This document shows positions 1 to 64,000 of a stretch of DNA of 64,000 nt, piece by piece. Position 1 is the first letter of the stretch; every line of letters starts with the position of its first letter. The position numbers were made by a program, and so were the translations under genes. The notes beneath the pieces are model-generated. The model was not told the DNA's origin. It saw only the letters and a list, made by a program, of their open reading frames with translations, and searched no databases. This DNA comes from an uncultured candidate division Zixibacteria bacterium (GTDB lineage Bacteria > Zixibacteria > MSB-5A5 > UBA10806): contig CAWDFP010000006.1 in NCBI GenBank assembly GCA_963801605.1, positions 864,001 through 928,000 on the forward strand, given 5' to 3'.

Positions 1-2203
1 TACCGATTGTCATACCGCTCATAACGTTCTGCCTCATACCGATCCCAATTCCACTATTTATCGTACCAACGTCCCCAAAACCTGTGAAAAGTGTCACGGT
101 CTTATCGAGCAGGTACATCGTAAAGTAATCCGCGGCGAGCTCTGGGAAAAAGCCCCCAACCAGGTGCCAATCTGTATCGATTGCCACGCGCCTCATCGGG
201 TACGCAAAATTTATTATGAATTGGGAATGTCCGATACCGATTGTTTGAAGTGTCATGCCAAACCAAATCAAACTATGGTCCGCGATGGCCAGACCATCTC
301 CATTACTATAGATACAACCGAAGTTAAAAATTCGATTCATCGCAATACTGCTTGCGCTCAGTGCCATACCGGAGCCAGCATTGCCCAACAACGTCCCTGC
401 GCTACAATTGTAACCAAAGTTGATTGCTCTATCTGTCACGCCGAAGTGGTTGCTACTTATAAAACCAGTACTCACGGTACGCTGGCCGACCGCGGCGATC
501 CCAATGCTCCCATTTGCCGGGATTGCCACGGTACGCACGGCATAAAAGATCATCGCACCACAAGCTCGCCGACCTATCCGACCCATGTGCCCGATCTTTG
601 CGGAAAATGCCATCGTGAGGGCAATAAGGCCGCTGTTCGTTACAAGGGTGACGAGCATAATATCGTCAGCAACTATGTTGAAAGTATTCACGGAAAAGGC
701 CTGCTGGAAAGCGGCCTGGTAGTTACCGCCATGTGCACCGACTGCCATACATCACATCATGAACTTCCCCACGACAACCCGGAATCAAGCGTCAATAGCA
801 ATAATATCGCTATGACTTGCGCCAAGTGTCATAACGGCATCTATGAACTTTACAGCAAGAGCGTTCATTTTGCCGACGGCAAAAAAACAGACAAGCCGCT
901 GCCGATTTGCAACGATTGCCATACATCGCATACAATTTCGCGCACCGATCAGGAAGGATTCAAGCTAAACATCATTAACCAGTGCGGCCGCTGCCATCAG
1001 GATGTATTAGAAACTTATTTCGAAACCTATCATGGCAAAGTGTCCAAACTGGGTTACACCGCTGCTGCTAAATGCTACGATTGCCACGGAGCCCATGATG
1101 TGCTTCCCACCTGGGATCCGCGATCGCATCTATCGCGTCAAAATATTGTGGCCACTTGCGGGAAATGCCATCAGGGTTCAAATCGCCGATTCGCCGGATA
1201 CCTGACCCACGCTACTCATCATGATAAGAAAAAATATCCGGTTCTATTCTACACATTCTGGTTCATGACTTTTCTTTTGATGGGCACTTTAACTGTATCC
1301 GGTATTCATACTGCGCTCTGGTTACCGCGCTCCTTCCAAATGATGAAAGCTCAAAAGAAGCTCAGAACCGCAAGCGCCGGCAAAGAATATTTACGTTTCG
1401 ATAGTCTGCCTCGCCGATTGCATATACTTGTAATTATCAGTTTTATCGGGCTGGCGTTAACCGGTATGACGCTGAAATTCTCTTATCTTGGATGGGCCCA
1501 ATGGCTCTCGCGAATTCTGGGAGGTTTCCAGTCGGCAGGATATATACACAGAGTCTGCGCGGTCATTACCTTCTTCTATTTTGGAACTCATGTAGTTTCG
1601 CTTATCCGTCAAAAACGGCGCGAAAATAAAACCTGGCGGGCATTCCTGTTCGGGCCCAATTCGATGATTCCCAATTGGAATGATTTTAAGGAATTCATCG
1701 GTTCGTTTAAATGGTTTGTGGGCCTTGGCCCCCGTCCCGAATATGGCCGCTGGACTTATTGGGAAAAGTTCGACTATTTTGCAGTCTTCTGGGGAGTCTT
1801 CATTATCGGTTCAACCGGATTGCTTCTCTGGTTCCCCGAACTGTTTACTCGAGTTCTGCCGGGTTGGTTTATCAATGTGGCGACCGTAATTCATTCGGAT
1901 GAGGCTCTGTTGGCGGTTGGCTTTATCTTTACGGTGCATTTTTTCAATACTCATTTCCGCCCTGAGAAATTCCCGATGGATACCGTTATTTTTACGGGAC
2001 GAGTACCCCTGGAGGAATTCAAAGAAGATCGTCCCAGAGAATACCAGGAGATGCTGGAATCCGGAAAACTCGAAGAGCGCTTGGTTGATCCTCTGCCGCC
2101 AATCGTAGTGCGCGGAGCAAAAATCTTCGGATGGTGTGCTCTTTCAATTGGACTTATTATGGTTCTACTGATTCTATATGCAGAGATATTTGGCTATAGA
2201 TAA
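1..2203 (+). CDS. Multiheme cytochrome c fused to a C-terminal cytochrome b (FdnI/HydC-like) domain, CbcL-like quinol oxidoreductase; 5'-partial
   Basis: The frame is open from position 2 (TDCH..CEKCH..). There are 12 CxxCH motifs in the 679-aa ORF, plus CEKCH and a truncated xTDCH upstream. The C-terminus has TM helices with conserved His and RWTYWEKFDYFAVFWG / IHSDEALLA motifs. Confidence 0.85.
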   Translation, partial: TDCHTAHNVLPHTDPNSTIYRTNVPKTCEKCHGLIEQVHRKVIRGELWEKAPNQVPICIDCHAPHRVRKIYYELGMSDTDCLKCHAKPNQTMVRDGQTISITIDTTEVKNSIHRNTACAQCHTGASIAQQRPCATIVTKVDCSICHAEVVATYKTSTHGTLADRGDPNAPICRDCHGTHGIKDHRTTSSPTYPTHVPDLCGKCHREGNKAAVRYKGDEHNIVSNYVESIHGKGLLESGLVVTAMCTDCHTSHHELPHDNPESSVNSNNIAMTCAKCHNGIYELYSKSVHFADGKKTDKPLPICNDCHTSHTISRTDQEGFKLNIINQCGRCHQDVLETYFETYHGKVSKLGYTAAAKCYDCHGAHDVLPTWDPRSHLSRQNIVATCGKCHQGSNRRFAGYLTHATHHDKKKYPVLFYTFWFMTFLLMGTLTVSGIHTALWLPRSFQMMKAQKKLRTASAGKEYLRFDSLPRRLHILVIISFIGLALTGMTLKFSYLGWAQWLSRILGGFQSAGYIHRVCAVITFFYFGTHVVSLIRQKRRENKTWRAFLFGPNSMIPNWNDFKEFIGSFKWFVGLGPRPEYGRWTYWEKFDYFAVFWGVFIIGSTGLLLWFPELFTRVLPGWFINVATVIHSDEALLAVGFIFTVHFFNTHFRPEKFPMDTVIFTGRVPLEEFKEDRPREYQEMLESGKLEERLVDPLPPIVVRGAKIFGWCALSIGLIMVLLILYAEIFGYR

Positions 2204-2217
2204 TAATACAAAAACGC

Positions 2218-2253
2218 AAAAGCCGAGGTCTATAAAAGGCCCCGGCTTTTTTT
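2218..2253. terminator. Probable bidirectional intrinsic terminator
   Basis: AAAAGCCGAGGTC-TATAAAA-GGCCCCGGCTTTT(TTT) hairpin between convergent genes. Confidence 0.75.
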
Positions 2254-2266
2254 ATTCTATTAATTC

Positions 2267-2770
2267 TTAGAACGACCAGTTAACAATAGGGAAGATCGGG
2301 AATTGGCCTCCCTGCTTGATGATATTTATAAATCCAATCTGGAGCCCTTTAAGCCTGTTGGCATGATTAACTAATCCAAGTTGGAAACCGTTGGCATAAT
2401 TGGCGTGATTGACAAATCCCCACTGCATACCTTCAAAATCGCCATTTGTCAAATTGACCCAGCCGTATTGCAATCCAGAGAATTTTGCGTCGGCCAAATT
2501 TACGATTCCAAGCCCGATTCCCAACGATTTGCCGGAAGTAGTATGATTTATCAATCCCCAATCCACACCTGTGACGCTGGTATTTTTTCCATAAATCAGG
2601 TTTATCCTGATTCCAGTTATCGAGCTGTTTTCAGGAAATATCTGAATTGGATTGATCAACGCAATTTGAATGGGGTGGCTCTGGGCCAATGCCTGACCCG
2701 AAACGAAAGTTAAGGCAATGAGTGCCAATCCCAACAGAATGCTGTTCTTCTTTACCATTTTACCCTCCAA
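2267..2770 (-). CDS. Secreted protein with GxQxGxVN repeats (LA_2272-like surface repeat protein)
   Basis: Signal peptide ending ALA, repeated GLQYGWVN/GMQWGFVN/GFQLGLVN/GLQIGFIN units, C-terminal ..PIVNWSF. The start may be at 2758. Confidence 0.65.
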   Translation of the reverse strand: MEGKMVKKNSILLGLALIALTFVSGQALAQSHPIQIALINPIQIFPENSSITGIRINLIYGKNTSVTGVDWGLINHTTSGKSLGIGLGIVNLADAKFSGLQYGWVNLTNGDFEGMQWGFVNHANYANGFQLGLVNHANRLKGLQIGFINIIKQGGQFPIFPIVNWSF

Positions 2771-2940
2771 ATTTAATATGTTTAATTCCGTATTAATAAT
2801 TGTACTCTTGATATAAAAAATAGCTCCGTATTTATCAAGTTAAATCTGAGCCTTTTTAAGAATGATAGTAAATTAAAATAAGATTGCGTGAGGATTTTAG
2901 GCCTCGAAGTATGGGACTTTGGTGAATTTAATTATGGTTT

Positions 2941-3835
2941 TTAGGATATTTCCGAATCGAATTTACTGGAAATTTGCTCAAGCCCCAAAACGCTCGCGCA
3001 GGCAGAGAATCTGAAGTAATCGAGTAAGCGATTGAGCTTTTCCTCTGCTAAAGTCAGATTGCCATATCGCGAGAAATTGACATAATCCATGCCTGCCGCT
3101 CTGGGATGATGCCTATCCAGCTCCCAGAGCTTCATATTAATTACGGCTGGATACCCCTTCTGATTAAGGCTTTTGATAGAGTTGAGCCCGAACCAGCCTG
3201 GGCAATATTCTAATGTTTTCTCCGAATCTGAAAACAACGCCTAATTTGCGACGGGCCGATTGCGGGATGGCAATGATCGAGCGTCCATCGGATATAGTTA
3301 TCGGAAAAGGCTTGAGACTTTCCATTCGAGGACTATCGGCGAGCAGGCTTGAGTCGTAGCGATATCCAGCCTCGGCGATCAGGCGATACAGCGAAAGGTT
3401 ATCGCGTGATAGATAGGGGCAAGTCGCTTTGTAGCCGTAAACGGGTTTACCGATGATATCTTCGAGGATTTCTCTGGAGCGTTCCAATTCACTTTTGATT
3501 TTATCAGAAGGCATTTTCCTGATATCCCCATGCGTGAATCCGTGGCTGGCGACCTCGTTGCCGCGCGAATCGATCAGGGCCACGACCTCGGGAAATTTAC
3601 GCGCCACCCAGCCCAGGATAAAGAACGTAGCGTGGGCTTTCTGTTTATCGAGAGTATCTAAAAGGTGAATGAGCAGAGGGATTATCCGCGAACGGGCATC
3701 AGGCGGCTCCATATCGGGATTCTCTACATGAAAGCGGTCTTCGATCTCGAAGGTCAGCATATTGTCCAGGACTGGGCGATAGTAATCCGGTGCTCTTTTT
3801 AACGATTTCGGGCTCATAATACTATGGTTCGGCAT
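2941..3835 (-). CDS. Polysaccharide deacetylase (CE4/NodB + DUF3473, exosortase/PEP-CTERM-locus type); one frameshift at ~3200
   Basis: ATFFILGWVA and ASHGFTH motifs. Removing one base of the run at 3200-3202 joins ..RILP to GWFG..WELD..HPR of the 2941-3237 frame. Confidence 0.75.
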
Positions 3836-3866
3836 GATTTACCCCCTTCTGAATATCGCCGCCGCC

Positions 3867-3895
3867 TTAAACACATTAATTCTCGAGAGTGTTCC
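3867..3895 (-). promoter_or_regulatory. ECF-type promoter GGAAC-N18-GTTTAA
   Basis: GGAAC ACTCTCGAGAATTAATGT GTTTAA, ~30 nt upstream of the deacetylase start; same spacing as the other copies. Confidence 0.6.
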
Positions 3896-4121
3896 GGTTG
3901 AAAACATTAGAAGGTAATAAAGGATGTTCTGCTTAAACAGATACCCGGCATAAAAAATCACCAATATTTAGGCTAACCACATTGATTTGAAAACAGGGTT
4001 TGGTGGAAATCGCGATTTATCATAAAGGCATCAAATGAGAAAATCACCCTTCAGGAATTCCCCAATCTTCCGAAGAATATACAAGATGACAACTTAGGCA
4101 GACTTTCGCGGAGGGATTACT

Positions 4122-5294
4122 TTGAACTCGCAACGCAAAACCAAGATTATGGTGGTAGTAGGCGCCCGGCCAAATTTTATGAAAGCCGCCCCGCTTATCA
4201 GCAGAATGAAATTGTTTCCGGATACTCTGGAGCCTATCCTGCTTCACACCGGCCAGCATTATGACCAGAAACTCTCCGGCCTCTTTTTCGACGAGCTCAA
4301 GCTTCCCAAGCCTGATATCTATCTCGGAGTCGGCTCCGGCAGCCATGCTGTCCAGACCGCCAAAATCATGGTTGAGTTCGAAAAGATCGTCATGGAGAAT
4401 CCTCCGGATCTCCTGGTGGTTTTGGGTGACGTCAACTCCACGGTCGCTTGCGCCCTGGTAGCTGCCAAGTGTCATATTCCGATCGCCCATGTCGAGGCCG
4501 GCCTGCGTTCGCTCGATATGGGTATGCCTGAGGAGATCAACCGAATCCTCACAGACCGCATCTCGAACTATCTGTTTGTAACAGAATTTTCCGGATACAG
4601 AAATTTGCTCGCCGAGGGGGTTGACGACAGCAAGATATTTTTCGTGGGCAATGTGATGATCGATTCTCTCAGGGCTCATCTTGATTTAGCAAATGAGCGT
4701 CCAATTCTCTCCGAGCTTGGATTAGAATCGAAAAACTACGCCCTCCTGACTCTCCATCGTCCGGATAACGTAGATAACGAGGCGACCCTGACGCCCCTTG
4801 TCGAGGCTCTCTCGACTCTGGCTCAGAAAATAGCAGTAATATTCCCATGTCATCCGCGCACAAGAAATAATATTGATAAATTCGAATTATCTCATTATTT
4901 TGGACCCCAAGGGATCAGGCTTATCGAGCCGGCCGGATACCTCGATTTTTTGAAACTCGAACGAGAAGCCGCTATGGTCCTCACCGACTCCGGCGGCATT
5001 CAGGAGGAGACCACCATTCTTGGTGTCCCCTGCCTGACTCTTCGCAAAAACACCGAGCGACCGGCGACGATAACCGAAGGCACCAACATTTTGGTTGGGC
5101 CTTATCCCGAGAGAATCCTGGCCACCGCCGAGAGTATTCTGAGCGGTAATATCAAAAAAGGCCAGATACCAAAATACTGGGATGGCAGGGCCGCAGAGCG
5201 GATTGTTGATGTCTTTATCGAGATCGCTGGGCAGCAGCCTCATCCCGTCAAGACCGGAACGACTCAAGAAAAAGAGGTCGTTTCCGTTGGATAG
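4122..5294 (+). CDS. wecB: UDP-N-acetylglucosamine 2-epimerase (non-hydrolysing)
   Basis: GARPNFMK, HTGQHYD, HVEAGLRS, PEEINR, TDSGGIQEE, TERP motifs. Confidence 0.92.
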   Translation: MNSQRKTKIMVVVGARPNFMKAAPLISRMKLFPDTLEPILLHTGQHYDQKLSGLFFDELKLPKPDIYLGVGSGSHAVQTAKIMVEFEKIVMENPPDLLVVLGDVNSTVACALVAAKCHIPIAHVEAGLRSLDMGMPEEINRILTDRISNYLFVTEFSGYRNLLAEGVDDSKIFFVGNVMIDSLRAHLDLANERPILSELGLESKNYALLTLHRPDNVDNEATLTPLVEALSTLAQKIAVIFPCHPRTRNNIDKFELSHYFGPQGIRLIEPAGYLDFLKLEREAAMVLTDSGGIQEETTILGVPCLTLRKNTERPATITEGTNILVGPYPERILATAESILSGNIKKGQIPKYWDGRAAERIVDVFIEIAGQQPHPVKTGTTQEKEVVSVG

Positions 5295-5308
5295 GGAAGG
5301 AGTAGCCG

Positions 5309-6295
5309 CTGAAATCATCATCCAAGCCTGTGGCGCTGATAACCGGAGGGGCTGGTTTTATTGGTTCGCACTTGAGTGATGCGCTGCTCAAGGCAGATTA
5401 CGTAGTGCGCTGTTATGACGATCTTTCACATGGCTCCATGGCCAATATAGATCCGTTCTTAAAGAATTCAAATTTTTCATATTGTATAGCTGACGTATGC
5501 GATAGCGTTAAGCTTAAAAGCTGGGTCGATGGATCCGATGTGATTTTCCACCTGGCAGCCAGAAAAATACCGCGTTATGGTGACGCCCTGGCGACACTGT
5601 ATGTCAACACCCATGGTACGCGAAATGTATTGGAGCTGGCCACCGAACAAAAGATCAAGGTTGTGCTGGCGTCTACATCGGATGTCTACGGAAAGGGCAC
5701 TCCACCGTTTAAGGAATATGATAACCTCGTCATCGGGCCATCTAATGTACGCCGCTGGAGCTATGCTGTCAGTAAGCTTTTTGACGAGCACATGGCGCTG
5801 GGTTTCTTTTGCGAAAAAGGTCTCCCCACCGTCACTTTACGTTTTTTCGGAAGCTATGGCCCCAGGAATCATCGTTCCTGGTGGGGCGGGCCGCAATCGG
5901 TATTTATTGAGCAAGCCTTAAAAGATGAGCCGCTGACTGTCCACGGCGACGGCCTTCAAACGCGCTCATTCACCTACATAGATGATCTCATTTCTGGAAT
6001 TGTTTTATCATCGCAAAAGGATAAGGCCGTGGGGCAGATTCTAAATCTGGGATCTGAGGAAGAGGTCAATATTCTAACTCTGGCTAATACCGTTAGCGAA
6101 TTGGTTTGGCCGGGCAGGGAACCTAAACTTAAATTAATTCCTTACGAGAGTTTTGGTGGCCATTATGAGGATGTCAGGCGACGGTTGCCCGATCTTACCA
6201 AATCCAGAGAAATTTTGGGATTTGAGTGGCATATCAAGCTCCGCGACGGCCTTGGCCGCACCATCGCCTGGCATAAGGGTACACCTTCCGCTTAA
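5309..6295 (+). CDS. NAD-dependent nucleotide-sugar epimerase/dehydratase (extended SDR)
   Basis: ITGGAGFIG, HLAA, STSDVYG, YAVSK motifs. The start is probably CTG at 5309 behind GAAGGAG; the ORF track gives GTG at 5330. Confidence 0.85.
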   Translation: MKSSSKPVALITGGAGFIGSHLSDALLKADYVVRCYDDLSHGSMANIDPFLKNSNFSYCIADVCDSVKLKSWVDGSDVIFHLAARKIPRYGDALATLYVNTHGTRNVLELATEQKIKVVLASTSDVYGKGTPPFKEYDNLVIGPSNVRRWSYAVSKLFDEHMALGFFCEKGLPTVTLRFFGSYGPRNHRSWWGGPQSVFIEQALKDEPLTVHGDGLQTRSFTYIDDLISGIVLSSQKDKAVGQILNLGSEEEVNILTLANTVSELVWPGREPKLKLIPYESFGGHYEDVRRRLPDLTKSREILGFEWHIKLRDGLGRTIAWHKGTPSA

Positions 6296-6386
6296 CAGAA
6301 ATACAGGCCGCCAAGGCAAATAGTATACTGCTAAGCCCTGATTGGTATTGAGATTAGTTATTGTTTTGCTTATAATTACCCCTTTG

Positions 6387-6415
6387 GGAAACAAATATAT
6401 ACTTTTGGAGTTATT
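6387..6415 (+). promoter_or_regulatory. Variant ECF-type promoter GGAAA-N18-GTTATT
   Basis: Same spacing as the other copies, with GAGTT at -10; upstream of the ligase operon. Confidence 0.4.
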
Positions 6416-6556
6416 ACGTGATTGGACATAATCGTAATGTGGCTCTGCTTACTTAATAACTGAATAGTAGTCGAGAGCCTAACGCAAACTTAGATATAGC
6501 CGATAATTTAAGTAAGCATCAACGCGAAAAGGTACAAAGCGGGTGAGGAAATAATC

Positions 6557-8075
6557 ATGAATCCGGCCATTGTTAGCGATTTTTTGATAAATTCGGCGCA
6601 AAAGCACCCCGACAAGATTGCTCTCTACTTTGGCGATAAAAGCTTTACCTATAATGAGATTTACGGACAGGCGGTAAATCTGGCCTCTTATCTTCACGCC
6701 AACGGCCTGGAAAAAGGGGATAGGGTAATAATTTATCTGGAAAACAGCCCGGCGGTGGTAATCTCTATTTTCGCAACTCTCCTGGCCGGTGGGGCTTTTT
6801 CTGTGGTGAACCAATCAGTTAAGGCTCAGAAATTCCTATATATCGTTAATAATTGCACACCGAAATTTATAGTCACTGATCAATGCCAAGATTGAGATGC
6901 TTTCGAAATTTAAGCTGCAGCAGGATATCCCCCGAATTATCACAGTCAACGGCCCCAGCGATTTATCGGTATCGTTTGATCAAATCGTCTCCGAAGAAGG
7001 TCAGGCACCCAATCTTCGCGTTATCGACTTAGATCTGGCATCAATAATTTATACATCAGGGTCTACGGGCGAACCAAAAGGCGTTACCCTTACTCATCGT
7101 AATATGGTCTCCGCCGCCAACTCCATCACGCAGTACCTTGGCAGCGCCGAATCAGATATCGTCCTTTGTATGTTACCGCTATCATTCGATTATGGACTCT
7201 ATCAGGTTTTAATTTCCTTCCTGGTTTCGAGTACGCTGGTACTGGAGCGCAAATTTGGTTATCCCTATGAACTTGTCGAAATAATCCATAAACGACAGGT
7301 TACCGGTTTGCCTTGCGTACATACAATGATGGCAATCCTGTTGCAGCTGGAGAATCCGGAGGCCCTGCAACTTTCATCAATACGTTATATTACCAACACC
7401 GGGGCTGCCCTGCCGCCGGCTTTTATACCTCGACTTAAAAGGGTTTTCCCCAACGCTGCCATTTTCTCGATGTATGGCCTGACCGAATGCAAACGTGTTT
7501 CCTACCTACCGCCCCAATATCTGGATACTAAACCAGATTCGGTGGGGATCGCGATGCCGAATACCGAGGTTTGGGTAGTAGATGATGATGGGAATTTTCA
7601 TGAAAGAGACGCTATCGGAGAACTCGTTATTCGAGGTTCGAATGTTATGCAGGGATATTGGAATGATCCTGTGGGCACGGCAAAGGTCCTGAGACCGGGG
7701 CGTTACCCCTGGGAAAAGGTGCTCTATTCGCATGATCTATTCAGGATCGATAAAGAAGGATTTCTGTATTTTTTAGGGCGTCGTGATGATATAATAAAAG
7801 TTAGCGGGGTGCGAGTTTCCCCCAAAGAGATAGAGAATGTCCTTTATCAGATAAATGATATTATTGAGGCCAGGGTTATGCCCGTCCCGGACGAAATACT
7901 TGGAAACGCGATCAAGGCCGAGGTTGTTCTTCGCGAAAATTCAACGCTAACGGTTGAACAGATATTGACCCATTGCAGAGCAAATCTCGAGGATACCATG
8001 GTGCCGAGTCAGGTTATTATCGTAATGAGCATACCCAAAACCGATAGCGGCAAAATTCTGAAACGTGCCAGTTAA
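6557..8075 (+). CDS. AMP-forming acyl-CoA/acyl-ACP ligase (adenylate-forming ANL superfamily); one frameshift at ~6886
   Basis: YTSGSTGEPKGV, MYGLTE, GRRDD and terminal SGK motifs. Removing one C at 6886-6887 gives DQCKIEMLSK and joins the two ORFs. Confidence 0.85.
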
Positions 8076-8111
8076 TTTTTCTAAAAGGATAGACAGGTCA
8101 TAGGCAGCCAG

Positions 8112-10100
8112 ATGTGCGGTATAGCGGGATATTTTCAGCTTGAGGGAAATGCACGCCCCGATAAGGAGCTTTTGGGGCGTATGGTGAATATTATCCGCCA
8201 CCGGGGACCGGATGAATTCGGCGCCTTCTTTGATGATAAATGTGTCCTCGGACAAGCCAGGCTTTCCATTATCGATCTTTCCACCGGTTCGCAGCCGTTG
8301 TCAAATGAGGATGGCAGCTTGTGGATTTCATTTAATGGCGAAATTTATAACTATGTCGAACTTCGGCCGGAGTTGGAGCGACTGGGCCATAAGTTTTGCA
8401 CTCATTCCGATACCGAAGTCATAGTCCATGCTTATGAGGAATGGGGGAAAAACTGTCTTTCCCGTTTTAATGGCCAATGGGCTTTCGCTATTTATGATAA
8501 AAAGAATAGTAAACTGTTTATAAGCCGGGATCGATTGGGGGTTCGTCCGATTTTCTATTCAACCCACAATGGCCGCTTCTACTTTTCATCGGAGATAAAA
8601 TCAATTTTCTGCGATCCGTCAGTCCCAAGGAAACTTGATTATGAGGGTCTCGATGAGATATTTACCTGGTGGACCACTGCCCCGCCACGAACGGCATTTG
8701 AAGGTATCAATGAACTTGAGCCGGGTGGATATCTCGAAATTAAGGATGGGAAAATAAATTCCGGCCGCTACTGGCAGATGGATTACCCCGAGGAGTATGA
8801 CCGAAATCGCAGTTTAGATTCCTGGGCCGAGGAGCTTCATGCCCTGCTTGTCGATTCTGTCAGGCTAAGGCTTCGCGCCGATGTGCCCGTGGGGGCTTAC
8901 CTTTCAGGTGGATTGGATTCCTCAGCTACTACGTCCCTGATTAAAAATTTTACCTCCAACCGTATCGAGACATTTTCCATTGCATTTCATGATAAGGCGT
9001 ATGATGAATCAGGCTATCAAAAGCAAGTCGCTGATTATTTGGGCACGAATCATCATCAGATCCATTGCGGTTATAAAGATATTGCGGATAATTTCCCCAA
9101 AGTCATCTGGCATACTGAACGGCCAATTCTGCGTACTGCCGCAACACCCCTTTATATGCTATCGGGATTGGTACGCGAGAATAATTTTAAGGTAGTATTA
9201 ACCGGTGAGGGATCGGATGAAATATTGGGCGGCTACGATATTTTCAAGGAAACCATGATTAGATGGTTCTGGTCGAAAAATCCCGATTCACGGATGAGGC
9301 CGCTTCTTCTTCAGAGGCTTTACCCAACGCTGCCGCTTTCAGCCAACAGAGCCAGATTTTATTTAGAGACATTTTATAAGGCAGGATTAAGCGAGATAGA
9401 TAAATATTACTTCTCGCATATACCTCGGATAAATACCACAACCAAAATTAAAGAATATTTCCTGCCCGATATAAAACAGGCATTGTGCAAATATGATACC
9501 CTTAAATCATTCGAACCATATATTCCTGAAAATTTTCAAAGGTGGCATCACCTGGCGCGAGCGCAATACCTGGAAGCTCGTTCGCTTCTTTCGGGCTATT
9601 TGCTTTCTTCGCAGGGAGATCGCGTGACAGCCGGGCATTCGGTCGAGGGACGTTTTCCGTTTCTCGATCATCGAGTGGTGGAGTTTGGATCGAGAATACC
9701 TCCCTGGCATAAAATTCTGGGATTGAAAGAAAAGTTTGTGTTAAAAAAGGCTATGAGAGGAGAGCTTCCACCTGAGATCACTGCGCGGGTGAAGCAGCCC
9801 TATATGGCTCCTGATTCCAATTCTTTTATGCAGCCCGATTCGCCCGCTTATGTGGCTGAAATGGTATCCGAAAAAATGCTTAAGAGTTATGGTGTCTTCG
9901 AACCGGGTTATGTAAGTAAGCTGCATGAGAAATGCCGCAACCTGTCGCATGCTCACCTATCTTTTAAAGATAATATGTCTTTTATTGGAATTTTATCGAC
10001 TCAGCTTTTAATCAAGCAATATATCGATGATTTCATTCCAGTGGAAAGTCTCAAACGGGATTGTTTTAAGATTTGGCAGGATCATTCGACGACGAAATAA
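8112..10100 (+). CDS. asnB: Asparagine synthase-type amidotransferase (glutamine-hydrolysing)
   Basis: N-terminal MCGIAG, HRGPD, FNGEIYN, LSGGLDSS, TGEGSDE, RFPFLD. Confidence 0.9.
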   Translation: MCGIAGYFQLEGNARPDKELLGRMVNIIRHRGPDEFGAFFDDKCVLGQARLSIIDLSTGSQPLSNEDGSLWISFNGEIYNYVELRPELERLGHKFCTHSDTEVIVHAYEEWGKNCLSRFNGQWAFAIYDKKNSKLFISRDRLGVRPIFYSTHNGRFYFSSEIKSIFCDPSVPRKLDYEGLDEIFTWWTTAPPRTAFEGINELEPGGYLEIKDGKINSGRYWQMDYPEEYDRNRSLDSWAEELHALLVDSVRLRLRADVPVGAYLSGGLDSSATTSLIKNFTSNRIETFSIAFHDKAYDESGYQKQVADYLGTNHHQIHCGYKDIADNFPKVIWHTERPILRTAATPLYMLSGLVRENNFKVVLTGEGSDEILGGYDIFKETMIRWFWSKNPDSRMRPLLLQRLYPTLPLSANRARFYLETFYKAGLSEIDKYYFSHIPRINTTTKIKEYFLPDIKQALCKYDTLKSFEPYIPENFQRWHHLARAQYLEARSLLSGYLLSSQGDRVTAGHSVEGRFPFLDHRVVEFGSRIPPWHKILGLKEKFVLKKAMRGELPPEITARVKQPYMAPDSNSFMQPDSPAYVAEMVSEKMLKSYGVFEPGYVSKLHEKCRNLSHAHLSFKDNMSFIGILSTQLLIKQYIDDFIPVESLKRDCFKIWQDHSTTK

Positions 10101-10195
10101 TAAACCAGGAGATATCAGGAGCTTATTCGGTTAAGGCAACCTATCAATATTGAAATATTATAATGTTTTGATAACGTTAAACAGGGAGAGAATCT

Positions 10196-11527
10196 ATGAT
10201 CGGTGTGAAAGACAGCGCCGAAGCCCTGAAGATAATTGATGCACAGGGCATAAAGTATATTCGGTTGTGGTTTACCGATGTACTGGGCACACTAAAAGGG
10301 ATGACCATTACTCGTTCGGAAATCGAGCATGTATTGGAATACGGGCAAGGGTTTGACGGCTCCTCAATAGAGGGTTTCGTCCGTATCGAGGAATCGGATT
10401 TGATGGCTCATCCCGACCTTTCGACATTTGCGGTTTTTCCCTGGGCAATCAATGGTCAGAAGATTGCCTCGGTTTTTTGCGATATCAAGACTCCTCAGGG
10501 CGAACCTTATATGGGCGATACCAGATATGTTTTAAAAAGAATGGTGGAGAAGCTCAAAGCCGAAGGTTACACCGCATATATGGGGCCGGAAATCGAATAC
10601 TTCTACTTTAAAAACTCGCACTCCGCCGAACCGATGGATAGCGGCGGATATTTCGATTATTCCACTTCTGAGGAAACCACGCATCTACGTAAAGCGGCTG
10701 TAGGAGCGCTCGAAGATATAGGTATTCCCGTGGAATGTTCGCATCATGAAGTGGCTCCCGGGCAGCATGAGATCGATCTTAAATATCAGGATGCTCTGCG
10801 CATGGCTGACTATGCAATGATGTATCGTTTGGTTATCAAGGAGCAGGCGTTAATAAAAGGGTATTACGCCTCCTTTATGCCCAAACCGATTTTTGGCGTT
10901 AACGGATCCGGTATGCATACTCATCAATCTCTGTTCAAGAATGGGCATAACGCCTTTTTCGATCCGAATGATCAATATCGCCTTTCTGATCTGGCCAAGA
11001 AGTATATTGCCGGAATCCTGGTTCATATTAAGGAAATTTGTCTGGTGACCAATCAATGGGTCAATTCATATAAACGTCTGGTTCCGGGCTATGAAGCGCC
11101 TGTTTATATTTCTTGGGGACGGCGTAATCGATCCTCATTGGTGCGGGTGCCGATGTATCAACTCGGCCGCGAAAGCGCTACCAGGATCGAACTCCGCAGC
11201 CCCGATCCGGCCTGCAATCCCTACCTTGCTTTTGCAGCCATGCTTGCCGCCGGCTATGAGGGCATCAAGAAAGGATATCCTCTTCCCGAGCCGATTGAAG
11301 AGAACATATTCGAAATGGATTCCAAAGCTCTAAGGCGTCGCAAAATTGATACTTTGCCAGGCTCTCTTATGGAGGCTCTTAATCTTTTTAGAAAATCGGA
11401 TTTAATGAAAGAGACCCTTAGCGATCATATCTTTGATACATTGGTTAACAATAAAACGGTCGAGTGGGATAATTTCAGAGTAGCTGTCACCGATTTTGAA
11501 ATAAACAACTACCTCAAAGCGCTCTAA
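10196..11527 (+). CDS. glnA: Glutamine synthetase type I (alpha-like)
   Basis: FDGSSI, HHEVAPGQHEI, FMPKP..NGSGMH, SYKRLVPGYEAP, ELRSPD. Confidence 0.9.
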   Translation: MIGVKDSAEALKIIDAQGIKYIRLWFTDVLGTLKGMTITRSEIEHVLEYGQGFDGSSIEGFVRIEESDLMAHPDLSTFAVFPWAINGQKIASVFCDIKTPQGEPYMGDTRYVLKRMVEKLKAEGYTAYMGPEIEYFYFKNSHSAEPMDSGGYFDYSTSEETTHLRKAAVGALEDIGIPVECSHHEVAPGQHEIDLKYQDALRMADYAMMYRLVIKEQALIKGYYASFMPKPIFGVNGSGMHTHQSLFKNGHNAFFDPNDQYRLSDLAKKYIAGILVHIKEICLVTNQWVNSYKRLVPGYEAPVYISWGRRNRSSLVRVPMYQLGRESATRIELRSPDPACNPYLAFAAMLAAGYEGIKKGYPLPEPIEENIFEMDSKALRRRKIDTLPGSLMEALNLFRKSDLMKETLSDHIFDTLVNNKTVEWDNFRVAVTDFEINNYLKAL

Positions 11528-11835
11528 GAGGAGATTAACATTCGCTGGGGGAAAAAACAGGTATTCGATGATCTCAAAAATCGGCAATACCGGAGTGTTT
11601 TGTTTAAATTCAAAACGATGAATGCCGATTATACTTGTAAAATGAATGGAAACATATTAAATAACTCGATCAATAGATTCGTTTCGCCCGGATGAAAGCA
11701 AGCAATTGCTGAATATTTCGTAGAAATAATTGTAGTTTAGGGCAAGGTAACGAACATGATTTCGAATCAGGACTAAGAGATTTAATTGAGTGAATTTTTT
11801 AGTCTCGCGATGCCTATTAAGGAGGAACGAAGAAA

Positions 11836-12075
11836 GTGCGTGAGGAAATAAAAAGCTTCATCATCAATAATTTTATGATGGGACGAAACCCGGAGGAATT
11901 GGTAGATTCTGATTCGCTGTTGAATAAGGGAATTATTGACTCCACAGGCGTATTGGAATTGGTAGGATTTTTGGAGGAGAGATTTAATCTCCAGGTCAAG
12001 GATGAAGAGCTTGTGCCTGAAAACCTCGATTCCGTAAATAATTTGATAAACTATATTCAGAAAAAACAGAGTTGA
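11836..12075 (+). CDS. Acyl carrier protein
   Basis: 79 aa, acidic, GIIDSTG phosphopantetheine site, PENLDSV; AGGAGG RBS. Confidence 0.9.
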   Translation: MREEIKSFIINNFMMGRNPEELVDSDSLLNKGIIDSTGVLELVGFLEERFNLQVKDEELVPENLDSVNNLINYIQKKQS

Positions 12076-12150
12076 GCAATCAACGATATTTTAAGGCGGA
12101 CGAGAACAGCATTTGTTATTCGCCTTTTTTTCTTTCACAAGGAGCTTAGC

Positions 12151-13113
12151 TTGAGATTTTCGAGGGGACTGATACGATTGGATAGTGAAGTGGTGGTCGC
12201 GGGGCTTTTGGAGCGGTTGCGGGAACAGATATTTGTGACGATGAAACGTGGTGGTGCGGTGGTGGGAGTCTCCGGGGGGATCGACTCCTCGGTGATGGCG
12301 GCTTTATGCTCCCGGGCACTTGGTCCGGAGAAGGTGGTGGGGGTGTCGATGCCGGATAAGGACAACTCGGCAGCCTCTAAGGATCTGGCTAAGGAACTCT
12401 CGGAGAAGTTTGGTTTTAAGTATCTGACGGTTGATATCACTCCGGCTTTGGAGGGTGCGGGCTGTTACCGTCTTCGGGAGGAGGGGTTTCGGGAGGTCTT
12501 TCCGGACTGGCGGGATGGCTGGAAGGCGAAGATCGTGCTTCCTCAGAACGTATTGGAATCTGGCAGGCTTAATGTTTATAGACTGGCGGTGGAGTCCCCC
12601 TCGGGAGAGAAGTGGGAGAAGCGCTTACCGCTGGGGGCCTATCTGAAGATCGTGGCAGCTTCTAACATGAAGCAGCGGATGAGGATGCTGACCTTGTACT
12701 ATCAGGCAGAGGAGCGGAATTATGCGGTTGTAGGGACAGCCAACAAGAATGAGCATTATCAGGGATTTTTCGTGAAGTATGGGGATGGCGGCTGTGATTT
12801 GAGACCTCTTGGGGAGTATTACAAGACGCAGATATTTCAGTTGGCGGAGTATTTAGGGGTCCCGGAGGAGATTCGGAGCAGGACGCCCTCGACGGAAACG
12901 TATCCCTCGGAGGTAAGCCAGGAGGAGTTTTTCTTTGGCTTGGACTTTGCGACCCTGGATTTATTGTGGTTAGCCAAGGAGGGCAAGTATAATCCGGCGG
13001 AGGTAGCCGAGGAGATGGGCTTGACACCAGACCAGGTGAAGAATGTCTGGCGGGACTTAGACCAGAAACGGCGCACCACCGAATACCTCAGAATGCCGCC
13101 GCTGGGACTGTAA
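12151..13113 (+). CDS. nadE: NH3-dependent NAD+ synthetase-like (N-type ATP pyrophosphatase)
   Basis: GVSGGIDSS PP-loop, NMKQRMRM, GTANKNE..GFFVKYGDG; no glutaminase domain. Confidence 0.8.
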   Translation: MRFSRGLIRLDSEVVVAGLLERLREQIFVTMKRGGAVVGVSGGIDSSVMAALCSRALGPEKVVGVSMPDKDNSAASKDLAKELSEKFGFKYLTVDITPALEGAGCYRLREEGFREVFPDWRDGWKAKIVLPQNVLESGRLNVYRLAVESPSGEKWEKRLPLGAYLKIVAASNMKQRMRMLTLYYQAEERNYAVVGTANKNEHYQGFFVKYGDGGCDLRPLGEYYKTQIFQLAEYLGVPEEIRSRTPSTETYPSEVSQEEFFFGLDFATLDLLWLAKEGKYNPAEVAEEMGLTPDQVKNVWRDLDQKRRTTEYLRMPPLGL

Positions 13114-13137
13114 AGTCATTTAAGAAAGCAGTAATGC

Positions 13138-13176
13138 AACTGCCGAAGATTCAAGAAGGGATCTTCGGCAGTTTTT
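13138..13176 (+). terminator. Intrinsic terminator
   Basis: AACTGCCGAAGAT..ATCTTCGGCAGTT followed by a T-run. Confidence 0.85.
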
Positions 13177-13199
13177 GTTTATATCCGGTTTATCCGGAT

Positions 13200-13928
13200 C
13201 TAAAGCGAATCTGGCCCCGTAGTAAAATTCCAGATCGGGCCCGGGGTTTCATTCCCGTGATTATCCTTTGCGACGATTTTCCAATAATAGATTGTATTGG
13301 GATGGTATGAATAACCGATCAAATCATATATTGTGTCATTTATTGTATTGACCAATGTGCTATCCTGATCAATGGTCCAAGTATCCGTCGTAGCATCGCC
13401 GTCAAGATTGGCGGTTGCTGTGCAAGTAAAAGTATTGATTGCTGAACTAATGCAATAACTGTAAGCGTTAGTTGAATCGATATTGATATTAAGAAGGCCA
13501 AATGATTGGTTTTGCCGGTTTGCATAAGAGCCATTTAGGCAATAAGCCCCGTACTGTTGATGATAAGCATTCTGCATAGAAAAAATTTGGCTTAAAAGCG
13601 CTCGCCCCTCGGCCTGAATCATCCATTGTGATCGGTGAGAATTCACCTCCCAATTATGGCCGACAAAGTTAGAGCCCCAATCGGTATTCATTCCCAGGTA
13701 AAAATCATATCTGAGTGTATCCTGGTGATTGGGATCAGTTGCTTGCCAGGAGAATATGGTGTTAACGCCAACACCGGTAGCGCCATCTTCGGGGGATGGA
13801 TTAAAAGGCGCATTTGGAGGAAGATTTTGAATATTCGACTCATTGTTGACCTTCTGATCGGAACAGGAAAGTGCGACAATTAAGAATAGCACGATTAGGC
13901 CGGTTATTATGCGGGATGTGGCTTTCAT
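13200..13928 (-). CDS. Lipoprotein: FN3/Ig-like domain interrupted by a type IV pilin-like head domain
   Basis: Lipobox ALSC. PSPEDGATGV..FSW..YDFYLG and PNTIYYWKIVAKD..GPIWNFTT flank QAEGRALLSQIFSMQNAY..FTCTATANLDGDATTDTWTID. Confidence 0.65.
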   Translation of the reverse strand: MKATSRIITGLIVLFLIVALSCSDQKVNNESNIQNLPPNAPFNPSPEDGATGVGVNTIFSWQATDPNHQDTLRYDFYLGMNTDWGSNFVGHNWEVNSHRSQWMIQAEGRALLSQIFSMQNAYHQQYGAYCLNGSYANRQNQSFGLLNINIDSTNAYSYCISSAINTFTCTATANLDGDATTDTWTIDQDSTLVNTINDTIYDLIGYSYHPNTIYYWKIVAKDNHGNETPGPIWNFTTGPDSL

Positions 13929-14184
13929 CTTTCCTCTCCTGCATTTCTATTTCGATTGAATTAATCAATACTAAATTAGTCTATTATGTTTATCGACATT
14001 TTTAACTTGGTGTTAATAGGATATAAAAAAGATGCAAAACCTCGTAACGGCGTTAAATTAATGAAGTATCTAAAAAAGCTTGATTTGTGTATTTTCGTAA
14101 TTAGCTTATTAGTAAATGTAGTTGTCGAGCCGGTGCGATTGCTGGTAATAATCATTTGCCGAACGGCTTTAAATACTGGAGTTA

Positions 14185-15438
14185 ATGATGGGACATTTAG
14201 TCGGTAAAGATTTATATCGAAAGCTTGGTAGAAAAATTGATGGCCTTAGTATGCGCGCGCCCTGGAACGACTCTTTCTACTCCATTCTCAAAGAGCTATA
14301 TACATCTGAAGAAGCCGAAATCATCCTGAAGATGCCATATACCCTGGGGACTCTCGATCAAATCGCAATGGCTACCAAATATGAACCATCCAGATTAAAA
14401 AAAATATTGGATGGTTTGTGCGTCAAGGGCCTGGTGATGGATATCTACATGAATGGTAAATTCCATTATATCGTTTCGCCCCTTGTAATCGGCATTTTTG
14501 AATTTACCATGATGAGAACTGGAGAAGGACTCAACACCAAAGAATGGGCTCGCCTTTTCAATGACTATATGCATGGCAGCGATGCCTATTATAAAGCCAA
14601 TTTTGGCAACGGTCAAAAAGTTGGGCCGCTAAGGGCATTACCTTATGAGGACACTCTGGGCGAGCATGTGGAGATCATGGATTACGAGAAGGCCTCCTCA
14701 ATAGTCGATGCCAATAAGGATTTTTCGGTTGGACTCTGTTCATGCCGTCATGAGAAGCTCCATCTGGGAACGAAAAAGTGCGACATTCCGCTTGAGACAT
14801 GTACCACTTTTGGGACCGGAGCCAAATATATGGCTCATCGCAAGCTGGCCAGGCTTATTTCGAAATCTGAAATGCTCGATAATCTGGCGAGATTTAAGGA
14901 AATGGGACTTGTGGTTTGCGCTGATAATGTTAAAAAGGATTGTTCATTTTTTTGCTTTTGTTGTGGATGTTGCTGCAATGTTCTTCTGGGGATCAGCGAG
15001 TTTGGCTATCCAAACTCCGTTGTAACATCAAGTTTTATTGCTAAGCCCGATAGCGAAAACTGCACCGCCTGCGGAACTTGTGTCGAGGCTTGTCCCATTA
15101 AGGCCATTTCTCAGACTTCTGACGAGAACCCCATAGTTGATGAGACAATTTGTATGGGATGTGGAGTATGCGCTCTTAAGTGCCCCAATGATTCAATGAA
15201 ACTTCACAAACGCTCTCAACAGGTGCTGCATCCCGAGACGATGCTTCAACGTTTGATTCTGCAGTGCCTCGAACGCGGCACTCTTCAGAATTTGATCTTT
15301 GCCGATCCGAACCGAGTCGACCACAAATTTATGCGCGTCTTCGTGGGTGCATTCTTAAATCTTCCCCCGGTCAAGAAAACCTTGATGGGCGAAAGCCTCA
15401 GGTCTTCATTTTTGGATTTTATTCAAAAGCGGGCCTGA
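14185..15438 (+). CDS. Cys-rich iron-sulfur protein with a 2x[4Fe-4S] ferredoxin domain
   Basis: CTACGTCVEACP and CMGCGVCALKCP, plus CSCRH..C..C and CFCCGCCC clusters. Confidence 0.8.
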   Translation: MMGHLVGKDLYRKLGRKIDGLSMRAPWNDSFYSILKELYTSEEAEIILKMPYTLGTLDQIAMATKYEPSRLKKILDGLCVKGLVMDIYMNGKFHYIVSPLVIGIFEFTMMRTGEGLNTKEWARLFNDYMHGSDAYYKANFGNGQKVGPLRALPYEDTLGEHVEIMDYEKASSIVDANKDFSVGLCSCRHEKLHLGTKKCDIPLETCTTFGTGAKYMAHRKLARLISKSEMLDNLARFKEMGLVVCADNVKKDCSFFCFCCGCCCNVLLGISEFGYPNSVVTSSFIAKPDSENCTACGTCVEACPIKAISQTSDENPIVDETICMGCGVCALKCPNDSMKLHKRSQQVLHPETMLQRLILQCLERGTLQNLIFADPNRVDHKFMRVFVGAFLNLPPVKKTLMGESLRSSFLDFIQKRA

Positions 15439-15481
15439 GAATGAATACGTTACTTAATTATGGAATTATATAGGGACAAGT

Positions 15482-16637
15482 ATGAAAAGAATCGCAACAA
15501 TTATTTTGGTGGTTTTATCACTTACAGGTTTGGCACTGGCGAAAACTCCAAAAACAATGGAACGGGCAAAGGCAATCGCCAACAAGTTGAACAAACCAAT
15601 GCTGCTTGAGTTTTACCAGCCGGATTGCGAATATTGTCAGTTGGCCGCCCGAGACCTGGCATCCAACGATTCAATTGTGGCGCTGCTAAAATCAGTTGTT
15701 TACTTAGCGATGGATGTTAATTCAACCGAGGGCGAATCTCTTGCAAAGTCATATTATGTTGACGTTACCTTTCCGGTTTTTGTATTAACCGATTCTACTG
15801 GTAGCATTATCAACCATTGGACCGGCTATTCGATGCCCGGCCCGTTTATCAAATCGCTTCAATGACGCACTTTCCAATCAGATTACAATCGACAAACGTT
15901 ACGATAATATATTAAGCGCTCCAGCTCTTGATAACGTCCTGTTTCTGGCCAAATACAATACCGAAATAGGGGATAACGTTAAAGCCAGCGAACTGTATAC
16001 AGAGGCTCAGGGCCTTCGTAGAGGCTTAACCTTTAGCTACGATATTTTCCAGAACTTGGCGGATGCGGTATGGAAAGGAAATGCCTCATTTGATCAGCTT
16101 GTCGCCGCGGCCGATAATGTTCTCATGACCAGACCGGGAGATATCACAAGCATCGCTAACGTAGGTATCGTCATGGCCCGAGTCGCCCGTAAAGTGGGAC
16201 GGACATCCGAAATAGAAAAATATTTGGAAGCGGGAGCTAATATTACCTACGGCGAGGAAAATAATAAAATCAGAGACTGGCATATCACCCTGCTCGCTGA
16301 TCAAGCCTTATATGTCAATCACGATACCGCTAAGGCCATAACAATAAAAAAGGATAGCTTTGATCCCAATTGGGAAAGCGTACCGTCGAAGTATTATAGC
16401 TTTGCCAGATGGTGCCTGGAGCGAAAAATCAATCTGGTTGAGGCGGAGAACCTTGCCAATAAAGCGGTCAGTAATTCCCCTGATGGTAAATTCAAGGCTT
16501 CGACCTTAGCCACATTGGCAGGTGTCTTGGAGGCCCGCGGAAAAAAGGTCGATGCTGTTCGAACCATGAAACAAGCGGTGGATCAGGATCCTCATAACAC
16601 CTGGTATCAATCTGAACTCAAACGTTTGCAAGGCTAA
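15482..16637 (+). CDS. Secreted thioredoxin-fold (CEYC) + TPR protein; one frameshift at ~15858
   Basis: Signal peptide and DCEYC motif. Removing one T at 15858-15859 opens the frame through to the TPR-like ORF 16056-16637. Confidence 0.72.
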
Positions 16638-16673
16638 TCCAACAAATAAATATTATTATGATATTTAAATATT

Positions 16674-16706
16674 AAAACGCCCCTTCTAAAGAGGGGCGTT
16701 TACTTT
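16674..16706. terminator. Bidirectional intrinsic terminator
   Basis: AAACGCCCCT-TCTAA-AGAGGGGCGTTT-type hairpin between convergent genes. Confidence 0.75.
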
Positions 16707-16756
16707 TAATTAAACACAAATATTAATTCGATTCTATTTTCAAATTGCGGCTATGT

Positions 16757-17449
16757 TTATTGCTGTAGGCTCAAAGGCTGCTTAAGCGAAAAGGTCAGGG
16801 ATTTTCCTGCCGCATAAACCAGGTTTTGACGTCCCGTGGCGGCCGCCGCACCGGTGCCGGCCGCAGCACCAGCCGCTCCGCCAATGGCTGCTCCCTTACC
16901 TTCTCCAAGCACACCGCCGATAATGGCGCCCGCCGCCGCTCCACCGCCAATCATTCCAACCTCTCGAGTAGTGTGGCTTCGGCCTTTATCATATATACTG
17001 CTCGATGAAACCGGATAACTATCGCCATTAGGAAGAGTAATGTTGGCGATGGTAAATTCAATTTCGGGGGCGGTTTTAAGCCTACCACCCTTAACCAGAG
17101 ATGTAATCACCATTTCGACCTTAGATCCTTCAGGAATTGCGGTTTTGCCATCGACTACAACAGGACCGGCAAGAGTGCCATAAAAGTGATCGCCGGCATG
17201 ATTTGAATTCGTCTCGATAGTTTCGTTTAAGGTGACTACCAGATGAGTCATACTGGGAATCGTTACCATATTTTTATAAGACTGGGAAGTCTGTTCGTTT
17301 TGCCCGTTCCCCATTTGCCCGCTGCCCTGCGTTGACATGGGCGTTTGTTGGTTTTGAGCTTGTTGCGATTGATTGTTTTTTCCGCAACCGCCTATAACAA
17401 TCAGTATGCTCGCGAAAAATAATATTATGTTCCTTTGTTTTAGCATCAC
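16757..17449 (-). CDS. Lipoprotein with a beta-domain and glycine-zipper
   Basis: Lipobox IGGC, Q-rich linker, GGGAAAGAIIGG..GAAIGGAAGAAAG; AGGAGG RBS. Confidence 0.7.
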   Translation of the reverse strand: MMLKQRNIILFFASILIVIGGCGKNNQSQQAQNQQTPMSTQGSGQMGNGQNEQTSQSYKNMVTIPSMTHLVVTLNETIETNSNHAGDHFYGTLAGPVVVDGKTAIPEGSKVEMVITSLVKGGRLKTAPEIEFTIANITLPNGDSYPVSSSSIYDKGRSHTTREVGMIGGGAAAGAIIGGVLGEGKGAAIGGAAGAAAGTGAAAATGRQNLVYAAGKSLTFSLKQPLSLQQ

Positions 17450-17746
17450 TCCTCCTTACGGCTCTTACACTGCTTTAAATACATTAATCTATGACGTTAC
17501 TATGCTCCTCGATTTTTCGGGTTAATCCATTTGATATCGATGATAACATAACTCCTGAGATCTGCTTCAAAGTTTCAAATACCTTCGCTCTATTCCATAT
17601 TGGTTCTTACATATATTTCTATTCAGCCATAAGCCTCGATTATCCATGTTTATCCTCATGAGAGCACTTATTTTTAAGTTATTTCAGGATTTATGTTTAC
17701 ATAATATCTAACGCAATAGCGTCAGAATAATTTCGACGCGAAAGCG

Positions 17747-17775
17747 GGAACCAAACCCTACATCATAATGTATTA
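17747..17775 (+). promoter_or_regulatory. ECF-type promoter GGAAC-N18-GTATTA
   Basis: GGAAC CAAACCCTACATCATAAT GTATTA, ~40 nt before the 17817 start. Confidence 0.6.
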
Positions 17776-17816
17776 TTTATTGGCGATAATTTATTACCCA
17801 AAAAAGGAGCAATCGT

Positions 17817-18603
17817 ATGAAGACCTTAACACAAATCGCATTGATCGTTTCCGTGATGGGGTTGATGATGATTTTCGGATGCTCAAATTCAACCTCACCG
17901 GGGACCGGCGAATTACGTATGTTTCTTACCGATTCGCCCGCCCAATATGATCAAGTGAATATAGTGGTTACCAAAGTTGAGGTTCATTCGACGGGATCGG
18001 ATTCGTTAGGCGGCTGGGAAACGGTGAATAATGATACCGTTACTTATAATCTGCTTACTTTGCGTAACGGCGCAAATGTTCTTTTCGGTGACGCCATGTT
18101 GCCGGCTGGTATGTATACTCAAATTAGGTTATCCATCGGCAGCGGAAGTAACGTTGTGATCGGTGGAGTACAACATCCCCTTGATATCTCAAGTGCAACC
18201 GGACTGAAACTGAACCATAATTTCAATATCGCTTCAGGAACAATCTATCTGTTAACTCTCGATTTCGATGCTGAAAGATCGATTGTGTTAACCGGTAATA
18301 ACGTCTATAAACTCAAGCCTGTTATTCGCGTAGAGGCCAATGATTCGGTGGGATCAATATCGGGTATCGTATTGCCCGCTGCAGCCCATGCGCAGATTAT
18401 GACTCAAGTGGATGCCGATACAGTTATAGCTTTTAGCGATACTACCGGCGCTTTTTATATCCCACTACTTCCAGTCGGGTCTTATAATTTATTTGTTTCG
18501 TCGCCGGTTTTGAGCTTCAACGATACGACTGTAACAGACGTAATAGTTAATCGTCAACAGGATTACAAACATAGGCACTGTTACGTTAAGGCAGGGGCCG
18601 TAA
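17817..18603 (+). CDS. DUF4382-domain lipoprotein with a C-terminal prealbumin/carboxypeptidase-regulatory-like domain; frameshift near the 3' end
   Basis: Lipobox IFGC, LTDSP, YTQIRL, LDFDAERSI, LKPVIR. Removing one T at 18563-18564 gives the ending DTNIGTVTLRQGP* (stop 18601-18603). Confidence 0.75.
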
Positions 18604-18604
18604 T

Positions 18605-19136
18605 TTAGAGGGCATTTTTGCCCCTCTCAAATGCATTAAGAAACTTGACATAAATATTCCTGACGCCGTTGTTTTCTTCACTTTCGATTATTCTCGCAAA
18701 AAGCCCTAGAAGTTTTTTGCGAGATTCGGGATAATATTCGGCGATCTTCGTTAGTCCTTTGGCAGTACTCCATCTTACCACAGTGCCTTTATCATCGATA
18801 TTTTTTAGAAGTGCCGGGATAGCTTTGGCGGCCCGTTCGGGAAACTCGCCGGCCGCATTGGCAATTACCTGGCTTGCCTCCCATTTCACACGAGGAGCCT
18901 TATCATTTATTTGGCCGATAACAAATTCGAGACAGCGATTCTGCAAATTTAGGATTTTCCTTAACTATTTCCGAAATCGCCTCGATGCAAGTTCCTCTAT
19001 CGGCAATTGATGCTCCCGGGAAAAAAGCAATAAGCTCCGCCAGAATAGCGTTATCGTTCTTCAAGGCCTTTATTAAAAGAGCCACTTTATCTTTGGGCTT
19101 ACTCTTCGATTTTATAATATTAATAAAGTCCGACAT
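18605..19136 (-). CDS. HEAT-repeat protein; one frameshift at ~18935
   Basis: APRVKWEA and TVVRWSTA helical repeats. The two ORFs join on removal of one base. Confidence 0.65.
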
Positions 19137-19164
19137 GCCTGGCTCTTTTTTTGCATTCAATAAT

Positions 19165-19807
19165 TTACTTTTTGGGATACCCAACCGACTGTGCCAGGAT
19201 TACATGCTGGTCGGCACGAAGCTTGAGCGTCTTTTCCAATTCCTGATGATTGACCGAACCACGCACTACCGTCCCCAAACCCTCAGAAGCACAGAAGAGG
19301 TAAACATTTTCCGCAATGAAAGCGGCATCTGCGTAGGCATAAGGAAGCTTATCAGAGTCGGTTTTACCGCTCATTTTGGAGTAATCGGCTACGTAAACGA
19401 TATTGATTGGAACAGACTTTACGAAGTCCTGCATTCCGGTTTTTTCGCGGATATCGCCGGAGAGAACGGGCTCAATGACATGTTTGTATTGGATTATATA
19501 AGTATGCTCCGTTAGCCGTCGTGATATAAAGGTCAATTTCCTGTTTGTTCATCGCTGATGGCGCTGTCCGTTTAGCCTCGTCGGCACGATTGATTCCGCA
19601 GGCAGCCCAAAGAAGATTGGATAATATCGGAATTGTTAGCGTATCGGCGCTAAAATCGCGGATAGATTGACGCTCTTTAAGAACTTGCATTAATGGTTTG
19701 CCGCCGGTCGTGTCAGGCGGTGAAAGTTGAATTGGCTTGAGTTCCTGAGCTAATAGTATTGAGCTCAATAAAATTACGAATAATGTAACGCCTGCGATAG
19801 TTTTCAT
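19165..19807 (-). CDS. Nitroreductase-family (SagB/ThcOx-like) FMN protein with signal peptide; one frameshift at ~19490
   Basis: RQSIRDFS, LLWAACG, RTAPSA, AENVYL, QSVGYP. Removing one base at 19489-19490 joins the frames. Confidence 0.8.
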
Positions 19808-19924
19808 ACTGCATCCTTTCACTTTTCGCGATAAGAATTCACCCATGTCACCAATTTAAAATATGATAACACCGTATTTAAGGCAAGTCAGGTTTAATGA
19901 TTTTTTTATTTGGCATCGAATAGT

Positions 19925-19951
19925 TTAGGGGCGTATTGCATACGCCCCTAA
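19925..19951. repeat. Perfect palindrome (terminator and/or REP-like element)
   Basis: TTAGGGGCGTAT-TGC-ATACGCCCCTAA, 12-bp arms, downstream of leuD-like gene. Confidence 0.6.
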
Positions 19952-19995
19952 CCGTAAAGAATTATAATTGATCGAATAATTGTAAGTATCTTTAC

Positions 19996-20487
19996 TTACA
20001 TTTTCTTCATTAGCAGCGCCCGCGTATAGGGAATTAACCCGCCGGCATCGATAATGGCCTGGCGCGCTTTTGGCAAGGGAGTAACCTTAAACTGCTTTCC
20101 AGTCGAAATGTTTTTCACGAAATTGCCATCGATTTCAAGCTCATCGCCCTCACTCGCCTCGATATCGGGACAAATTACGGTATTTAATCCCAGGTTGATC
20201 GAGTTCTGCAAAAAGATTCTTGAAAAATGCTTCGCAACGATGGCGAGTTCATATCCCTTAAGGCATGAAGCCGCCTGTTCGCGTGACGAGCCGCATCCAA
20301 AATTCTGCCCGGCCACGATAACGCTTCCGGTGGGGACTTCGCCATTTTTGAGCTTCTTATTGAAATCGGTTTGGTCGGCAAAGGCGTACGCCGGAGTTTC
20401 GGTTGGCAGGACCGTTGCCATAAATCTACCCGGATAGATGATATCGGTTGAGATATCATCACCAATTTTATATACGACTTTTCCCAT
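19996..20487 (-). CDS. leuD: 3-isopropylmalate dehydratase/homoaconitase small subunit (short type)
   Basis: DISTDIIYPG, NFGCGSSRE, RIFLQNSINLG, GGLI. Confidence 0.8.
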   Translation of the reverse strand: MGKVVYKIGDDISTDIIYPGRFMATVLPTETPAYAFADQTDFNKKLKNGEVPTGSVIVAGQNFGCGSSREQAASCLKGYELAIVAKHFSRIFLQNSINLGLNTVICPDIEASEGDELEIDGNFVKNISTGKQFKVTPLPKARQAIIDAGGLIPYTRALLMKKM

Positions 20488-20488
20488 T

Positions 20489-21781
20489 TTAACGACCTCC
20501 CGTTCTTGGGTCGGAAATTACACCGTTAATAGCGCTGGCGGCAGCGGTTTCAGGCGAACAGAGATAAACCTCAGCATTAGGATTACCCATGCGTCCCTTA
20601 AAATTACGATTGGTAGTGGCAAGTGCTGTTTCCTGATCGGCTAACGCGCCTTGATGCACTCCCAGGCAGGGGCCGCATCCGGGGTTACAAACAACCGCGC
20701 CGGCCTGGGCAAGTGTAGCGATATACCCTTTGTCCAAAGCCTCGCGATAGATGCGCCATGAAGCCGGAAAGATCAGCATTCTGGTGCCGTGTGCCACCTT
20801 TTTGCCTTTGAGAATTCTGGCGGCGGCTTCAAGATCGTCAAGCCGGCCGTTGGTGCAGGAGCCGATCACAATCTGATGAATCTTCTTGCCCTTAACATCC
20901 TCAACGGGTTTGATGTTATCCACTGTATGCGGGCAAGCAATTTGCGGACCCAGCGCGGCGGCATTAATTTCAAGTACCTTCTCATATTCAGCATCTTTAT
21001 CCGGGGCGAACATGTCGAGTTTATCGGTTACGCCCGCAACGTTCTTCAGGTAGTTTTCGGTTTCAGCGTCAGGAGGTACAATTCCGCTGGTGGCGCCGGC
21101 CTCAACCGACATATTGCAGATTGTAAGGCGGCCTGACGTTGGCATTTTTTGAATCGTCTCGCCATGGAATTCAAGCACCTTAAAATTGGCGCCCTCCGCG
21201 GTAAGTTTACCGATTATATGCAGAATCAAATCTTTCGGGCCTACAAACGGATTGAATTTACCCGTAACGTTGACTTTAATAGTGTGAGGAACTTCGACAT
21301 TAAGGATATTCCCCAACGTCCAAACTGAGGCCATCTCGGTGGCGCCGATTCCGAAAGCAAAGGCGCCCAGAGCGCCATGGCTGGTGGTATGGCTGTCGGT
21401 TCCGACTACCACGAATCCGGGTCTGACATATCCATACTCTGGAAGAATCTGATGGCAAATTCCGCCCTCATCACCGCGGATATCATGGAATTTTTTTATT
21501 CCCTGTTTGGCGATAAACTCCCGAAGCTTTTTCTGGTTGTTGGCGGTTTTGGAGCTTTCGGCCGGTACCCGATGATCGAGTATAATCGCAATCCTATCCG
21601 GATTCCAAACTTTCGCCTCACGTCCGGTATCCTTATAGATTTCGTTGAACTGGTTTATCACCAACGCGCCGTTTTCATGCGACATTGCCAGGTGTACCGC
21701 CGGCTCAATGACGTCGCCAACAGCAACCGATTGCTTGCCGCAGGCTTTCGCCAGTACTTTCTGAACGTAGGTCATTCCCAT
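20489..21781 (-). CDS. leuC: 3-isopropylmalate dehydratase/homoaconitase large subunit
   Basis: DHRVP, GICHQ, TDSHT, GSCTNGR, CGPCLG, TNRNFKGRMG. Confidence 0.85.
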   Translation of the reverse strand: MGMTYVQKVLAKACGKQSVAVGDVIEPAVHLAMSHENGALVINQFNEIYKDTGREAKVWNPDRIAIILDHRVPAESSKTANNQKKLREFIAKQGIKKFHDIRGDEGGICHQILPEYGYVRPGFVVVGTDSHTTSHGALGAFAFGIGATEMASVWTLGNILNVEVPHTIKVNVTGKFNPFVGPKDLILHIIGKLTAEGANFKVLEFHGETIQKMPTSGRLTICNMSVEAGATSGIVPPDAETENYLKNVAGVTDKLDMFAPDKDAEYEKVLEINAAALGPQIACPHTVDNIKPVEDVKGKKIHQIVIGSCTNGRLDDLEAAARILKGKKVAHGTRMLIFPASWRIYREALDKGYIATLAQAGAVVCNPGCGPCLGVHQGALADQETALATTNRNFKGRMGNPNAEVYLCSPETAAASAINGVISDPRTGGR

Positions 21782-22096
21782 TTGAACCCCTTGGAAATTT
21801 TTTAACTTTTATATCGACTTAATTCTCTGCCTCGCAAAATAAAATCTGACACAGGGTATATATTAGGTATTAACGCCGCATTTGGCAAGAGCTTTGGACC
21901 ATCAACTAAGCCCTTAGAATCCCTGTTTGTTCGTGTTAAATTAATGCCTGACATCCTCCCCAACAGATTACCATGCTTACACTTAACGTTTAGGCTTGAG
22001 AGGGATCGACGATCCGAGTCGTTCGTAAATCATTTTTATTACATATTTGATGAATTTATGATACAATCTTGGAATTGCTGATACCAAAGGAGTCCA

Positions 22097-23916
22097 ATGA
22101 GATTATTTAAGAAATTCCCATCTTATGATTATCTGCTTCAGGGAGCGTCTATATCATTTAAACGGTTTCCTTTCACGCTTCTTAGCGCAATCTTTGGGAC
22201 AATCGTTTTAGTCGCTCTCATTCAACTTGATAAAGGCCAGCATTACACTCTTCAAAAATTAGCTTTTGCGAGCGCGCTTGGCCTGCCTCTCTTTACGGCC
22301 TCTGGCCAGCCTGGGCTGAGAAACGGCAAGCGAAATTGGCAATTGCCTTCCAGGCTTTTGGTTTCATTCCGATTATTCTTTATTACCTCACATTACCGGC
22401 TGAGTCTCTGACGCCATATATGTATCCGATCCGTTTTCTTCTTTTGATGATCGCCTTTCATCTTCTGGTGGCATTCCTGCCATATATTGGAAAGGACCAG
22501 CACCAGGGCTTCTGGCAATATAACAAATCGCTATTTATTCGATTTCTAATCTCCGCGATTTATTCGGCGGTAATGTTTGTCGGCCTTCTCATTGCACTGA
22601 TTGCAGCTAAAGAACTCTTCGGGATTAATGTTCCCGATAAAAGATTTCTGCAACTTTGGGTCATTATTGCCGGAATATTTAATACTTGGGTTTTTTTGGC
22701 AGGCATCCCTGATAATCTCGGCGAACTACGCGAGGTAGGCCAGTATCCTGATGGACTTAAAATTTTCACGCAGTATATCCTGTTGCCGCTGGTGGGGCTT
22801 TATCTCATCATCCTATACGCTTATGAGCTTAAGATCATCATCACCTGGAATTGGCCTAAGGGATGGGTTTCGCAGTTAGTTTTGTGGTATTCGGTGGTGG
22901 GCATACTTTCGATGCTTCTCTTGTGGCCGTTACGGGAGGCCAACCGTTGGGTTAACATTTTCGCTAGATGGTTTTTCAGAGCTCTGATTCCATTGATAGT
23001 AATGCTATTCCTCGCGATAAGCGAGCGGGTTGGAGTATATGGTATTACTGTAAACCGGTACCTGGTTTTCGAGATGGCAATCGGCCTGGCAATTCTAACG
23101 CTATATTTTGTTTTCGGTAAAAAGAAAGATATCAGGTCAATTCCAGCGATTATTTGTATAATTGCCATTCTTTCAGCTTACGGACCCTGGAGCGCCTTTA
23201 CAATATCGGAACGTAGCCAGCACGCTCGATTGGAAAAGCTTCTGATCCAAAATAAAATAATTGTCGATGGCGTAGTTAAGCCTGTATCCAACGAATTATC
23301 CCTTGATAATCTGAGGCAGATGAGCAGCGTTGTCTCATATTTGATAGAATGGCACGGCGCAAAATCATTTTCCCCCTGGATTGACGATAGTACGCTAAAT
23401 TCATTTTCCTCTGCTTCTACTTATCCTATGCGAGATACGATTTCAAAAGCACTCGGATTTGAGTATATCGATACCTGGCAAAATGAGCTTCGAGGCGGGC
23501 ATTTCCGATATATCATGGCCAACGATGTGGTCAGCCCCATTTCGGGGTATGATCAAATGATTCGATACTCCGTCTTTCCCTCAAATGATAATACCCTGCC
23601 ATCCCAAAAATATGTGATTGATTCCGATACCTGCTACCTGTCGTTCCGTTTCAGTCCGCCCATATTTTACGCGCGAATAATATCAGGCCTGACTGGCAAG
23701 AGTGATTCATCGAAATTTCCGCTTGGCTACCCGCTCGCTGAACATATTAATACCCAAGAGGATAATTCGATTAAAGCGGGCCAGTTAATATTTGAGACGC
23801 CTGTGGGAAACTATATGGCTCGGGTGATTATTCGGGAGATATCGGGCCTGCAGGAGCACGATTCCACCAGGGTTGATAATCTGAATGCCTACGTTTTATT
23901 GCGGAAAATTAAATAG
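22097..23916 (+). CDS. DUF4153-like polytopic membrane protein; frameshifted at ~22300-22307
   Basis: About 10 TM segments, YILLPL, YGITVNRY, GPWSA. Removing two C's (22299-22300 and 22306-22307) gives TALAAWAEKRQ and joins the ORFs. Confidence 0.7.
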
Positions 23917-23931
23917 CCCTATCCGACATTC

Positions 23932-24945
23932 CTACGGCTCTGATATCCTTAACACGGCCGCCCCTTTGAGTGCTCCGGAACGAAGCTTGGACAGGGCTTC
24001 ATTAGCCTGATTTAGCTCAAACATCTCAATCTCAGTCTTCACCGGTACTTTAGGGGCAATCGATAACATCTCTTCGCCGTCCCGACGAGTTAGATTGGCG
24101 ACAGACTTTATTGTGCGTTCTCCCCATAAGATATGGTAGGGAAAAGCCGGAATATCACTCATGTGGATACCAGCACAGACTACCACTCCACCCTTTGCAA
24201 TCGCCTCAAGGGCAATTGGTATAAGTGCGCCTACGGGTGCAAATATAATGGCGGCGTCAAGCTTTTCGGGTGGATTTGTATTGGAATCGCCTGCCCACAC
24301 AGCCCCCAGGCTTCTGGCAAAACCCTGGCCATCTTTATCGCCTGGTCTGGTAAAGGCGAATATCCGTTTTCCTTCAAAAGCCGCCACCTGTGCAATAATA
24401 TGAGCCGACGCTCCATAGCCATAGAAGCCGATATTGACAGCATCTTCTCCCGTCATTCTGTAGGAACGGTAGCCAATTAACCCGGCACAAAGAAGGGGAG
24501 AGGCATGAAAAACATCATTATCATTCGAAAGAGGAAAACAATAACGCTGGTCGGCTACCATATATTCAGCATAGCCGCCGTCGAGATTATAGCCGGTAAA
24601 TTTGGCGTGATCACAAAGATTTTCCTGATTTTGACGGCAATACTTGCAGCTGCCATCGGTATACCCCAGCCAGGGGACGCCGATACGGTCTCCGGGCTTA
24701 AACTTGGTGACACCCACTCCCAACTGCGCAACCGATCCCACAATTTCATGTCCCGGCACAAGATGGGGCTTGGGATTTGGCAAATCGCCATCAACCACAT
24801 GAAGATCCGTCCGGCAGACGCCGCAGGCATGGACCTTAACAAGAACCTGCCTTGGTCCAGGCATGGGTACGGGAATCAGCTTTTCCTCAAGCTGAGTACC
24901 TTGCTTTTCGAGGATCATTGCTTTCATCTTTTCTGGAATTGCCAT
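23932..24945 (-). CDS. Zinc-dependent alcohol dehydrogenase (AdhP-like)
   Basis: CGVCRTDLH, PGHEIVG, DxxCxxC..C structural Zn site, LCAG. Confidence 0.9.
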   Translation of the reverse strand: MAIPEKMKAMILEKQGTQLEEKLIPVPMPGPRQVLVKVHACGVCRTDLHVVDGDLPNPKPHLVPGHEIVGSVAQLGVGVTKFKPGDRIGVPWLGYTDGSCKYCRQNQENLCDHAKFTGYNLDGGYAEYMVADQRYCFPLSNDNDVFHASPLLCAGLIGYRSYRMTGEDAVNIGFYGYGASAHIIAQVAAFEGKRIFAFTRPGDKDGQGFARSLGAVWAGDSNTNPPEKLDAAIIFAPVGALIPIALEAIAKGGVVVCAGIHMSDIPAFPYHILWGERTIKSVANLTRRDGEEMLSIAPKVPVKTEIEMFELNQANEALSKLRSGALKGAAVLRISEP

Positions 24946-25246
24946 CGTGCTGCCAGCCTTCGTAATAATTTTTCTCTAAAACTTTTCTTAAATAAAGAAT
25001 AAGGCGGAATCAATAGTCAAGTTAAAAGAGCTACTTTGCCGGGGAACGATGAAGATTAACTCATTTAATTGGGCGAATGAGGTAACAAAGGCCCTGCCCT
25101 TATCGTAATTGAAAAAGAGGTGCAAAGGTTTTGGAATGTTATTTCCGTCTTGCTGAAAAAAACGGCTTTGGCTCGTTATATATATTTACCTATAATACTC
25201 TTAAGTGGAGACAAGATTAATACATTTGGAAAAGGAGAGTTCAACA

Positions 25247-27130
25247 ATGGCTTCACGGAAAATGACTGCGATGATTTCTTTGTTTGTATTTCTCGCCATT
25301 CTTTTGCCGGCCTTGAGCATGGCGCAGGTGAAGGAAATTCCGACGCGAGATCAAATCCCGGATAAATATAAATGGAACTTGAACGATTTCTTCGTATCCG
25401 ATTCCGTTTGGGGAAACGCCCTGGAGGCGCTTAAAGCTCGTATCCCCGAAATTGCCAAATATCAATCCAAGTTAGGCGAGTCAGCAACCAATCTGGCCCA
25501 GTGCCTTATGCTGAATGACACGCTCGGTATGAAGGGCCACCGGCTATTTGTGTATGCTTCCCTCAATCTTGATGAGGATAACCGGGTGGGGAAATATCAG
25601 GAAATGCGCGACAAAGCCTACGCGCTATTGTCACAACTCAATCAGGCGACTGCCTATATTGAACCTGAAATACTCAAAATCCCCGACGATAAACTGCGCT
25701 CTTTCATTCAGGAAGACAAAAACCTGGCAGTTTATAAATTTTATCTCGATGACATTATCAGGAGAAAAACTCATATCAGATCCGAGGAAGTTGAGGAACT
25801 GCTGGCAGAGGCCGGTCCTGTCACTGCCGGACCAAGCCGCATATTTACTATGATCGACGATGCCGATGTCAAACTTCCCAATATCAAGGACGAGAACGGC
25901 CAGGAAATTGAAATGACCAAGGGACGGTTCGGGCAGATTATGGAATCGCCCGATCGCAATCTTCGACGAACCGCCAGCGAAGCTTACAGTGAAACTTATA
26001 AAAAATACTCAAATGCTCTTGCCGCCACCCTGGCATCTTCAGTCAATGGTGATCTGTTTTATACCAAAGCCAGGAAATATGAAACCTGCTTGGAACGGGC
26101 TTTAGATAATGACAGCATTCCTGAAAGCGTTTTCTTCAATCTGATTAAGGCAACCAACGACAATTTCGCCCCACTGCACAAATATATCTCTCTACGTAAA
26201 AAAGCACTGGCAGTTGATACCCTGTTCGGTTTTGATCTTTCCGTGCCAATCATTCCTCAAAGCAAAATGGAGTTCACTTATGAACAGGCTAAAGATTATA
26301 TGCTTAAGGGCCTGAAGCCATTGGGAAATGAATATCTGGCAAATGTCCAGAAAGCTTTGGATTCGCGATGGATCGATGTCTATGAGAATCAGGGCAAGGG
26401 AAGCGGTGGTTACACTTGGGGCACTTATACGGTTCACCCGGTCATGCTTCTCAATTTCGCGGGTACCTTAAACGACGTTTTCACGCTGGCTCATGAGATG
26501 GGCCACATGATGCATAACTACTACTCCAATATCAATGAGCCGTATGTTTACTCCGGCCATTCTCTGTTTACCGCCGAGGTAGCCTCCACCTGCAACGAAG
26601 CCATCATGATAAAGTACCTGCTCGATCACACTAAGGATAGAAACGAAAAGTTGTACCTGCTCAATTACTATATCGATCAGATAATCGGTACCTTCTATAC
26701 GCAGGTCTGGTTCTCTGAATATGAACTTAAGATTCATCAAACGGTTGAAGGCGGCGGCGCCCTTTCCACCGAATCGCTGCGCAAGTTTTACCGCGAGATA
26801 TTCAATAAATATTATGGACCGGATCTATATATTCCCCCGGATCGCGATTACGGTGGAATGAGAATCAGCCACTTCTATCGCAACTACTACGTTTATCAAT
26901 ATGCCAGCAGTTATGCCGCGTCGCAGATGCTATCTCAGAAGATACTTGCCGGTGATAAAAAAGCCATCGCAGCCTATATGGATTTTATAAAGACCGGTTC
27001 TTCTGCTTATCCGATCGATATTCTCAAGAAGGCTGGAGTCGATATGACTACTACTGAACCGTTCGATAATACCGTCAAGGTGTTTTCCCAGCTGGTGGAT
27101 GAATTCGAACGCGTATTGAATTCGAAATAA
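25247..27130 (+). CDS. pepF: Oligoendopeptidase F (M3B) with N-terminal signal peptide
   Basis: KYKWNL, WIDVYENQGKGSG, TLAHEMGH, AEVAS, HFY..YYVYQYA. ATG at 25247 follows AGGAG. Confidence 0.9.
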   Translation: MASRKMTAMISLFVFLAILLPALSMAQVKEIPTRDQIPDKYKWNLNDFFVSDSVWGNALEALKARIPEIAKYQSKLGESATNLAQCLMLNDTLGMKGHRLFVYASLNLDEDNRVGKYQEMRDKAYALLSQLNQATAYIEPEILKIPDDKLRSFIQEDKNLAVYKFYLDDIIRRKTHIRSEEVEELLAEAGPVTAGPSRIFTMIDDADVKLPNIKDENGQEIEMTKGRFGQIMESPDRNLRRTASEAYSETYKKYSNALAATLASSVNGDLFYTKARKYETCLERALDNDSIPESVFFNLIKATNDNFAPLHKYISLRKKALAVDTLFGFDLSVPIIPQSKMEFTYEQAKDYMLKGLKPLGNEYLANVQKALDSRWIDVYENQGKGSGGYTWGTYTVHPVMLLNFAGTLNDVFTLAHEMGHMMHNYYSNINEPYVYSGHSLFTAEVASTCNEAIMIKYLLDHTKDRNEKLYLLNYYIDQIIGTFYTQVWFSEYELKIHQTVEGGGALSTESLRKFYREIFNKYYGPDLYIPPDRDYGGMRISHFYRNYYVYQYASSYAASQMLSQKILAGDKKAIAAYMDFIKTGSSAYPIDILKKAGVDMTTTEPFDNTVKVFSQLVDEFERVLNSK

Positions 27131-27156
27131 GCGTAGCATTTCGCTTATTAAATTGC

Positions 27157-27183
27157 AGGACCGCTCATGGGAGCGGTCCTTTT
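27157..27183 (+). terminator. Intrinsic terminator
   Basis: AGGACCGCTC-ATGG-GAGCGGTCCT-TTT. Confidence 0.85.
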
Positions 27184-27269
27184 GTTATGACAATAAATCC
27201 GAATGCCCCAGATATTATCATCCTATTTCCGCATTTGCTATTATATATTAGATTGTTTTTGGAGATATT

Positions 27270-28559
27270 ATGGCAAAAGTAGAAAAATCGATTGGCTCTA
27301 AAATCCGGGTCGTTGTGATAGGAGGCGGCCCCGCTGGTTTATTGGCCGCCGGCCAGGCAGCGCTTGGCGGCGCCAACGTTACTCTTTTGGAGAAAAAGGA
27401 TTTTCCTGCCCGGAAACTTCGTATTACGGGAAACGGACGCTGTAACCTTACCAATACCGCCCCGCTCGAGGATTTCATATCTCATTTTGGGCGTAATGGC
27501 AAATTCTTACGTCCCGCTTTTTCAAAATTCTTTTCGCCGGAACTCATTGCGTTTTTTAGGACTAACGGCGTAGCCTTGGTTACGGATGAAAGCGGACGAG
27601 TCTACCCCAAAAGCAACAGAGCGGATGATATTGCCGACTCTCTTCTTGATTGGGTTGCAAATTGTGGCGTCAGGATTCAAACCAATTCAGCGGTAAAACA
27701 GATCGTTTCCGAAAAAGATCATGTTCTAGGCGTGCGACTGATAGATAGCGGAAAATTGATTGAGGCTAATGCTGTTGTCGTGGCGACCGGAGGCGCATCG
27801 TATCCGGCCACAGGCTCGAGCGGTGATGGTTATACCCTGGCAAGGGACCTGGGCCATACCATTGTGCCGATCAGACCGGCCTCGGTGCCGTTAGTAGTAA
27901 CCTCAAAATTAGTATCAAAACTTGAAGGTATAAGTTTGAATTCTATAACGGTCAATTTAAAAGCCGAAAAGAAAAGCATTAAATCGGTTTCAGGCGGGAT
28001 TCTGTTCACTCATTTTGGTCTATCCGGTCCTGCCATACTTTCTATAAGCCGCCATTGCGTTGACCAACTGAGATCCGGCAAACATCCAATTCTGTCTATC
28101 GATTTATTACCTCAGTATGATGACCAGAAGTTGGATCAATTGCTGTTATCTAAAATACAAGCGCATGGGAAAAGTCAAATTCATACGATACTCGGCGAGT
28201 TGTTGCCTGATAAATTAGCCTCAACTCTTCTTATGCTCAATGACATTGACCCAACAAAACAGTGCAATCAAATATCATCGGATGAGCGGAGACGGATCAG
28301 GATAAGCCTGAAGGAATTCGATCTTGAAGTCACCGGGCATCGACCTCTGGCTTTAGCGATGGTTACCGCGGGGGGAGTTAGCCTAAAAGAGGTTGATCCT
28401 CAAACCATGGAATCAAAAATTATTAAGGGCCTCAATTTCGTCGGCGAGGTTTTAGATCTCGATGCCGACACCGGCGGCTATAATCTTCAAGCCGCATTTT
28501 CAACGGGCTGGCTGGCGGGTCGGGCTTGTTCCGCTCCTATAAAGCCAAAAGGGCGATAA
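27270..28559 (+). CDS. HI0933/BaiN/YhiN-family flavoprotein
   Basis: GGGPAG, ITGNGRCNLTN, ATGGASYPATGS, FTHFGLSGP, VTAGGV, TGGYNLQAA. Confidence 0.9.
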   Translation: MAKVEKSIGSKIRVVVIGGGPAGLLAAGQAALGGANVTLLEKKDFPARKLRITGNGRCNLTNTAPLEDFISHFGRNGKFLRPAFSKFFSPELIAFFRTNGVALVTDESGRVYPKSNRADDIADSLLDWVANCGVRIQTNSAVKQIVSEKDHVLGVRLIDSGKLIEANAVVVATGGASYPATGSSGDGYTLARDLGHTIVPIRPASVPLVVTSKLVSKLEGISLNSITVNLKAEKKSIKSVSGGILFTHFGLSGPAILSISRHCVDQLRSGKHPILSIDLLPQYDDQKLDQLLLSKIQAHGKSQIHTILGELLPDKLASTLLMLNDIDPTKQCNQISSDERRRIRISLKEFDLEVTGHRPLALAMVTAGGVSLKEVDPQTMESKIIKGLNFVGEVLDLDADTGGYNLQAAFSTGWLAGRACSAPIKPKGR

Positions 28560-28584
28560 AAAAACAGCCGGTTGAAACCGGCTG
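28557..28584 (-). terminator. Intrinsic terminator
   Basis: CAGCCGGT-TGAA-ACCGGCTG preceded by an A-run (a U-tail for the minus strand). Confidence 0.75.
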
Positions 28585-28618
28585 ATCGAATTATAAATAT
28601 TATTTTCTGATAGTTTTC

Positions 28619-31600
28619 TTAGAATTCTGCCCCGAACGAGAAATACCATCTCGGCTTATGAGCTACATGAACCATATTGGTAGCCCAGGCCAAATCCACT
28701 CTGAGAACGAAAATTCCCAAATTTATCCTCGGGCCGAAACCGAATCCGGCTAAAACATCCCCGACGCGTGTTGAATCCGGGATATTAGTATTATGAGGAT
28801 CATGAAAATGTAGATTTTCTAAGAATCTGCTGTCACGGCTGTTCCATGACGTGCCCATATCCCAGAAAAGCGCTCCACTTACCTGGGCTAACGTGATCGG
28901 GAGAGGAAAATGCAATTTGAAGTAGTCAATAAAGGGATAGCGAAATTCGAGATTGAAGACTCCAAAACGAGTACCTGCCTGTGAAAAATAATTATAGCCT
29001 CTGATCGGCACCACCAACTCATTTACATAGATATCTTCAACGTTGTAAATATCACCTTTCGATCTGCTGGGGCTAATCCAGTTTGATGTACCACCCAAAT
29101 AGTAAGTCTTGGCGTCGCGGCCATTAGAGAAACCGCCTCCAAGGCGCATTGCCATGTTATAATGGCTCCAGAAAAACCAGTATTTCCGGTAATCGAATTC
29201 AAGCGCACTGAACGATAAGGCAGTCCCCACTGCTTTTATCGATTGATCATACTTTACCGCATAACGCTGCCCGCCAACAGGTCCCGTTAATCCCCATATT
29301 ACGGCATCATTGGTAAAAGACAGCGAGCCTATCATGATATTGGTGGTTCGATTAGGAACATAATCGGCATAGGTTTCGCGGTCTACTGTTATTTGCGATA
29401 GGGTTAAATCCAATCTTGAGAATTTAGAAAACGGATAGGAGACATACCCTTGAGCGCCATAAATGCGATCGCTGAAAAAGTAACCGGCTGAATCGTTGTA
29501 GTACAGGTTTTTGAAGTGAAATACCGCTGCTAGATAATCCATTCTTTTGGCGGTGTAGGAATAGGCCACTTGAATATTCGATTGATCGATAGTGTTAACC
29601 AGGTCGGTGTAAAGATAAAAATGATGATTTCCCAGGAGATCGGAAATTGACAGGTATGATTGTCCCTGTAGACCATAGAAATTATCGTAGGTCAGCCCGC
29701 CGGTAACAAGCTCAGGCGCAAATTTTAATTTGTAATGATTTTGTTTATAACTACCATCCGGTAAAAGGTAATTTAAGGTGTCGATTTCCGCCAAACTTGA
29801 ATCGAGTTTAGCCTCGGCTTTTAATGAATCGGGTTTTAACTCCTCGGTGTGCTGCTCGATTTCACCCTCGCCAACTCGAAAAACGTAGGTACTGAAATCG
29901 GCAGGCTCTGCGATTGTGCTATCCGGTTTGATCGCCGTTGTATCGGATGTTGCGGCGCTTGGTACAAAAATATCTTTTTCGCCGCTCCGAAGTTTTTGCA
30001 TGTAATGAGTCAGCTTAAGGCCGCCGTTTTCATCCGAGGCATCTTTAATATTTTTAATAACGTAAATATCGAACCCGTATTTAAAGAAAGCCGAAAAAGC
30101 CAGTTGATCCCCATCGGGCGACCAGCTTGGCGAAAAAGCCCCGGAAATGATATTGGTGACTGGATAAGTTCGGCTATCGGCCATCTCATAGATATAGATA
30201 TTATCTATTCCGTTTCGATTTGAAATAAAGGCGATCCTCGCGCCATCCGGGGAAAAGGCCGGCTGATCGTCTTTGTATGGCGATTCTACCAGAAGTTTCA
30301 TTTCGCCTAATTGAGTGTCGTAGAGAAATATATTATAGTCCCCATAACGCGGCGTTAGCGTTGTATCCGTCGAGGAAACAGGTCTATCGGACGAGAAAGC
30401 GATATAACGATTGTCATTTGACCAGGTCGGATAATGATCGTCATATTTATCGTGCATAAGCTGTTTGAGGTCTTTTGTTTTCAAATCATAAATATAGATA
30501 TCGGTAAAGCCGTCTTTTATACCGTCGATTGCGATTTTCGAACCATCACGCGACCACGACGGATTACGCATCCCGGACATTCGTAAATCAATTTTCTTTT
30601 TGCGGTGGCCCGATATAGCATCATAAATAAAGAGGACATCGCTGCCATCGCTTTTACCTACAAAAGCCAGTTCATTTCCATCGGGGGACCAGGTTAGTCC
30701 GGAAAAGTATGAGTGCAGTGATTCCAAATCGCCCGACCGTTCGGCTTTAACCACGCGAGAGATAACCTTACCGTCGACAGTGGAAATGATATAGACTTCG
30801 TTGAAACGATCCGAGTAACCGTTTTGAGGATTATTTTTATCGGAGAAAAATGCCAGCCTATCTCCTTTAGGAGACCATTCGGGTTTCTGATTGAACACCG
30901 AACCGTCCTTTGTATGGTCCGTCAGCGATTTAGCCAGCTCCCCAGGCTCTTTGCGATTGGCGATTTCGGGCCAGTAAACGCGCCGCATCGCTTTTTGCCA
31001 GTCATCAGAAACATTTTCGAGAGAAACCCCGAGCGCCGCCTTGGTGGCTCTTTCCATTATTATAGCCGATTTACCTTTATTGAGTATCTCCGAAATCTTT
31101 TCGCCACCGTATTTTTCCGAAATATATTCGCAGGCCGATTGGCCTCCCTTATATGCTAAAAATCCGTCGAGCATGTTAAGCGGCGGCAGATATCCCTGAA
31201 TTACGGCGTCGCGCATATACATGTCAGCTTCGAGATCCCAGCCATGACGAGATGAGTATTCCGCAAATCCTTCAGAAAACCAGAGCGGGGGACGGAAAAG
31301 AGCTTCTGTCGATAACAGAGATTTCAAAACATTACCGTAAAGCAAATCGAACCAGATGGCATGAGTCAACTCATGGTGGAGTACGTGGCGAAAATCCTCG
31401 TATGAACCCGTGAATGGAATGACAATCCTGTTTCTGAAAACCTCAGTGAATCCGCCTACTCCCTCGGGAATTAGTTCAGAGATGACATTGGTCTGTTGGA
31501 ACTCATTATGCGAGGCATAAATAATAACCGGCACTCTGCTGGCCAAAGTGTAGTTAAGTTCTTCTTTAATTTCAGCGTAAGCGCTCTGAAGAGAGTTGGC

Positions 31601-31777
31601 TGCAAAGGTCGCCAAAGTATCCTCGCCCTTATAGAAATAGATATCAAAGTTTGGCGTTTGGATATAGTACCAGTCGTAATTTTTATACTGGACTTTATTT
31701 TGGCCAAAAGAAACCTCCTGAGCCGTCCCTTCTTGACAGGTGACCGCCAGGAGGATTAATAATAATGCTTTTTTCAT
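28619..31777 (-). CDS. Zincin (peptidase MA-like) + PD40/TolB beta-propeller + Omp85 (BamA/TamA-type) beta-barrel fusion
   Basis: Signal peptide, FGQNKVQY, HELTH..WFSEGFAEY, multiple PxWSPDG repeats, IRGY barrel motif, C-terminal FSFGAEF. Confidence 0.82.
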   Translation of the reverse strand: MKKALLLILLAVTCQEGTAQEVSFGQNKVQYKNYDWYYIQTPNFDIYFYKGEDTLATFAANSLQSAYAEIKEELNYTLASRVPVIIYASHNEFQQTNVISELIPEGVGGFTEVFRNRIVIPFTGSYEDFRHVLHHELTHAIWFDLLYGNVLKSLLSTEALFRPPLWFSEGFAEYSSRHGWDLEADMYMRDAVIQGYLPPLNMLDGFLAYKGGQSACEYISEKYGGEKISEILNKGKSAIIMERATKAALGVSLENVSDDWQKAMRRVYWPEIANRKEPGELAKSLTDHTKDGSVFNQKPEWSPKGDRLAFFSDKNNPQNGYSDRFNEVYIISTVDGKVISRVVKAERSGDLESLHSYFSGLTWSPDGNELAFVGKSDGSDVLFIYDAISGHRKKKIDLRMSGMRNPSWSRDGSKIAIDGIKDGFTDIYIYDLKTKDLKQLMHDKYDDHYPTWSNDNRYIAFSSDRPVSSTDTTLTPRYGDYNIFLYDTQLGEMKLLVESPYKDDQPAFSPDGARIAFISNRNGIDNIYIYEMADSRTYPVTNIISGAFSPSWSPDGDQLAFSAFFKYGFDIYVIKNIKDASDENGGLKLTHYMQKLRSGEKDIFVPSAATSDTTAIKPDSTIAEPADFSTYVFRVGEGEIEQHTEELKPDSLKAEAKLDSSLAEIDTLNYLLPDGSYKQNHYKLKFAPELVTGGLTYDNFYGLQGQSYLSISDLLGNHHFYLYTDLVNTIDQSNIQVAYSYTAKRMDYLAAVFHFKNLYYNDSAGYFFSDRIYGAQGYVSYPFSKFSRLDLTLSQITVDRETYADYVPNRTTNIMIGSLSFTNDAVIWGLTGPVGGQRYAVKYDQSIKAVGTALSFSALEFDYRKYWFFWSHYNMAMRLGGGFSNGRDAKTYYLGGTSNWISPSRSKGDIYNVEDIYVNELVVPIRGYNYFSQAGTRFGVFNLEFRYPFIDYFKLHFPLPITLAQVSGALFWDMGTSWNSRDSRFLENLHFHDPHNTNIPDSTRVGDVLAGFGFGPRINLGIFVLRVDLAWATNMVHVAHKPRWYFSFGAEF

Positions 31778-31852
31778 CTGTCTCTCTGCGTAATCAGATT
31801 ACCGCCTGTTGTTAAGACTTCATTTAGAGGCAAAATAGCAGCCCCAGGTAGA

Positions 31853-33115
31853 TTACATGGCAACTCGCGTAATATTCCCGCCAATTGCCTGAAGACTTTC
31901 CTCTAATTTTTCATAGCCACGATCGACATGGTATATCCTCAATATCTCCGATTCGCCCGAGGCCGCCAATGTCGCCAGCACCAGTCCGGCTCCGGCGCGA
32001 ATATCAGACATCATAACCGAGGCGCCTGTTAATTTTTCAACGCCTGTTACGATAGCCTCATCACCCGATACCTTAATCTGCGCCCCTAATCTCTGCATCT
32101 CCATGACATGCGTAAACCTTTCTGTGAAAACGGTTTCACGCACATACGAGGTGCCGTTGGCAACCGCCACCAAAGCCATCATTGCGGCCTGGAGATCGGT
32201 GGGGAATCCTGGAAATGGGTAGGTTGTCACCCGAAGCGGCCCTGGACGGTTCTTCTGCCGGGCCGAAATTTTATTTCCCTTAAACGTAAATTCCATCCCG
32301 GATTCGGTGAGCTTCGAAATTACAATTTTAAGATCGTCGAAATTGGCATGAGATAACTCGATATTTCCACCGCAAGCGCCGATTGCCATGAGATATGTTC
32401 CTGCTACCAGGCGATCCGGCATGATCCGATAATCAACTCCATGAAGCTGCTTAACTCCGGCGATCTCAATTCTGGTTGTACCGGCTCCGGTAATCTTTGA
32501 CCCCATTTTGTTGAGAAAGTTTGCCAGGTCTACAACTTCCGGGTCGCAAGCGGCATTCACTATCGTGGTCTTACCTTTGGCAAGTGCGGCAGCCATCATA
32601 ATATTTTCAGTGCCAGTGTGGCTGGGTCGATCGAAGAAAAGCTCGCCTCCCACCAGGTCTTTGGCGCTGGCATTGATATATCCGCGACTTTCGGAAATTT
32701 TCACGCCCAAGCGCTTAAATCCCATAATATGCTGATCCACCGGACGCGGCCCGAGGACACATCCGCCGGGAAGCGATACCCTGGCTTTATGGAGTCGTCC
32801 CAATAGCGGACCCATAACCAGAAACGATGCCCGCATCTTACGAACCAGATCGTATGGTGCGATATGGCTTGTAAGGTTGGTGGCGTCAACCATCATATCA
32901 CCGGCCTTGGGATCGTAATCGATCCTGGCGCCGAGACCTTCAAGCACGCCGTTGATGGTGTGAATGTCCGCCAGATTGGGGATATTTTCTAAATATGTTT
33001 TGCCTTTATTGGCCAATAGTGATGCTACTATGATTGGTAAAGCTGCATTTTTAGAACCCGAAACTTTCAAACTTCCAGAAAGTTTCTTCCCACCCTTGAC
33101 TATGAATTTATCCAT
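31853..33115 (-). CDS. murA: UDP-N-acetylglucosamine 1-carboxyvinyltransferase
   Basis: GSKNAALP, KMRAS, LPGGCVLGPRPVD (catalytic Cys present), PGFPTD, DRGYE. Confidence 0.96.
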   Translation of the reverse strand: MDKFIVKGGKKLSGSLKVSGSKNAALPIIVASLLANKGKTYLENIPNLADIHTINGVLEGLGARIDYDPKAGDMMVDATNLTSHIAPYDLVRKMRASFLVMGPLLGRLHKARVSLPGGCVLGPRPVDQHIMGFKRLGVKISESRGYINASAKDLVGGELFFDRPSHTGTENIMMAAALAKGKTTIVNAACDPEVVDLANFLNKMGSKITGAGTTRIEIAGVKQLHGVDYRIMPDRLVAGTYLMAIGACGGNIELSHANFDDLKIVISKLTESGMEFTFKGNKISARQKNRPGPLRVTTYPFPGFPTDLQAAMMALVAVANGTSYVRETVFTERFTHVMEMQRLGAQIKVSGDEAIVTGVEKLTGASVMMSDIRAGAGLVLATLAASGESEILRIYHVDRGYEKLEESLQAIGGNITRVAM

Positions 33116-33359
33116 TGTGCCTTTCCGTTTCCCGCAAACAGCCAGGTTCTTTTACAGTTCTAAAGAAATTTTGTTCTTTTTATGCTTCAGGATGAAAAGA
33201 GCATTTGCCCGATATCCTGATGCTCCTATTCAATATGCCATCAGAAGCATGGCAAAAACCTTTTGCCCCTCACTAACCCATTATATTATAATGGTCTTGA
33301 TGGGGCAAGAGATAAGCCGAAACAAGTTCGTAAAAATTCAAACCAACCCTCTTTTTGGT

Positions 33360-34181
33360 ATGCCCAACCGTGATTCGGAAAGTGAAACGCGGTCCAGCCT
33401 GGAATTAGCCAAATTATTAAGGGAGCAAAAGGCATTCGAAAATAAACGAATTTATTTTATTTCGGATGCTCATCTGAGGATTTTTGATGGCGATCCTGGA
33501 ATCGAAACGAAACTATTGAAGGTTTTCGACGAGGTTAAATCATCCGGATCACATTTGTATATTGTTGGCGACCTTTTCGATTTCTGGTTCGAATATAAAT
33601 TCGCAGTTCCGGCAGCCTATTTAAAGGTAGTCGCGGCGCTTCTCGATTTGACCGGTGCAGGTATCAAAGTTGTCTATATACCCGGCAACCACGATTTCTG
33701 GATGAAAGATTTTTTGCATCGCGAGGCCGGTGTGGAGCTGGTGCATCCCGAAGGCAACGGCCGTGCTGGAGAAGGGATTGCTGTGGAACATTTCGGTAAG
33801 CGAATTTATATCACCCATGGAGATGGCCTGCGGCGCGACGATTATGGTTATCGTTTTATAAAGCGGCTTTTCCGCAACAAGTTTTGTATCTGGCTATATT
33901 CGCAGCTTCCGGTGAACATTGCCTATCGTCTGGCGATGCGTTCCTCCAAAGCTTCTCGCGATTATACAACTAATCGTAAAAAAAGTGATCCTTCCGATTA
34001 TATCAATTTTGCCCGCTTGAAAGTGGCTGATGGTTTCGACGCTGTAGTTATGGGCCACGTGCATCTACCCCAGATAGAGGATCTCGGCCAGGGATTATAT
34101 ATCAACTGCGGTGATTTCTTCGAGCATTTCAGCTATGTAGTGCAGGACGAGAACGGATTTAAAATGCTAAACGCAGTATGA
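33360..34181 (+). CDS. lpxH: UDP-2,3-diacylglucosamine diphosphatase-like metallophosphoesterase
   Basis: ISDAH, GDLFDFW, GNHD, HGD, GHVH. The start is uncertain; the ORF-track N-terminal extension overlaps murA and is rejected. Confidence 0.78.
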   Translation: MPNRDSESETRSSLELAKLLREQKAFENKRIYFISDAHLRIFDGDPGIETKLLKVFDEVKSSGSHLYIVGDLFDFWFEYKFAVPAAYLKVVAALLDLTGAGIKVVYIPGNHDFWMKDFLHREAGVELVHPEGNGRAGEGIAVEHFGKRIYITHGDGLRRDDYGYRFIKRLFRNKFCIWLYSQLPVNIAYRLAMRSSKASRDYTTNRKKSDPSDYINFARLKVADGFDAVVMGHVHLPQIEDLGQGLYINCGDFFEHFSYVVQDENGFKMLNAV

Positions 34182-34260
34182 TAGTAAAATACTCTGCTGC
34201 AATTTTGTAACGCCTCACCATCTGGCATACCCCGTAAACGAACCGTTATATAACCTAAAT

Positions 34261-34292
34261 TAAAACGCGGCGAACCATCTGATCCGCCGCGC
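34261..34292 (-). terminator. Probable terminator
   Basis: CGCGGCG..CGCCGCG stem preceded by an A-run. Confidence 0.55.
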
Positions 34293-34316
34293 TTGTGTTT
34301 TAAACTGAAGTCTGAG

Positions 34317-37300
34317 CTATTTGATTAGAGACATCTTGTGTACGATTTCCTTATCTCCTGTCCTTAGGCGATAGAAATAAACACCTGATGCCACCGGCTC
34401 TCCACTGCTATCGTGGCCATTCCAGATTATCTTCTTATAACCTGCCTGTTGGTTTTCATCAACTAAAGTCAGAGTTTTCTGGCCCATGATATTGAATACC
34501 TCAATCTTCACATGGGACGCCTTAGGCAGACCATAGCTGATTGTCGTCACAGGGTTGAAAGGATTCGGGTAGTTCTGCGACAAGAAGAATTCTTTCGGAA
34601 TCGCAGGTTGATTATCGGAAATCCCCACTTCGCGCTGCAAACGGCCGGCGTCCGGGTTTGAGACAAATGATTCCGCTGTCCAAGCGCTATCGCCATAAAC
34701 CGCGGATACCCTGTACCAATAGATCACGGTATCGGGCGCGGCATCGGAATAGCTTGGCGATGTTAGCAAGGCGCTGTTTATCTTGGAATAGGCGCCAATT
34801 TCCCAAAGACTACGATAAATATTGTACCCCAGTAGTTTTGGATGAGCTACCGCATCCCAGTTAACCTGAATCGAATTATGCAGCGTATCGGAAGCAAGGA
34901 CATTTGATGGCACAATACATCTCGACAGATTAAAATCTATACCGGTAATCAGGCTGTCTGTTACAATCGTAATGCTGTCTCTGAACTCTGGCAGGTATCC
35001 TGCCATTTCAGCCTTCAGGTTCAGAATGCCGGTCGGCAGAGCACTCATCCAATAACTCCCATTGGCAGCCGTCAAACGATACTGGCCGCTGGATGCAGTA
35101 ATCTTAATACCGCTATTGTCTCCCAGGCTATCGATCTGAGCCGTGCCCTTTATGCCGCCCCTGCCGGTATTGGTGGTAACAAGGATAGCACCCTGATTGG
35201 CCAAATTTATAGCTCCTGCCCCGTTTGCATTGTCAAAAGTATATTGAAGACCAATAAGCTCTTCCCAATTTTCGATTCCCACCGAGGCGTAATTGTTTCC
35301 GGAGTCGTTATTGTAAATGGTGTTGTATTGGAAAAGTATATCCGCATCGCCGGTAGCAGTTGGATAGTAAACGGGGTCGGAGATTATCATCTCGAATGTT
35401 TCCAATGAACTGGAATTGTTATTGGTCAGGTGGTACCACTCTATAACATACTTGTGAGTTAGTGTATCGCTCCAGATATAGACGCCATTGGGTGAGGACG
35501 TATACGAGAGATCGTCCCAGAATGGTGAAATTTGAGCTCGGGCGAATCCGGGTGTTGGTATCGGCCAGTTAAAGAAGTAGTTATAGTAATTACCGGCCAT
35601 ATCGTACTTGGATGTATCCGGTGAAACAAACCCGTTGATACAAATAATCAGCGCCTGATAAGGATTCCCATAGTAAACAAAATCAAACGGCAACCTGATA
35701 ATTACCGATTTGTCGTCCAATTCGGAGCCGTAGTTTAAGCGCGTTCCCTGGCCTCCCAGGCTGGGAACAAGTTCCACCCAATTATAATGAGGATGAACCG
35801 GATAAAGCGAGTCGGTTTTGTCGTACATATAATAGCCGTATGCGTCTGGACCTGTCGGGTCATTACCGTGAACAATGCTATCGACCTTTACATAAAACGG
35901 AATTTCTGAACTGGCTCCGGTGGATGTAGAGGTGTGGAGATTAAACTTTATTCTCCTGCCGGGAAATGCACCCAGGTCGACCGAGACCACCATGGGGGAG
36001 AGCGCATTAGACGATGTATCTCCCATCGGCATATCGCCGAATGTACCCTCGGCGCTCCTGACCCTAGCGAAATCATCCATGGTACTGATCGTGCCTACAA
36101 CGCCTGCTGCGTCACGCCCATGGTTGATTATAGTCACTACCATTTGCGCTGTGTCTCCCGGATCCAATCGCCCATTGGCGTCCAAAATCGCGGCGCTTCT
36201 AATTGTAAATTGTGGGGCTGTTACGGGAATCTCAATAACTGATTGCCAGCTAAGGGTATCTTGATCGGTGGCGGTTACTTTCAGCCTGACGAGATCGCCG
36301 TCAGCTGCGTTGGGGTTAATGCGGACTACAAACGGTTGAGCGGATGCACCGTTTTGACCAGGAAGGATATTGCCGAAATTACGGCTGCCATCGAGGATCT
36401 CCGCCATGCTGTTATCTATCGGTTCGATAGCGCCTGTTACATTGTTGGCAGTCAGGTTATTTCCAAAATTTCTCAGGGTAACCGCCAACTCCAGCATTTC
36501 GCCGGGATTTGCCAGGCTATCGCTATTTCCATAAGAATAGCCAAGAGTATCATCATCGATTGCATAAGAATTAAATCCTACCGCTACATCGCTAGTGACA
36601 AGCTCGACCTTACCTTCATACGGAATCAGATTCTGCCCGGAAACGGTAACTGCTAAAGCTCCGGAAGTCTGGGCGCTAAATGATAAGGAAACGTTGCCGT
36701 CCTCATCAGTTTTCCCCAGGCTGTAGCATTCCTCGGTCGTATCGACCATCTTAATCAATGAAACATAGGCATCCTTTATGGGATATCCTGACGAATCAAC
36801 CACGTTGATATCGAGATGATTGAGACCTAATGCCAGGGTATCTGGATGAGTAACCACAAGATAAGTGGGAATCTTGGTGCGCAATTCGAGCTCGGGGTCT
36901 CCCAACATGTTGTAAGTATTAAAATATTGTCTTACCTCGGCATTTATATAGCGTGGAAATGTCCTATACATCTGTAATTTACCCCTTATCGCCGCCGGGG
37001 CAAAGTGGTATACGTTTTCGCCAAAGATGCCGAAGAAGTACCCGACCATAATTGGATTGTTCCACTTCGTATGGGTACCATGGTCGGAGACTCCGTAAAA
37101 GGCCGGTCCGCCCTTTAGACTGTCAGGATTTAAGCCCATTCGAATCCAGGTTTCGCCGAAACAAGGATCAGTATAGGTATCACCAAAATCGCCTGTACCG
37201 CAAGTAAGGGGAGACATAACTCCCAGTTTCTGATTGTTAGGCATGGCGTTAAGGTCGGTAACTGTCCAACCCGGGCCCCACCAACCATCAGAGCTCCCCG

Positions 37301-38639
37301 CGCCCCGATACCATATAAATCCCGGCCCGCTATTGATAAAACCGGAAAGTCGAGGATCCGTACCGGACGAGCATACTGTATCAACACGGCTGAAGCCGTT
37401 TTGAAGCGCTAACTGGCGCACCCACAACGTGATATAGCGCGATGATTCGTACCAGGTATATGCCACAGAGAGTCCGCGAATCCAGTGCGTAGGATCACGC
37501 ATCAAGGGGGTTTCCTCATACTTGAAAATTTTCGAAACCGCCTTCTTAAAATCCTGTAAATTATCAACAGAGAGCCTGGCAACGAAAATATCAGGTAAGA
37601 AATCTGTTCCATCCACGCAGGCGTAGCCATGATCCGATGCAAAGCCGCTGTAACCAAATTGAGAAACCATATAGGTTCCGTCAACATCGCCCACTATCAT
37701 CACATACTCGGGAGGAACTTCCCAAGTCTGGTAAGCGGTCCTGAGATAGTTGAAGATTTGGGTTGAACTGGGATTGCCGCTGGAATTAATATCTGTGGTA
37801 CGAACAATTCTTACAGTATACCCTTTTTTATGTTTCCAGAGTGCCAGAGCCTTAAGAGAATCGGCCAGGGCCGGTTTGGTGATGATTACATACCCGCCGC
37901 GTTTAACTTCGGCATTGGAAAATATCTCTTCGAAATTGGCAAACATGCTCTTGTAAATGGGATAAAAACCCTCGGAGAGATACGGGGTACGTGTCAGCTT
38001 GGGATTGATGACTTCGCCGCCATAGGTGACTCCCACTTCCAAATCCCGGTAAACGCGAAGCTGTCTGGTTACCGGATTGTATTGCACGGGATTAAGAGAA
38101 ATCTGTATAGCGCGTACGTCACGTAAGATGATTGGCTCAGCGGCGGTTGCTAATTCGCTGGGGTAAAACTCATCGGTTGAATATGCGTTCTGATCGATAG
38201 TAAATGGTATTATTTCATTGGGATTGCTATCGGATTTCGACGGCTGCACGGGAGCGAGATCGATATTGTCGAAAGTATCGTATCCGGAATAGGTCACGTT
38301 TACTTGAACTCCAGCTTGATCCGGAATTATTATCATGGTCGTCAGTACCGGGATATCGGGCTTTCCGTCCTCAGCTAATGCCGCGGGGGAAAGATGTTCA
38401 GCCGCCGGTAGCGAAACTTCCTTGTATTCGGTCGAATTTAGAGTTACCGAGTTGATTGCCACGGCCGGTATTCCCAATGATAGGGATGTTCCGCCTGAAC
38501 TTTTGGGGCTGACATCAAGTCTGGCCGAAATATTGTCGAGATTTTGAACAATCCTCACCGATTCTGCCGCCAGTGCAATACCTGATGTTATAAGAATGGC
38601 GAGAGTTGCGGCTAAAACAATTAGTAGCCTTTTCTGCAT
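34317..38639 (-). CDS. Gingipain-like C25 family protein with propeptide, Ig/FN3 domains and C-terminal FlgD-like sorting domain
   Basis: GKPDIP propeptide, WKHKKG, IVGD, PDIFVARLS, YNMLGDP; C-terminal QNYPNPFNP..ASGVYFYRL..KMSLIK. Confidence 0.85.
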   Translation of the reverse strand: MQKRLLIVLAATLAILITSGIALAAESVRIVQNLDNISARLDVSPKSSGGTSLSLGIPAVAINSVTLNSTEYKEVSLPAAEHLSPAALAEDGKPDIPVLTTMIIIPDQAGVQVNVTYSGYDTFDNIDLAPVQPSKSDSNPNEIIPFTIDQNAYSTDEFYPSELATAAEPIILRDVRAIQISLNPVQYNPVTRQLRVYRDLEVGVTYGGEVINPKLTRTPYLSEGFYPIYKSMFANFEEIFSNAEVKRGGYVIITKPALADSLKALALWKHKKGYTVRIVRTTDINSSGNPSSTQIFNYLRTAYQTWEVPPEYVMIVGDVDGTYMVSQFGYSGFASDHGYACVDGTDFLPDIFVARLSVDNLQDFKKAVSKIFKYEETPLMRDPTHWIRGLSVAYTWYESSRYITLWVRQLALQNGFSRVDTVCSSGTDPRLSGFINSGPGFIWYRGAGSSDGWWGPGWTVTDLNAMPNNQKLGVMSPLTCGTGDFGDTYTDPCFGETWIRMGLNPDSLKGGPAFYGVSDHGTHTKWNNPIMVGYFFGIFGENVYHFAPAAIRGKLQMYRTFPRYINAEVRQYFNTYNMLGDPELELRTKIPTYLVVTHPDTLALGLNHLDINVVDSSGYPIKDAYVSLIKMVDTTEECYSLGKTDEDGNVSLSFSAQTSGALAVTVSGQNLIPYEGKVELVTSDVAVGFNSYAIDDDTLGYSYGNSDSLANPGEMLELAVTLRNFGNNLTANNVTGAIEPIDNSMAEILDGSRNFGNILPGQNGASAQPFVVRINPNAADGDLVRLKVTATDQDTLSWQSVIEIPVTAPQFTIRSAAILDANGRLDPGDTAQMVVTIINHGRDAAGVVGTISTMDDFARVRSAEGTFGDMPMGDTSSNALSPMVVSVDLGAFPGRRIKFNLHTSTSTGASSEIPFYVKVDSIVHGNDPTGPDAYGYYMYDKTDSLYPVHPHYNWVELVPSLGGQGTRLNYGSELDDKSVIIRLPFDFVYYGNPYQALIICINGFVSPDTSKYDMAGNYYNYFFNWPIPTPGFARAQISPFWDDLSYTSSPNGVYIWSDTLTHKYVIEWYHLTNNNSSSLETFEMIISDPVYYPTATGDADILFQYNTIYNNDSGNNYASVGIENWEELIGLQYTFDNANGAGAINLANQGAILVTTNTGRGGIKGTAQIDSLGDNSGIKITASSGQYRLTAANGSYWMSALPTGILNLKAEMAGYLPEFRDSITIVTDSLITGIDFNLSRCIVPSNVLASDTLHNSIQVNWDAVAHPKLLGYNIYRSLWEIGAYSKINSALLTSPSYSDAAPDTVIYWYRVSAVYGDSAWTAESFVSNPDAGRLQREVGISDNQPAIPKEFFLSQNYPNPFNPVTTISYGLPKASHVKIEVFNIMGQKTLTLVDENQQAGYKKIIWNGHDSSGEPVASGVYFYRLRTGDKEIVHKMSLIK

Positions 38640-38816
38640 AAAGCCTCCGTTGATTAATGAATGGCCATATCTGATATTTTAATATTCTTTTTATGAAAAA
38701 AGGATATTCCCCAATCAACAAACAGATTGATCGGAGACATGGCGGCGAAAGTGACAATATCCCTCAGTCATCTAAGCTTTAAGCGGGCTATTTTTCTTCT
38801 GGTGACCGCTTAACGG

Positions 38817-38845
38817 TGCAACAGAAAATGAACCGTTCGAGTTCC
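38817..38845 (-). promoter_or_regulatory. ECF-type promoter GGAAC-N18-GTTGCA
   Basis: GGAAC TCGAACGGTTCATTTTCT GTTGCA, facing the C25 gene. Confidence 0.5.
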
Positions 38846-39041
38846 AAAATATGGGGGTTTAGTGAATTGAGCAAGAATAATGTTTTCAGGACCATTAAGT
38901 TAGCAATCCGGGATTGCAATCGCATAGCCCTTATTCCGGATATTTATAATCCTTTATTGGTTAGGCGGTAAGGTTAACGAGGCTTGAATTTAAGGGCTTA
39001 AACAGCATTGAAAACCAATACAGTGCGAAATCGACCGAACA

Positions 39042-39070
39042 GGAACTCGTTTGCCAATAGTCGAGTATTA
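39042..39070 (+). promoter_or_regulatory. ECF-type promoter GGAAC-N18-GTATTA
   Basis: GGAAC TCGTTTGCCAATAGTCGA GTATTA, upstream of the cupredoxin gene. Confidence 0.65.
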
Positions 39071-39124
39071 TGATGAAAAAGTGCTTTTTATAACCTTATC
39101 TTAACTATCACAAGGAGCATATTT

Positions 39125-39568
39125 ATGGATAATATGACGGCAGCCCGGCGGGATTTTCGTCCGATTCTCGCTTCGGCAATTATCTTGATTGCCATTTTCT
39201 ATTTATATGGATGCGGGACTCCTGGCAAAAATATGCCTGTCACCGAGGTTACGGCGACAATCGCGGCCGATCAGGTACAGGATGTCAAGATTGACGTAGA
39301 AAGTTTTTATTTCAATCCCAGCCGGATTAACGTAGTTGTGGGAATACCCGTACGCCTAGCTCTTACCAATCATGCCCATATTATTCCGCATAATTTCAGT
39401 ATTCATGCTCCCGAGGCCGGGATGGACCTCGATAAAGATATTGGTACTCGCAAGACAGTCACTATAGAATTGACACCTACTAAAATTGGCGAATATGAGT
39501 TTTACTGCGACAAGGATGGCCACCATAAAAAAGGGATGGCGGGGAAACTGGTAGTTAAAGAGCGATAG
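39125..39568 (+). CDS. Cupredoxin-domain lipoprotein
   Basis: Lipobox LYGC; PHNF and YEFYCDKDGHHKKGM type-1 Cu ligands. Confidence 0.82.
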   Translation: MDNMTAARRDFRPILASAIILIAIFYLYGCGTPGKNMPVTEVTATIAADQVQDVKIDVESFYFNPSRINVVVGIPVRLALTNHAHIIPHNFSIHAPEAGMDLDKDIGTRKTVTIELTPTKIGEYEFYCDKDGHHKKGMAGKLVVKER

Positions 39569-39609
39569 CAATCATTGAATAAGGCGATTTGTTTTCGTTT
39601 CCAACCGAT

Positions 39610-39646
39610 AAAAAAACGATAACTCTCTCTTACGAAAGAGTTATCG
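39610..39646 (-). terminator. Intrinsic terminator for the small minus-strand gene
   Basis: CGATAACTCT..AGAGTTATCG stem preceded by A7. Confidence 0.75.
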
Positions 39647-39672
39647 CATCCAACTCTGAGATTTCCGGATGT

Positions 39673-39837
39673 TTAATGCGCCGAAAGCGTCAATTGTGCC
39701 CAATCGTTATATTTGATACCGGGATTTGTCAGCCCCAATTGCGATGTTACAACCACCAGGATTATTAAAGCGCATACTATAGATGCCACGATTAGGAATT
39801 TCGAATCTTCTTTCATGTAGATGAATTTGGCAAACAT
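39673..39837 (-). CDS. 54-aa single-TM small protein (absent from the ORF track)
   Basis: MFAKFIYMKEDSKFLIVASIVCALIILVVVTSQLGLTNPGIKYNDWAQLTLSAH*. It has an AAGGAG RBS, an upstream sigma54 motif and a downstream terminator. Confidence 0.7.
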   Translation of the reverse strand: MFAKFIYMKEDSKFLIVASIVCALIILVVVTSQLGLTNPGIKYNDWAQLTLSAH

Positions 39838-39896
39838 TCTATTCTCCTTTTATATAAATCCCGGACTTTATTTTCACCATCAGCTAATTAGGCTAT

Positions 39897-39912
39897 TGCA
39901 CATACCATGCCA
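39897..39912 (-). promoter_or_regulatory. Sigma54 (-24/-12) promoter
   Basis: TGGCATGGTATGTGCA (GG-N10-GC). An IHF-like ATACAACCGCTTA lies at ~39940-39952 (minus strand). Confidence 0.65.
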
Positions 39913-40209
39913 TGCAAATCGGCGATAAAATATAGCAGTTAAGCGGTTGTATTATAAGAGGTTAACCTACCGATATGGAATTTGGCAGAATTGGCCATAA
40001 TTAATTTATAATCAAAAATAATTGCCCAATCCAATATGTATGGGAGAAAGCCTATACAAGATTTAATGCCGAGGCAAATTCACCGGGATATTACGGGGAT
40101 TATAATATTGAAAAGTTGTGGCAATTCTTAAATAATGTCAAAAAATAATAATATATAGAAAGGAGCCCTGGAGGCTCCCCTATTTTCAAAATTCGGATTT
40201 TGGTGGCAG

Positions 40210-41100
40210 TTAGAATATAGCCAATTGAGCCGGGACATATCGCTGAAAATCGACATAGGACTTGTCCGACATAAAAACGTCCATTTCCAAAAGCCGAAAT
40301 CCCTTGCCCATTAAAAACTGGTATAGATCAATATTTTGAGCCGGACAACAAACTCGCAGGCTTTTCATTTTTGGTTCGGCGAATCTGAAAGTCTCTGACA
40401 TTACTTTAATCAAAATTTTATTTGAGATCGCTCCAGCCGGCGCTATAACGCCCCACTCTTTGTGAATCATGCTATAGCCAACCCGCTTGCCCTTATCCTT
40501 AAATATCAATATTCGAAATTTATTATTTTTAAGCCAGAAACGCCATTCCTGGGGATGGCTGTATCCTCGGATTTTATCCTCAAGCCGGTTTATCCATTCA
40601 ATATCCTGTTTCGAGGGTTTGGCGCTAACATCGAGCTCTGACGGTTCGGGCTTTTTGAGCTTTTTAAGCTTTAATTCCATTATGGGCAATGCACATATCG
40701 GCGCCATCCCGAAACGGCTGTAGATTCCCACCGCCTGCATATTATAAGCGAATGTCGAGAGCGAATGGCTAATGCCGGGCGCATCTTTCCAGACTCTTTC
40801 CAGAAGCTGCCGTCCAACTCCCTTATCCTGGTAGCGCGGATGAACAAATAGAAACGCCAGGTACCATTGTTTCCCTCTGATTAACGCGCCGGTAAAACCG
40901 ATGATTTTATTTCCGGCCCAGGCACACCAGAAAGTCTTCTTATCTTGCGAAAATAGATGTTCAATTTCAGCGTTTCGCCTGATCCGAAAACGAACCGGTG
41001 CTTTACCGGTGCTTTTCCGAAGATGGTTCATCGAAGATCGAATCGTTTTGAAAGCGGGAATCAGATCTTGTTTGCGACAGGGCTTGTAGATAACGTTCAT
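40210..41100 (-). CDS. GNAT-family N-acetyltransferase (tandem GNAT fold)
   Basis: LFVHPRYQDKGVGRQLL acetyl-CoA motif A; AVGIYSRFG. Confidence 0.82.
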   Translation of the reverse strand: MNVIYKPCRKQDLIPAFKTIRSSMNHLRKSTGKAPVRFRIRRNAEIEHLFSQDKKTFWCAWAGNKIIGFTGALIRGKQWYLAFLFVHPRYQDKGVGRQLLERVWKDAPGISHSLSTFAYNMQAVGIYSRFGMAPICALPIMELKLKKLKKPEPSELDVSAKPSKQDIEWINRLEDKIRGYSHPQEWRFWLKNNKFRILIFKDKGKRVGYSMIHKEWGVIAPAGAISNKILIKVMSETFRFAEPKMKSLRVCCPAQNIDLYQFLMGKGFRLLEMDVFMSDKSYVDFQRYVPAQLAIF

Positions 41101-41231
41101 AACTTTTCCTTAAGTAATAATCATTCTTTATGGCCAATAATACGATAAACTATAAATAAATGATTCAAAAATGAATATAAAAAATGAGCATCTTTAGAAA
41201 GCTGTTTTTTTATCTAAAGATATAATTACAA

Positions 41232-44200
41232 TCAGAAACTGCTTTGGATAGCCCCGGGAAATTTTAAGAAAGCCGGTGGGCAGTCCGGGCACGGCGTTAG
41301 GGTTCCGCCTCCTTTGAGGTAAGCCACAAAATAGGTAATATCGAGGCCGTTGAATGCGCAGCTTCCGTTAATATCTCCGCCAACAAAGAAAGTTCCGTGG
41401 GGCTGGCAATCGCAAGAGTATGGCGGAGGAGTTCCGCCTTTGAAGTAACTTACCCCATAAACAACGTCAAGGCCATTGGCTACACCGTTATTGTTTATAT
41501 CACCCGCGGCATAAATACATTGCGGCGAAATAAAGTTTATGACAAAATCGTTGTCGGAATAATCGCTTGCCAAATTGAGTGCTTCATCGCGGCAGGTAAT
41601 TTTAACCCGGCAGGATATTGATGCCTGATTGGGGATTGTCCAGGCATAAGTGCCCGGATTGCCGGATGTCCAACCCTGAACGGGTATCCAATTTGAGCCG
41701 GAATCGGTGGAATAATCAAGTTTATAACTCGCTATACCAACGTTATCCTCAGCGGTCCAGGCGATATTTTGGATCGAGCCGCCCTCCCAAACTTCACTGC
41801 CATTAGGCGAAATGATTGTAACGGTGGGCGAGGAGTTATCCTGAACCGTAAAATCATCGTGTGAAACGTCGATAGCTTCGTTTTGAGCGTCATCCCTGAT
41901 TGCCACGCTGATCCGATAATGGTTGCCCGGTTGAGGCGGAGTCCAGGTTGGAGGTTCTAAATTCCCCCAATCGCGTATAAGCTGCCAGGTGGTTCCGCTA
42001 TCGGTCGAGAAATCAAATTTTGCCTCTACGCAGCCTATGTTGTCATCGCAGGTAAAAACGATCGGCACCTCATCTCCGAAATTAAATATCTCTCCGCCAT
42101 TTGGAATGGTTAGAACAACTAACGGAGGTGTAAGATCTGCGATCGAAAAATTATTATCCGAAATATCGAAGCTGATACTTCCGGAGGTATCCTGGCAGGA
42201 TACTTTCACCTTGCACTCTGCCGACAGAGTTTGAGGCACAAGCCAGGAATAAGCGCCGGGATTTCCCGCGGTCCAATCTACTATTGGAGGCGCTATCCAG
42301 GTAGCGCCGCCGGTAAGCGAATATTCAATTTTGTAGCGGGTAATTCCAATATCATCGCTTGCATTCCAAGCTATGTTATGAGTTTCTCCAAAGCCCCAGG
42401 CTTCGCCGCCATTGGGAGAAATAACGGTTACGGTCGGGGGGAAATCAGCGATTGCGAAATTAGCATCTGATGTATCCGCAGTAACGTTAAACGACGCATC
42501 ACGGCAGAATATGCGTACTCGGCATGCGGTCGACGGCGCATTGGGCACATTCCAGGAGTATGTTCCGGGATTTCCGTTAACCCATTCGGTTACTGCCAAC
42601 CAGGTAGCGCCGCCATTGATTGAATAATCAAGCTTGAAAGCGGCAACTCCCTCATTATCGCTCGCGGTCCAGGCAATAGCATGAATCTGATTTATTCCCC
42701 AAATCTCGCCGCCATTGGGTGAAGAAATATTCACGATCGGAGGAATATTATCTCTAATCGAAAAATCGGAATCCGAAATATCGAACCCAACCGTATTAGC
42801 TGAATCACGGCAGGATACCCTTGTTCGGCAAAGCGCCGACGGTGTGTCAGGGATCGTCCAGATGAAGCTGTTTGGATTTCCACTTTGCCAATCCTGCACC
42901 GAAATCCAGTTTGTACCGGAATCAGTCGAATAATCTATTTTATAGGCAGTGACTCCAATATTATCTGACGCGTTCCAGGTAATATCAACATTGGCGCCAC
43001 TATCGAAACTTTCGCCGCCATTGGGATATGTTAAGGCAACTGAGGGAGGAATATTATCCCTAATTGTAAAATTAGTATTCGAGACATCGGTTCCTATTCC
43101 GCCGCTTGTATCCCGGCATGATATGCGGATTCGATTTATAATCGACGGCGTATTGGGAATGACCCAACTGTATGTACGAGGATCGCCTGTGGTCCAATCC
43201 TGAATCAAGGACCAATTAGTTCCAGCATCGGTTGAGTGCTCTAATTTGTAAGCCAGAATTCCCAGGTTGTCGCCATCTATCCAGGTAATATTATGTGCCG
43301 AACCACAATCCCAGATTTCACCGCCGTTAGGCGATGAAACGGTAACCACGGGCATAGGGATCCAAAATTGTGAAATTATTATCTGAGTTGTCGTTTCCAA
43401 TATTGCCGGCGGCATCTCTGCATGAAAGGCGCACCCGCACCTGTGTAGATGATGAGATAGGCACAAGCCAGGGGAATGTACCCGGATTTCCGGATGTCCA
43501 ATCCTGTATTATTGTCCAATTCGCGCCGGCATCAATTGAATAGTCAAGTTTATACTGGGTTACTCCCACGTTATCTGAGGCGGTCCAGGTGATATTATGA
43601 TAAGTGTTTACATTCCAGCTTTCCCCGCCATTTGGCACTGCGACATGAACAGTGGGCGCTACCGTATCTACTGCCGGAATTATTGAAAATACCGCATTTG
43701 AGTTGTCGTTCCCGATATTTCCCGCAGCATCCCAGGCTCTGACTCGCACCAGGCAATTGATCGATGGTGTCGAGGGAACTGCCCAGGAAAATGTCTGCGG
43801 ATTGCCGTTGGTTTGAGGTTGAATCGCGATCCAGTTGGTTCCGGAGTTGGTCGAATAATCAATGGCATAGGCTGTTACACCGACGGCATCGGTTGCACTC
43901 CAGGTGATATTGTGTATTGTCGATGTGACCCACTGCTCGCCGCCATTGGGCGAGCTTACGATTACCGCTGGATCAGTAGTGTCTGCCGGTGGCGGTTCAT
44001 CGAACGGCACAGTCAATGGCATTCCCAACGCGGCTCTCTCGTCGGGACCTTCGGTTACTGCCCCGTCGCCATTAACAATATAATTGGTCACTCCGGCGGT
44101 TTTAATAGTGATATCCCCAACGCAGTAGCCGGCATAGCTGGTCAGGCTTCCGGCCGGATTGCCCTCCTCATTTTGAAGAACGGTTGCCGCCGGAGCAGTA

Positions 44201-45096
44201 ATGCAAGGGACTCCCGCACGAAGGACATGATCGACAACATCGTGACGAGGGAACATATAGTCAGGTGATTGCCCCGAACCGGTTGCGATACAGGCAAAAT
44301 GAGGAGTTAGGAGATTCATGTAATCGGAATTAGTGGAGCCTTCGCTTCCATGATGATTGACATGGAGAACCTCAACTCCATAGGAGGTGAGTAGGGGGTG
44401 CTCTCCTCCGGGCATGATGGCTTGAGCCAGAGGCGTCTCAACATTTGCATAACTGCTTTGGCGCCCGGTACAGGCGTTGTCGGCATCGCCGCCGCCCAAA
44501 TCCCCGGCAAAGAGATATTCAAAATGGCCATATTGAATAAGAAGCCCAATAGATTTATCGTTTTCGTCGCTGACACCCGAAACCAATCCGTGGCCAAGGA
44601 CGGTGCCATTTGCACAAACGCAAGTAGCTGTCGCGCCGCCCCCAAGTTGAATTACTGCTCCCGGCGCAAGGGACTGAATAGGTCCGGGGGAATGATTGAT
44701 TGCAGCATTTCTAAAAGCGGTAACATAGGAATTGCTATTGCTGCTTCCATTATAATAAACGGAATTTGAGACGTTATAACCGCCATTCATAACTTCAGTT
44801 AACCCGGCGATATGATCCGAATGCAAGTGGCTCGAAAGAATATATGTAAGACTATCGGTTGGCATAATACCGATCGATTCCAAATAGGGGATGACTTTGT
44901 TTGTACCCATATTATCCCGGCCGCCGTCCATGAGCATACGCGTGCCATTGGGGCCAATAACAAGCACCGAAGTACCCCAACCCACGTTGATGTAGTGAAT
45001 CTCGAGTAATCCGGAGGGCGTGAATGCAAACGAGACTCCAGGCATCATCAGCGGAAGTGCGGTCAAAATCAGATAAATGATGATTTTTTTTCTCAT
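41232..45096 (-). CDS. Secreted ComEC/Rec2-type metallo-beta-lactamase-fold hydrolase + 8 Ig-like (PNGGE) repeats + dockerin-like domain; one frameshift at ~43358 (~1287 aa when joined)
   Basis: INVGWG, DGG, SHLHSDH, GDLG and HHGS motifs; 8 xPNG(G/S)E repeats; GDINNNGVANGLDV / GDINGSCAFNGLDI. Removing one base at 43357-43359 joins the frames. Confidence 0.8.
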
Positions 45097-45238
45097 ACCA
45101 CTTATTAATCGAATAGTTTTGGAAGAACCTTAGGGGCTCTCAGGGGAGCTTACTTCTACATTGGTAATAATATAAGGTAGAAGTTGAAGGACGCAAGAAA
45201 AATAGATATGCCCAAATCACCGAAAATTATGAATAAAA

Positions 45239-45267
45239 GGAACAAATACTTTTATTTCTCGATATTA
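45239..45267 (+). promoter_or_regulatory. ECF-type promoter GGAAC-N18-ATATTA (one mismatch)
   Basis: Same spacing as the other copies; upstream of msrA. Confidence 0.5.
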
Positions 45268-45315
45268 TATAAGGTTATACAAGTTCAAGGTTCAATTATT
45301 ATTAGGAGATAAAAC

Positions 45316-45801
45316 GTGAAAACCGAAAAAGCATATTTCGCAGGTGGTTGTTTTTGGGGTACGGAGCATCTTTTTAAGACCCTGAATGGCGTCATTTCTA
45401 CCAGGGTGGGCTATATGGGAGGACATAAGGCCAATCCTTCGTATCAGGACGTTTGCAGCGGTGACACCGGCCATGCGGAGGCAGTCGAGGTCGAATATGA
45501 TTCAGAAAAAACGGATTTTGAAAAGGTCGCCAGATTCTTTTTTGAAATTCACGATCCTACCCAGATAGACAGGCAAGGTCCCGATATCGGCCAGCAGTAT
45601 AGGTCGGTTGTTTTCTTTGTTGATGATAACCAAATGCGGATCGCCGAAAATCTAATCAAGATTTTAAGTGATAAGGGTTACAAGGTAGCCACCAAGCTGG
45701 TTAAAGCCGACACATTCTGGGAAGCTGAGGCTTATCATCAGGATTATTATGATGTGACCGGCAAAGCTCCCTACTGCCATTTTTATCAAAAGCGATTTTA
45801 G
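45316..45801 (+). CDS. msrA: Peptide-methionine (S)-S-oxide reductase
   Basis: GGCFWG, GHAE, RQGPDIGQQYRS, AEAYHQDY, PYC. Confidence 0.95.
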   Translation: MKTEKAYFAGGCFWGTEHLFKTLNGVISTRVGYMGGHKANPSYQDVCSGDTGHAEAVEVEYDSEKTDFEKVARFFFEIHDPTQIDRQGPDIGQQYRSVVFFVDDNQMRIAENLIKILSDKGYKVATKLVKADTFWEAEAYHQDYYDVTGKAPYCHFYQKRF

Positions 45802-45854
45802 AAAAGACTGCATCCGGATTCTATTTAGTATGCCGGCATAATTTTAGGCATGAT

Positions 45855-45884
45855 AAAAAGCGCCGAGTCGTGAGGGCTCGGCGC
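45855..45884. terminator. Intrinsic terminator between convergent genes
   Basis: GCGCCGAG..CTCGGCGC stem with an A-run on the left. Confidence 0.7.
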
Positions 45885-45914
45885 ACGTTTAATATTTCAG
45901 GTCAAGAATAGGTT

Positions 45915-48021
45915 TTAGTGCTTTGTTTCTTTGGCAATGCCAATTCTGTATAAAATGTACATTAGGCCAAGGAATGGAATCAGGGAGAACCAATCGGCGC
46001 CGGATAGATAGGTTGAATAACTGGAAAAATCAATTTTGGTGTCCATCCCCATAATTGTGAGGCCAGCTATGATAACGCCCGTAATGGCCGCTCCTGAGAT
46101 ATACCCTGACGACATCAATACGCCGGGGGAGAACTCGGCCTCCGAGGCCGAACCTTTGCGTCGCTTATCCACCAAGGTCCTGAATTATACCGCCCGCCAT
46201 AATCGGAGTAGACGTTGAAAGCGGAAGATATAGCCCAACCGCAAAGGGTAGCGATGATACTCCCACCAACTCCATTACAAGCGCCAGGAATATCCCAATT
46301 AAAACCAATCCCCACGGCAGCTTTTGTGTGAGTATGCCGTCGATAATCAGGCTGAAGAGCCTCGCCTTGGGTGCGTCAAGTTTACGTGTTGGCTGGCCAT
46401 TAAGGCTTGTCACCACTCCCGCGATACCGGGATCGACCAGGTATTTAATATGATTAGTTTCATCGACAAGATACTTGCCGATCCGAATCTCCCCGGTTTG
46501 CTCGGTGACATGAAGTACGCGGTAGGTGATACCATCAGGGGCTTTCATGGTTTCGGGTTTTTCAGGAAGGCTGGCAACGTAGTTTTCGAAAGTCATGGGG
46601 GCCACAGTAGTGTAAGCGTTGTTGAAAAGCATGACAGTCAGGCCGATTACAAGCGCGCTCGATATGACGCCTATCATAATCGCCAGCTGCTGATATTTAG
46701 GCGTTGCCCCAACTAAAAATCCGGTTTTAAGATCCTGGCTGATGGTGCCGCCGTTAGATGCCGCTATACAAACAATGGCAGCAGTTGAAAGCGCCATAGC
46801 CCGATATGAAACTCCTGTCCATCCAACCGCCAGAAACAGGAGACAAGTAATAAGAAGGGTGGCTACGGTCATTCCTGAGATCGGATTTGACGATGACCCA
46901 ATCTCTCCGGTGATTCGGCTGGAGACTGTGACAAAGAAGAATCCGAACATGACAATTAATACTGCCGAGATGGCATTGATATGCAGAACCGGAGCCAGCC
47001 ATATTGCCAATACCAGGCCGATCGACCCGAAAACCACTACCGAAAGGGGCAAATCATGATCAGTTCTTAAAACTTTCTCTCGAGTTCCCTCTCCTTTGCG
47101 CGAATCAAGAAAACTTTTAAATCCGCTCCTGAAGGCATGGATTATTGTAGGAAAAGATTTTATCAAACTAATTATGCCGCCCGTGGCTACGGCTCCTGCG
47201 CCGATATAAAGAACATAAGCGTTTCGTACCATGTCAGGAGTCATATCTTTTATTAACGTTGATGCCGGAAACATGACGGTGCTGATGTTTTCGCCGAAAA
47301 TTTTAATGGCCGGGATTAATATTAAATAAGAAAGTATTCCTCCGGCTAACATATTTGCTGAGACTTTTGGCCCAATGATATACCCCACTCCCAGAAGTTC
47401 CGGGGTTAACTCTCCTGATACCGAAGCTCCTTTGAAAAATTTCAGCATCCGCGTGGGGACATCAGCCCAAAGCCTCAAGCCTACATTGAGAAATTTGTAG
47501 ATCGCCCCGATACCGAATCCCAGGAATACGGTCTTGGCATTGGTGCCGCCTTGCTCGCCCACAATTAGAACGTCGGCACAGGCCGTACCTTCGGGGTATG
47601 TGAGCTTACCATGCTCCTTGACGATCAATCCTTTACGAAGAGGAATCATCATCAATACCCCCAGAATGCCTCCCAGGAGCGACATCCAGAGAATCGACAT
47701 CATCTCCATGTTAAGTCCGAGCAGCAGGAAGACCGGCATGGTGGTCGCTACTCCGAAAGCGATAGATTCCCCCGCAGAACCGGTGGTCTGGACAATATTG
47801 TTTTCGAGGATTGTTGATCGTCCCAGAACCCGGAATAGGGTGATAGAGAGGACAGCAATCGGGATTGAGGCGCTAACGGTCATGCCAACTTTGAGGGCCA
47901 GGTAAACCGACGAAGCGGCAAAGATGATCCCCAAAACAGCGCCGATAAACACGGCCCGGAATGTAAATTCCTTTTGTGATTCAAAGGGGCCGATAAACGG
48001 CTTAAATTCGGTATCCGACAT
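45915..48021 (-). CDS. OPT-family oligopeptide transporter; one frameshift at ~46184
   Basis: EFTFRA, SASIP, ENNIVQT, YPEGTACA, SNPISG, QDLKTG, APKA. Removing one base gives GIIRTLVDKRR and joins the 45915-46175 ORF. Confidence 0.88.
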
Positions 48022-48272
48022 TAGAGACTCCCAGAGTTTCAAGTCGCGTCGATTTTAATCAAACTATATCAAAACATGGCGTTTGGTGCAACCAATATTG
48101 CCTGAAGAAGACAAAAATTTATTAATAGGCATTATCAGCTTTGATCATGCTTTGGATCAATCTGAACGCGCCGGATTGGATAATATAGAAAATAAATTAT
48201 ATGATGACGGCCCATAGCACCCTTGAATCGATTAGGAGCGGCGTACCTTTAATTCCGAAATCGATAAAATAC

Positions 48273-48662
48273 CTATTGAACTATTACTTTGCCAAACATT
48301 GTGGGATGAATCAGGCAACGATAGGAATAATCGCCCGCCTTGGTAAAAATATGCTGAAATGTTTGTCCCGGATTAAACAACGGGCTTTTTATTTCGTCTC
48401 CAGTATTTGAGGTTACCATGTGAGGAGCGTTATCCTTATTGGTCCATTGCACGGTATCACCGACTGCAACGGCAATTTTGCCCGAACCGAAAGCCATGTT
48501 CTTAACATCGATATTATGAAAATGAGCAGAATGTATTGTCGGTGCGACTTTTTGTTTCGCAGTCGAATTCGTCTGGGCGCCAGCCGCTATGGTGAACATA
48601 GCCCAGATGATCATCAAAAACAATACTCTTATTGCCACTGTCCCATTGAATCTTTCCATCAC
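48273..48662 (-). CDS. Plastocyanin/amicyanin-like blue copper protein
   Basis: Signal peptide; GDTVQWTN, PHMV, YRCLIHPTM. Confidence 0.85.
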   Translation of the reverse strand: MMERFNGTVAIRVLFLMIIWAMFTIAAGAQTNSTAKQKVAPTIHSAHFHNIDVKNMAFGSGKIAVAVGDTVQWTNKDNAPHMVTSNTGDEIKSPLFNPGQTFQHIFTKAGDYSYRCLIHPTMFGKVIVQ

Positions 48663-48699
48663 TCTCCTCCTGTTCTGGCAGTTATATTAATAATGATCA

Positions 48700-48728
48700 T
48701 CAAACTCAATTCCCAAATATAGAGTTCC
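48700..48728 (-). promoter_or_regulatory. ECF-type promoter GGAAC-N18-GTTTGA
   Basis: GGAAC TCTATATTTGGGAATTGA GTTTGA, upstream of the blue copper protein. Confidence 0.6.
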
Positions 48729-48899
48729 TTTGAACAAACAAATTTGGATATTTAAAGCCCGGAATTCCAGTAATAAGGAATTGACATTATGAGTCTATTT
48801 TCAAGCATGATTTGTATTTAATGATGCTTGAGATTTGGATAAAAGCGAGTATATTCAGGCTGTTGTCGGGATGATAACAGGAACGGAGCGTTTGAAATT

Positions 48900-49814
48900 G
48901 TGATTTTATTGATGATATTTTATATTTCCATTGCGGTGCTTGTTATTGGGACGCTCATCAAAACCATAAAAATTATAAAAATGCCAATTCACTTACGGTG
49001 GGAACTTTATCCCATTCCTCATGAGCAAGGCAAAGGACATTATGGCGGTTCGTATTATGAAGAACCCGACTGGTGGACCAAGCCAGTGAAGCGGTCTCTG
49101 TGGGGAGAGCTCAAGGAAGTAGCTTTCGAGATTTTTGCCATAAAATCGCTTTACCGCAACAACCGAAACCTCTGGTATTTTTCTTATCCTTTTCATATTG
49201 GGCTTTATCTGCTTACCGGATTTATGACCATGTTAGTCCTGGGTGCGATATTAAAATTGAATGGATTTGAAATTTCCGCATTTTCATTAAGCTTATTAGG
49301 AAAAGGTCTATATCGGGCGACAATCCTCATCGGTATCCTGGGTTTGATTTTTGGAGTATTCGGAGTCGCCGGGCTGCTTGTAATAAGAATTGTCAAGAGT
49401 GAATATAGACAATTTTCAACAAGAGCCGATTATTTTAATTTGATATTGCTGCTATCTATTTGTCTTAGCGGTTTATATGCCTGGATCACTGCAGATAGGT
49501 CATTTTCGTTATTAAGGGAGTTTATTAAAGAGCTATTGGTATTTAAATCCAGCTTGATTATCCCAGCATCTATTAAATTAGAACTACTCTTGACTGCAGT
49601 CTTTTTTATCTATCTGCCGTTTACGCACATGACGCATTTTGTGGGAAAATTTTTCACTTATCATCATGTCAGATGGCAGGATGAGCCCAACATAAAGGGC
49701 AGTAAAACCGAAGCTGCCATCATCAAAGAACTTGGAAGCCGAGTCAGTTGGCAGGCAAAACATATAAAGCCCGGGAAGAGTTGGCTTGAAGGAGCCTCCG
49801 GCGACGATAAATGA
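48900..49814 (+). CDS. NarI/DsrM/HmcE-family membrane cytochrome b
   Basis: HLRWELYP, FHIGLY, YLPFTHMTHF, several TM helices. Confidence 0.8.
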   Translation: MILLMIFYISIAVLVIGTLIKTIKIIKMPIHLRWELYPIPHEQGKGHYGGSYYEEPDWWTKPVKRSLWGELKEVAFEIFAIKSLYRNNRNLWYFSYPFHIGLYLLTGFMTMLVLGAILKLNGFEISAFSLSLLGKGLYRATILIGILGLIFGVFGVAGLLVIRIVKSEYRQFSTRADYFNLILLLSICLSGLYAWITADRSFSLLREFIKELLVFKSSLIIPASIKLELLLTAVFFIYLPFTHMTHFVGKFFTYHHVRWQDEPNIKGSKTEAAIIKELGSRVSWQAKHIKPGKSWLEGASGDDK

Positions 49815-51415
49815 CCACAACCCCCAGAAATTTCGGAAAAAAAAACGGCCAATTGATAAAAATTGATCCCGCTGGTTTTTTGCCTTTGCCGCCTCCCTAC
49901 GATAAACTCGAGCTTGAACCGAAGATCCGCAGTTTGACTCACGAGCAATCAGCCCGTTATGAATGCGAGCTTGACGGTGTGTCGGCAGTGATGTTTCCAA
50001 AACCGGAAACGGAGATCCAAAAACGGGAGCTTATAGAAAAATTCCTCTCAGGGTTGAAGAAGCTATTTGATGCCCGCGATAATTGGACATTTCTTCAACC
50101 GCTTTATCTCACAATGGAGTATTGCGCCAGATGCCAGACCTGCTCTCAAGCCTGCCCGATCTTCAATGAATCGGGAAAGCAAGAAATTTATCGTCCGGCT
50201 TTTCGGGCCGAGATCCTCAGGCGGCTTTATAAAAAATATATCAAGTCGGGCGGTAGAATCCTGGCAAAAGTCAGTGGTAACGATATAAACATCACCTGGG
50301 AGCTAATAGCTCGACTGCTTGAACTTTCATATCGCTGTACAATCTGCCGTCGCTGCGCCCAAGCCTGCCCAATTGGAATAGATAACGGGCTCGTTACCCA
50401 TGAACTGCGTAAACTTTTCAGCCAGGAAATGGGTATCTCGGTTAAGCAACTTCATGAGCTCGGCACAGTACAGCATCTGGAGAAAGGCTCGTCCACTGGT
50501 ATGAATCCTCTGGCCTTCCGCGATAATATCGAATTTATGGAGGATGAGGTTAAGGAAAAGACCGGTCTGGATTTCAAATGGCCGATTGATAAAGTAGGGG
50601 CGGATGTTCTTCTTATGCACAATGCCGGGGAATACCTTGCCTGGCCGGAAAACCCCGAAGCTTTCGCCATTATACTTGAAGCTGCAGGCATAAGCTATAC
50701 CCTCTCAAGCGAACTTACCGGGTATGATGCTGTAAATTATGGCGTCTGGTATGATGATATGCAATTAGCCAGATTGGCGATAAAACATGCCCGGATTGCC
50801 AAAAAACTTGGAGTAAAAAAGATTGTTATCGGCGAATGCGGGCATTCTCATAAAGCTCTTACCGTAATTGCCGATCGGGTACTTACGGGCGATCTAAATA
50901 TTCCTCGCGAAAGTTGTCTTACCTTTATAAATGAGATTATTAAAAGCGGCCGATTAAAACTCGATCCTTCCCGAAACGCTGATTTAAATGTAACGATCCA
51001 TGATCCCTGCAATATTGCCAGATTGATGGGGATCGTTAAGCCGCAGAGAGAAATTCTTCAAGCGGTCTGCCCCAACTTCCGGGAAATGACCCCTAAGGGA
51101 GTAGATAACTTCTGTTGCGGTGGAGGAAGCGGCTTTGCCATTATGCCAAACCTGAACTTCCCCGACTGGTGCCATAGCGTGGCGGGGCGGGCCAAACTGC
51201 GGCAAATTCTCGATCTTTTTCAAGACATTATCGGACCGGAACATAAAAAATATGTCTGCGCTCCCTGTTCAAACTGCAAGGGACAAATAAGAGACATCCT
51301 AAGGGCCTATGGTGTATTCGAGAAATGCAATATTTTATATGGAGGCTTAGCGGAGTTAATAGTAAATGCTATGGTCGATATTAAAGAGCCATTTCTTGAA
51401 TGGCAGTGGCGCTAA
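49811..51415 (+). CDS. DsrK/HmcF/HdrD-like Fe-S protein with CCG domain
   Basis: CARCQTCSQACP, CTICRRCAQACP, ECGH, HDPC, CCGGGSG, PCSNC. Translationally coupled to the upstream gene. Confidence 0.82.
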   Translation: MTTTPRNFGKKNGQLIKIDPAGFLPLPPPYDKLELEPKIRSLTHEQSARYECELDGVSAVMFPKPETEIQKRELIEKFLSGLKKLFDARDNWTFLQPLYLTMEYCARCQTCSQACPIFNESGKQEIYRPAFRAEILRRLYKKYIKSGGRILAKVSGNDINITWELIARLLELSYRCTICRRCAQACPIGIDNGLVTHELRKLFSQEMGISVKQLHELGTVQHLEKGSSTGMNPLAFRDNIEFMEDEVKEKTGLDFKWPIDKVGADVLLMHNAGEYLAWPENPEAFAIILEAAGISYTLSSELTGYDAVNYGVWYDDMQLARLAIKHARIAKKLGVKKIVIGECGHSHKALTVIADRVLTGDLNIPRESCLTFINEIIKSGRLKLDPSRNADLNVTIHDPCNIARLMGIVKPQREILQAVCPNFREMTPKGVDNFCCGGGSGFAIMPNLNFPDWCHSVAGRAKLRQILDLFQDIIGPEHKKYVCAPCSNCKGQIRDILRAYGVFEKCNILYGGLAELIVNAMVDIKEPFLEWQWR

Positions 51416-51675
51416 TCATCTTTAATCCAATACTATAATCGAGTTTTTGATTCTATTCATTAACCAAATAAATTTTAGTTTCCCGATAATTGTTATTATG
51501 CGTATAATCATCAAAGAGAGTAAGGTCGTTGTTGCTTTTCACGGAAAATTTTTAATAATGCGATCATTCCTATAAGCGGTTATGACAATAGAGCATAAGG
51601 CAAACAATTGGTAGTTGATGTTACAAAAAAATATAGCCAAAAAGAATTTGTCTGAATTATTCTAATTGATTATAA

Positions 51676-51703
51676 TAAACTTAACTCGGATATATGCGTC
51701 TAA
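51676..51703 (+). promoter_or_regulatory. Possible second-type ECF promoter (AAAC-N16-CGTCTAA)
   Basis: TAAAC TTAACTCGGATATATG CGTCTAA, upstream of the exporter operon. Confidence 0.4.
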
Positions 51704-51768
51704 TATTGATCGAGAAGACCTGAAAGCGTTTGGATGGTATTGGGCTTGGTCGTAAGAAAAGAGGAACA

Positions 51769-53010
51769 ATGAAAAAGCTGTTTATTATAGCCCCCATAGT
51801 GGTTGTAATTGCCCTGGTATTATTTTTATTTTTAGGAAGAACTAAAAAAGTAGAGGGGAAATTTGTCACAGCGCCCATTCAGAGGGGTGATATCTCGATT
51901 ACAGTCACTGCAACCGGGACGCTTCAAGCGGTTACCACGGTGCAAGTCGGAAGCCAGGTATCCGGCACCATTATGGCGTTAAACGCCGATTTTAACTCCA
52001 AGGTAAAAAAAGGGGAAATTATCGCGCAGCTTGATCCCACTTTTCTTAAAGCCCAGGTAGATCAGGCCGAGGCGGATTTAGATAAAGCTAAGGCCTCGCT
52101 AAACCTCGCTAAAACTCAATTCGACCGATCCCAATCTCTTTTTGAGCGAAATATGATTTCGCAATCCGACAAAGACAATGCCGAGGCCGTTTATCAGCAA
52201 TCTCAGGCCGATCTAAAATCATCGCAAGCGAATTTAAGCCGGGTAAAAACCAATCTGGAATATGCCACGATAACATCACCTATAGATGGGGTTGTAATTT
52301 CCAGAAATGTCGATGTCGGTCAGACGGTGGCAGCCAGCTTGCAGGCGCCGACTTTGTTTACGATAGCGCAAGACTTAACCAAAATGCAGGTTGGCGCCAG
52401 TATCGACGAAGCTGATATAGGAAAAGTCCATGATGGCCAGAGAGTTCTTTTTACGGTCGATGCCTATCCGGATCAAAGTTTTGATGGCATTGTACAGCAG
52501 GTCAGGCTCAATCCCGAAGTAGTGCAGAATGTAGTTTCATATGATGTTATAATCGAGGTTTCGAATCCTGATTTATTGCTAATGCCCGGCATGACGGCTA
52601 ATGTTACGATCGAGATTCAGCGTGAAAACGATATACTTAAGGTGCCATCGGCGGCGCTTCGTTTCCGTCCGGCGGGAGTTCAAACCGGTCAGTTGTCCGG
52701 CGCAAATAATTCATCAAACAATAGCGCTGCCTCTAACGGGGCCAGCGCAGCCATTCCCGATTCGACTTCCCATCGAGGTAAAGGCGGCAGACCTCACGTT
52801 TGGGTATTAAATGCTCAGGGGAAACCTCAACCCGTTCCAGTACAGGTGGGCATTTCGGACGGTTCCACAACCGGGATTACCTCGGATAATCTTAAAGAGG
52901 GAGATGCCGTAATAGTCAGCCAGGAAGGCGTACAGGCGTCAACAAGCAATAATCAGCAGGTTAATCCTTTCATGCCCAGGTTCGGTGGCGGTGGCGGCGG
53001 GAGGCACTAA
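51769..53010 (+). CDS. MacA-like periplasmic adaptor (membrane fusion protein)
   Basis: VGSQVSG, SPIDGVV, GQTVAAS, IDEADIG, PGMTA. ATG at 51769 follows GAGG. Confidence 0.9.
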   Translation: MKKLFIIAPIVVVIALVLFLFLGRTKKVEGKFVTAPIQRGDISITVTATGTLQAVTTVQVGSQVSGTIMALNADFNSKVKKGEIIAQLDPTFLKAQVDQAEADLDKAKASLNLAKTQFDRSQSLFERNMISQSDKDNAEAVYQQSQADLKSSQANLSRVKTNLEYATITSPIDGVVISRNVDVGQTVAASLQAPTLFTIAQDLTKMQVGASIDEADIGKVHDGQRVLFTVDAYPDQSFDGIVQQVRLNPEVVQNVVSYDVIIEVSNPDLLLMPGMTANVTIEIQRENDILKVPSAALRFRPAGVQTGQLSGANNSSNNSAASNGASAAIPDSTSHRGKGGRPHVWVLNAQGKPQPVPVQVGISDGSTTGITSDNLKEGDAVIVSQEGVQASTSNNQQVNPFMPRFGGGGGGRH

Positions 53011-53011
53011 A

Positions 53012-53749
53012 TTGAAAGAAGTTATTACCACCCAGGATCTGGTTAAAACCTATACTCTAGGGGATTACGAGATTAATGCCTTGCGGGGAGTAAATCTCTC
53101 CATTAACAGCGGTGAATTTGTTGCCATTATGGGGCCATCAGGATCCGGCAAATCAACTTTGATGCATATTCTGGGTTGCCTCGATCGGCCAACATCGGGC
53201 AGGTACTTTCTCGATGGCGAAGATATGTCATCGCTGGATCGCAACAGCCTGGCCAGAATCAGAAATCAGAAAATCGGATTTGTATTCCAATCGTTCAACC
53301 TGCTGTCGCGAACCTCCGCATTGGAAAACGTAGAACTTCCCCTGCTTTACGATGGCAGCTCCGCCAAGGAAAACATAGAAAAGGCCAAACGTGCTTTAGG
53401 CAAAGTCGGGCTGGAGGGCAGAGAATATTCTTATCCCAATCAGCTTTCGGGAGGCCAGCAGCAACGAGTAGCGGTTGCCAGGGCGCTTATAAACGATCCC
53501 TCGATCATTTTGGCCGATGAGCCAACCGGAAACCTCGATACCAGAACATCAGTTGAGGTCATGGATATTTTTCAGACGCTCAATGAGCATGGAATTACAA
53601 TTGTGTTGATTACCCATGAGACGGATATCGCAGCTTATACCAAACGAAATATAACGTTTAGAGATGGTTTGATTATAAAAGATGAAGTTGTGGCGTCGCC
53701 CAAGTTAGCCAGAGAGGAGTTGATAAACCTCCCGGCGGTGGGGACATAA
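53012..53749 (+). CDS. ABC transporter ATP-binding protein (MacB/LolD-like)
   Basis: [28 protein letters not shown] start after GGAGG. Confidence 0.92.
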
Positions 53750-53795
53750 ACGAGAATTGACCAAACCTGACATCGGCGTGAACGGGGAATAAAAT

Positions 53796-54617
53796 ATGAA
53801 AAATTATCGGAGACCATATTACCTGTTGCTGCTATTGTTTTTAACAGGGATGGCTTGCCAGGAAACTAACCTGCGAAGCGATTGGAGAACGCCGGAGATA
53901 AGCAGTGATAATCCGGATACCGCCTGGGTGCGAACTTCGACATATTCCTGGAAAGACGAAAACATTTTGCTTGGGCTGCAAAATGATGCGGATAATCTGA
54001 TAATTCTCCTGAAAACCAGAGATCGAGCTACACAGGCTACTATCATTCGGGCAGGGCTGACAATCTGGTTTGATCCAACCGGAAAAAAAGACAAGGCTTT
54101 CGGGATCCATTACCCGATAGGAAGAACGGTTCGTCCTGAGACGCCGGAAAAGGGCAAGCGACCTGAGGGGAATCCGGATGAAATGATAAAACAACAAATT
54201 CAAATGCCTGATACAATGGAAATTATAAAACGAAATGAGCATATAAAATTGCCAATTAAGAATGATCTGGGCATCTCGATAATTACAAACAACGATTGGG
54301 GAACCATCACATATCTTTTTAGCGTGCCTCTGAAAGCGCGCGGTGATTCATCTTATGGGATAAATACCAATCCGGGCAGCATAATTAGTCTGGGATTCGA
54401 AACCGGTTCAATCGCTTTTAAAGGTGCTGATGAAGATAGTGACCGGCCCGGTGGTCCGGGCCAGGGGGGCGATTACGGCGGCAGAGGTGGCCAGGGCGAT
54501 TGGGGTGGTAGGCCCGGCGGAATGCCTCCTGGCGAGAGACCAGACAGGTCGCGTATGGAGCCGGTTGATTTCTGGACAAAAGTTACTCTGGCGACTCAGG
54601 GAACAAAGAAGGAATAA
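53796..54617 (+). CDS. Hypothetical lipoprotein with Gly/Pro-rich segments
   Basis: Lipobox GMAC; GLTIWFD..GIHYP; GGRGG-rich region. Confidence 0.65.
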   Translation: MKNYRRPYYLLLLLFLTGMACQETNLRSDWRTPEISSDNPDTAWVRTSTYSWKDENILLGLQNDADNLIILLKTRDRATQATIIRAGLTIWFDPTGKKDKAFGIHYPIGRTVRPETPEKGKRPEGNPDEMIKQQIQMPDTMEIIKRNEHIKLPIKNDLGISIITNNDWGTITYLFSVPLKARGDSSYGINTNPGSIISLGFETGSIAFKGADEDSDRPGGPGQGGDYGGRGGQGDWGGRPGGMPPGERPDRSRMEPVDFWTKVTLATQGTKKE

Positions 54618-54688
54618 GAAATAAGCGTCAGAGGCTGGCAAAGGATTCTAAAGTAATATAAAACAGTAGCTATCGTAGAGGAAAATTA

Positions 54689-55906
54689 ATGAGATATTTG
54701 CAAATATTAAGAGTAGCTTATCGAGCCCTGGGTAAAAACAAGATGCGCTCGGGGCTGACGATGCTGGGCATAATTATCGGGGTGGCAGCCGTAATTGCCA
54801 TGGTGGGAATAGGCCAGGGCGCCAAGCAGATGGTCAATGATCAGATCTCCTCTTTGGGAGAAAATCTGCTTAATATTTTTCCCGGAAGCCAGCAGTCGGG
54901 CGGCGTAAGGTTCGGCGCCGGAACGCAGCAAACTCTCACTGAAGACGATGCAATCGCCATTAAGGCTAATTGCCCCGCTGTCGAATGGGTATCGCCTGTC
55001 GTGCGTGCGGGAGCTCAGGTAGTGGCGGGAAATCAAAATTGGGCTACATCAGTTCAGGGATTCTCTCCGGATTTTCCCAATATACGTTCCTGGCCAATGG
55101 AATCGGGCTCCTTTTTCACAGATCAGGATATCAAGGGCGCTACCAAAGTCTGCGTACTGGGTAAAACAGTTGTGGATAATCTCTTCCCGGGGCAAGACCC
55201 GATTGGGCAGATCGTCAGAGTAAATAAGTTGCCATTCAGGGTAATTGGCGTACTCTCAGCAAAAGGCCAAAATACTTTTGGTCAGGATCAGGACGATATC
55301 GTTGTCGCGCCTTATACTACGGTTCTCAGAAAACTTTCAAGGCAGAATCATATAAATTATATCATAGCCTCAGCAGCCAGTAAGGACCAGATCGATGCGG
55401 CTACAAATCAGATATCCACACTATTACGTCAACGTCATAGAATCATGCCGGGCCAGGACGACGACTTTACTGTTCGGAGCCAGGTTGAAATCGCGACTGC
55501 CGTAAATTCAACTTCTACTGTCATGAGTATTCTACTTGGAGCAATTGCCTCAGTTTCGCTTCTGGTCGGTGGTATAGGAATTATGAACATTATGCTCGTT
55601 TCCGTAACCGAAAGAACGCGCGAGATCGGAATAAGAATGGCTGTTGGCGCCAGAGGCCGCGACATTATGATTCAATTTTTGGCCGAATCGATCGTGCTAA
55701 GCGTGATTGGCGGTATCGCAGGCATAATGTTGGGGATTTTAAGCGCCAAATTAATATCAGCAATATTGCACTGGCCGATATTAACCTCGGTGCCGGCGAT
55801 AGCTTTAGCCTTCTTCTTTTCGGGGTTTGTGGGAGTATTTTTTGGATTTTATCCGGCAAAAAAGGCAGCTCTGCTGGATCCAATAGAAGCGCTCAGGTTT
55901 GAATAA
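54689..55906 (+). CDS. MacB/FtsX-family ABC permease
   Basis: RSGLTMLGIIIGV, GGIGIMNIMLVSVTERTREIGIR, DPIEALR. Confidence 0.92.
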   Translation: MRYLQILRVAYRALGKNKMRSGLTMLGIIIGVAAVIAMVGIGQGAKQMVNDQISSLGENLLNIFPGSQQSGGVRFGAGTQQTLTEDDAIAIKANCPAVEWVSPVVRAGAQVVAGNQNWATSVQGFSPDFPNIRSWPMESGSFFTDQDIKGATKVCVLGKTVVDNLFPGQDPIGQIVRVNKLPFRVIGVLSAKGQNTFGQDQDDIVVAPYTTVLRKLSRQNHINYIIASAASKDQIDAATNQISTLLRQRHRIMPGQDDDFTVRSQVEIATAVNSTSTVMSILLGAIASVSLLVGGIGIMNIMLVSVTERTREIGIRMAVGARGRDIMIQFLAESIVLSVIGGIAGIMLGILSAKLISAILHWPILTSVPAIALAFFFSGFVGVFFGFYPAKKAALLDPIEALRFE

Positions 55907-55973
55907 ATGAAATAAGTCGTTGAAACGACTATAGATAGTTTGCCACTCGTCACCTTCCGAAATATTTTATTCC

Positions 55974-56006
55974 GCCAGGTCTTAAGCTAAAGTGACCTGG
56001 CATTTT
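55974..56006 (+). terminator. Probable intrinsic terminator
   Basis: GCCAGGTC..GACCTGGC followed by ATTTT. Confidence 0.6.
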
Positions 56007-56125
56007 AATTTACTAATCAGACGGATCACCTATAATCTTTCTTAAATGGCTTGTATTTGGAATAAATACTCATTAATATTAAAGCGATAACAAAATCTTC
56101 TTGACCAGTTGCAGGGAAGGCTCAA

Positions 56126-57154
56126 ATGAAAAATAGAAATATAAAGCTGATGGCCGCTCTATGTTTTCTGTTTTTTTCAGCCTCGGCGCAGGCGCAAAAC
56201 GATACCCTAAAAATATTATTTATCGGCAACAGTCACACCTATACTAATAATCTTCCGCACATGTTTAAATTCTTGTCGGAATCCGGCGGCTATCCGGTTG
56301 CGGTCGATTCAAACACTCCGGGTGGATATACGCTGGAAGGACATTGCACCAACCAGACCACTCTGAATAAAATTAATCAGGGCGGATGGGATTTTGTCGT
56401 ATTACAGGAGCAGAGCGCTTACCCAACAATCGATTTTTATCGTTACGGAAGCATGTATCCCGCGGCCCGTCATTTGGATTCCCTGATTATTCGGAATAAC
56501 GAGCATACAGCGCTTTATATGACCTGGGGATGGCGCGGTGGCGGCCAACGAGATATCGACGGGCATTACAGCGTTCCCTTCGTAGATTATTTCCATATGC
56601 AGGATACCGTCACGGCAGCGTATGTAATGTTGAGAGATATATTATCATCGGTTTTATTACCGGCGGGGAACGCCTGGGCCCGAGCCATGCGAACGGATAC
56701 TACGCTTGACCTTTGGTCGCCCAATGATAACTACCATCCCAATCTTATGGGCTCTTATCTAGCGGCTTGCGTTTTTTATGCTGTATTTTTCCATCAAAGT
56801 CCAATCGGGTTATCCTATACGGCCGGCCTAACGAGGCCGCAAGCCGACTTTTTCCAACTGATGGCCGATCAAACGGTATCTTCCATTGGCGATAATGTTG
56901 TTTACGCCCCGGCGTCATTTGAGCTACTTCAGAACTATCCCAATCCATTTAATGCCAGGACTACTTTATATCTCAGTAAATCAGAAAATGTGAAGATTGG
57001 TATTTTTGATATTGCCGGCCGAATGATCAAAACTCTCTCCACCGAGAATGGCAGCGCGATATGGGATGCGTCTGATGTATCCTCCGGTTTATATTTTGCC
57101 AGAGTCCTGGATGGCCAGAACTCTAAAGCGATAAAAATGGTGCTTTTGAAGTAG
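56126..57154 (+). CDS. Secreted SGNH/GDSL-like hydrolase with C-terminal sorting domain
   Basis: FIGNSHT, VVLQEQS, DNYHP; QNYPNPFN..SSGLYFA..KMVLLK. Confidence 0.8.
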   Translation: MKNRNIKLMAALCFLFFSASAQAQNDTLKILFIGNSHTYTNNLPHMFKFLSESGGYPVAVDSNTPGGYTLEGHCTNQTTLNKINQGGWDFVVLQEQSAYPTIDFYRYGSMYPAARHLDSLIIRNNEHTALYMTWGWRGGGQRDIDGHYSVPFVDYFHMQDTVTAAYVMLRDILSSVLLPAGNAWARAMRTDTTLDLWSPNDNYHPNLMGSYLAACVFYAVFFHQSPIGLSYTAGLTRPQADFFQLMADQTVSSIGDNVVYAPASFELLQNYPNPFNARTTLYLSKSENVKIGIFDIAGRMIKTLSTENGSAIWDASDVSSGLYFARVLDGQNSKAIKMVLLK

Positions 57155-57188
57155 AATATTTAGCTTTAGTCCAAGTAATCTAATAAAT

Positions 57189-57217
57189 AAAAAGGCGACT
57201 TAATTGTAAGTCGCCTT
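57189..57217. terminator. Bidirectional intrinsic terminator
   Basis: AAGGCGACTTA-ATTG-TAAGTCGCCTT. Confidence 0.8.
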
Positions 57218-57246
57218 AATTTGTTTATCGCTTAAATTGAATCGGC

Positions 57247-58536
57247 CTATTTATCTTTCACCACAAAATCAGCGTCTTTATCAACCTGCTTTATCTTTCG
57301 CCAAAGGGCATAAGCCACGAATAGAACCAATAACAGCGAAACCCCAAGGCCAATCTGACGAACCTTGATATCCCCTAACGCGGCCAGGGCTGTTACCTGA
57401 ACACCTTCAGCAACCTTAATGCCGGCGCGCGTGATCTCGGCAACTTGATCCGGATCAAATGTGTGAACTACAGATTTAACCCGCGTTAAGTCGTCCTTGG
57501 CCGGTCCCAGATCGAATTTGGCCAATCCGGCTTCTACTCCTTTTTTCTCAGCATCCATCGATGTTGATTCCGCGAGCGAAACGGCCATTTTAAGGGAATC
57601 AATAGATTCTTTCATCGATTTAGCTGCTTCAAATCCCGGGGAATCAGGTTCATGACATTGAATGCAAAGAGCCCCCGCCGATGTCCCAAGCAGCGAATCA
57701 TTGGCAGCCAAAATTAAGTGATTGCCATGACAGCGTTCGCAATCGGGGTTTTCGAGAGTCTTAAATGGTTCAGCATGCGGAGAGCTATTGAAGTAATCGC
57801 GATTCGAGGCATGACAATCTCCGCAAGCTGCCGAAACCGAAGCCAGCGATGGAGGTGTGGCCCCGTGATTACCATGGCAGCCGTTGCAGGCAGGCGCCGA
57901 TTGGTCCCCTTTTTCAAGAACAAGGACGCCATGCACCGATTTTTTATATTGCTCAAGCTGATCCGTGGGGATCTGTTTGCCTTTATAATCATATCCGGAC
58001 ATGTAAGCCGGATCGGCGTGGCAGACACTGCAGGTGGCAGGCACATTTTGATGATAGACCTTACTTCGGGAATCTGAGGCGGGCAGGACGCCGTGTGCGC
58101 TGTGACAATCGCTGCAAACTGCAATTTTCTGATCTTTTTTCTCATAGAGAAGCTTGCCGTGCACCGACGTTTTATAAAGCACAAGTTGATCGGTTGGCAA
58201 CTTTGGATTGTACTTTTTCATGAATTCGATATCGGAGTGACAGCGCGCACAAAATTCGGGAATGGCAGCTTTATCAGGAGGCGACATAAAACCCTTAGCG
58301 GGGTCCATTGCCAGAGTGGGATCGTTTTCGGTAAAGCCCTTGGTAGGATCGCCGCCGTGACATTTTTCGCACCCGATACCATTAGCCTTATGAATATCCG
58401 ATGCCATGAATGCCGCGGCCGCTGTGGTGTCTGAAACTCTATCGCTCGAAAGGTGGCATTTTATACAACTTGATTTCTGGGCGTTTGCCTCGCCAACCAG
58501 CAGCATTAAAAATATTATCGGAATTAATTTTTTCAT
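57247..58536 (-). CDS. Nonaheme cytochrome c with C-terminal membrane anchor
   Basis: Signal peptide MKKLIP..ANA, 9 CxxCH motifs, helical stalk and C-terminal TM helix. Confidence 0.88.
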   Translation of the reverse strand: MKKLIPIIFLMLLVGEANAQKSSCIKCHLSSDRVSDTTAAAAFMASDIHKANGIGCEKCHGGDPTKGFTENDPTLAMDPAKGFMSPPDKAAIPEFCARCHSDIEFMKKYNPKLPTDQLVLYKTSVHGKLLYEKKDQKIAVCSDCHSAHGVLPASDSRSKVYHQNVPATCSVCHADPAYMSGYDYKGKQIPTDQLEQYKKSVHGVLVLEKGDQSAPACNGCHGNHGATPPSLASVSAACGDCHASNRDYFNSSPHAEPFKTLENPDCERCHGNHLILAANDSLLGTSAGALCIQCHEPDSPGFEAAKSMKESIDSLKMAVSLAESTSMDAEKKGVEAGLAKFDLGPAKDDLTRVKSVVHTFDPDQVAEITRAGIKVAEGVQVTALAALGDIKVRQIGLGVSLLLVLFVAYALWRKIKQVDKDADFVVKDK

Positions 58537-58537
58537 T

Positions 58538-59608
58538 TTATTCACCCGGCGCCAGGTAGCCAATTGCTGTTAATACAACCATATAGACTACAACGACCAC
58601 TCCAATTATCGTATATATCCTGTTCGGTATGCCCCTGTTGGATTTCTTATCGAAAAAGGGCAGAAGTACCCAGATAAACCCCGCAATGGCAAAGCCGAAC
58701 ACGCCGATTACTTTGGGCACATATTTCAACGTCTGATACATAAAAACAAAATACCACTCCGGCCTGATATGCGGCGGAGCGGGTTTGAGTATATCGGCTT
58801 TTTCTCCAACTTCCCAGGGAAATAGCGAGGCCAAAAGAACGATCAGGCCAAGCGCCAGAGTCCAGCCCAGCATATCCCTTAGAAGATAATTTGGCACGAA
58901 GGGGATCTCTTTTCGTTTGCTCAGGCCTTTGGCGATCTCCTGCTCAATTGAGATTGGAACGCTCATGCCCTGGCGTTGTACGAAAAGTAGATGTATGGCC
59001 AGCAGAGCTGTTGTCAATCCGGGCAGCACTGCCACATGGAATCCGAAGAATCTTGTGAGCGTAGCCCCGGTAACTTCCTGGCCGCCTCGTAAAAACTCCA
59101 AAAGCCAATTACCAATAAAGGGAACCATGGCAGCGAAACTTGTGCCCACATTGGTGGCCAGATATGCCAGTTGATTCCACGGCAAAAGATACCCTGAAAA
59201 TCCAAAGCCCATTGCCAGGAACAGGAGAAGCGCTCCCGTAATCCATGTCAGTTCGCGCGGTTTACGATAGGCCTTCATTAGAAAAACCGAGAACATGTGC
59301 ACGAAAGCGCAGCCTATGAACAGGTTAGCGCCGTAAGAATGAATCGAGCGAACCAGCCATCCAAAAGGCACCTCGGTCATAATATATTGAACCGATTCAT
59401 AAGCTGATTCGGCAGTTGGCTTATAATAGAGAAGAAGCAGTATGCCGGTTATCACCTGCACAATAAAAAGGTATAAAGTCATTCCTCCGAGATAATACCA
59501 GATCGAGTGACGATGATCTGGAACTGTTTTATGACGAAGAAAGCTCTCCAGACCTTCAAGGTCGACCCGGCCATCGAACCATTTGTATAATTTTCCGTGA
59601 TCTGCCAT
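58538..59608 (-). CDS. petB: Cytochrome b of a Rieske/cytochrome b complex (unsplit)
   Basis: TGILL, RSIHSYGA..VHM, GYLLPW, RFFGFH..IH, PEWY. Confidence 0.88.
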   Translation of the reverse strand: MADHGKLYKWFDGRVDLEGLESFLRHKTVPDHRHSIWYYLGGMTLYLFIVQVITGILLLLYYKPTAESAYESVQYIMTEVPFGWLVRSIHSYGANLFIGCAFVHMFSVFLMKAYRKPRELTWITGALLLFLAMGFGFSGYLLPWNQLAYLATNVGTSFAAMVPFIGNWLLEFLRGGQEVTGATLTRFFGFHVAVLPGLTTALLAIHLLFVQRQGMSVPISIEQEIAKGLSKRKEIPFVPNYLLRDMLGWTLALGLIVLLASLFPWEVGEKADILKPAPPHIRPEWYFVFMYQTLKYVPKVIGVFGFAIAGFIWVLLPFFDKKSNRGIPNRIYTIIGVVVVVYMVVLTAIGYLAPGE

Positions 59609-59611
59609 AAG

Positions 59612-60082
59612 TTATGCCTTTGCCAGGGAGACAAAAATCTCCTCGCCTTTTATGGCTACTGTATACTGAGTGAGAGGCGATGGTGGAGGTCCTGAGATTA
59701 CCATACCGTTCAAATCGTAATGGCCGTTATGGCAAGCGCACCAGATGTGCTTAAGATCGGATCGGTATTGCACCGTGCAGCCTAAATGAGTGCAAACCGC
59801 GGTAAATGAGATATAACTCAGGGCGCTTTTGGGATCGCCATCGGACTTAAGAATCAGGATCGCTGGTTTGTCTCCGAATTTGAATATTTTACCTTCGTTG
59901 GGCTTAAGCTCGCCCACTTTTGCCGCTGATACAGATGACGTTTCCTCTCCGGAAACTTGAGGAGGAATAATGTAGCGTACGATAGGGTATAATGTGGCCG
60001 CCCCCAGCGCCGCGATACCACCACCAAGAAGGTAGTTAATGGCACTGCGCCGAGATAGTTTTTGATCATCCATTCGCATCAC
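59612..60082 (-). CDS. Rieske [2Fe-2S] protein
   Basis: SRR Tat-like motif + TM helix, CTHLGC, CACHNG, GPPPSPL. Confidence 0.9.
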   Translation of the reverse strand: MMRMDDQKLSRRSAINYLLGGGIAALGAATLYPIVRYIIPPQVSGEETSSVSAAKVGELKPNEGKIFKFGDKPAILILKSDGDPKSALSYISFTAVCTHLGCTVQYRSDLKHIWCACHNGHYDLNGMVISGPPPSPLTQYTVAIKGEEIFVSLAKA

Positions 60083-60265
60083 CCGATTATGCTATTTTAC
60101 CTGGCAACACTATTCTCTTCGGGAGCAGGCCAGCCAGATTCTTAAGGCAACTCCCAATTAACGCTTATTTTATCAAATCTTATGACATTATGCAAATAAT
60201 AATTATAGTTGATAGGAGCCGATCGTAATTTAGGGATGAGCACGGTTTTGACTGGAATCATTATC

Positions 60266-60294
60266 GGAACTCGTTGAATTTTATAAGAGTTAAC
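60266..60294 (+). promoter_or_regulatory. ECF-type promoter GGAAC-N18-GTTAAC
   Basis: GGAAC TCGTTGAATTTTATAAGA GTTAAC, ~25 nt before the 60319 start. Confidence 0.65.
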
Positions 60295-60318
60295 CCCTGA
60301 AAGGCAACAGGAGTTGAT

Positions 60319-62259
60319 ATGAGAATACTCAAAATTGGGACACTAATTGCCATAAGCGTAATTTTAATAATGGTTTTAACAGCTATGAGAACTGAAAGTA
60401 AAATCAAGGCGCCGGAGTTTCCGTCGGGTTTGACCTGGCTCAATTCGCAGCCATTAACCCTAAGTGATCTTCGCGGCAAAGTGGTATTACTCGATTTCTG
60501 GACCTACTGCTGTATAAATTGTATGCATATTATCCCCGATCTCAAAAAGCTGGAGACCAAATATAAAGACGAATTGGTTATCGTCGGGGTGCATTCGGCT
60601 AAATTTAAAAATGAGCATGACACCAGAAACATTAAAGAGGCAATTCTGCGCTACGATATCGAACATCCGGTTATCAACGATAATGAGTTTCAGGTCTGGA
60701 ACGAGTATGGGGCACAGGCCTGGCCTACCTTATTTTTAATCGATCCTCAGGGATATATTATTGGTGGGTCATCCGGTGAAGGTGTCTATGATACTTTCGA
60801 TACGACTATCGCGGCGGTCGTAAAGGATTTTGATTCTAAAGGCTTAATTAATCGCAAACCAATCAAGCTCGATCTGGAGAAATCCTCGACGGCAAGTTCG
60901 ATTTTATCTTTTCCGGGAAAGATCGTATCCGACGAAAAAAGCGGAAGGCTCTTTTTTACCGATTCCGATCACAACAGGGTGATTATTTCATCTTTCGATG
61001 GTCAGATAAAAGATGTGATAGGTTCGGGTGAAATAGGCTTCAAAGACGGTGATTTCCAAACCGCGGAGTTCTACCGTCCGCAAGGCCTGTATTTCGATTC
61101 CATAAATAACATAATCTATGTGGCTGATACCGATAACCATGCCATAAGAAAAATCGATCTAATATCGCGAAAAGTTGAAACGCTGGCAGGTATCGGTAAA
61201 CAAGCCGGTTTCTTAAGCACGGGGGGAGTTGGAACTCAGGTGGCTTTAAATAGTCCCTGGGATTTGGTAATGCTTGATGACAAGCTTTATATCGCCATGG
61301 CGGGTGCGCACCAAATCTGGGTACTTGATCCTAAAACCCTGGTGGTTACCCCTTTTGCGGGATCCGGGCGTGAGGATATTATTGATGGTCCTCTCGAGTC
61401 GGCTGCGCTGGCTCAGCCAAGTGGTATCACTACCGACGGAATGAAACTCTATATAGCCGATAGCGAGGTCAGCGGCGTGCGCGAAATAGATTTGGGCGTA
61501 AATGGCAAAGTTAAAACGATTATCGGCAAGGGGCTATTTGAGTTTGGGGACGTTGATGGTAAATATCCGGGAGCACGACTGCAGCATCCAATAGGCATCG
61601 CCTATCACGATGGATTTCTCTATGTAGCTGATACCTACAATCACAAAATTAAAAAAGTCGATCCCGTCGCTCGTGAGGCAACTTCTCTGATTGGCCTGGG
61701 AGCTCCTGGAATGACTGACGGTCTGGCGGTAAAGGCGTCGCTCAATGAGCCCAATGGACTCACATTCGCTAATGGAAAGATGTACATAACTGACACCAAC
61801 AACCATTTGATACGGGTCTATGACATTTCATCCGGTGCCTTATCCACTTTGGAGTTCAAAGGGATTGGGATGCTTACTCAGGCTAAGGCATTCCGCGGCG
61901 AGGAGAAAGAGCTTCCCGCAATGAATATCGCGCCCGGAACTGACAAATTAAGCTTGGAGATAACACTTCCCAAAGGAACCGATTTTACAAAGGACGCTCC
62001 CTTCAGCATTGAGCCAAAATCAGATAATGCGAAGATTATAAGCTTTAAGGATGTTAATATATCTAAACCGGCCGGCAAGCTCGAGATTCCCATAACTGCA
62101 TCTACAGGGATGACGACAGTCACAATCGATCTCAGCATTTACTATTGTTCAGGGAATCAGGGGCAATGTTTTTTCAAGGACGCTCGTCTGAAAATTCCGG
62201 TGAATGTAACGGAAAAAGGCAATCAGGTTTTAGCGGCATCATATAAAATCGAACATTAA
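60319..62259 (+). CDS. Thioredoxin-like + NHL beta-propeller protein (NHLRC2/SOQ1-like)
   Basis: DFWTYCCINC, HSAKF, AWPT, multiple YVADT NHL repeats, C-terminal YYC..C. Confidence 0.88.
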   Translation: MRILKIGTLIAISVILIMVLTAMRTESKIKAPEFPSGLTWLNSQPLTLSDLRGKVVLLDFWTYCCINCMHIIPDLKKLETKYKDELVIVGVHSAKFKNEHDTRNIKEAILRYDIEHPVINDNEFQVWNEYGAQAWPTLFLIDPQGYIIGGSSGEGVYDTFDTTIAAVVKDFDSKGLINRKPIKLDLEKSSTASSILSFPGKIVSDEKSGRLFFTDSDHNRVIISSFDGQIKDVIGSGEIGFKDGDFQTAEFYRPQGLYFDSINNIIYVADTDNHAIRKIDLISRKVETLAGIGKQAGFLSTGGVGTQVALNSPWDLVMLDDKLYIAMAGAHQIWVLDPKTLVVTPFAGSGREDIIDGPLESAALAQPSGITTDGMKLYIADSEVSGVREIDLGVNGKVKTIIGKGLFEFGDVDGKYPGARLQHPIGIAYHDGFLYVADTYNHKIKKVDPVAREATSLIGLGAPGMTDGLAVKASLNEPNGLTFANGKMYITDTNNHLIRVYDISSGALSTLEFKGIGMLTQAKAFRGEEKELPAMNIAPGTDKLSLEITLPKGTDFTKDAPFSIEPKSDNAKIISFKDVNISKPAGKLEIPITASTGMTTVTIDLSIYYCSGNQGQCFFKDARLKIPVNVTEKGNQVLAASYKIEH

Positions 62260-62374
62260 GTTTATTTTACACTTACCAAAATTCGATATGGCATCAGGTC
62301 TATTAGTCTGACGCCGCCGTCAAAATGATTAGCCAATTGACTTATATCATTTATATGTCTAATTTGTGTTTGAT

Positions 62375-63333
62375 ATGGATCTAAAACAGGTAATTAAAGC
62401 TGAGGGTTATAGTCTCGGCCTGTCTGCAATCGGAGTGGCAAAAGCCGAATATAATCCAATCGGCCACAACAGATATTTACGCTGGCTTGATAGCGGTAAT
62501 CAGGCAGATATGAAATATTTGGAGCGGGGTGTCAGGCAAAGGTTCGATCCCAGAGTTACTCTTCCAACTGCCAAATCCGTCATCGTTTGCGCTTTGAATT
62601 ATTATCAGAAACTTGAATGATGATCCTCGAAGGCCATACTTTTCGGTTTATGGACGAGGCGAAAATTATCACGCAGTTATGATGGATAAATTGAAGGCTC
62701 TTTGTAAAAAAATCGAGGAGCATGCCGGACACTGGACTTTCAAAACTTATGCTGACTCTTCTCCGCTATCCGAAAAATCTATCGCAGTTAAAGCTGGGCT
62801 TGGTTTTATCGGACGAAACGGTCTTCTGATATTGTCATCCACTAATAATAATGGTTCAGCAATGGGAACCTTCTATTTCTTGGGTTCTATCATCACCAAT
62901 TTGGAGCTTGAACCGGATGTTGCTATAGAAAGAACATGCGCGCAATGCCGCCGGTGTATTCGAGGCTTGCCCTACCGCGGCAATCAACGGTGATGTCACT
63001 ATCGATGCCGATCGTTGCATCGCCTATCATACCATGCAAAATAAAGGCGAGATTCCCCGGGATATTGCTGCTAAAATGGGCCATATAGTATTCGGATGTG
63101 ATATATGCCAGGCCATTTGCCCTTTTAATCGAGATATTGAAGAAACTAGAGAACCGCGTTTTACTCCCGATCCGATATTACAATCCACCGATTTATTTGT
63201 TTTTCTGAATATGACGGAAATGGTATTCAATAGACATTTCGAAAATTCCAGCGTCGGGGAAAAAGGATATCAGCTTTTTAAGCGTAATATCGCCATCGTT
63301 GCCGAAAATATAGGAAAACAATTACCCCGCTAA
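62375..63333 (+). CDS. queG: Epoxyqueuosine reductase; two frameshifts (~62613, ~62959)
   Basis: YGRGENYH, DSSPLSEK, AGLGFIGRN, CAQCRRCIEACP (after repair), FGCDICQAICPFN. Confidence 0.85.
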
Positions 63334-63523
63334 TTTTAATCGTTAATAATCCCTAATAAATAGTAATAGTTTCTTATAAGCATGTCGGGAAAAACCACAT
63401 CAAAGAACTATAATCGGGTCTTTTCGGAGTTGTTAAGGATTTAGGGAATATTCTCACAACGCAATACACGGCAATGTCTTACGGAAGTATGGAGAGACTA
63501 TTTACGATTATTTTCAGAAGGCG

Positions 63524-63552
63524 GGAACGTTTTGCCTTGACGTGGAGTAATA
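63524..63552 (+). promoter_or_regulatory. ECF-type promoter GGAAC-N18-GTAATA
   Basis: GGAAC GTTTTGCCTTGACGTGGA GTAATA, upstream of the Rrf2 gene. Confidence 0.6.
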
Positions 63553-63609
63553 GCTACAGTAATATCGGGGGAAGTGGATTAGTAAACTCCATTTTAAAGG
63601 AGAAGTAAA

Positions 63610-64000
63610 ATGCAAATATCACGCAAATCCGACTACGCGTTGCGGGCGATGGTCTATGTGGCCGCCTGGGAAAATGATAAAATCTGTTCCATTAACGAAA
63701 TTTCTGCCGCCGAGAAAGTACCGCGCGAATATCTGGCCAAGATTCTCAAAGAGCTGGCTCTTCAGGGATTTCTTCAGAGCTTTAAGGGTATTAACGGCGG
63801 CTACCGGCTGGCCATGCCTCGGGAGAGGATAACATTCCTATCCATCATTGAGGCTATGCAGGGCAAGGTCGCGGTCAATGATTGCGTTCGTAAGGCCGGC
63901 AGCGCTGAGGCTTGTAACAGAATGGGTGGATGCGCTATGCATTCCTTCTGGACTGCCGAACAGGAGAGAGTGACCAAGTCGCTTTCATCGGTTAACCTGG
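63610..64000 (+). CDS. Rrf2-family (IscR/NsrR-like) transcriptional regulator; 3'-partial
   Basis: MQISRKSDYALRAM..YLAKILKEL..KGINGGYRL..C-x8-C-x5-CAMH. AGGAG RBS; runs off the window end. Confidence 0.9.
   Translation, partial: MQISRKSDYALRAMVYVAAWENDKICSINEISAAEKVPREYLAKILKELALQGFLQSFKGINGGYRLAMPRERITFLSIIEAMQGKVAVNDCVRKAGSAEACNRMGGCAMHSFWTAEQERVTKSLSSVNL

Follow-up and report, generated by a model that had tools for sequence, protein, structure and literature searches.

A conserved ligase, carrier, AsnB-like and NadE-like gene kit beside surface-glycan genes in Zixibacteria, with a predicted role in aspartate-based glycan decoration

Carrier-dependent chemistry is proposed here for four genes in a 64,000-nt stretch of a Zixibacteria genome (the window; all coordinates are positions within it). 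In the reading that we favor, at a probability of roughly 45%, these genes are a copy of a conserved kit through which aspartate would be loaded onto a carrier protein, edited twice, and handed over to an amino sugar on a surface polymer, with the glutamine synthetase (GS) encoded among them likely being an ordinary one. Both the carrier-bound chemistry and the glycan acceptor are what we infer. The quartet itself was already known; the pairing of PP-loop enzymes in four combinations among relatives is new here. No product of the quartet was found in the literature searched. The window contains the following features.

2941 to 3835, minus strand: polysaccharide deacetylase, divergent, in two open reading frames (ORFs), resembling the XrtA-system type (below cut-off)
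4122 to 5294, plus strand: WecB, non-hydrolysing UDP-GlcNAc 2-epimerase (TIGR00236, 331 bits; cut-off, 210)
5330 to 6295, plus strand: NAD-dependent nucleotide-sugar epimerase/dehydratase (PF01370)
6557 to 8075, plus strand: VinN-type (type A) ligase, predicted beta-aspartyl-ACP ligase, in two ORFs (6557-6895 and 6897-8075)
8112 to 10100, plus strand: AsnB-like glutamine amidotransferase, kit member, with N-terminal Cys and PP-loop intact (TIGR01536)
10196 to 11527, plus strand: GlnA, short-type (GSI-alpha-like) GS (TIGR00653)
11836 to 12075, plus strand: stand-alone carrier protein (ACP), attachment serine Ser36 (PF00550)
12151 to 13113, plus strand: NadE-like PP-loop enzyme, PRK00876 family, type 1 (NF002048)
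13138 to 13173, plus strand: intrinsic terminator, 15-pair stem, fold z −6.1

ORF coordinates and family matches agree with an earlier sequence-only reading of this region, which had described five co-directional plus-strand genes behind wecB and an epimerase gene, with a divergent deacetylase gene. Its single strong terminator closing the gene set was also recovered, and none of 200 shuffled sequences folded as stably. The gaps are wide (about 260 bp upstream of the ligase and 308 bp from glnA to the ACP gene), and promoter-like sites, which are consensus matches only, lie at 6348-6376 (11/12) and 10073-10101 (10/12), so a single transcript over the five genes stays putative.

The same reading had likened the quartet to the Sinorhizobium meliloti SMb20649-SMb20652 operon, and the four families are indeed adjacent there, on pSymB. 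That operon (asnB, ACP SMb20651, ligase SMb20650, and nadE) is from Ramos-Vega et al. 2009 (PMID 19118366), as cited in excerpts of PMC7232532 and PMC5686131, and the excerpted text of the latter called for further investigation of its function as of 2017. Identities to the window proteins are 53% for the ligase, 49% for AsnB, 43% for the ACP, and 42% for the NadE-like protein, and the ligases share pocket motifs, including FDYG and TECKR. The window differs in its gene order, its interleaved GS, its frameshifted ligase, and its adjoining glycan genes, which S. meliloti lacks next to the quartet; in the source genome, nadE-like genes and kit ligases also number three each. The quartet of ligase, ACP, AsnB-like, and PRK00876 NadE-like genes, clustered in the window, is common: it occurs in 143 of 239 Zixibacteria genomes, in 115 plasmid records, and, among the controls, in Methanosarcina. 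The four genes are adjacent on plasmids of S. meliloti, Mesorhizobium, Azospirillum, Rhizobium, and Shinella (five loci). Among 41 genomes, 28 carry the NadE-like gene, 27 the AsnB orthologue, and 27 the kit ligase, and the same 13 lack all three. The AsnB orthologue co-occurs with the NadE-like gene across the 239 Zixibacteria genomes (108 with both, 91 with neither). The plasmid adjacency and this co-occurrence indicate a grouping beyond chance.

The best solved relative of the ligase is VinN (3WV4/3WVN, E 2e-38; next entry, 4e-19). Aligned to 3WV4, VinN residues D230, F231, S299, K330, and R331 are D, Y, T, K, and R in the window ligase, which has the VinN-type pocket of D230, a bulky residue at 231, S299, K330-R331, and a shortened loop; the roles of these residues are taken from parts of PMC11253843. 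AfcQ, which is VinN-type, loads L-Asp via its side-chain carboxyl onto a stand-alone carrier (PMC12186527, excerpt). From the pocket residues, the window enzyme is predicted to adenylate the side-chain carboxyl of L-aspartate in a first step, giving beta-aspartyl-S-ACP. Like VinN/VinL (vicenistatin) and AfcQ/AfcK (AFC-BC11), the kit has a stand-alone adenylation enzyme, with equivalents of D230, K330, and R331, and a stand-alone carrier; unlike them, it has no adjoining PLP decarboxylase or PKS, has two PP-loop enzymes, and has a glycan as its predicted acceptor.

The window ligase departs from its relatives in two ways. The earlier reading did not mention its split, that of the deacetylase, the wide gaps, or the second nadE-like copy. 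A frame change near 6881 divides the ligase, and six changes fall at otherwise invariant columns. These include the TGD ATP-binding motif, which reads SHD; T and G at these columns are common to all 17 other type A ligases aligned. The ligase may therefore be decaying. It is quite unlikely, in our estimate, that it is a pseudogene and that a type B ligase loads the ACP in trans with a non-amino dicarboxylate (malate or 2-oxoglutarate), which would make the unit not aspartate-based. Besides these changes, this alternative draws on both same-genus relatives, where epimerase and asnB stand without an intervening ligase; on the two type B ligases of the source genome, each of which precedes another nadE-like copy; on a precedent for a 2-oxoglutaryl-ACP ligase, AmcH (PMC10698177, in the portion seen); and on a lactate/malate dehydrogenase-family gene adjoining one kit locus. 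Frame changes are, however, frequent across the assembly (14 of 62 test rows, with clpX, trigger factor, and EPSP synthase among those affected). Most breaks are therefore likely to be errors, and that in the ligase is probably an assembly error; no sequencing reads cover its site. Both ligase halves are also 60 to 67% identical to intact orthologues, and the window nadE-like gene clusters with genera bearing type A ligases. Type B ligases have one extra loop residue and lack the amino-binding Asp. They are the type found in most relatives of the order, which means that the kit cannot use aspartate everywhere.

In the ACP, D35-S36 is invariant among 15 aligned sequences. Among solved structures, it is closest to peptidyl carrier proteins of the stand-alone kind, and DltC structures are weak matches. 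DltA and DltC carry out carrier-mediated aminoacylation of teichoic acid. By analogy, the kit may pair an amino-acid adenylation enzyme with a small carrier for envelope decoration; it differs in its substrate pocket and in having tailoring enzymes, and neither an MBOAT DltB nor DltD was matched among the 11 proteins scanned (window 3164-15438). The ligase (TIGR03098), amidotransferase (TIGR03108), and deacetylase (TIGR03006) of XrtA/PEP-CTERM exopolysaccharide systems are best or near-best family matches, all below cut-off (score/cut-off, 471/592 for an intact ligase orthologue, 463/817 for AsnB, and 164/276 for an intact deacetylase orthologue).

The AsnB-like protein scores 525 bits to TIGR01536 (cut-off, 267). 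In a second step, judging by family chemistry, it would amidate the free alpha-carboxyl of the loaded unit with glutamine nitrogen. It is the sole AsnB in the source genome. Of the separate copies that the sequence-only reading had proposed to look for, a housekeeping NadE and a second GS were found; for AsnB there is only AsnA. Neither gatB nor a strong asnA is present in 13 of the 27 genomes with the kit AsnB, versus 2 of the 14 without it, so the enzyme may also make free asparagine. AsnA means that it is not the sole asparagine route in the source genome; in some relatives it possibly is. A housekeeping nitrogen operon of GS, asparagine synthetase, and NAD synthetase, with the ligase and ACP unrelated, is extremely unlikely. 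AsnB and GS do pass curated cut-offs, and genomes with the kit AsnB often lack gatB, asnA, and an E. coli-type asnB, with a truncated AsnRS paralogue absent too in three of five such genomes checked. Against this stand the AsnA and two-subunit housekeeping NadE of the source genome and a NadE-like protein that forms its own clade, has no counterpart in 96 of 239 genomes, and tracks the ACP and ligase.

The NadE-like protein (NF002048, 411 bits; cut-off, 313) has the NadE fold, the PP-loop SGGxDS, and a large part of the core NadE motifs. It differs from NadE in its accessory distribution and in an insertion of some 65 residues, specific to its clade and bearing conserved Tyr, Asn, and Arg, that is absent from solved NadE. 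The 73 kit NadE-like sequences separate from three housekeeping rows with an SH-aLRT of 99, in a quick tree with long outgroup branches. The housekeeping NadE of the source genome is separate, PRK13980-type, and two-subunit, with a nitrilase-family glutaminase partner, and the earlier view that the window gene is not the housekeeping copy holds. A second copy of the window gene, 98% identical and with a gene-conversion-like codon skew, lies elsewhere in the genome. Of 15 longer homologues, 6 are ligase-NadE fusions. Three of these have clean junctions, and contig C10 of the source genome shows the same junction; the fusions link the two enzymes.

In relatives, the ligase and ACP are accompanied by one of four pairs of PP-loop enzymes, either AsnB or NadE-type 2 together with either NadE-type 1 or a WbuX-like protein. 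The WbuX-like relatives of the sugar amidine synthases WbuX/WbpG fill the type-1 NadE slot in some genomes and score below the TIGR03573 cut-off; none was found in the source genome. This sorting suggests that type-1 NadE activates an amide, toward an amidine or nitrile, and not a carboxylate. In a third step, the type-1 enzyme would thus adenylate a second carbonyl of the unit on the carrier, the newly formed amide being the simplest candidate, and would yield an amidine or nitrile in place of NAD. The earlier proposal that the ligase loads an acid that two amide-forming enzymes tailor is so modified in two ways: from the VinN pocket the acid is now predicted to be aspartate, and from the substitution patterns an amide may be the substrate of the second enzyme and not its product. 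Generalized to a two-slot line on the carrier, with one slot (AsnB or NadE-type 2) converting carboxylate to amide, the other (NadE-type 1 or WbuX-like) converting amide to amidine, nitrile, or thioamide, and glycans gaining amidino- or cyano-acyl groups, the scheme is doubtful. If true, thousands of proteins annotated as NAD synthase (PRK00876) would be carrier-dependent amide-activating enzymes, and the amidino- or cyano-acyl group on surface glycans, undescribed so far, would derive from aspartate or a dicarboxylate related to it. The four-way substitution in Zixibacteria offers a cheap, concrete way to probe the function of the misannotated NAD synthase, and it predicts which enzymes should be able to complement one another.

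The substitution pattern fits equally well if nucleotide sugars are the substrates of the PP-loop enzymes (uronic acid becoming uronamide and acetamide becoming acetamidine) and the ligase and ACP separately supply an N-acyl group, one glycan needing all three edits. This is unlikely, though it has precedents: 4-malyl, uronamide, and acetimidoyl groups occur in one repeat in O-polysaccharides of Vibrio vulnificus and Pseudoalteromonas rubra (PMC3210612, excerpt), and sugar amidines are made by WbuX/WbpG (PMC10607449, excerpt). A dinucleotide is also the native NadE ligand, and the core motifs are retained. The NadE-like gene, however, stays constant with the ACP and ligase while sugar genes vary or are absent, and the fusions and the clade's own insertion likewise count against this alternative.

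That surface-glycan and exosortase genes are frequent kit neighbors, as first noted from the sequence, was confirmed. Such labels lie within 8 kb of 40 of 61 NadE-like loci; the corresponding figures were 0 of 16 for control loci and 18 of 183 for genome bins. The first count leans high because the labels were drawn from these neighborhoods themselves. In several relatives the kit is bordered by genes for exosortase and EpsI, and exosortases also occur in kit-less genomes. N-(Aspart-4-yl) and 4-malyl groups are known on bacterial glycans (excerpts of PMC10609480 and PMC3210612). In a fourth step, suggested by the neighbors, a GNAT/FemAB or hexapeptide-type transferase with its gene at another locus would move the unit to a de-N-acetylated sugar. 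The window itself contains no transferase; FemAB-like genes were recovered from only 13 of the order's 23 other genomes, and kit-less genomes have them too. That the product is a lipid or small molecule is very unlikely. The S. meliloti ligase acylates its own ACP in vivo in E. coli (PMC7232532, excerpt), its operon lacks glycan neighbors, 21 of the 61 Zixibacteria loci have no glycan label within 8 kb, and the best NCBIfam matches of the window ACP are ornithine-lipid and cispentacin ACPs, both under cut-off. Yet fadD is not complemented by SMb20650 (same excerpt), SMb20650 has VinN-type motifs, and kit loci of several families, as well as those of Azospirillum and Shinella, repeatedly have glycan, deacetylase, chain-length, and exosortase genes as neighbors.

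GlnA had been regarded as the unusual addition to the cassette, a view that the comparison did not support. It scores 497 bits to TIGR00653 (cut-off, 429), its best PDB matches are biosynthetic GS enzymes of 442 to 467 aa (E ~1e-133), and an orthologue is near-universal in the lineage (39 of 40 relatives at 58 to 92% identity; 40 of 41 genomes overall), all of which fits a short, alpha-like type I GS. It is likely the lineage's ordinary enzyme, linked to the neighboring sugar genes and not to the kit, and would supply glutamine for the whole cell. A dedicated GS, acting in gamma-glutamylation of the carrier-bound unit or as a private glutamine supply, is highly improbable. In its favor, glnA directly adjoins asnB or the ACP gene in half of the order's 24 genomes, and the source genome has a second, longer GS; the canonical sequence, the orthologue in 12 of 13 kit-less genomes, and the lack of glnA beside any kit locus examined outside the order speak against it. 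The glnA gene follows wecB and the epimerase gene throughout the order (24 of 24 genomes) and in none of 14 genomes beyond it, and in the 12 genomes of the order where it does not adjoin asnB or the ACP gene, it keeps these neighbors with the kit elsewhere or absent. Its place within the kit here would thus be explained by an old, order-wide wecB-epimerase-glnA block into which kit genes moved in half of the genomes.

The five genes of the sequence-only reading, with their families and their terminator, were borne out by open reading frame (ORF) calls, family scores and folding; the ligase is split into two ORFs by a frame change near position 6881, a break that the reading omitted. The genes are as follows.

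6557-8075, + strand: VinN-type ligase (two ORFs)
8112-10100, + strand: AsnB-like enzyme
10196-11527, + strand: glnA, the embedded glutamine synthetase (GS)
11836-12075, + strand: acyl carrier protein (ACP)
12151-13113, + strand: NadE-like enzyme (PRK00876)

Without glnA, these genes form a quartet (the kit), and the window quartet is a real, ordinary member of a widespread kit. The proposed match to Sinorhizobium meliloti holds, the same four genes being adjacent on an S. meliloti plasmid; they are also neighbours on plasmids of Mesorhizobium, Azospirillum, Rhizobium and Shinella (6 of 115 matching records opened). In a class-level survey of 41 genomes, the NadE-like protein was over the cut-off in 28, an AsnB orthologue and a kit-type ligase were each present in 27, and all three were missing from the same 13. 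Of 239 genomes with a completeness of 85% or more, 143 contain NadE-like, 113 AsnB, 108 both and 91 neither; these co-occurrence counts are descriptive and carry no statistical test, related genomes being non-independent. No paper giving the quartet's product was found in a literature search whose reach ended short of subscription papers and supplements.

The proposed look for separate housekeeping genes elsewhere in the genome turned up a NadE, an AsnA and a second, longer GS. Housekeeping NadE is of the PRK13980 type and lies beside a nitrilase-family glutaminase; it is a two-gene arrangement, with the short synthetase directly behind the nitrilase-family gene (fetched locus L003:8109-9835, contig C7). 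Grouping of the kit protein with the housekeeping clade, which the earlier reading had named as evidence against itself, did not occur: 73 kit proteins formed their own clade against 3 housekeeping rows in a quick tree of 76 rows, from which duplicates (L068 and L076) and hits shorter than 270 residues were excluded. The nearest named record to the window's NadE-like protein is from a Zixibacteria MAG. The window protein adopts the NadE fold, with about residues 102-166 inserted into it; no solved NadE contains this insertion, and an Atlas search with it returned no match above 0.78. Complex prediction for the NadE-like dimer with ACP scored 0.04 and gave no verdict. Ligase and NadE-like domains are joined in 6 of 15 longer homologues, three of which look like clean fusions, and contig C10 of the source genome contains the same junction as one such homologue, P0121. 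C10 holds a third kit copy (L002:10573-13078), consisting of an ACP and a type B ligase (lacking the amino-binding Asp of type A, the window's type) that continues in frame into a NadE-like domain; a FemAB-like XrtA-system gene lies close by.

The source genome is 87% complete, and the window lies on its contig C6. Frame changes showed up in 14 of 62 test rows when relatives' proteins were aligned to this genome; clpX, trigger factor and EPSP synthase are affected, as are the window ligase and deacetylase. A few of the rows overlap. Because the assembly is thus error-prone, an error is the likelier cause of the ligase frameshift. At six columns that do not vary across 17 other type A ligases, the window ligase carries a different residue (TGD to SHD among these changes); decay is only possible, since two isolated intact ligases carry 7 and 9 comparable substitutions. 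The sequencing runs listed comprised one DNA run with a small share of this genome and no RNA run; contigs from the DNA run did not cover the break, and a metagenome scan with AsnB found mainly distant paralogues and no close strain. No Rfam match was found in window 3000-14500. An internal terminator between the ACP and nadE-like genes lacks support, the hairpin there being no stabler than shuffled sequence (z -0.56).

Both same-genus relatives have the order epimerase-asnB-glnA-ACP; no ligase separates their epimerase from asnB. In a quick tree, the window nadE-like gene clusters with genera carrying type A ligases. A 98%-identical copy lies behind a type B ligase, where relatives G007 and G010 have a type B kit; the gene-length duplicates are window 12139-13101 and L001:10813-11775 (also contig C6). 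That the second copy is an assembly artefact is unlikely, because 18 codons (12 of them silent) distinguish the copies, whose flanks differ too. Their G content at third positions, 50% and 49%, ranks first and second among 1806 ORFs (mean, 0.24; SD, 0.04). The two tuf copies come next at 0.44, with normal values in neighbouring translation genes. Gene conversion between the copies is the likely cause of this skew. A sense-strand G bias appears to be common to near-identical duplicates in the source genome, much as though conversion had worked in favour of G. A B12-binding radical SAM gene (L001:13897-15390) is divergent from the type B ligase-nadE pair.

The GS had been singled out as an unusual addition to the cassette, a view that its distribution does not sustain: 40 of 41 genomes contain an orthologue, 12 of the 13 kit-free genomes among them, and its conserved neighbours in this order are wecB and the epimerase. 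The order wecB-epimerase-(asnB)-glnA is retained in 24/24 genomes of this Zixibacteria order (L162-L190; window 4122-11527), glnA being the next gene after the epimerase, or separated from it by asnB, in all 24, a count in which the G001 wecB lies past the contig end and the G007 block spans two contigs joined through asnB. An asnB or ACP gene touches glnA in 12 of these genomes; the remaining 12 have the kit at another place or not at all. Outside the order, no wecB, epimerase or kit genes were found near glnA (14 of 17 class-level genomes fetched), and of the 10 with gatB, 8 have that gene no more than 5.4 kb from glnA. From these neighbourhoods, GS tends to be encoded beside enzymes that use glutamine; across this order it is a member of a wecB-epimerase-glnA block, which the kit has entered in half of the genomes. 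Linkage accounts for the embedded GS, which is no part of the kit. It passes TIGR00653, and its nearest structures are short biosynthetic glutamine synthetases. A role as gamma-glutamyl ligase for other amines was rejected, TIGR03105 and NF045547 scoring below cut-off and the distribution also speaking against it.

The best solved relative of the window ligase is VinN (3WV4/3WVN; E 2e-38; next entry, 4e-19). The VinN pocket for 3-methylaspartate and L-Asp is described as D230, F231, S299, K330 and R331 (PMC11253843); the window ligase has D, Y, T, K and R at these positions. AfcQ, of the VinN type, is described as loading L-Asp through its side-chain carboxyl onto a stand-alone carrier (PMC12186527). 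The S. meliloti ligase shares the pocket motifs and 53% identity with the window ligase, and is reported to acylate its own ACP in vivo without complementing fadD (PMC7232532). The type B ligase used by most genomes of the order keeps the Arg and lacks the amino-binding Asp, which counts against a universal aspartate model and, on residue grounds, points to a non-amino dicarboxylate as the predicted type B substrate; AmcH offers a precedent for 2-oxoglutaryl-ACP (PMC10698177). A separate PPTase-ligase-ACP-PLP-enzyme-like cluster (contig C6:1255029-1259071) resembles an acyl-ACP-dependent amino-lipid or sphingolipid module.

Ligase and ACP are accompanied by two PP-loop enzymes, in four combinations. 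The rule is AsnB with NadE-type 1, the window's subgroup (AsnB in 102 of 118 single-NadE genomes). Where types 1 and 2 occur together, AsnB is missing from 19 of 23 two-copy genomes, and both types flank ACP and ligase in 10 inspected loci. Type 2 with a WbuX-like (sugar-amidine-synthase-like) enzyme and no kit AsnB was found in 9 genomes, which belong to two families (5 loci inspected). At 4 loci, two near contig ends, an AsnB paralogue accompanies a WbuX-like enzyme, and the fetched stretch shows no NadE-like gene. The partner enzymes fall into two sets, {AsnB, type 2} and {type 1, WbuX-like}. Types 1 and 2 are distinguishable at diagnostic positions, and WbuX-like proteins score below the family cut-off. 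The pattern may rest on few events, because tandem type 2 copies are one clade and support for type 2 is only 86 in the quick tree. Related domains convert carrier-bound units to nitriles or thioamides. The native chemistry of AsnB and NadE is given as amidation of carboxylates (PMC3376133), and amidines are given as products of WbuX/WbpG (PMC10607449). As a type 1 enzyme in the slot of WbuX-like proteins, the window NadE-like enzyme would activate an amide. This two-slot pattern, with the testable prediction drawn from it, is what is new here. Orphan type 2 NadE-like genes (L058:2848-3810, L061:6140-7111, L074 and L075) stand apart from any ACP, ligase or AsnB.

Of 27 genomes with kit AsnB, 13 show no gatB and no strong asnA, versus 2 of 14 without it, a frequent absence that counts against an AsnB with specialised duties only. 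None of 41 genomes had an E. coli-type asnB above the cut-off. A truncated AsnRS paralogue, present in 2 of 5 genomes checked, could fill the asparagine gap. Within the family (G000-G013), gatB is found in 0/14 genomes, several of which also lack asnA and E. coli-type asnB.

Glycan or exosortase labels occur within 8 kb of 40/61 NadE-like loci versus 0/16 control loci and 18/183 source-genome bins, a count inflated by the fact that these same loci supplied the labels. The kit lies inside EPS clusters in Azospirillum and Shinella, but not in S. meliloti. N-(aspart-4-yl) and 4-malyl are glycan substituents already described (PMC10609480, PMC3210612). No transferase was found in the window, and none closely tracks the kit; FemAB-like and exosortase genes are not put forward for this role because neither follows the kit distribution closely.

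Two further genes were noted in the window. A predicted 242-aa lipoprotein (window 13200-13928, - strand) converges on the terminator and has a weak pilin-like middle (ComP_DUS; E 0.009). Window 164-2203 (+ strand) encodes a large multiheme cytochrome c, recognized from many CxxCH motifs, fused to a cytochrome b-like membrane part.
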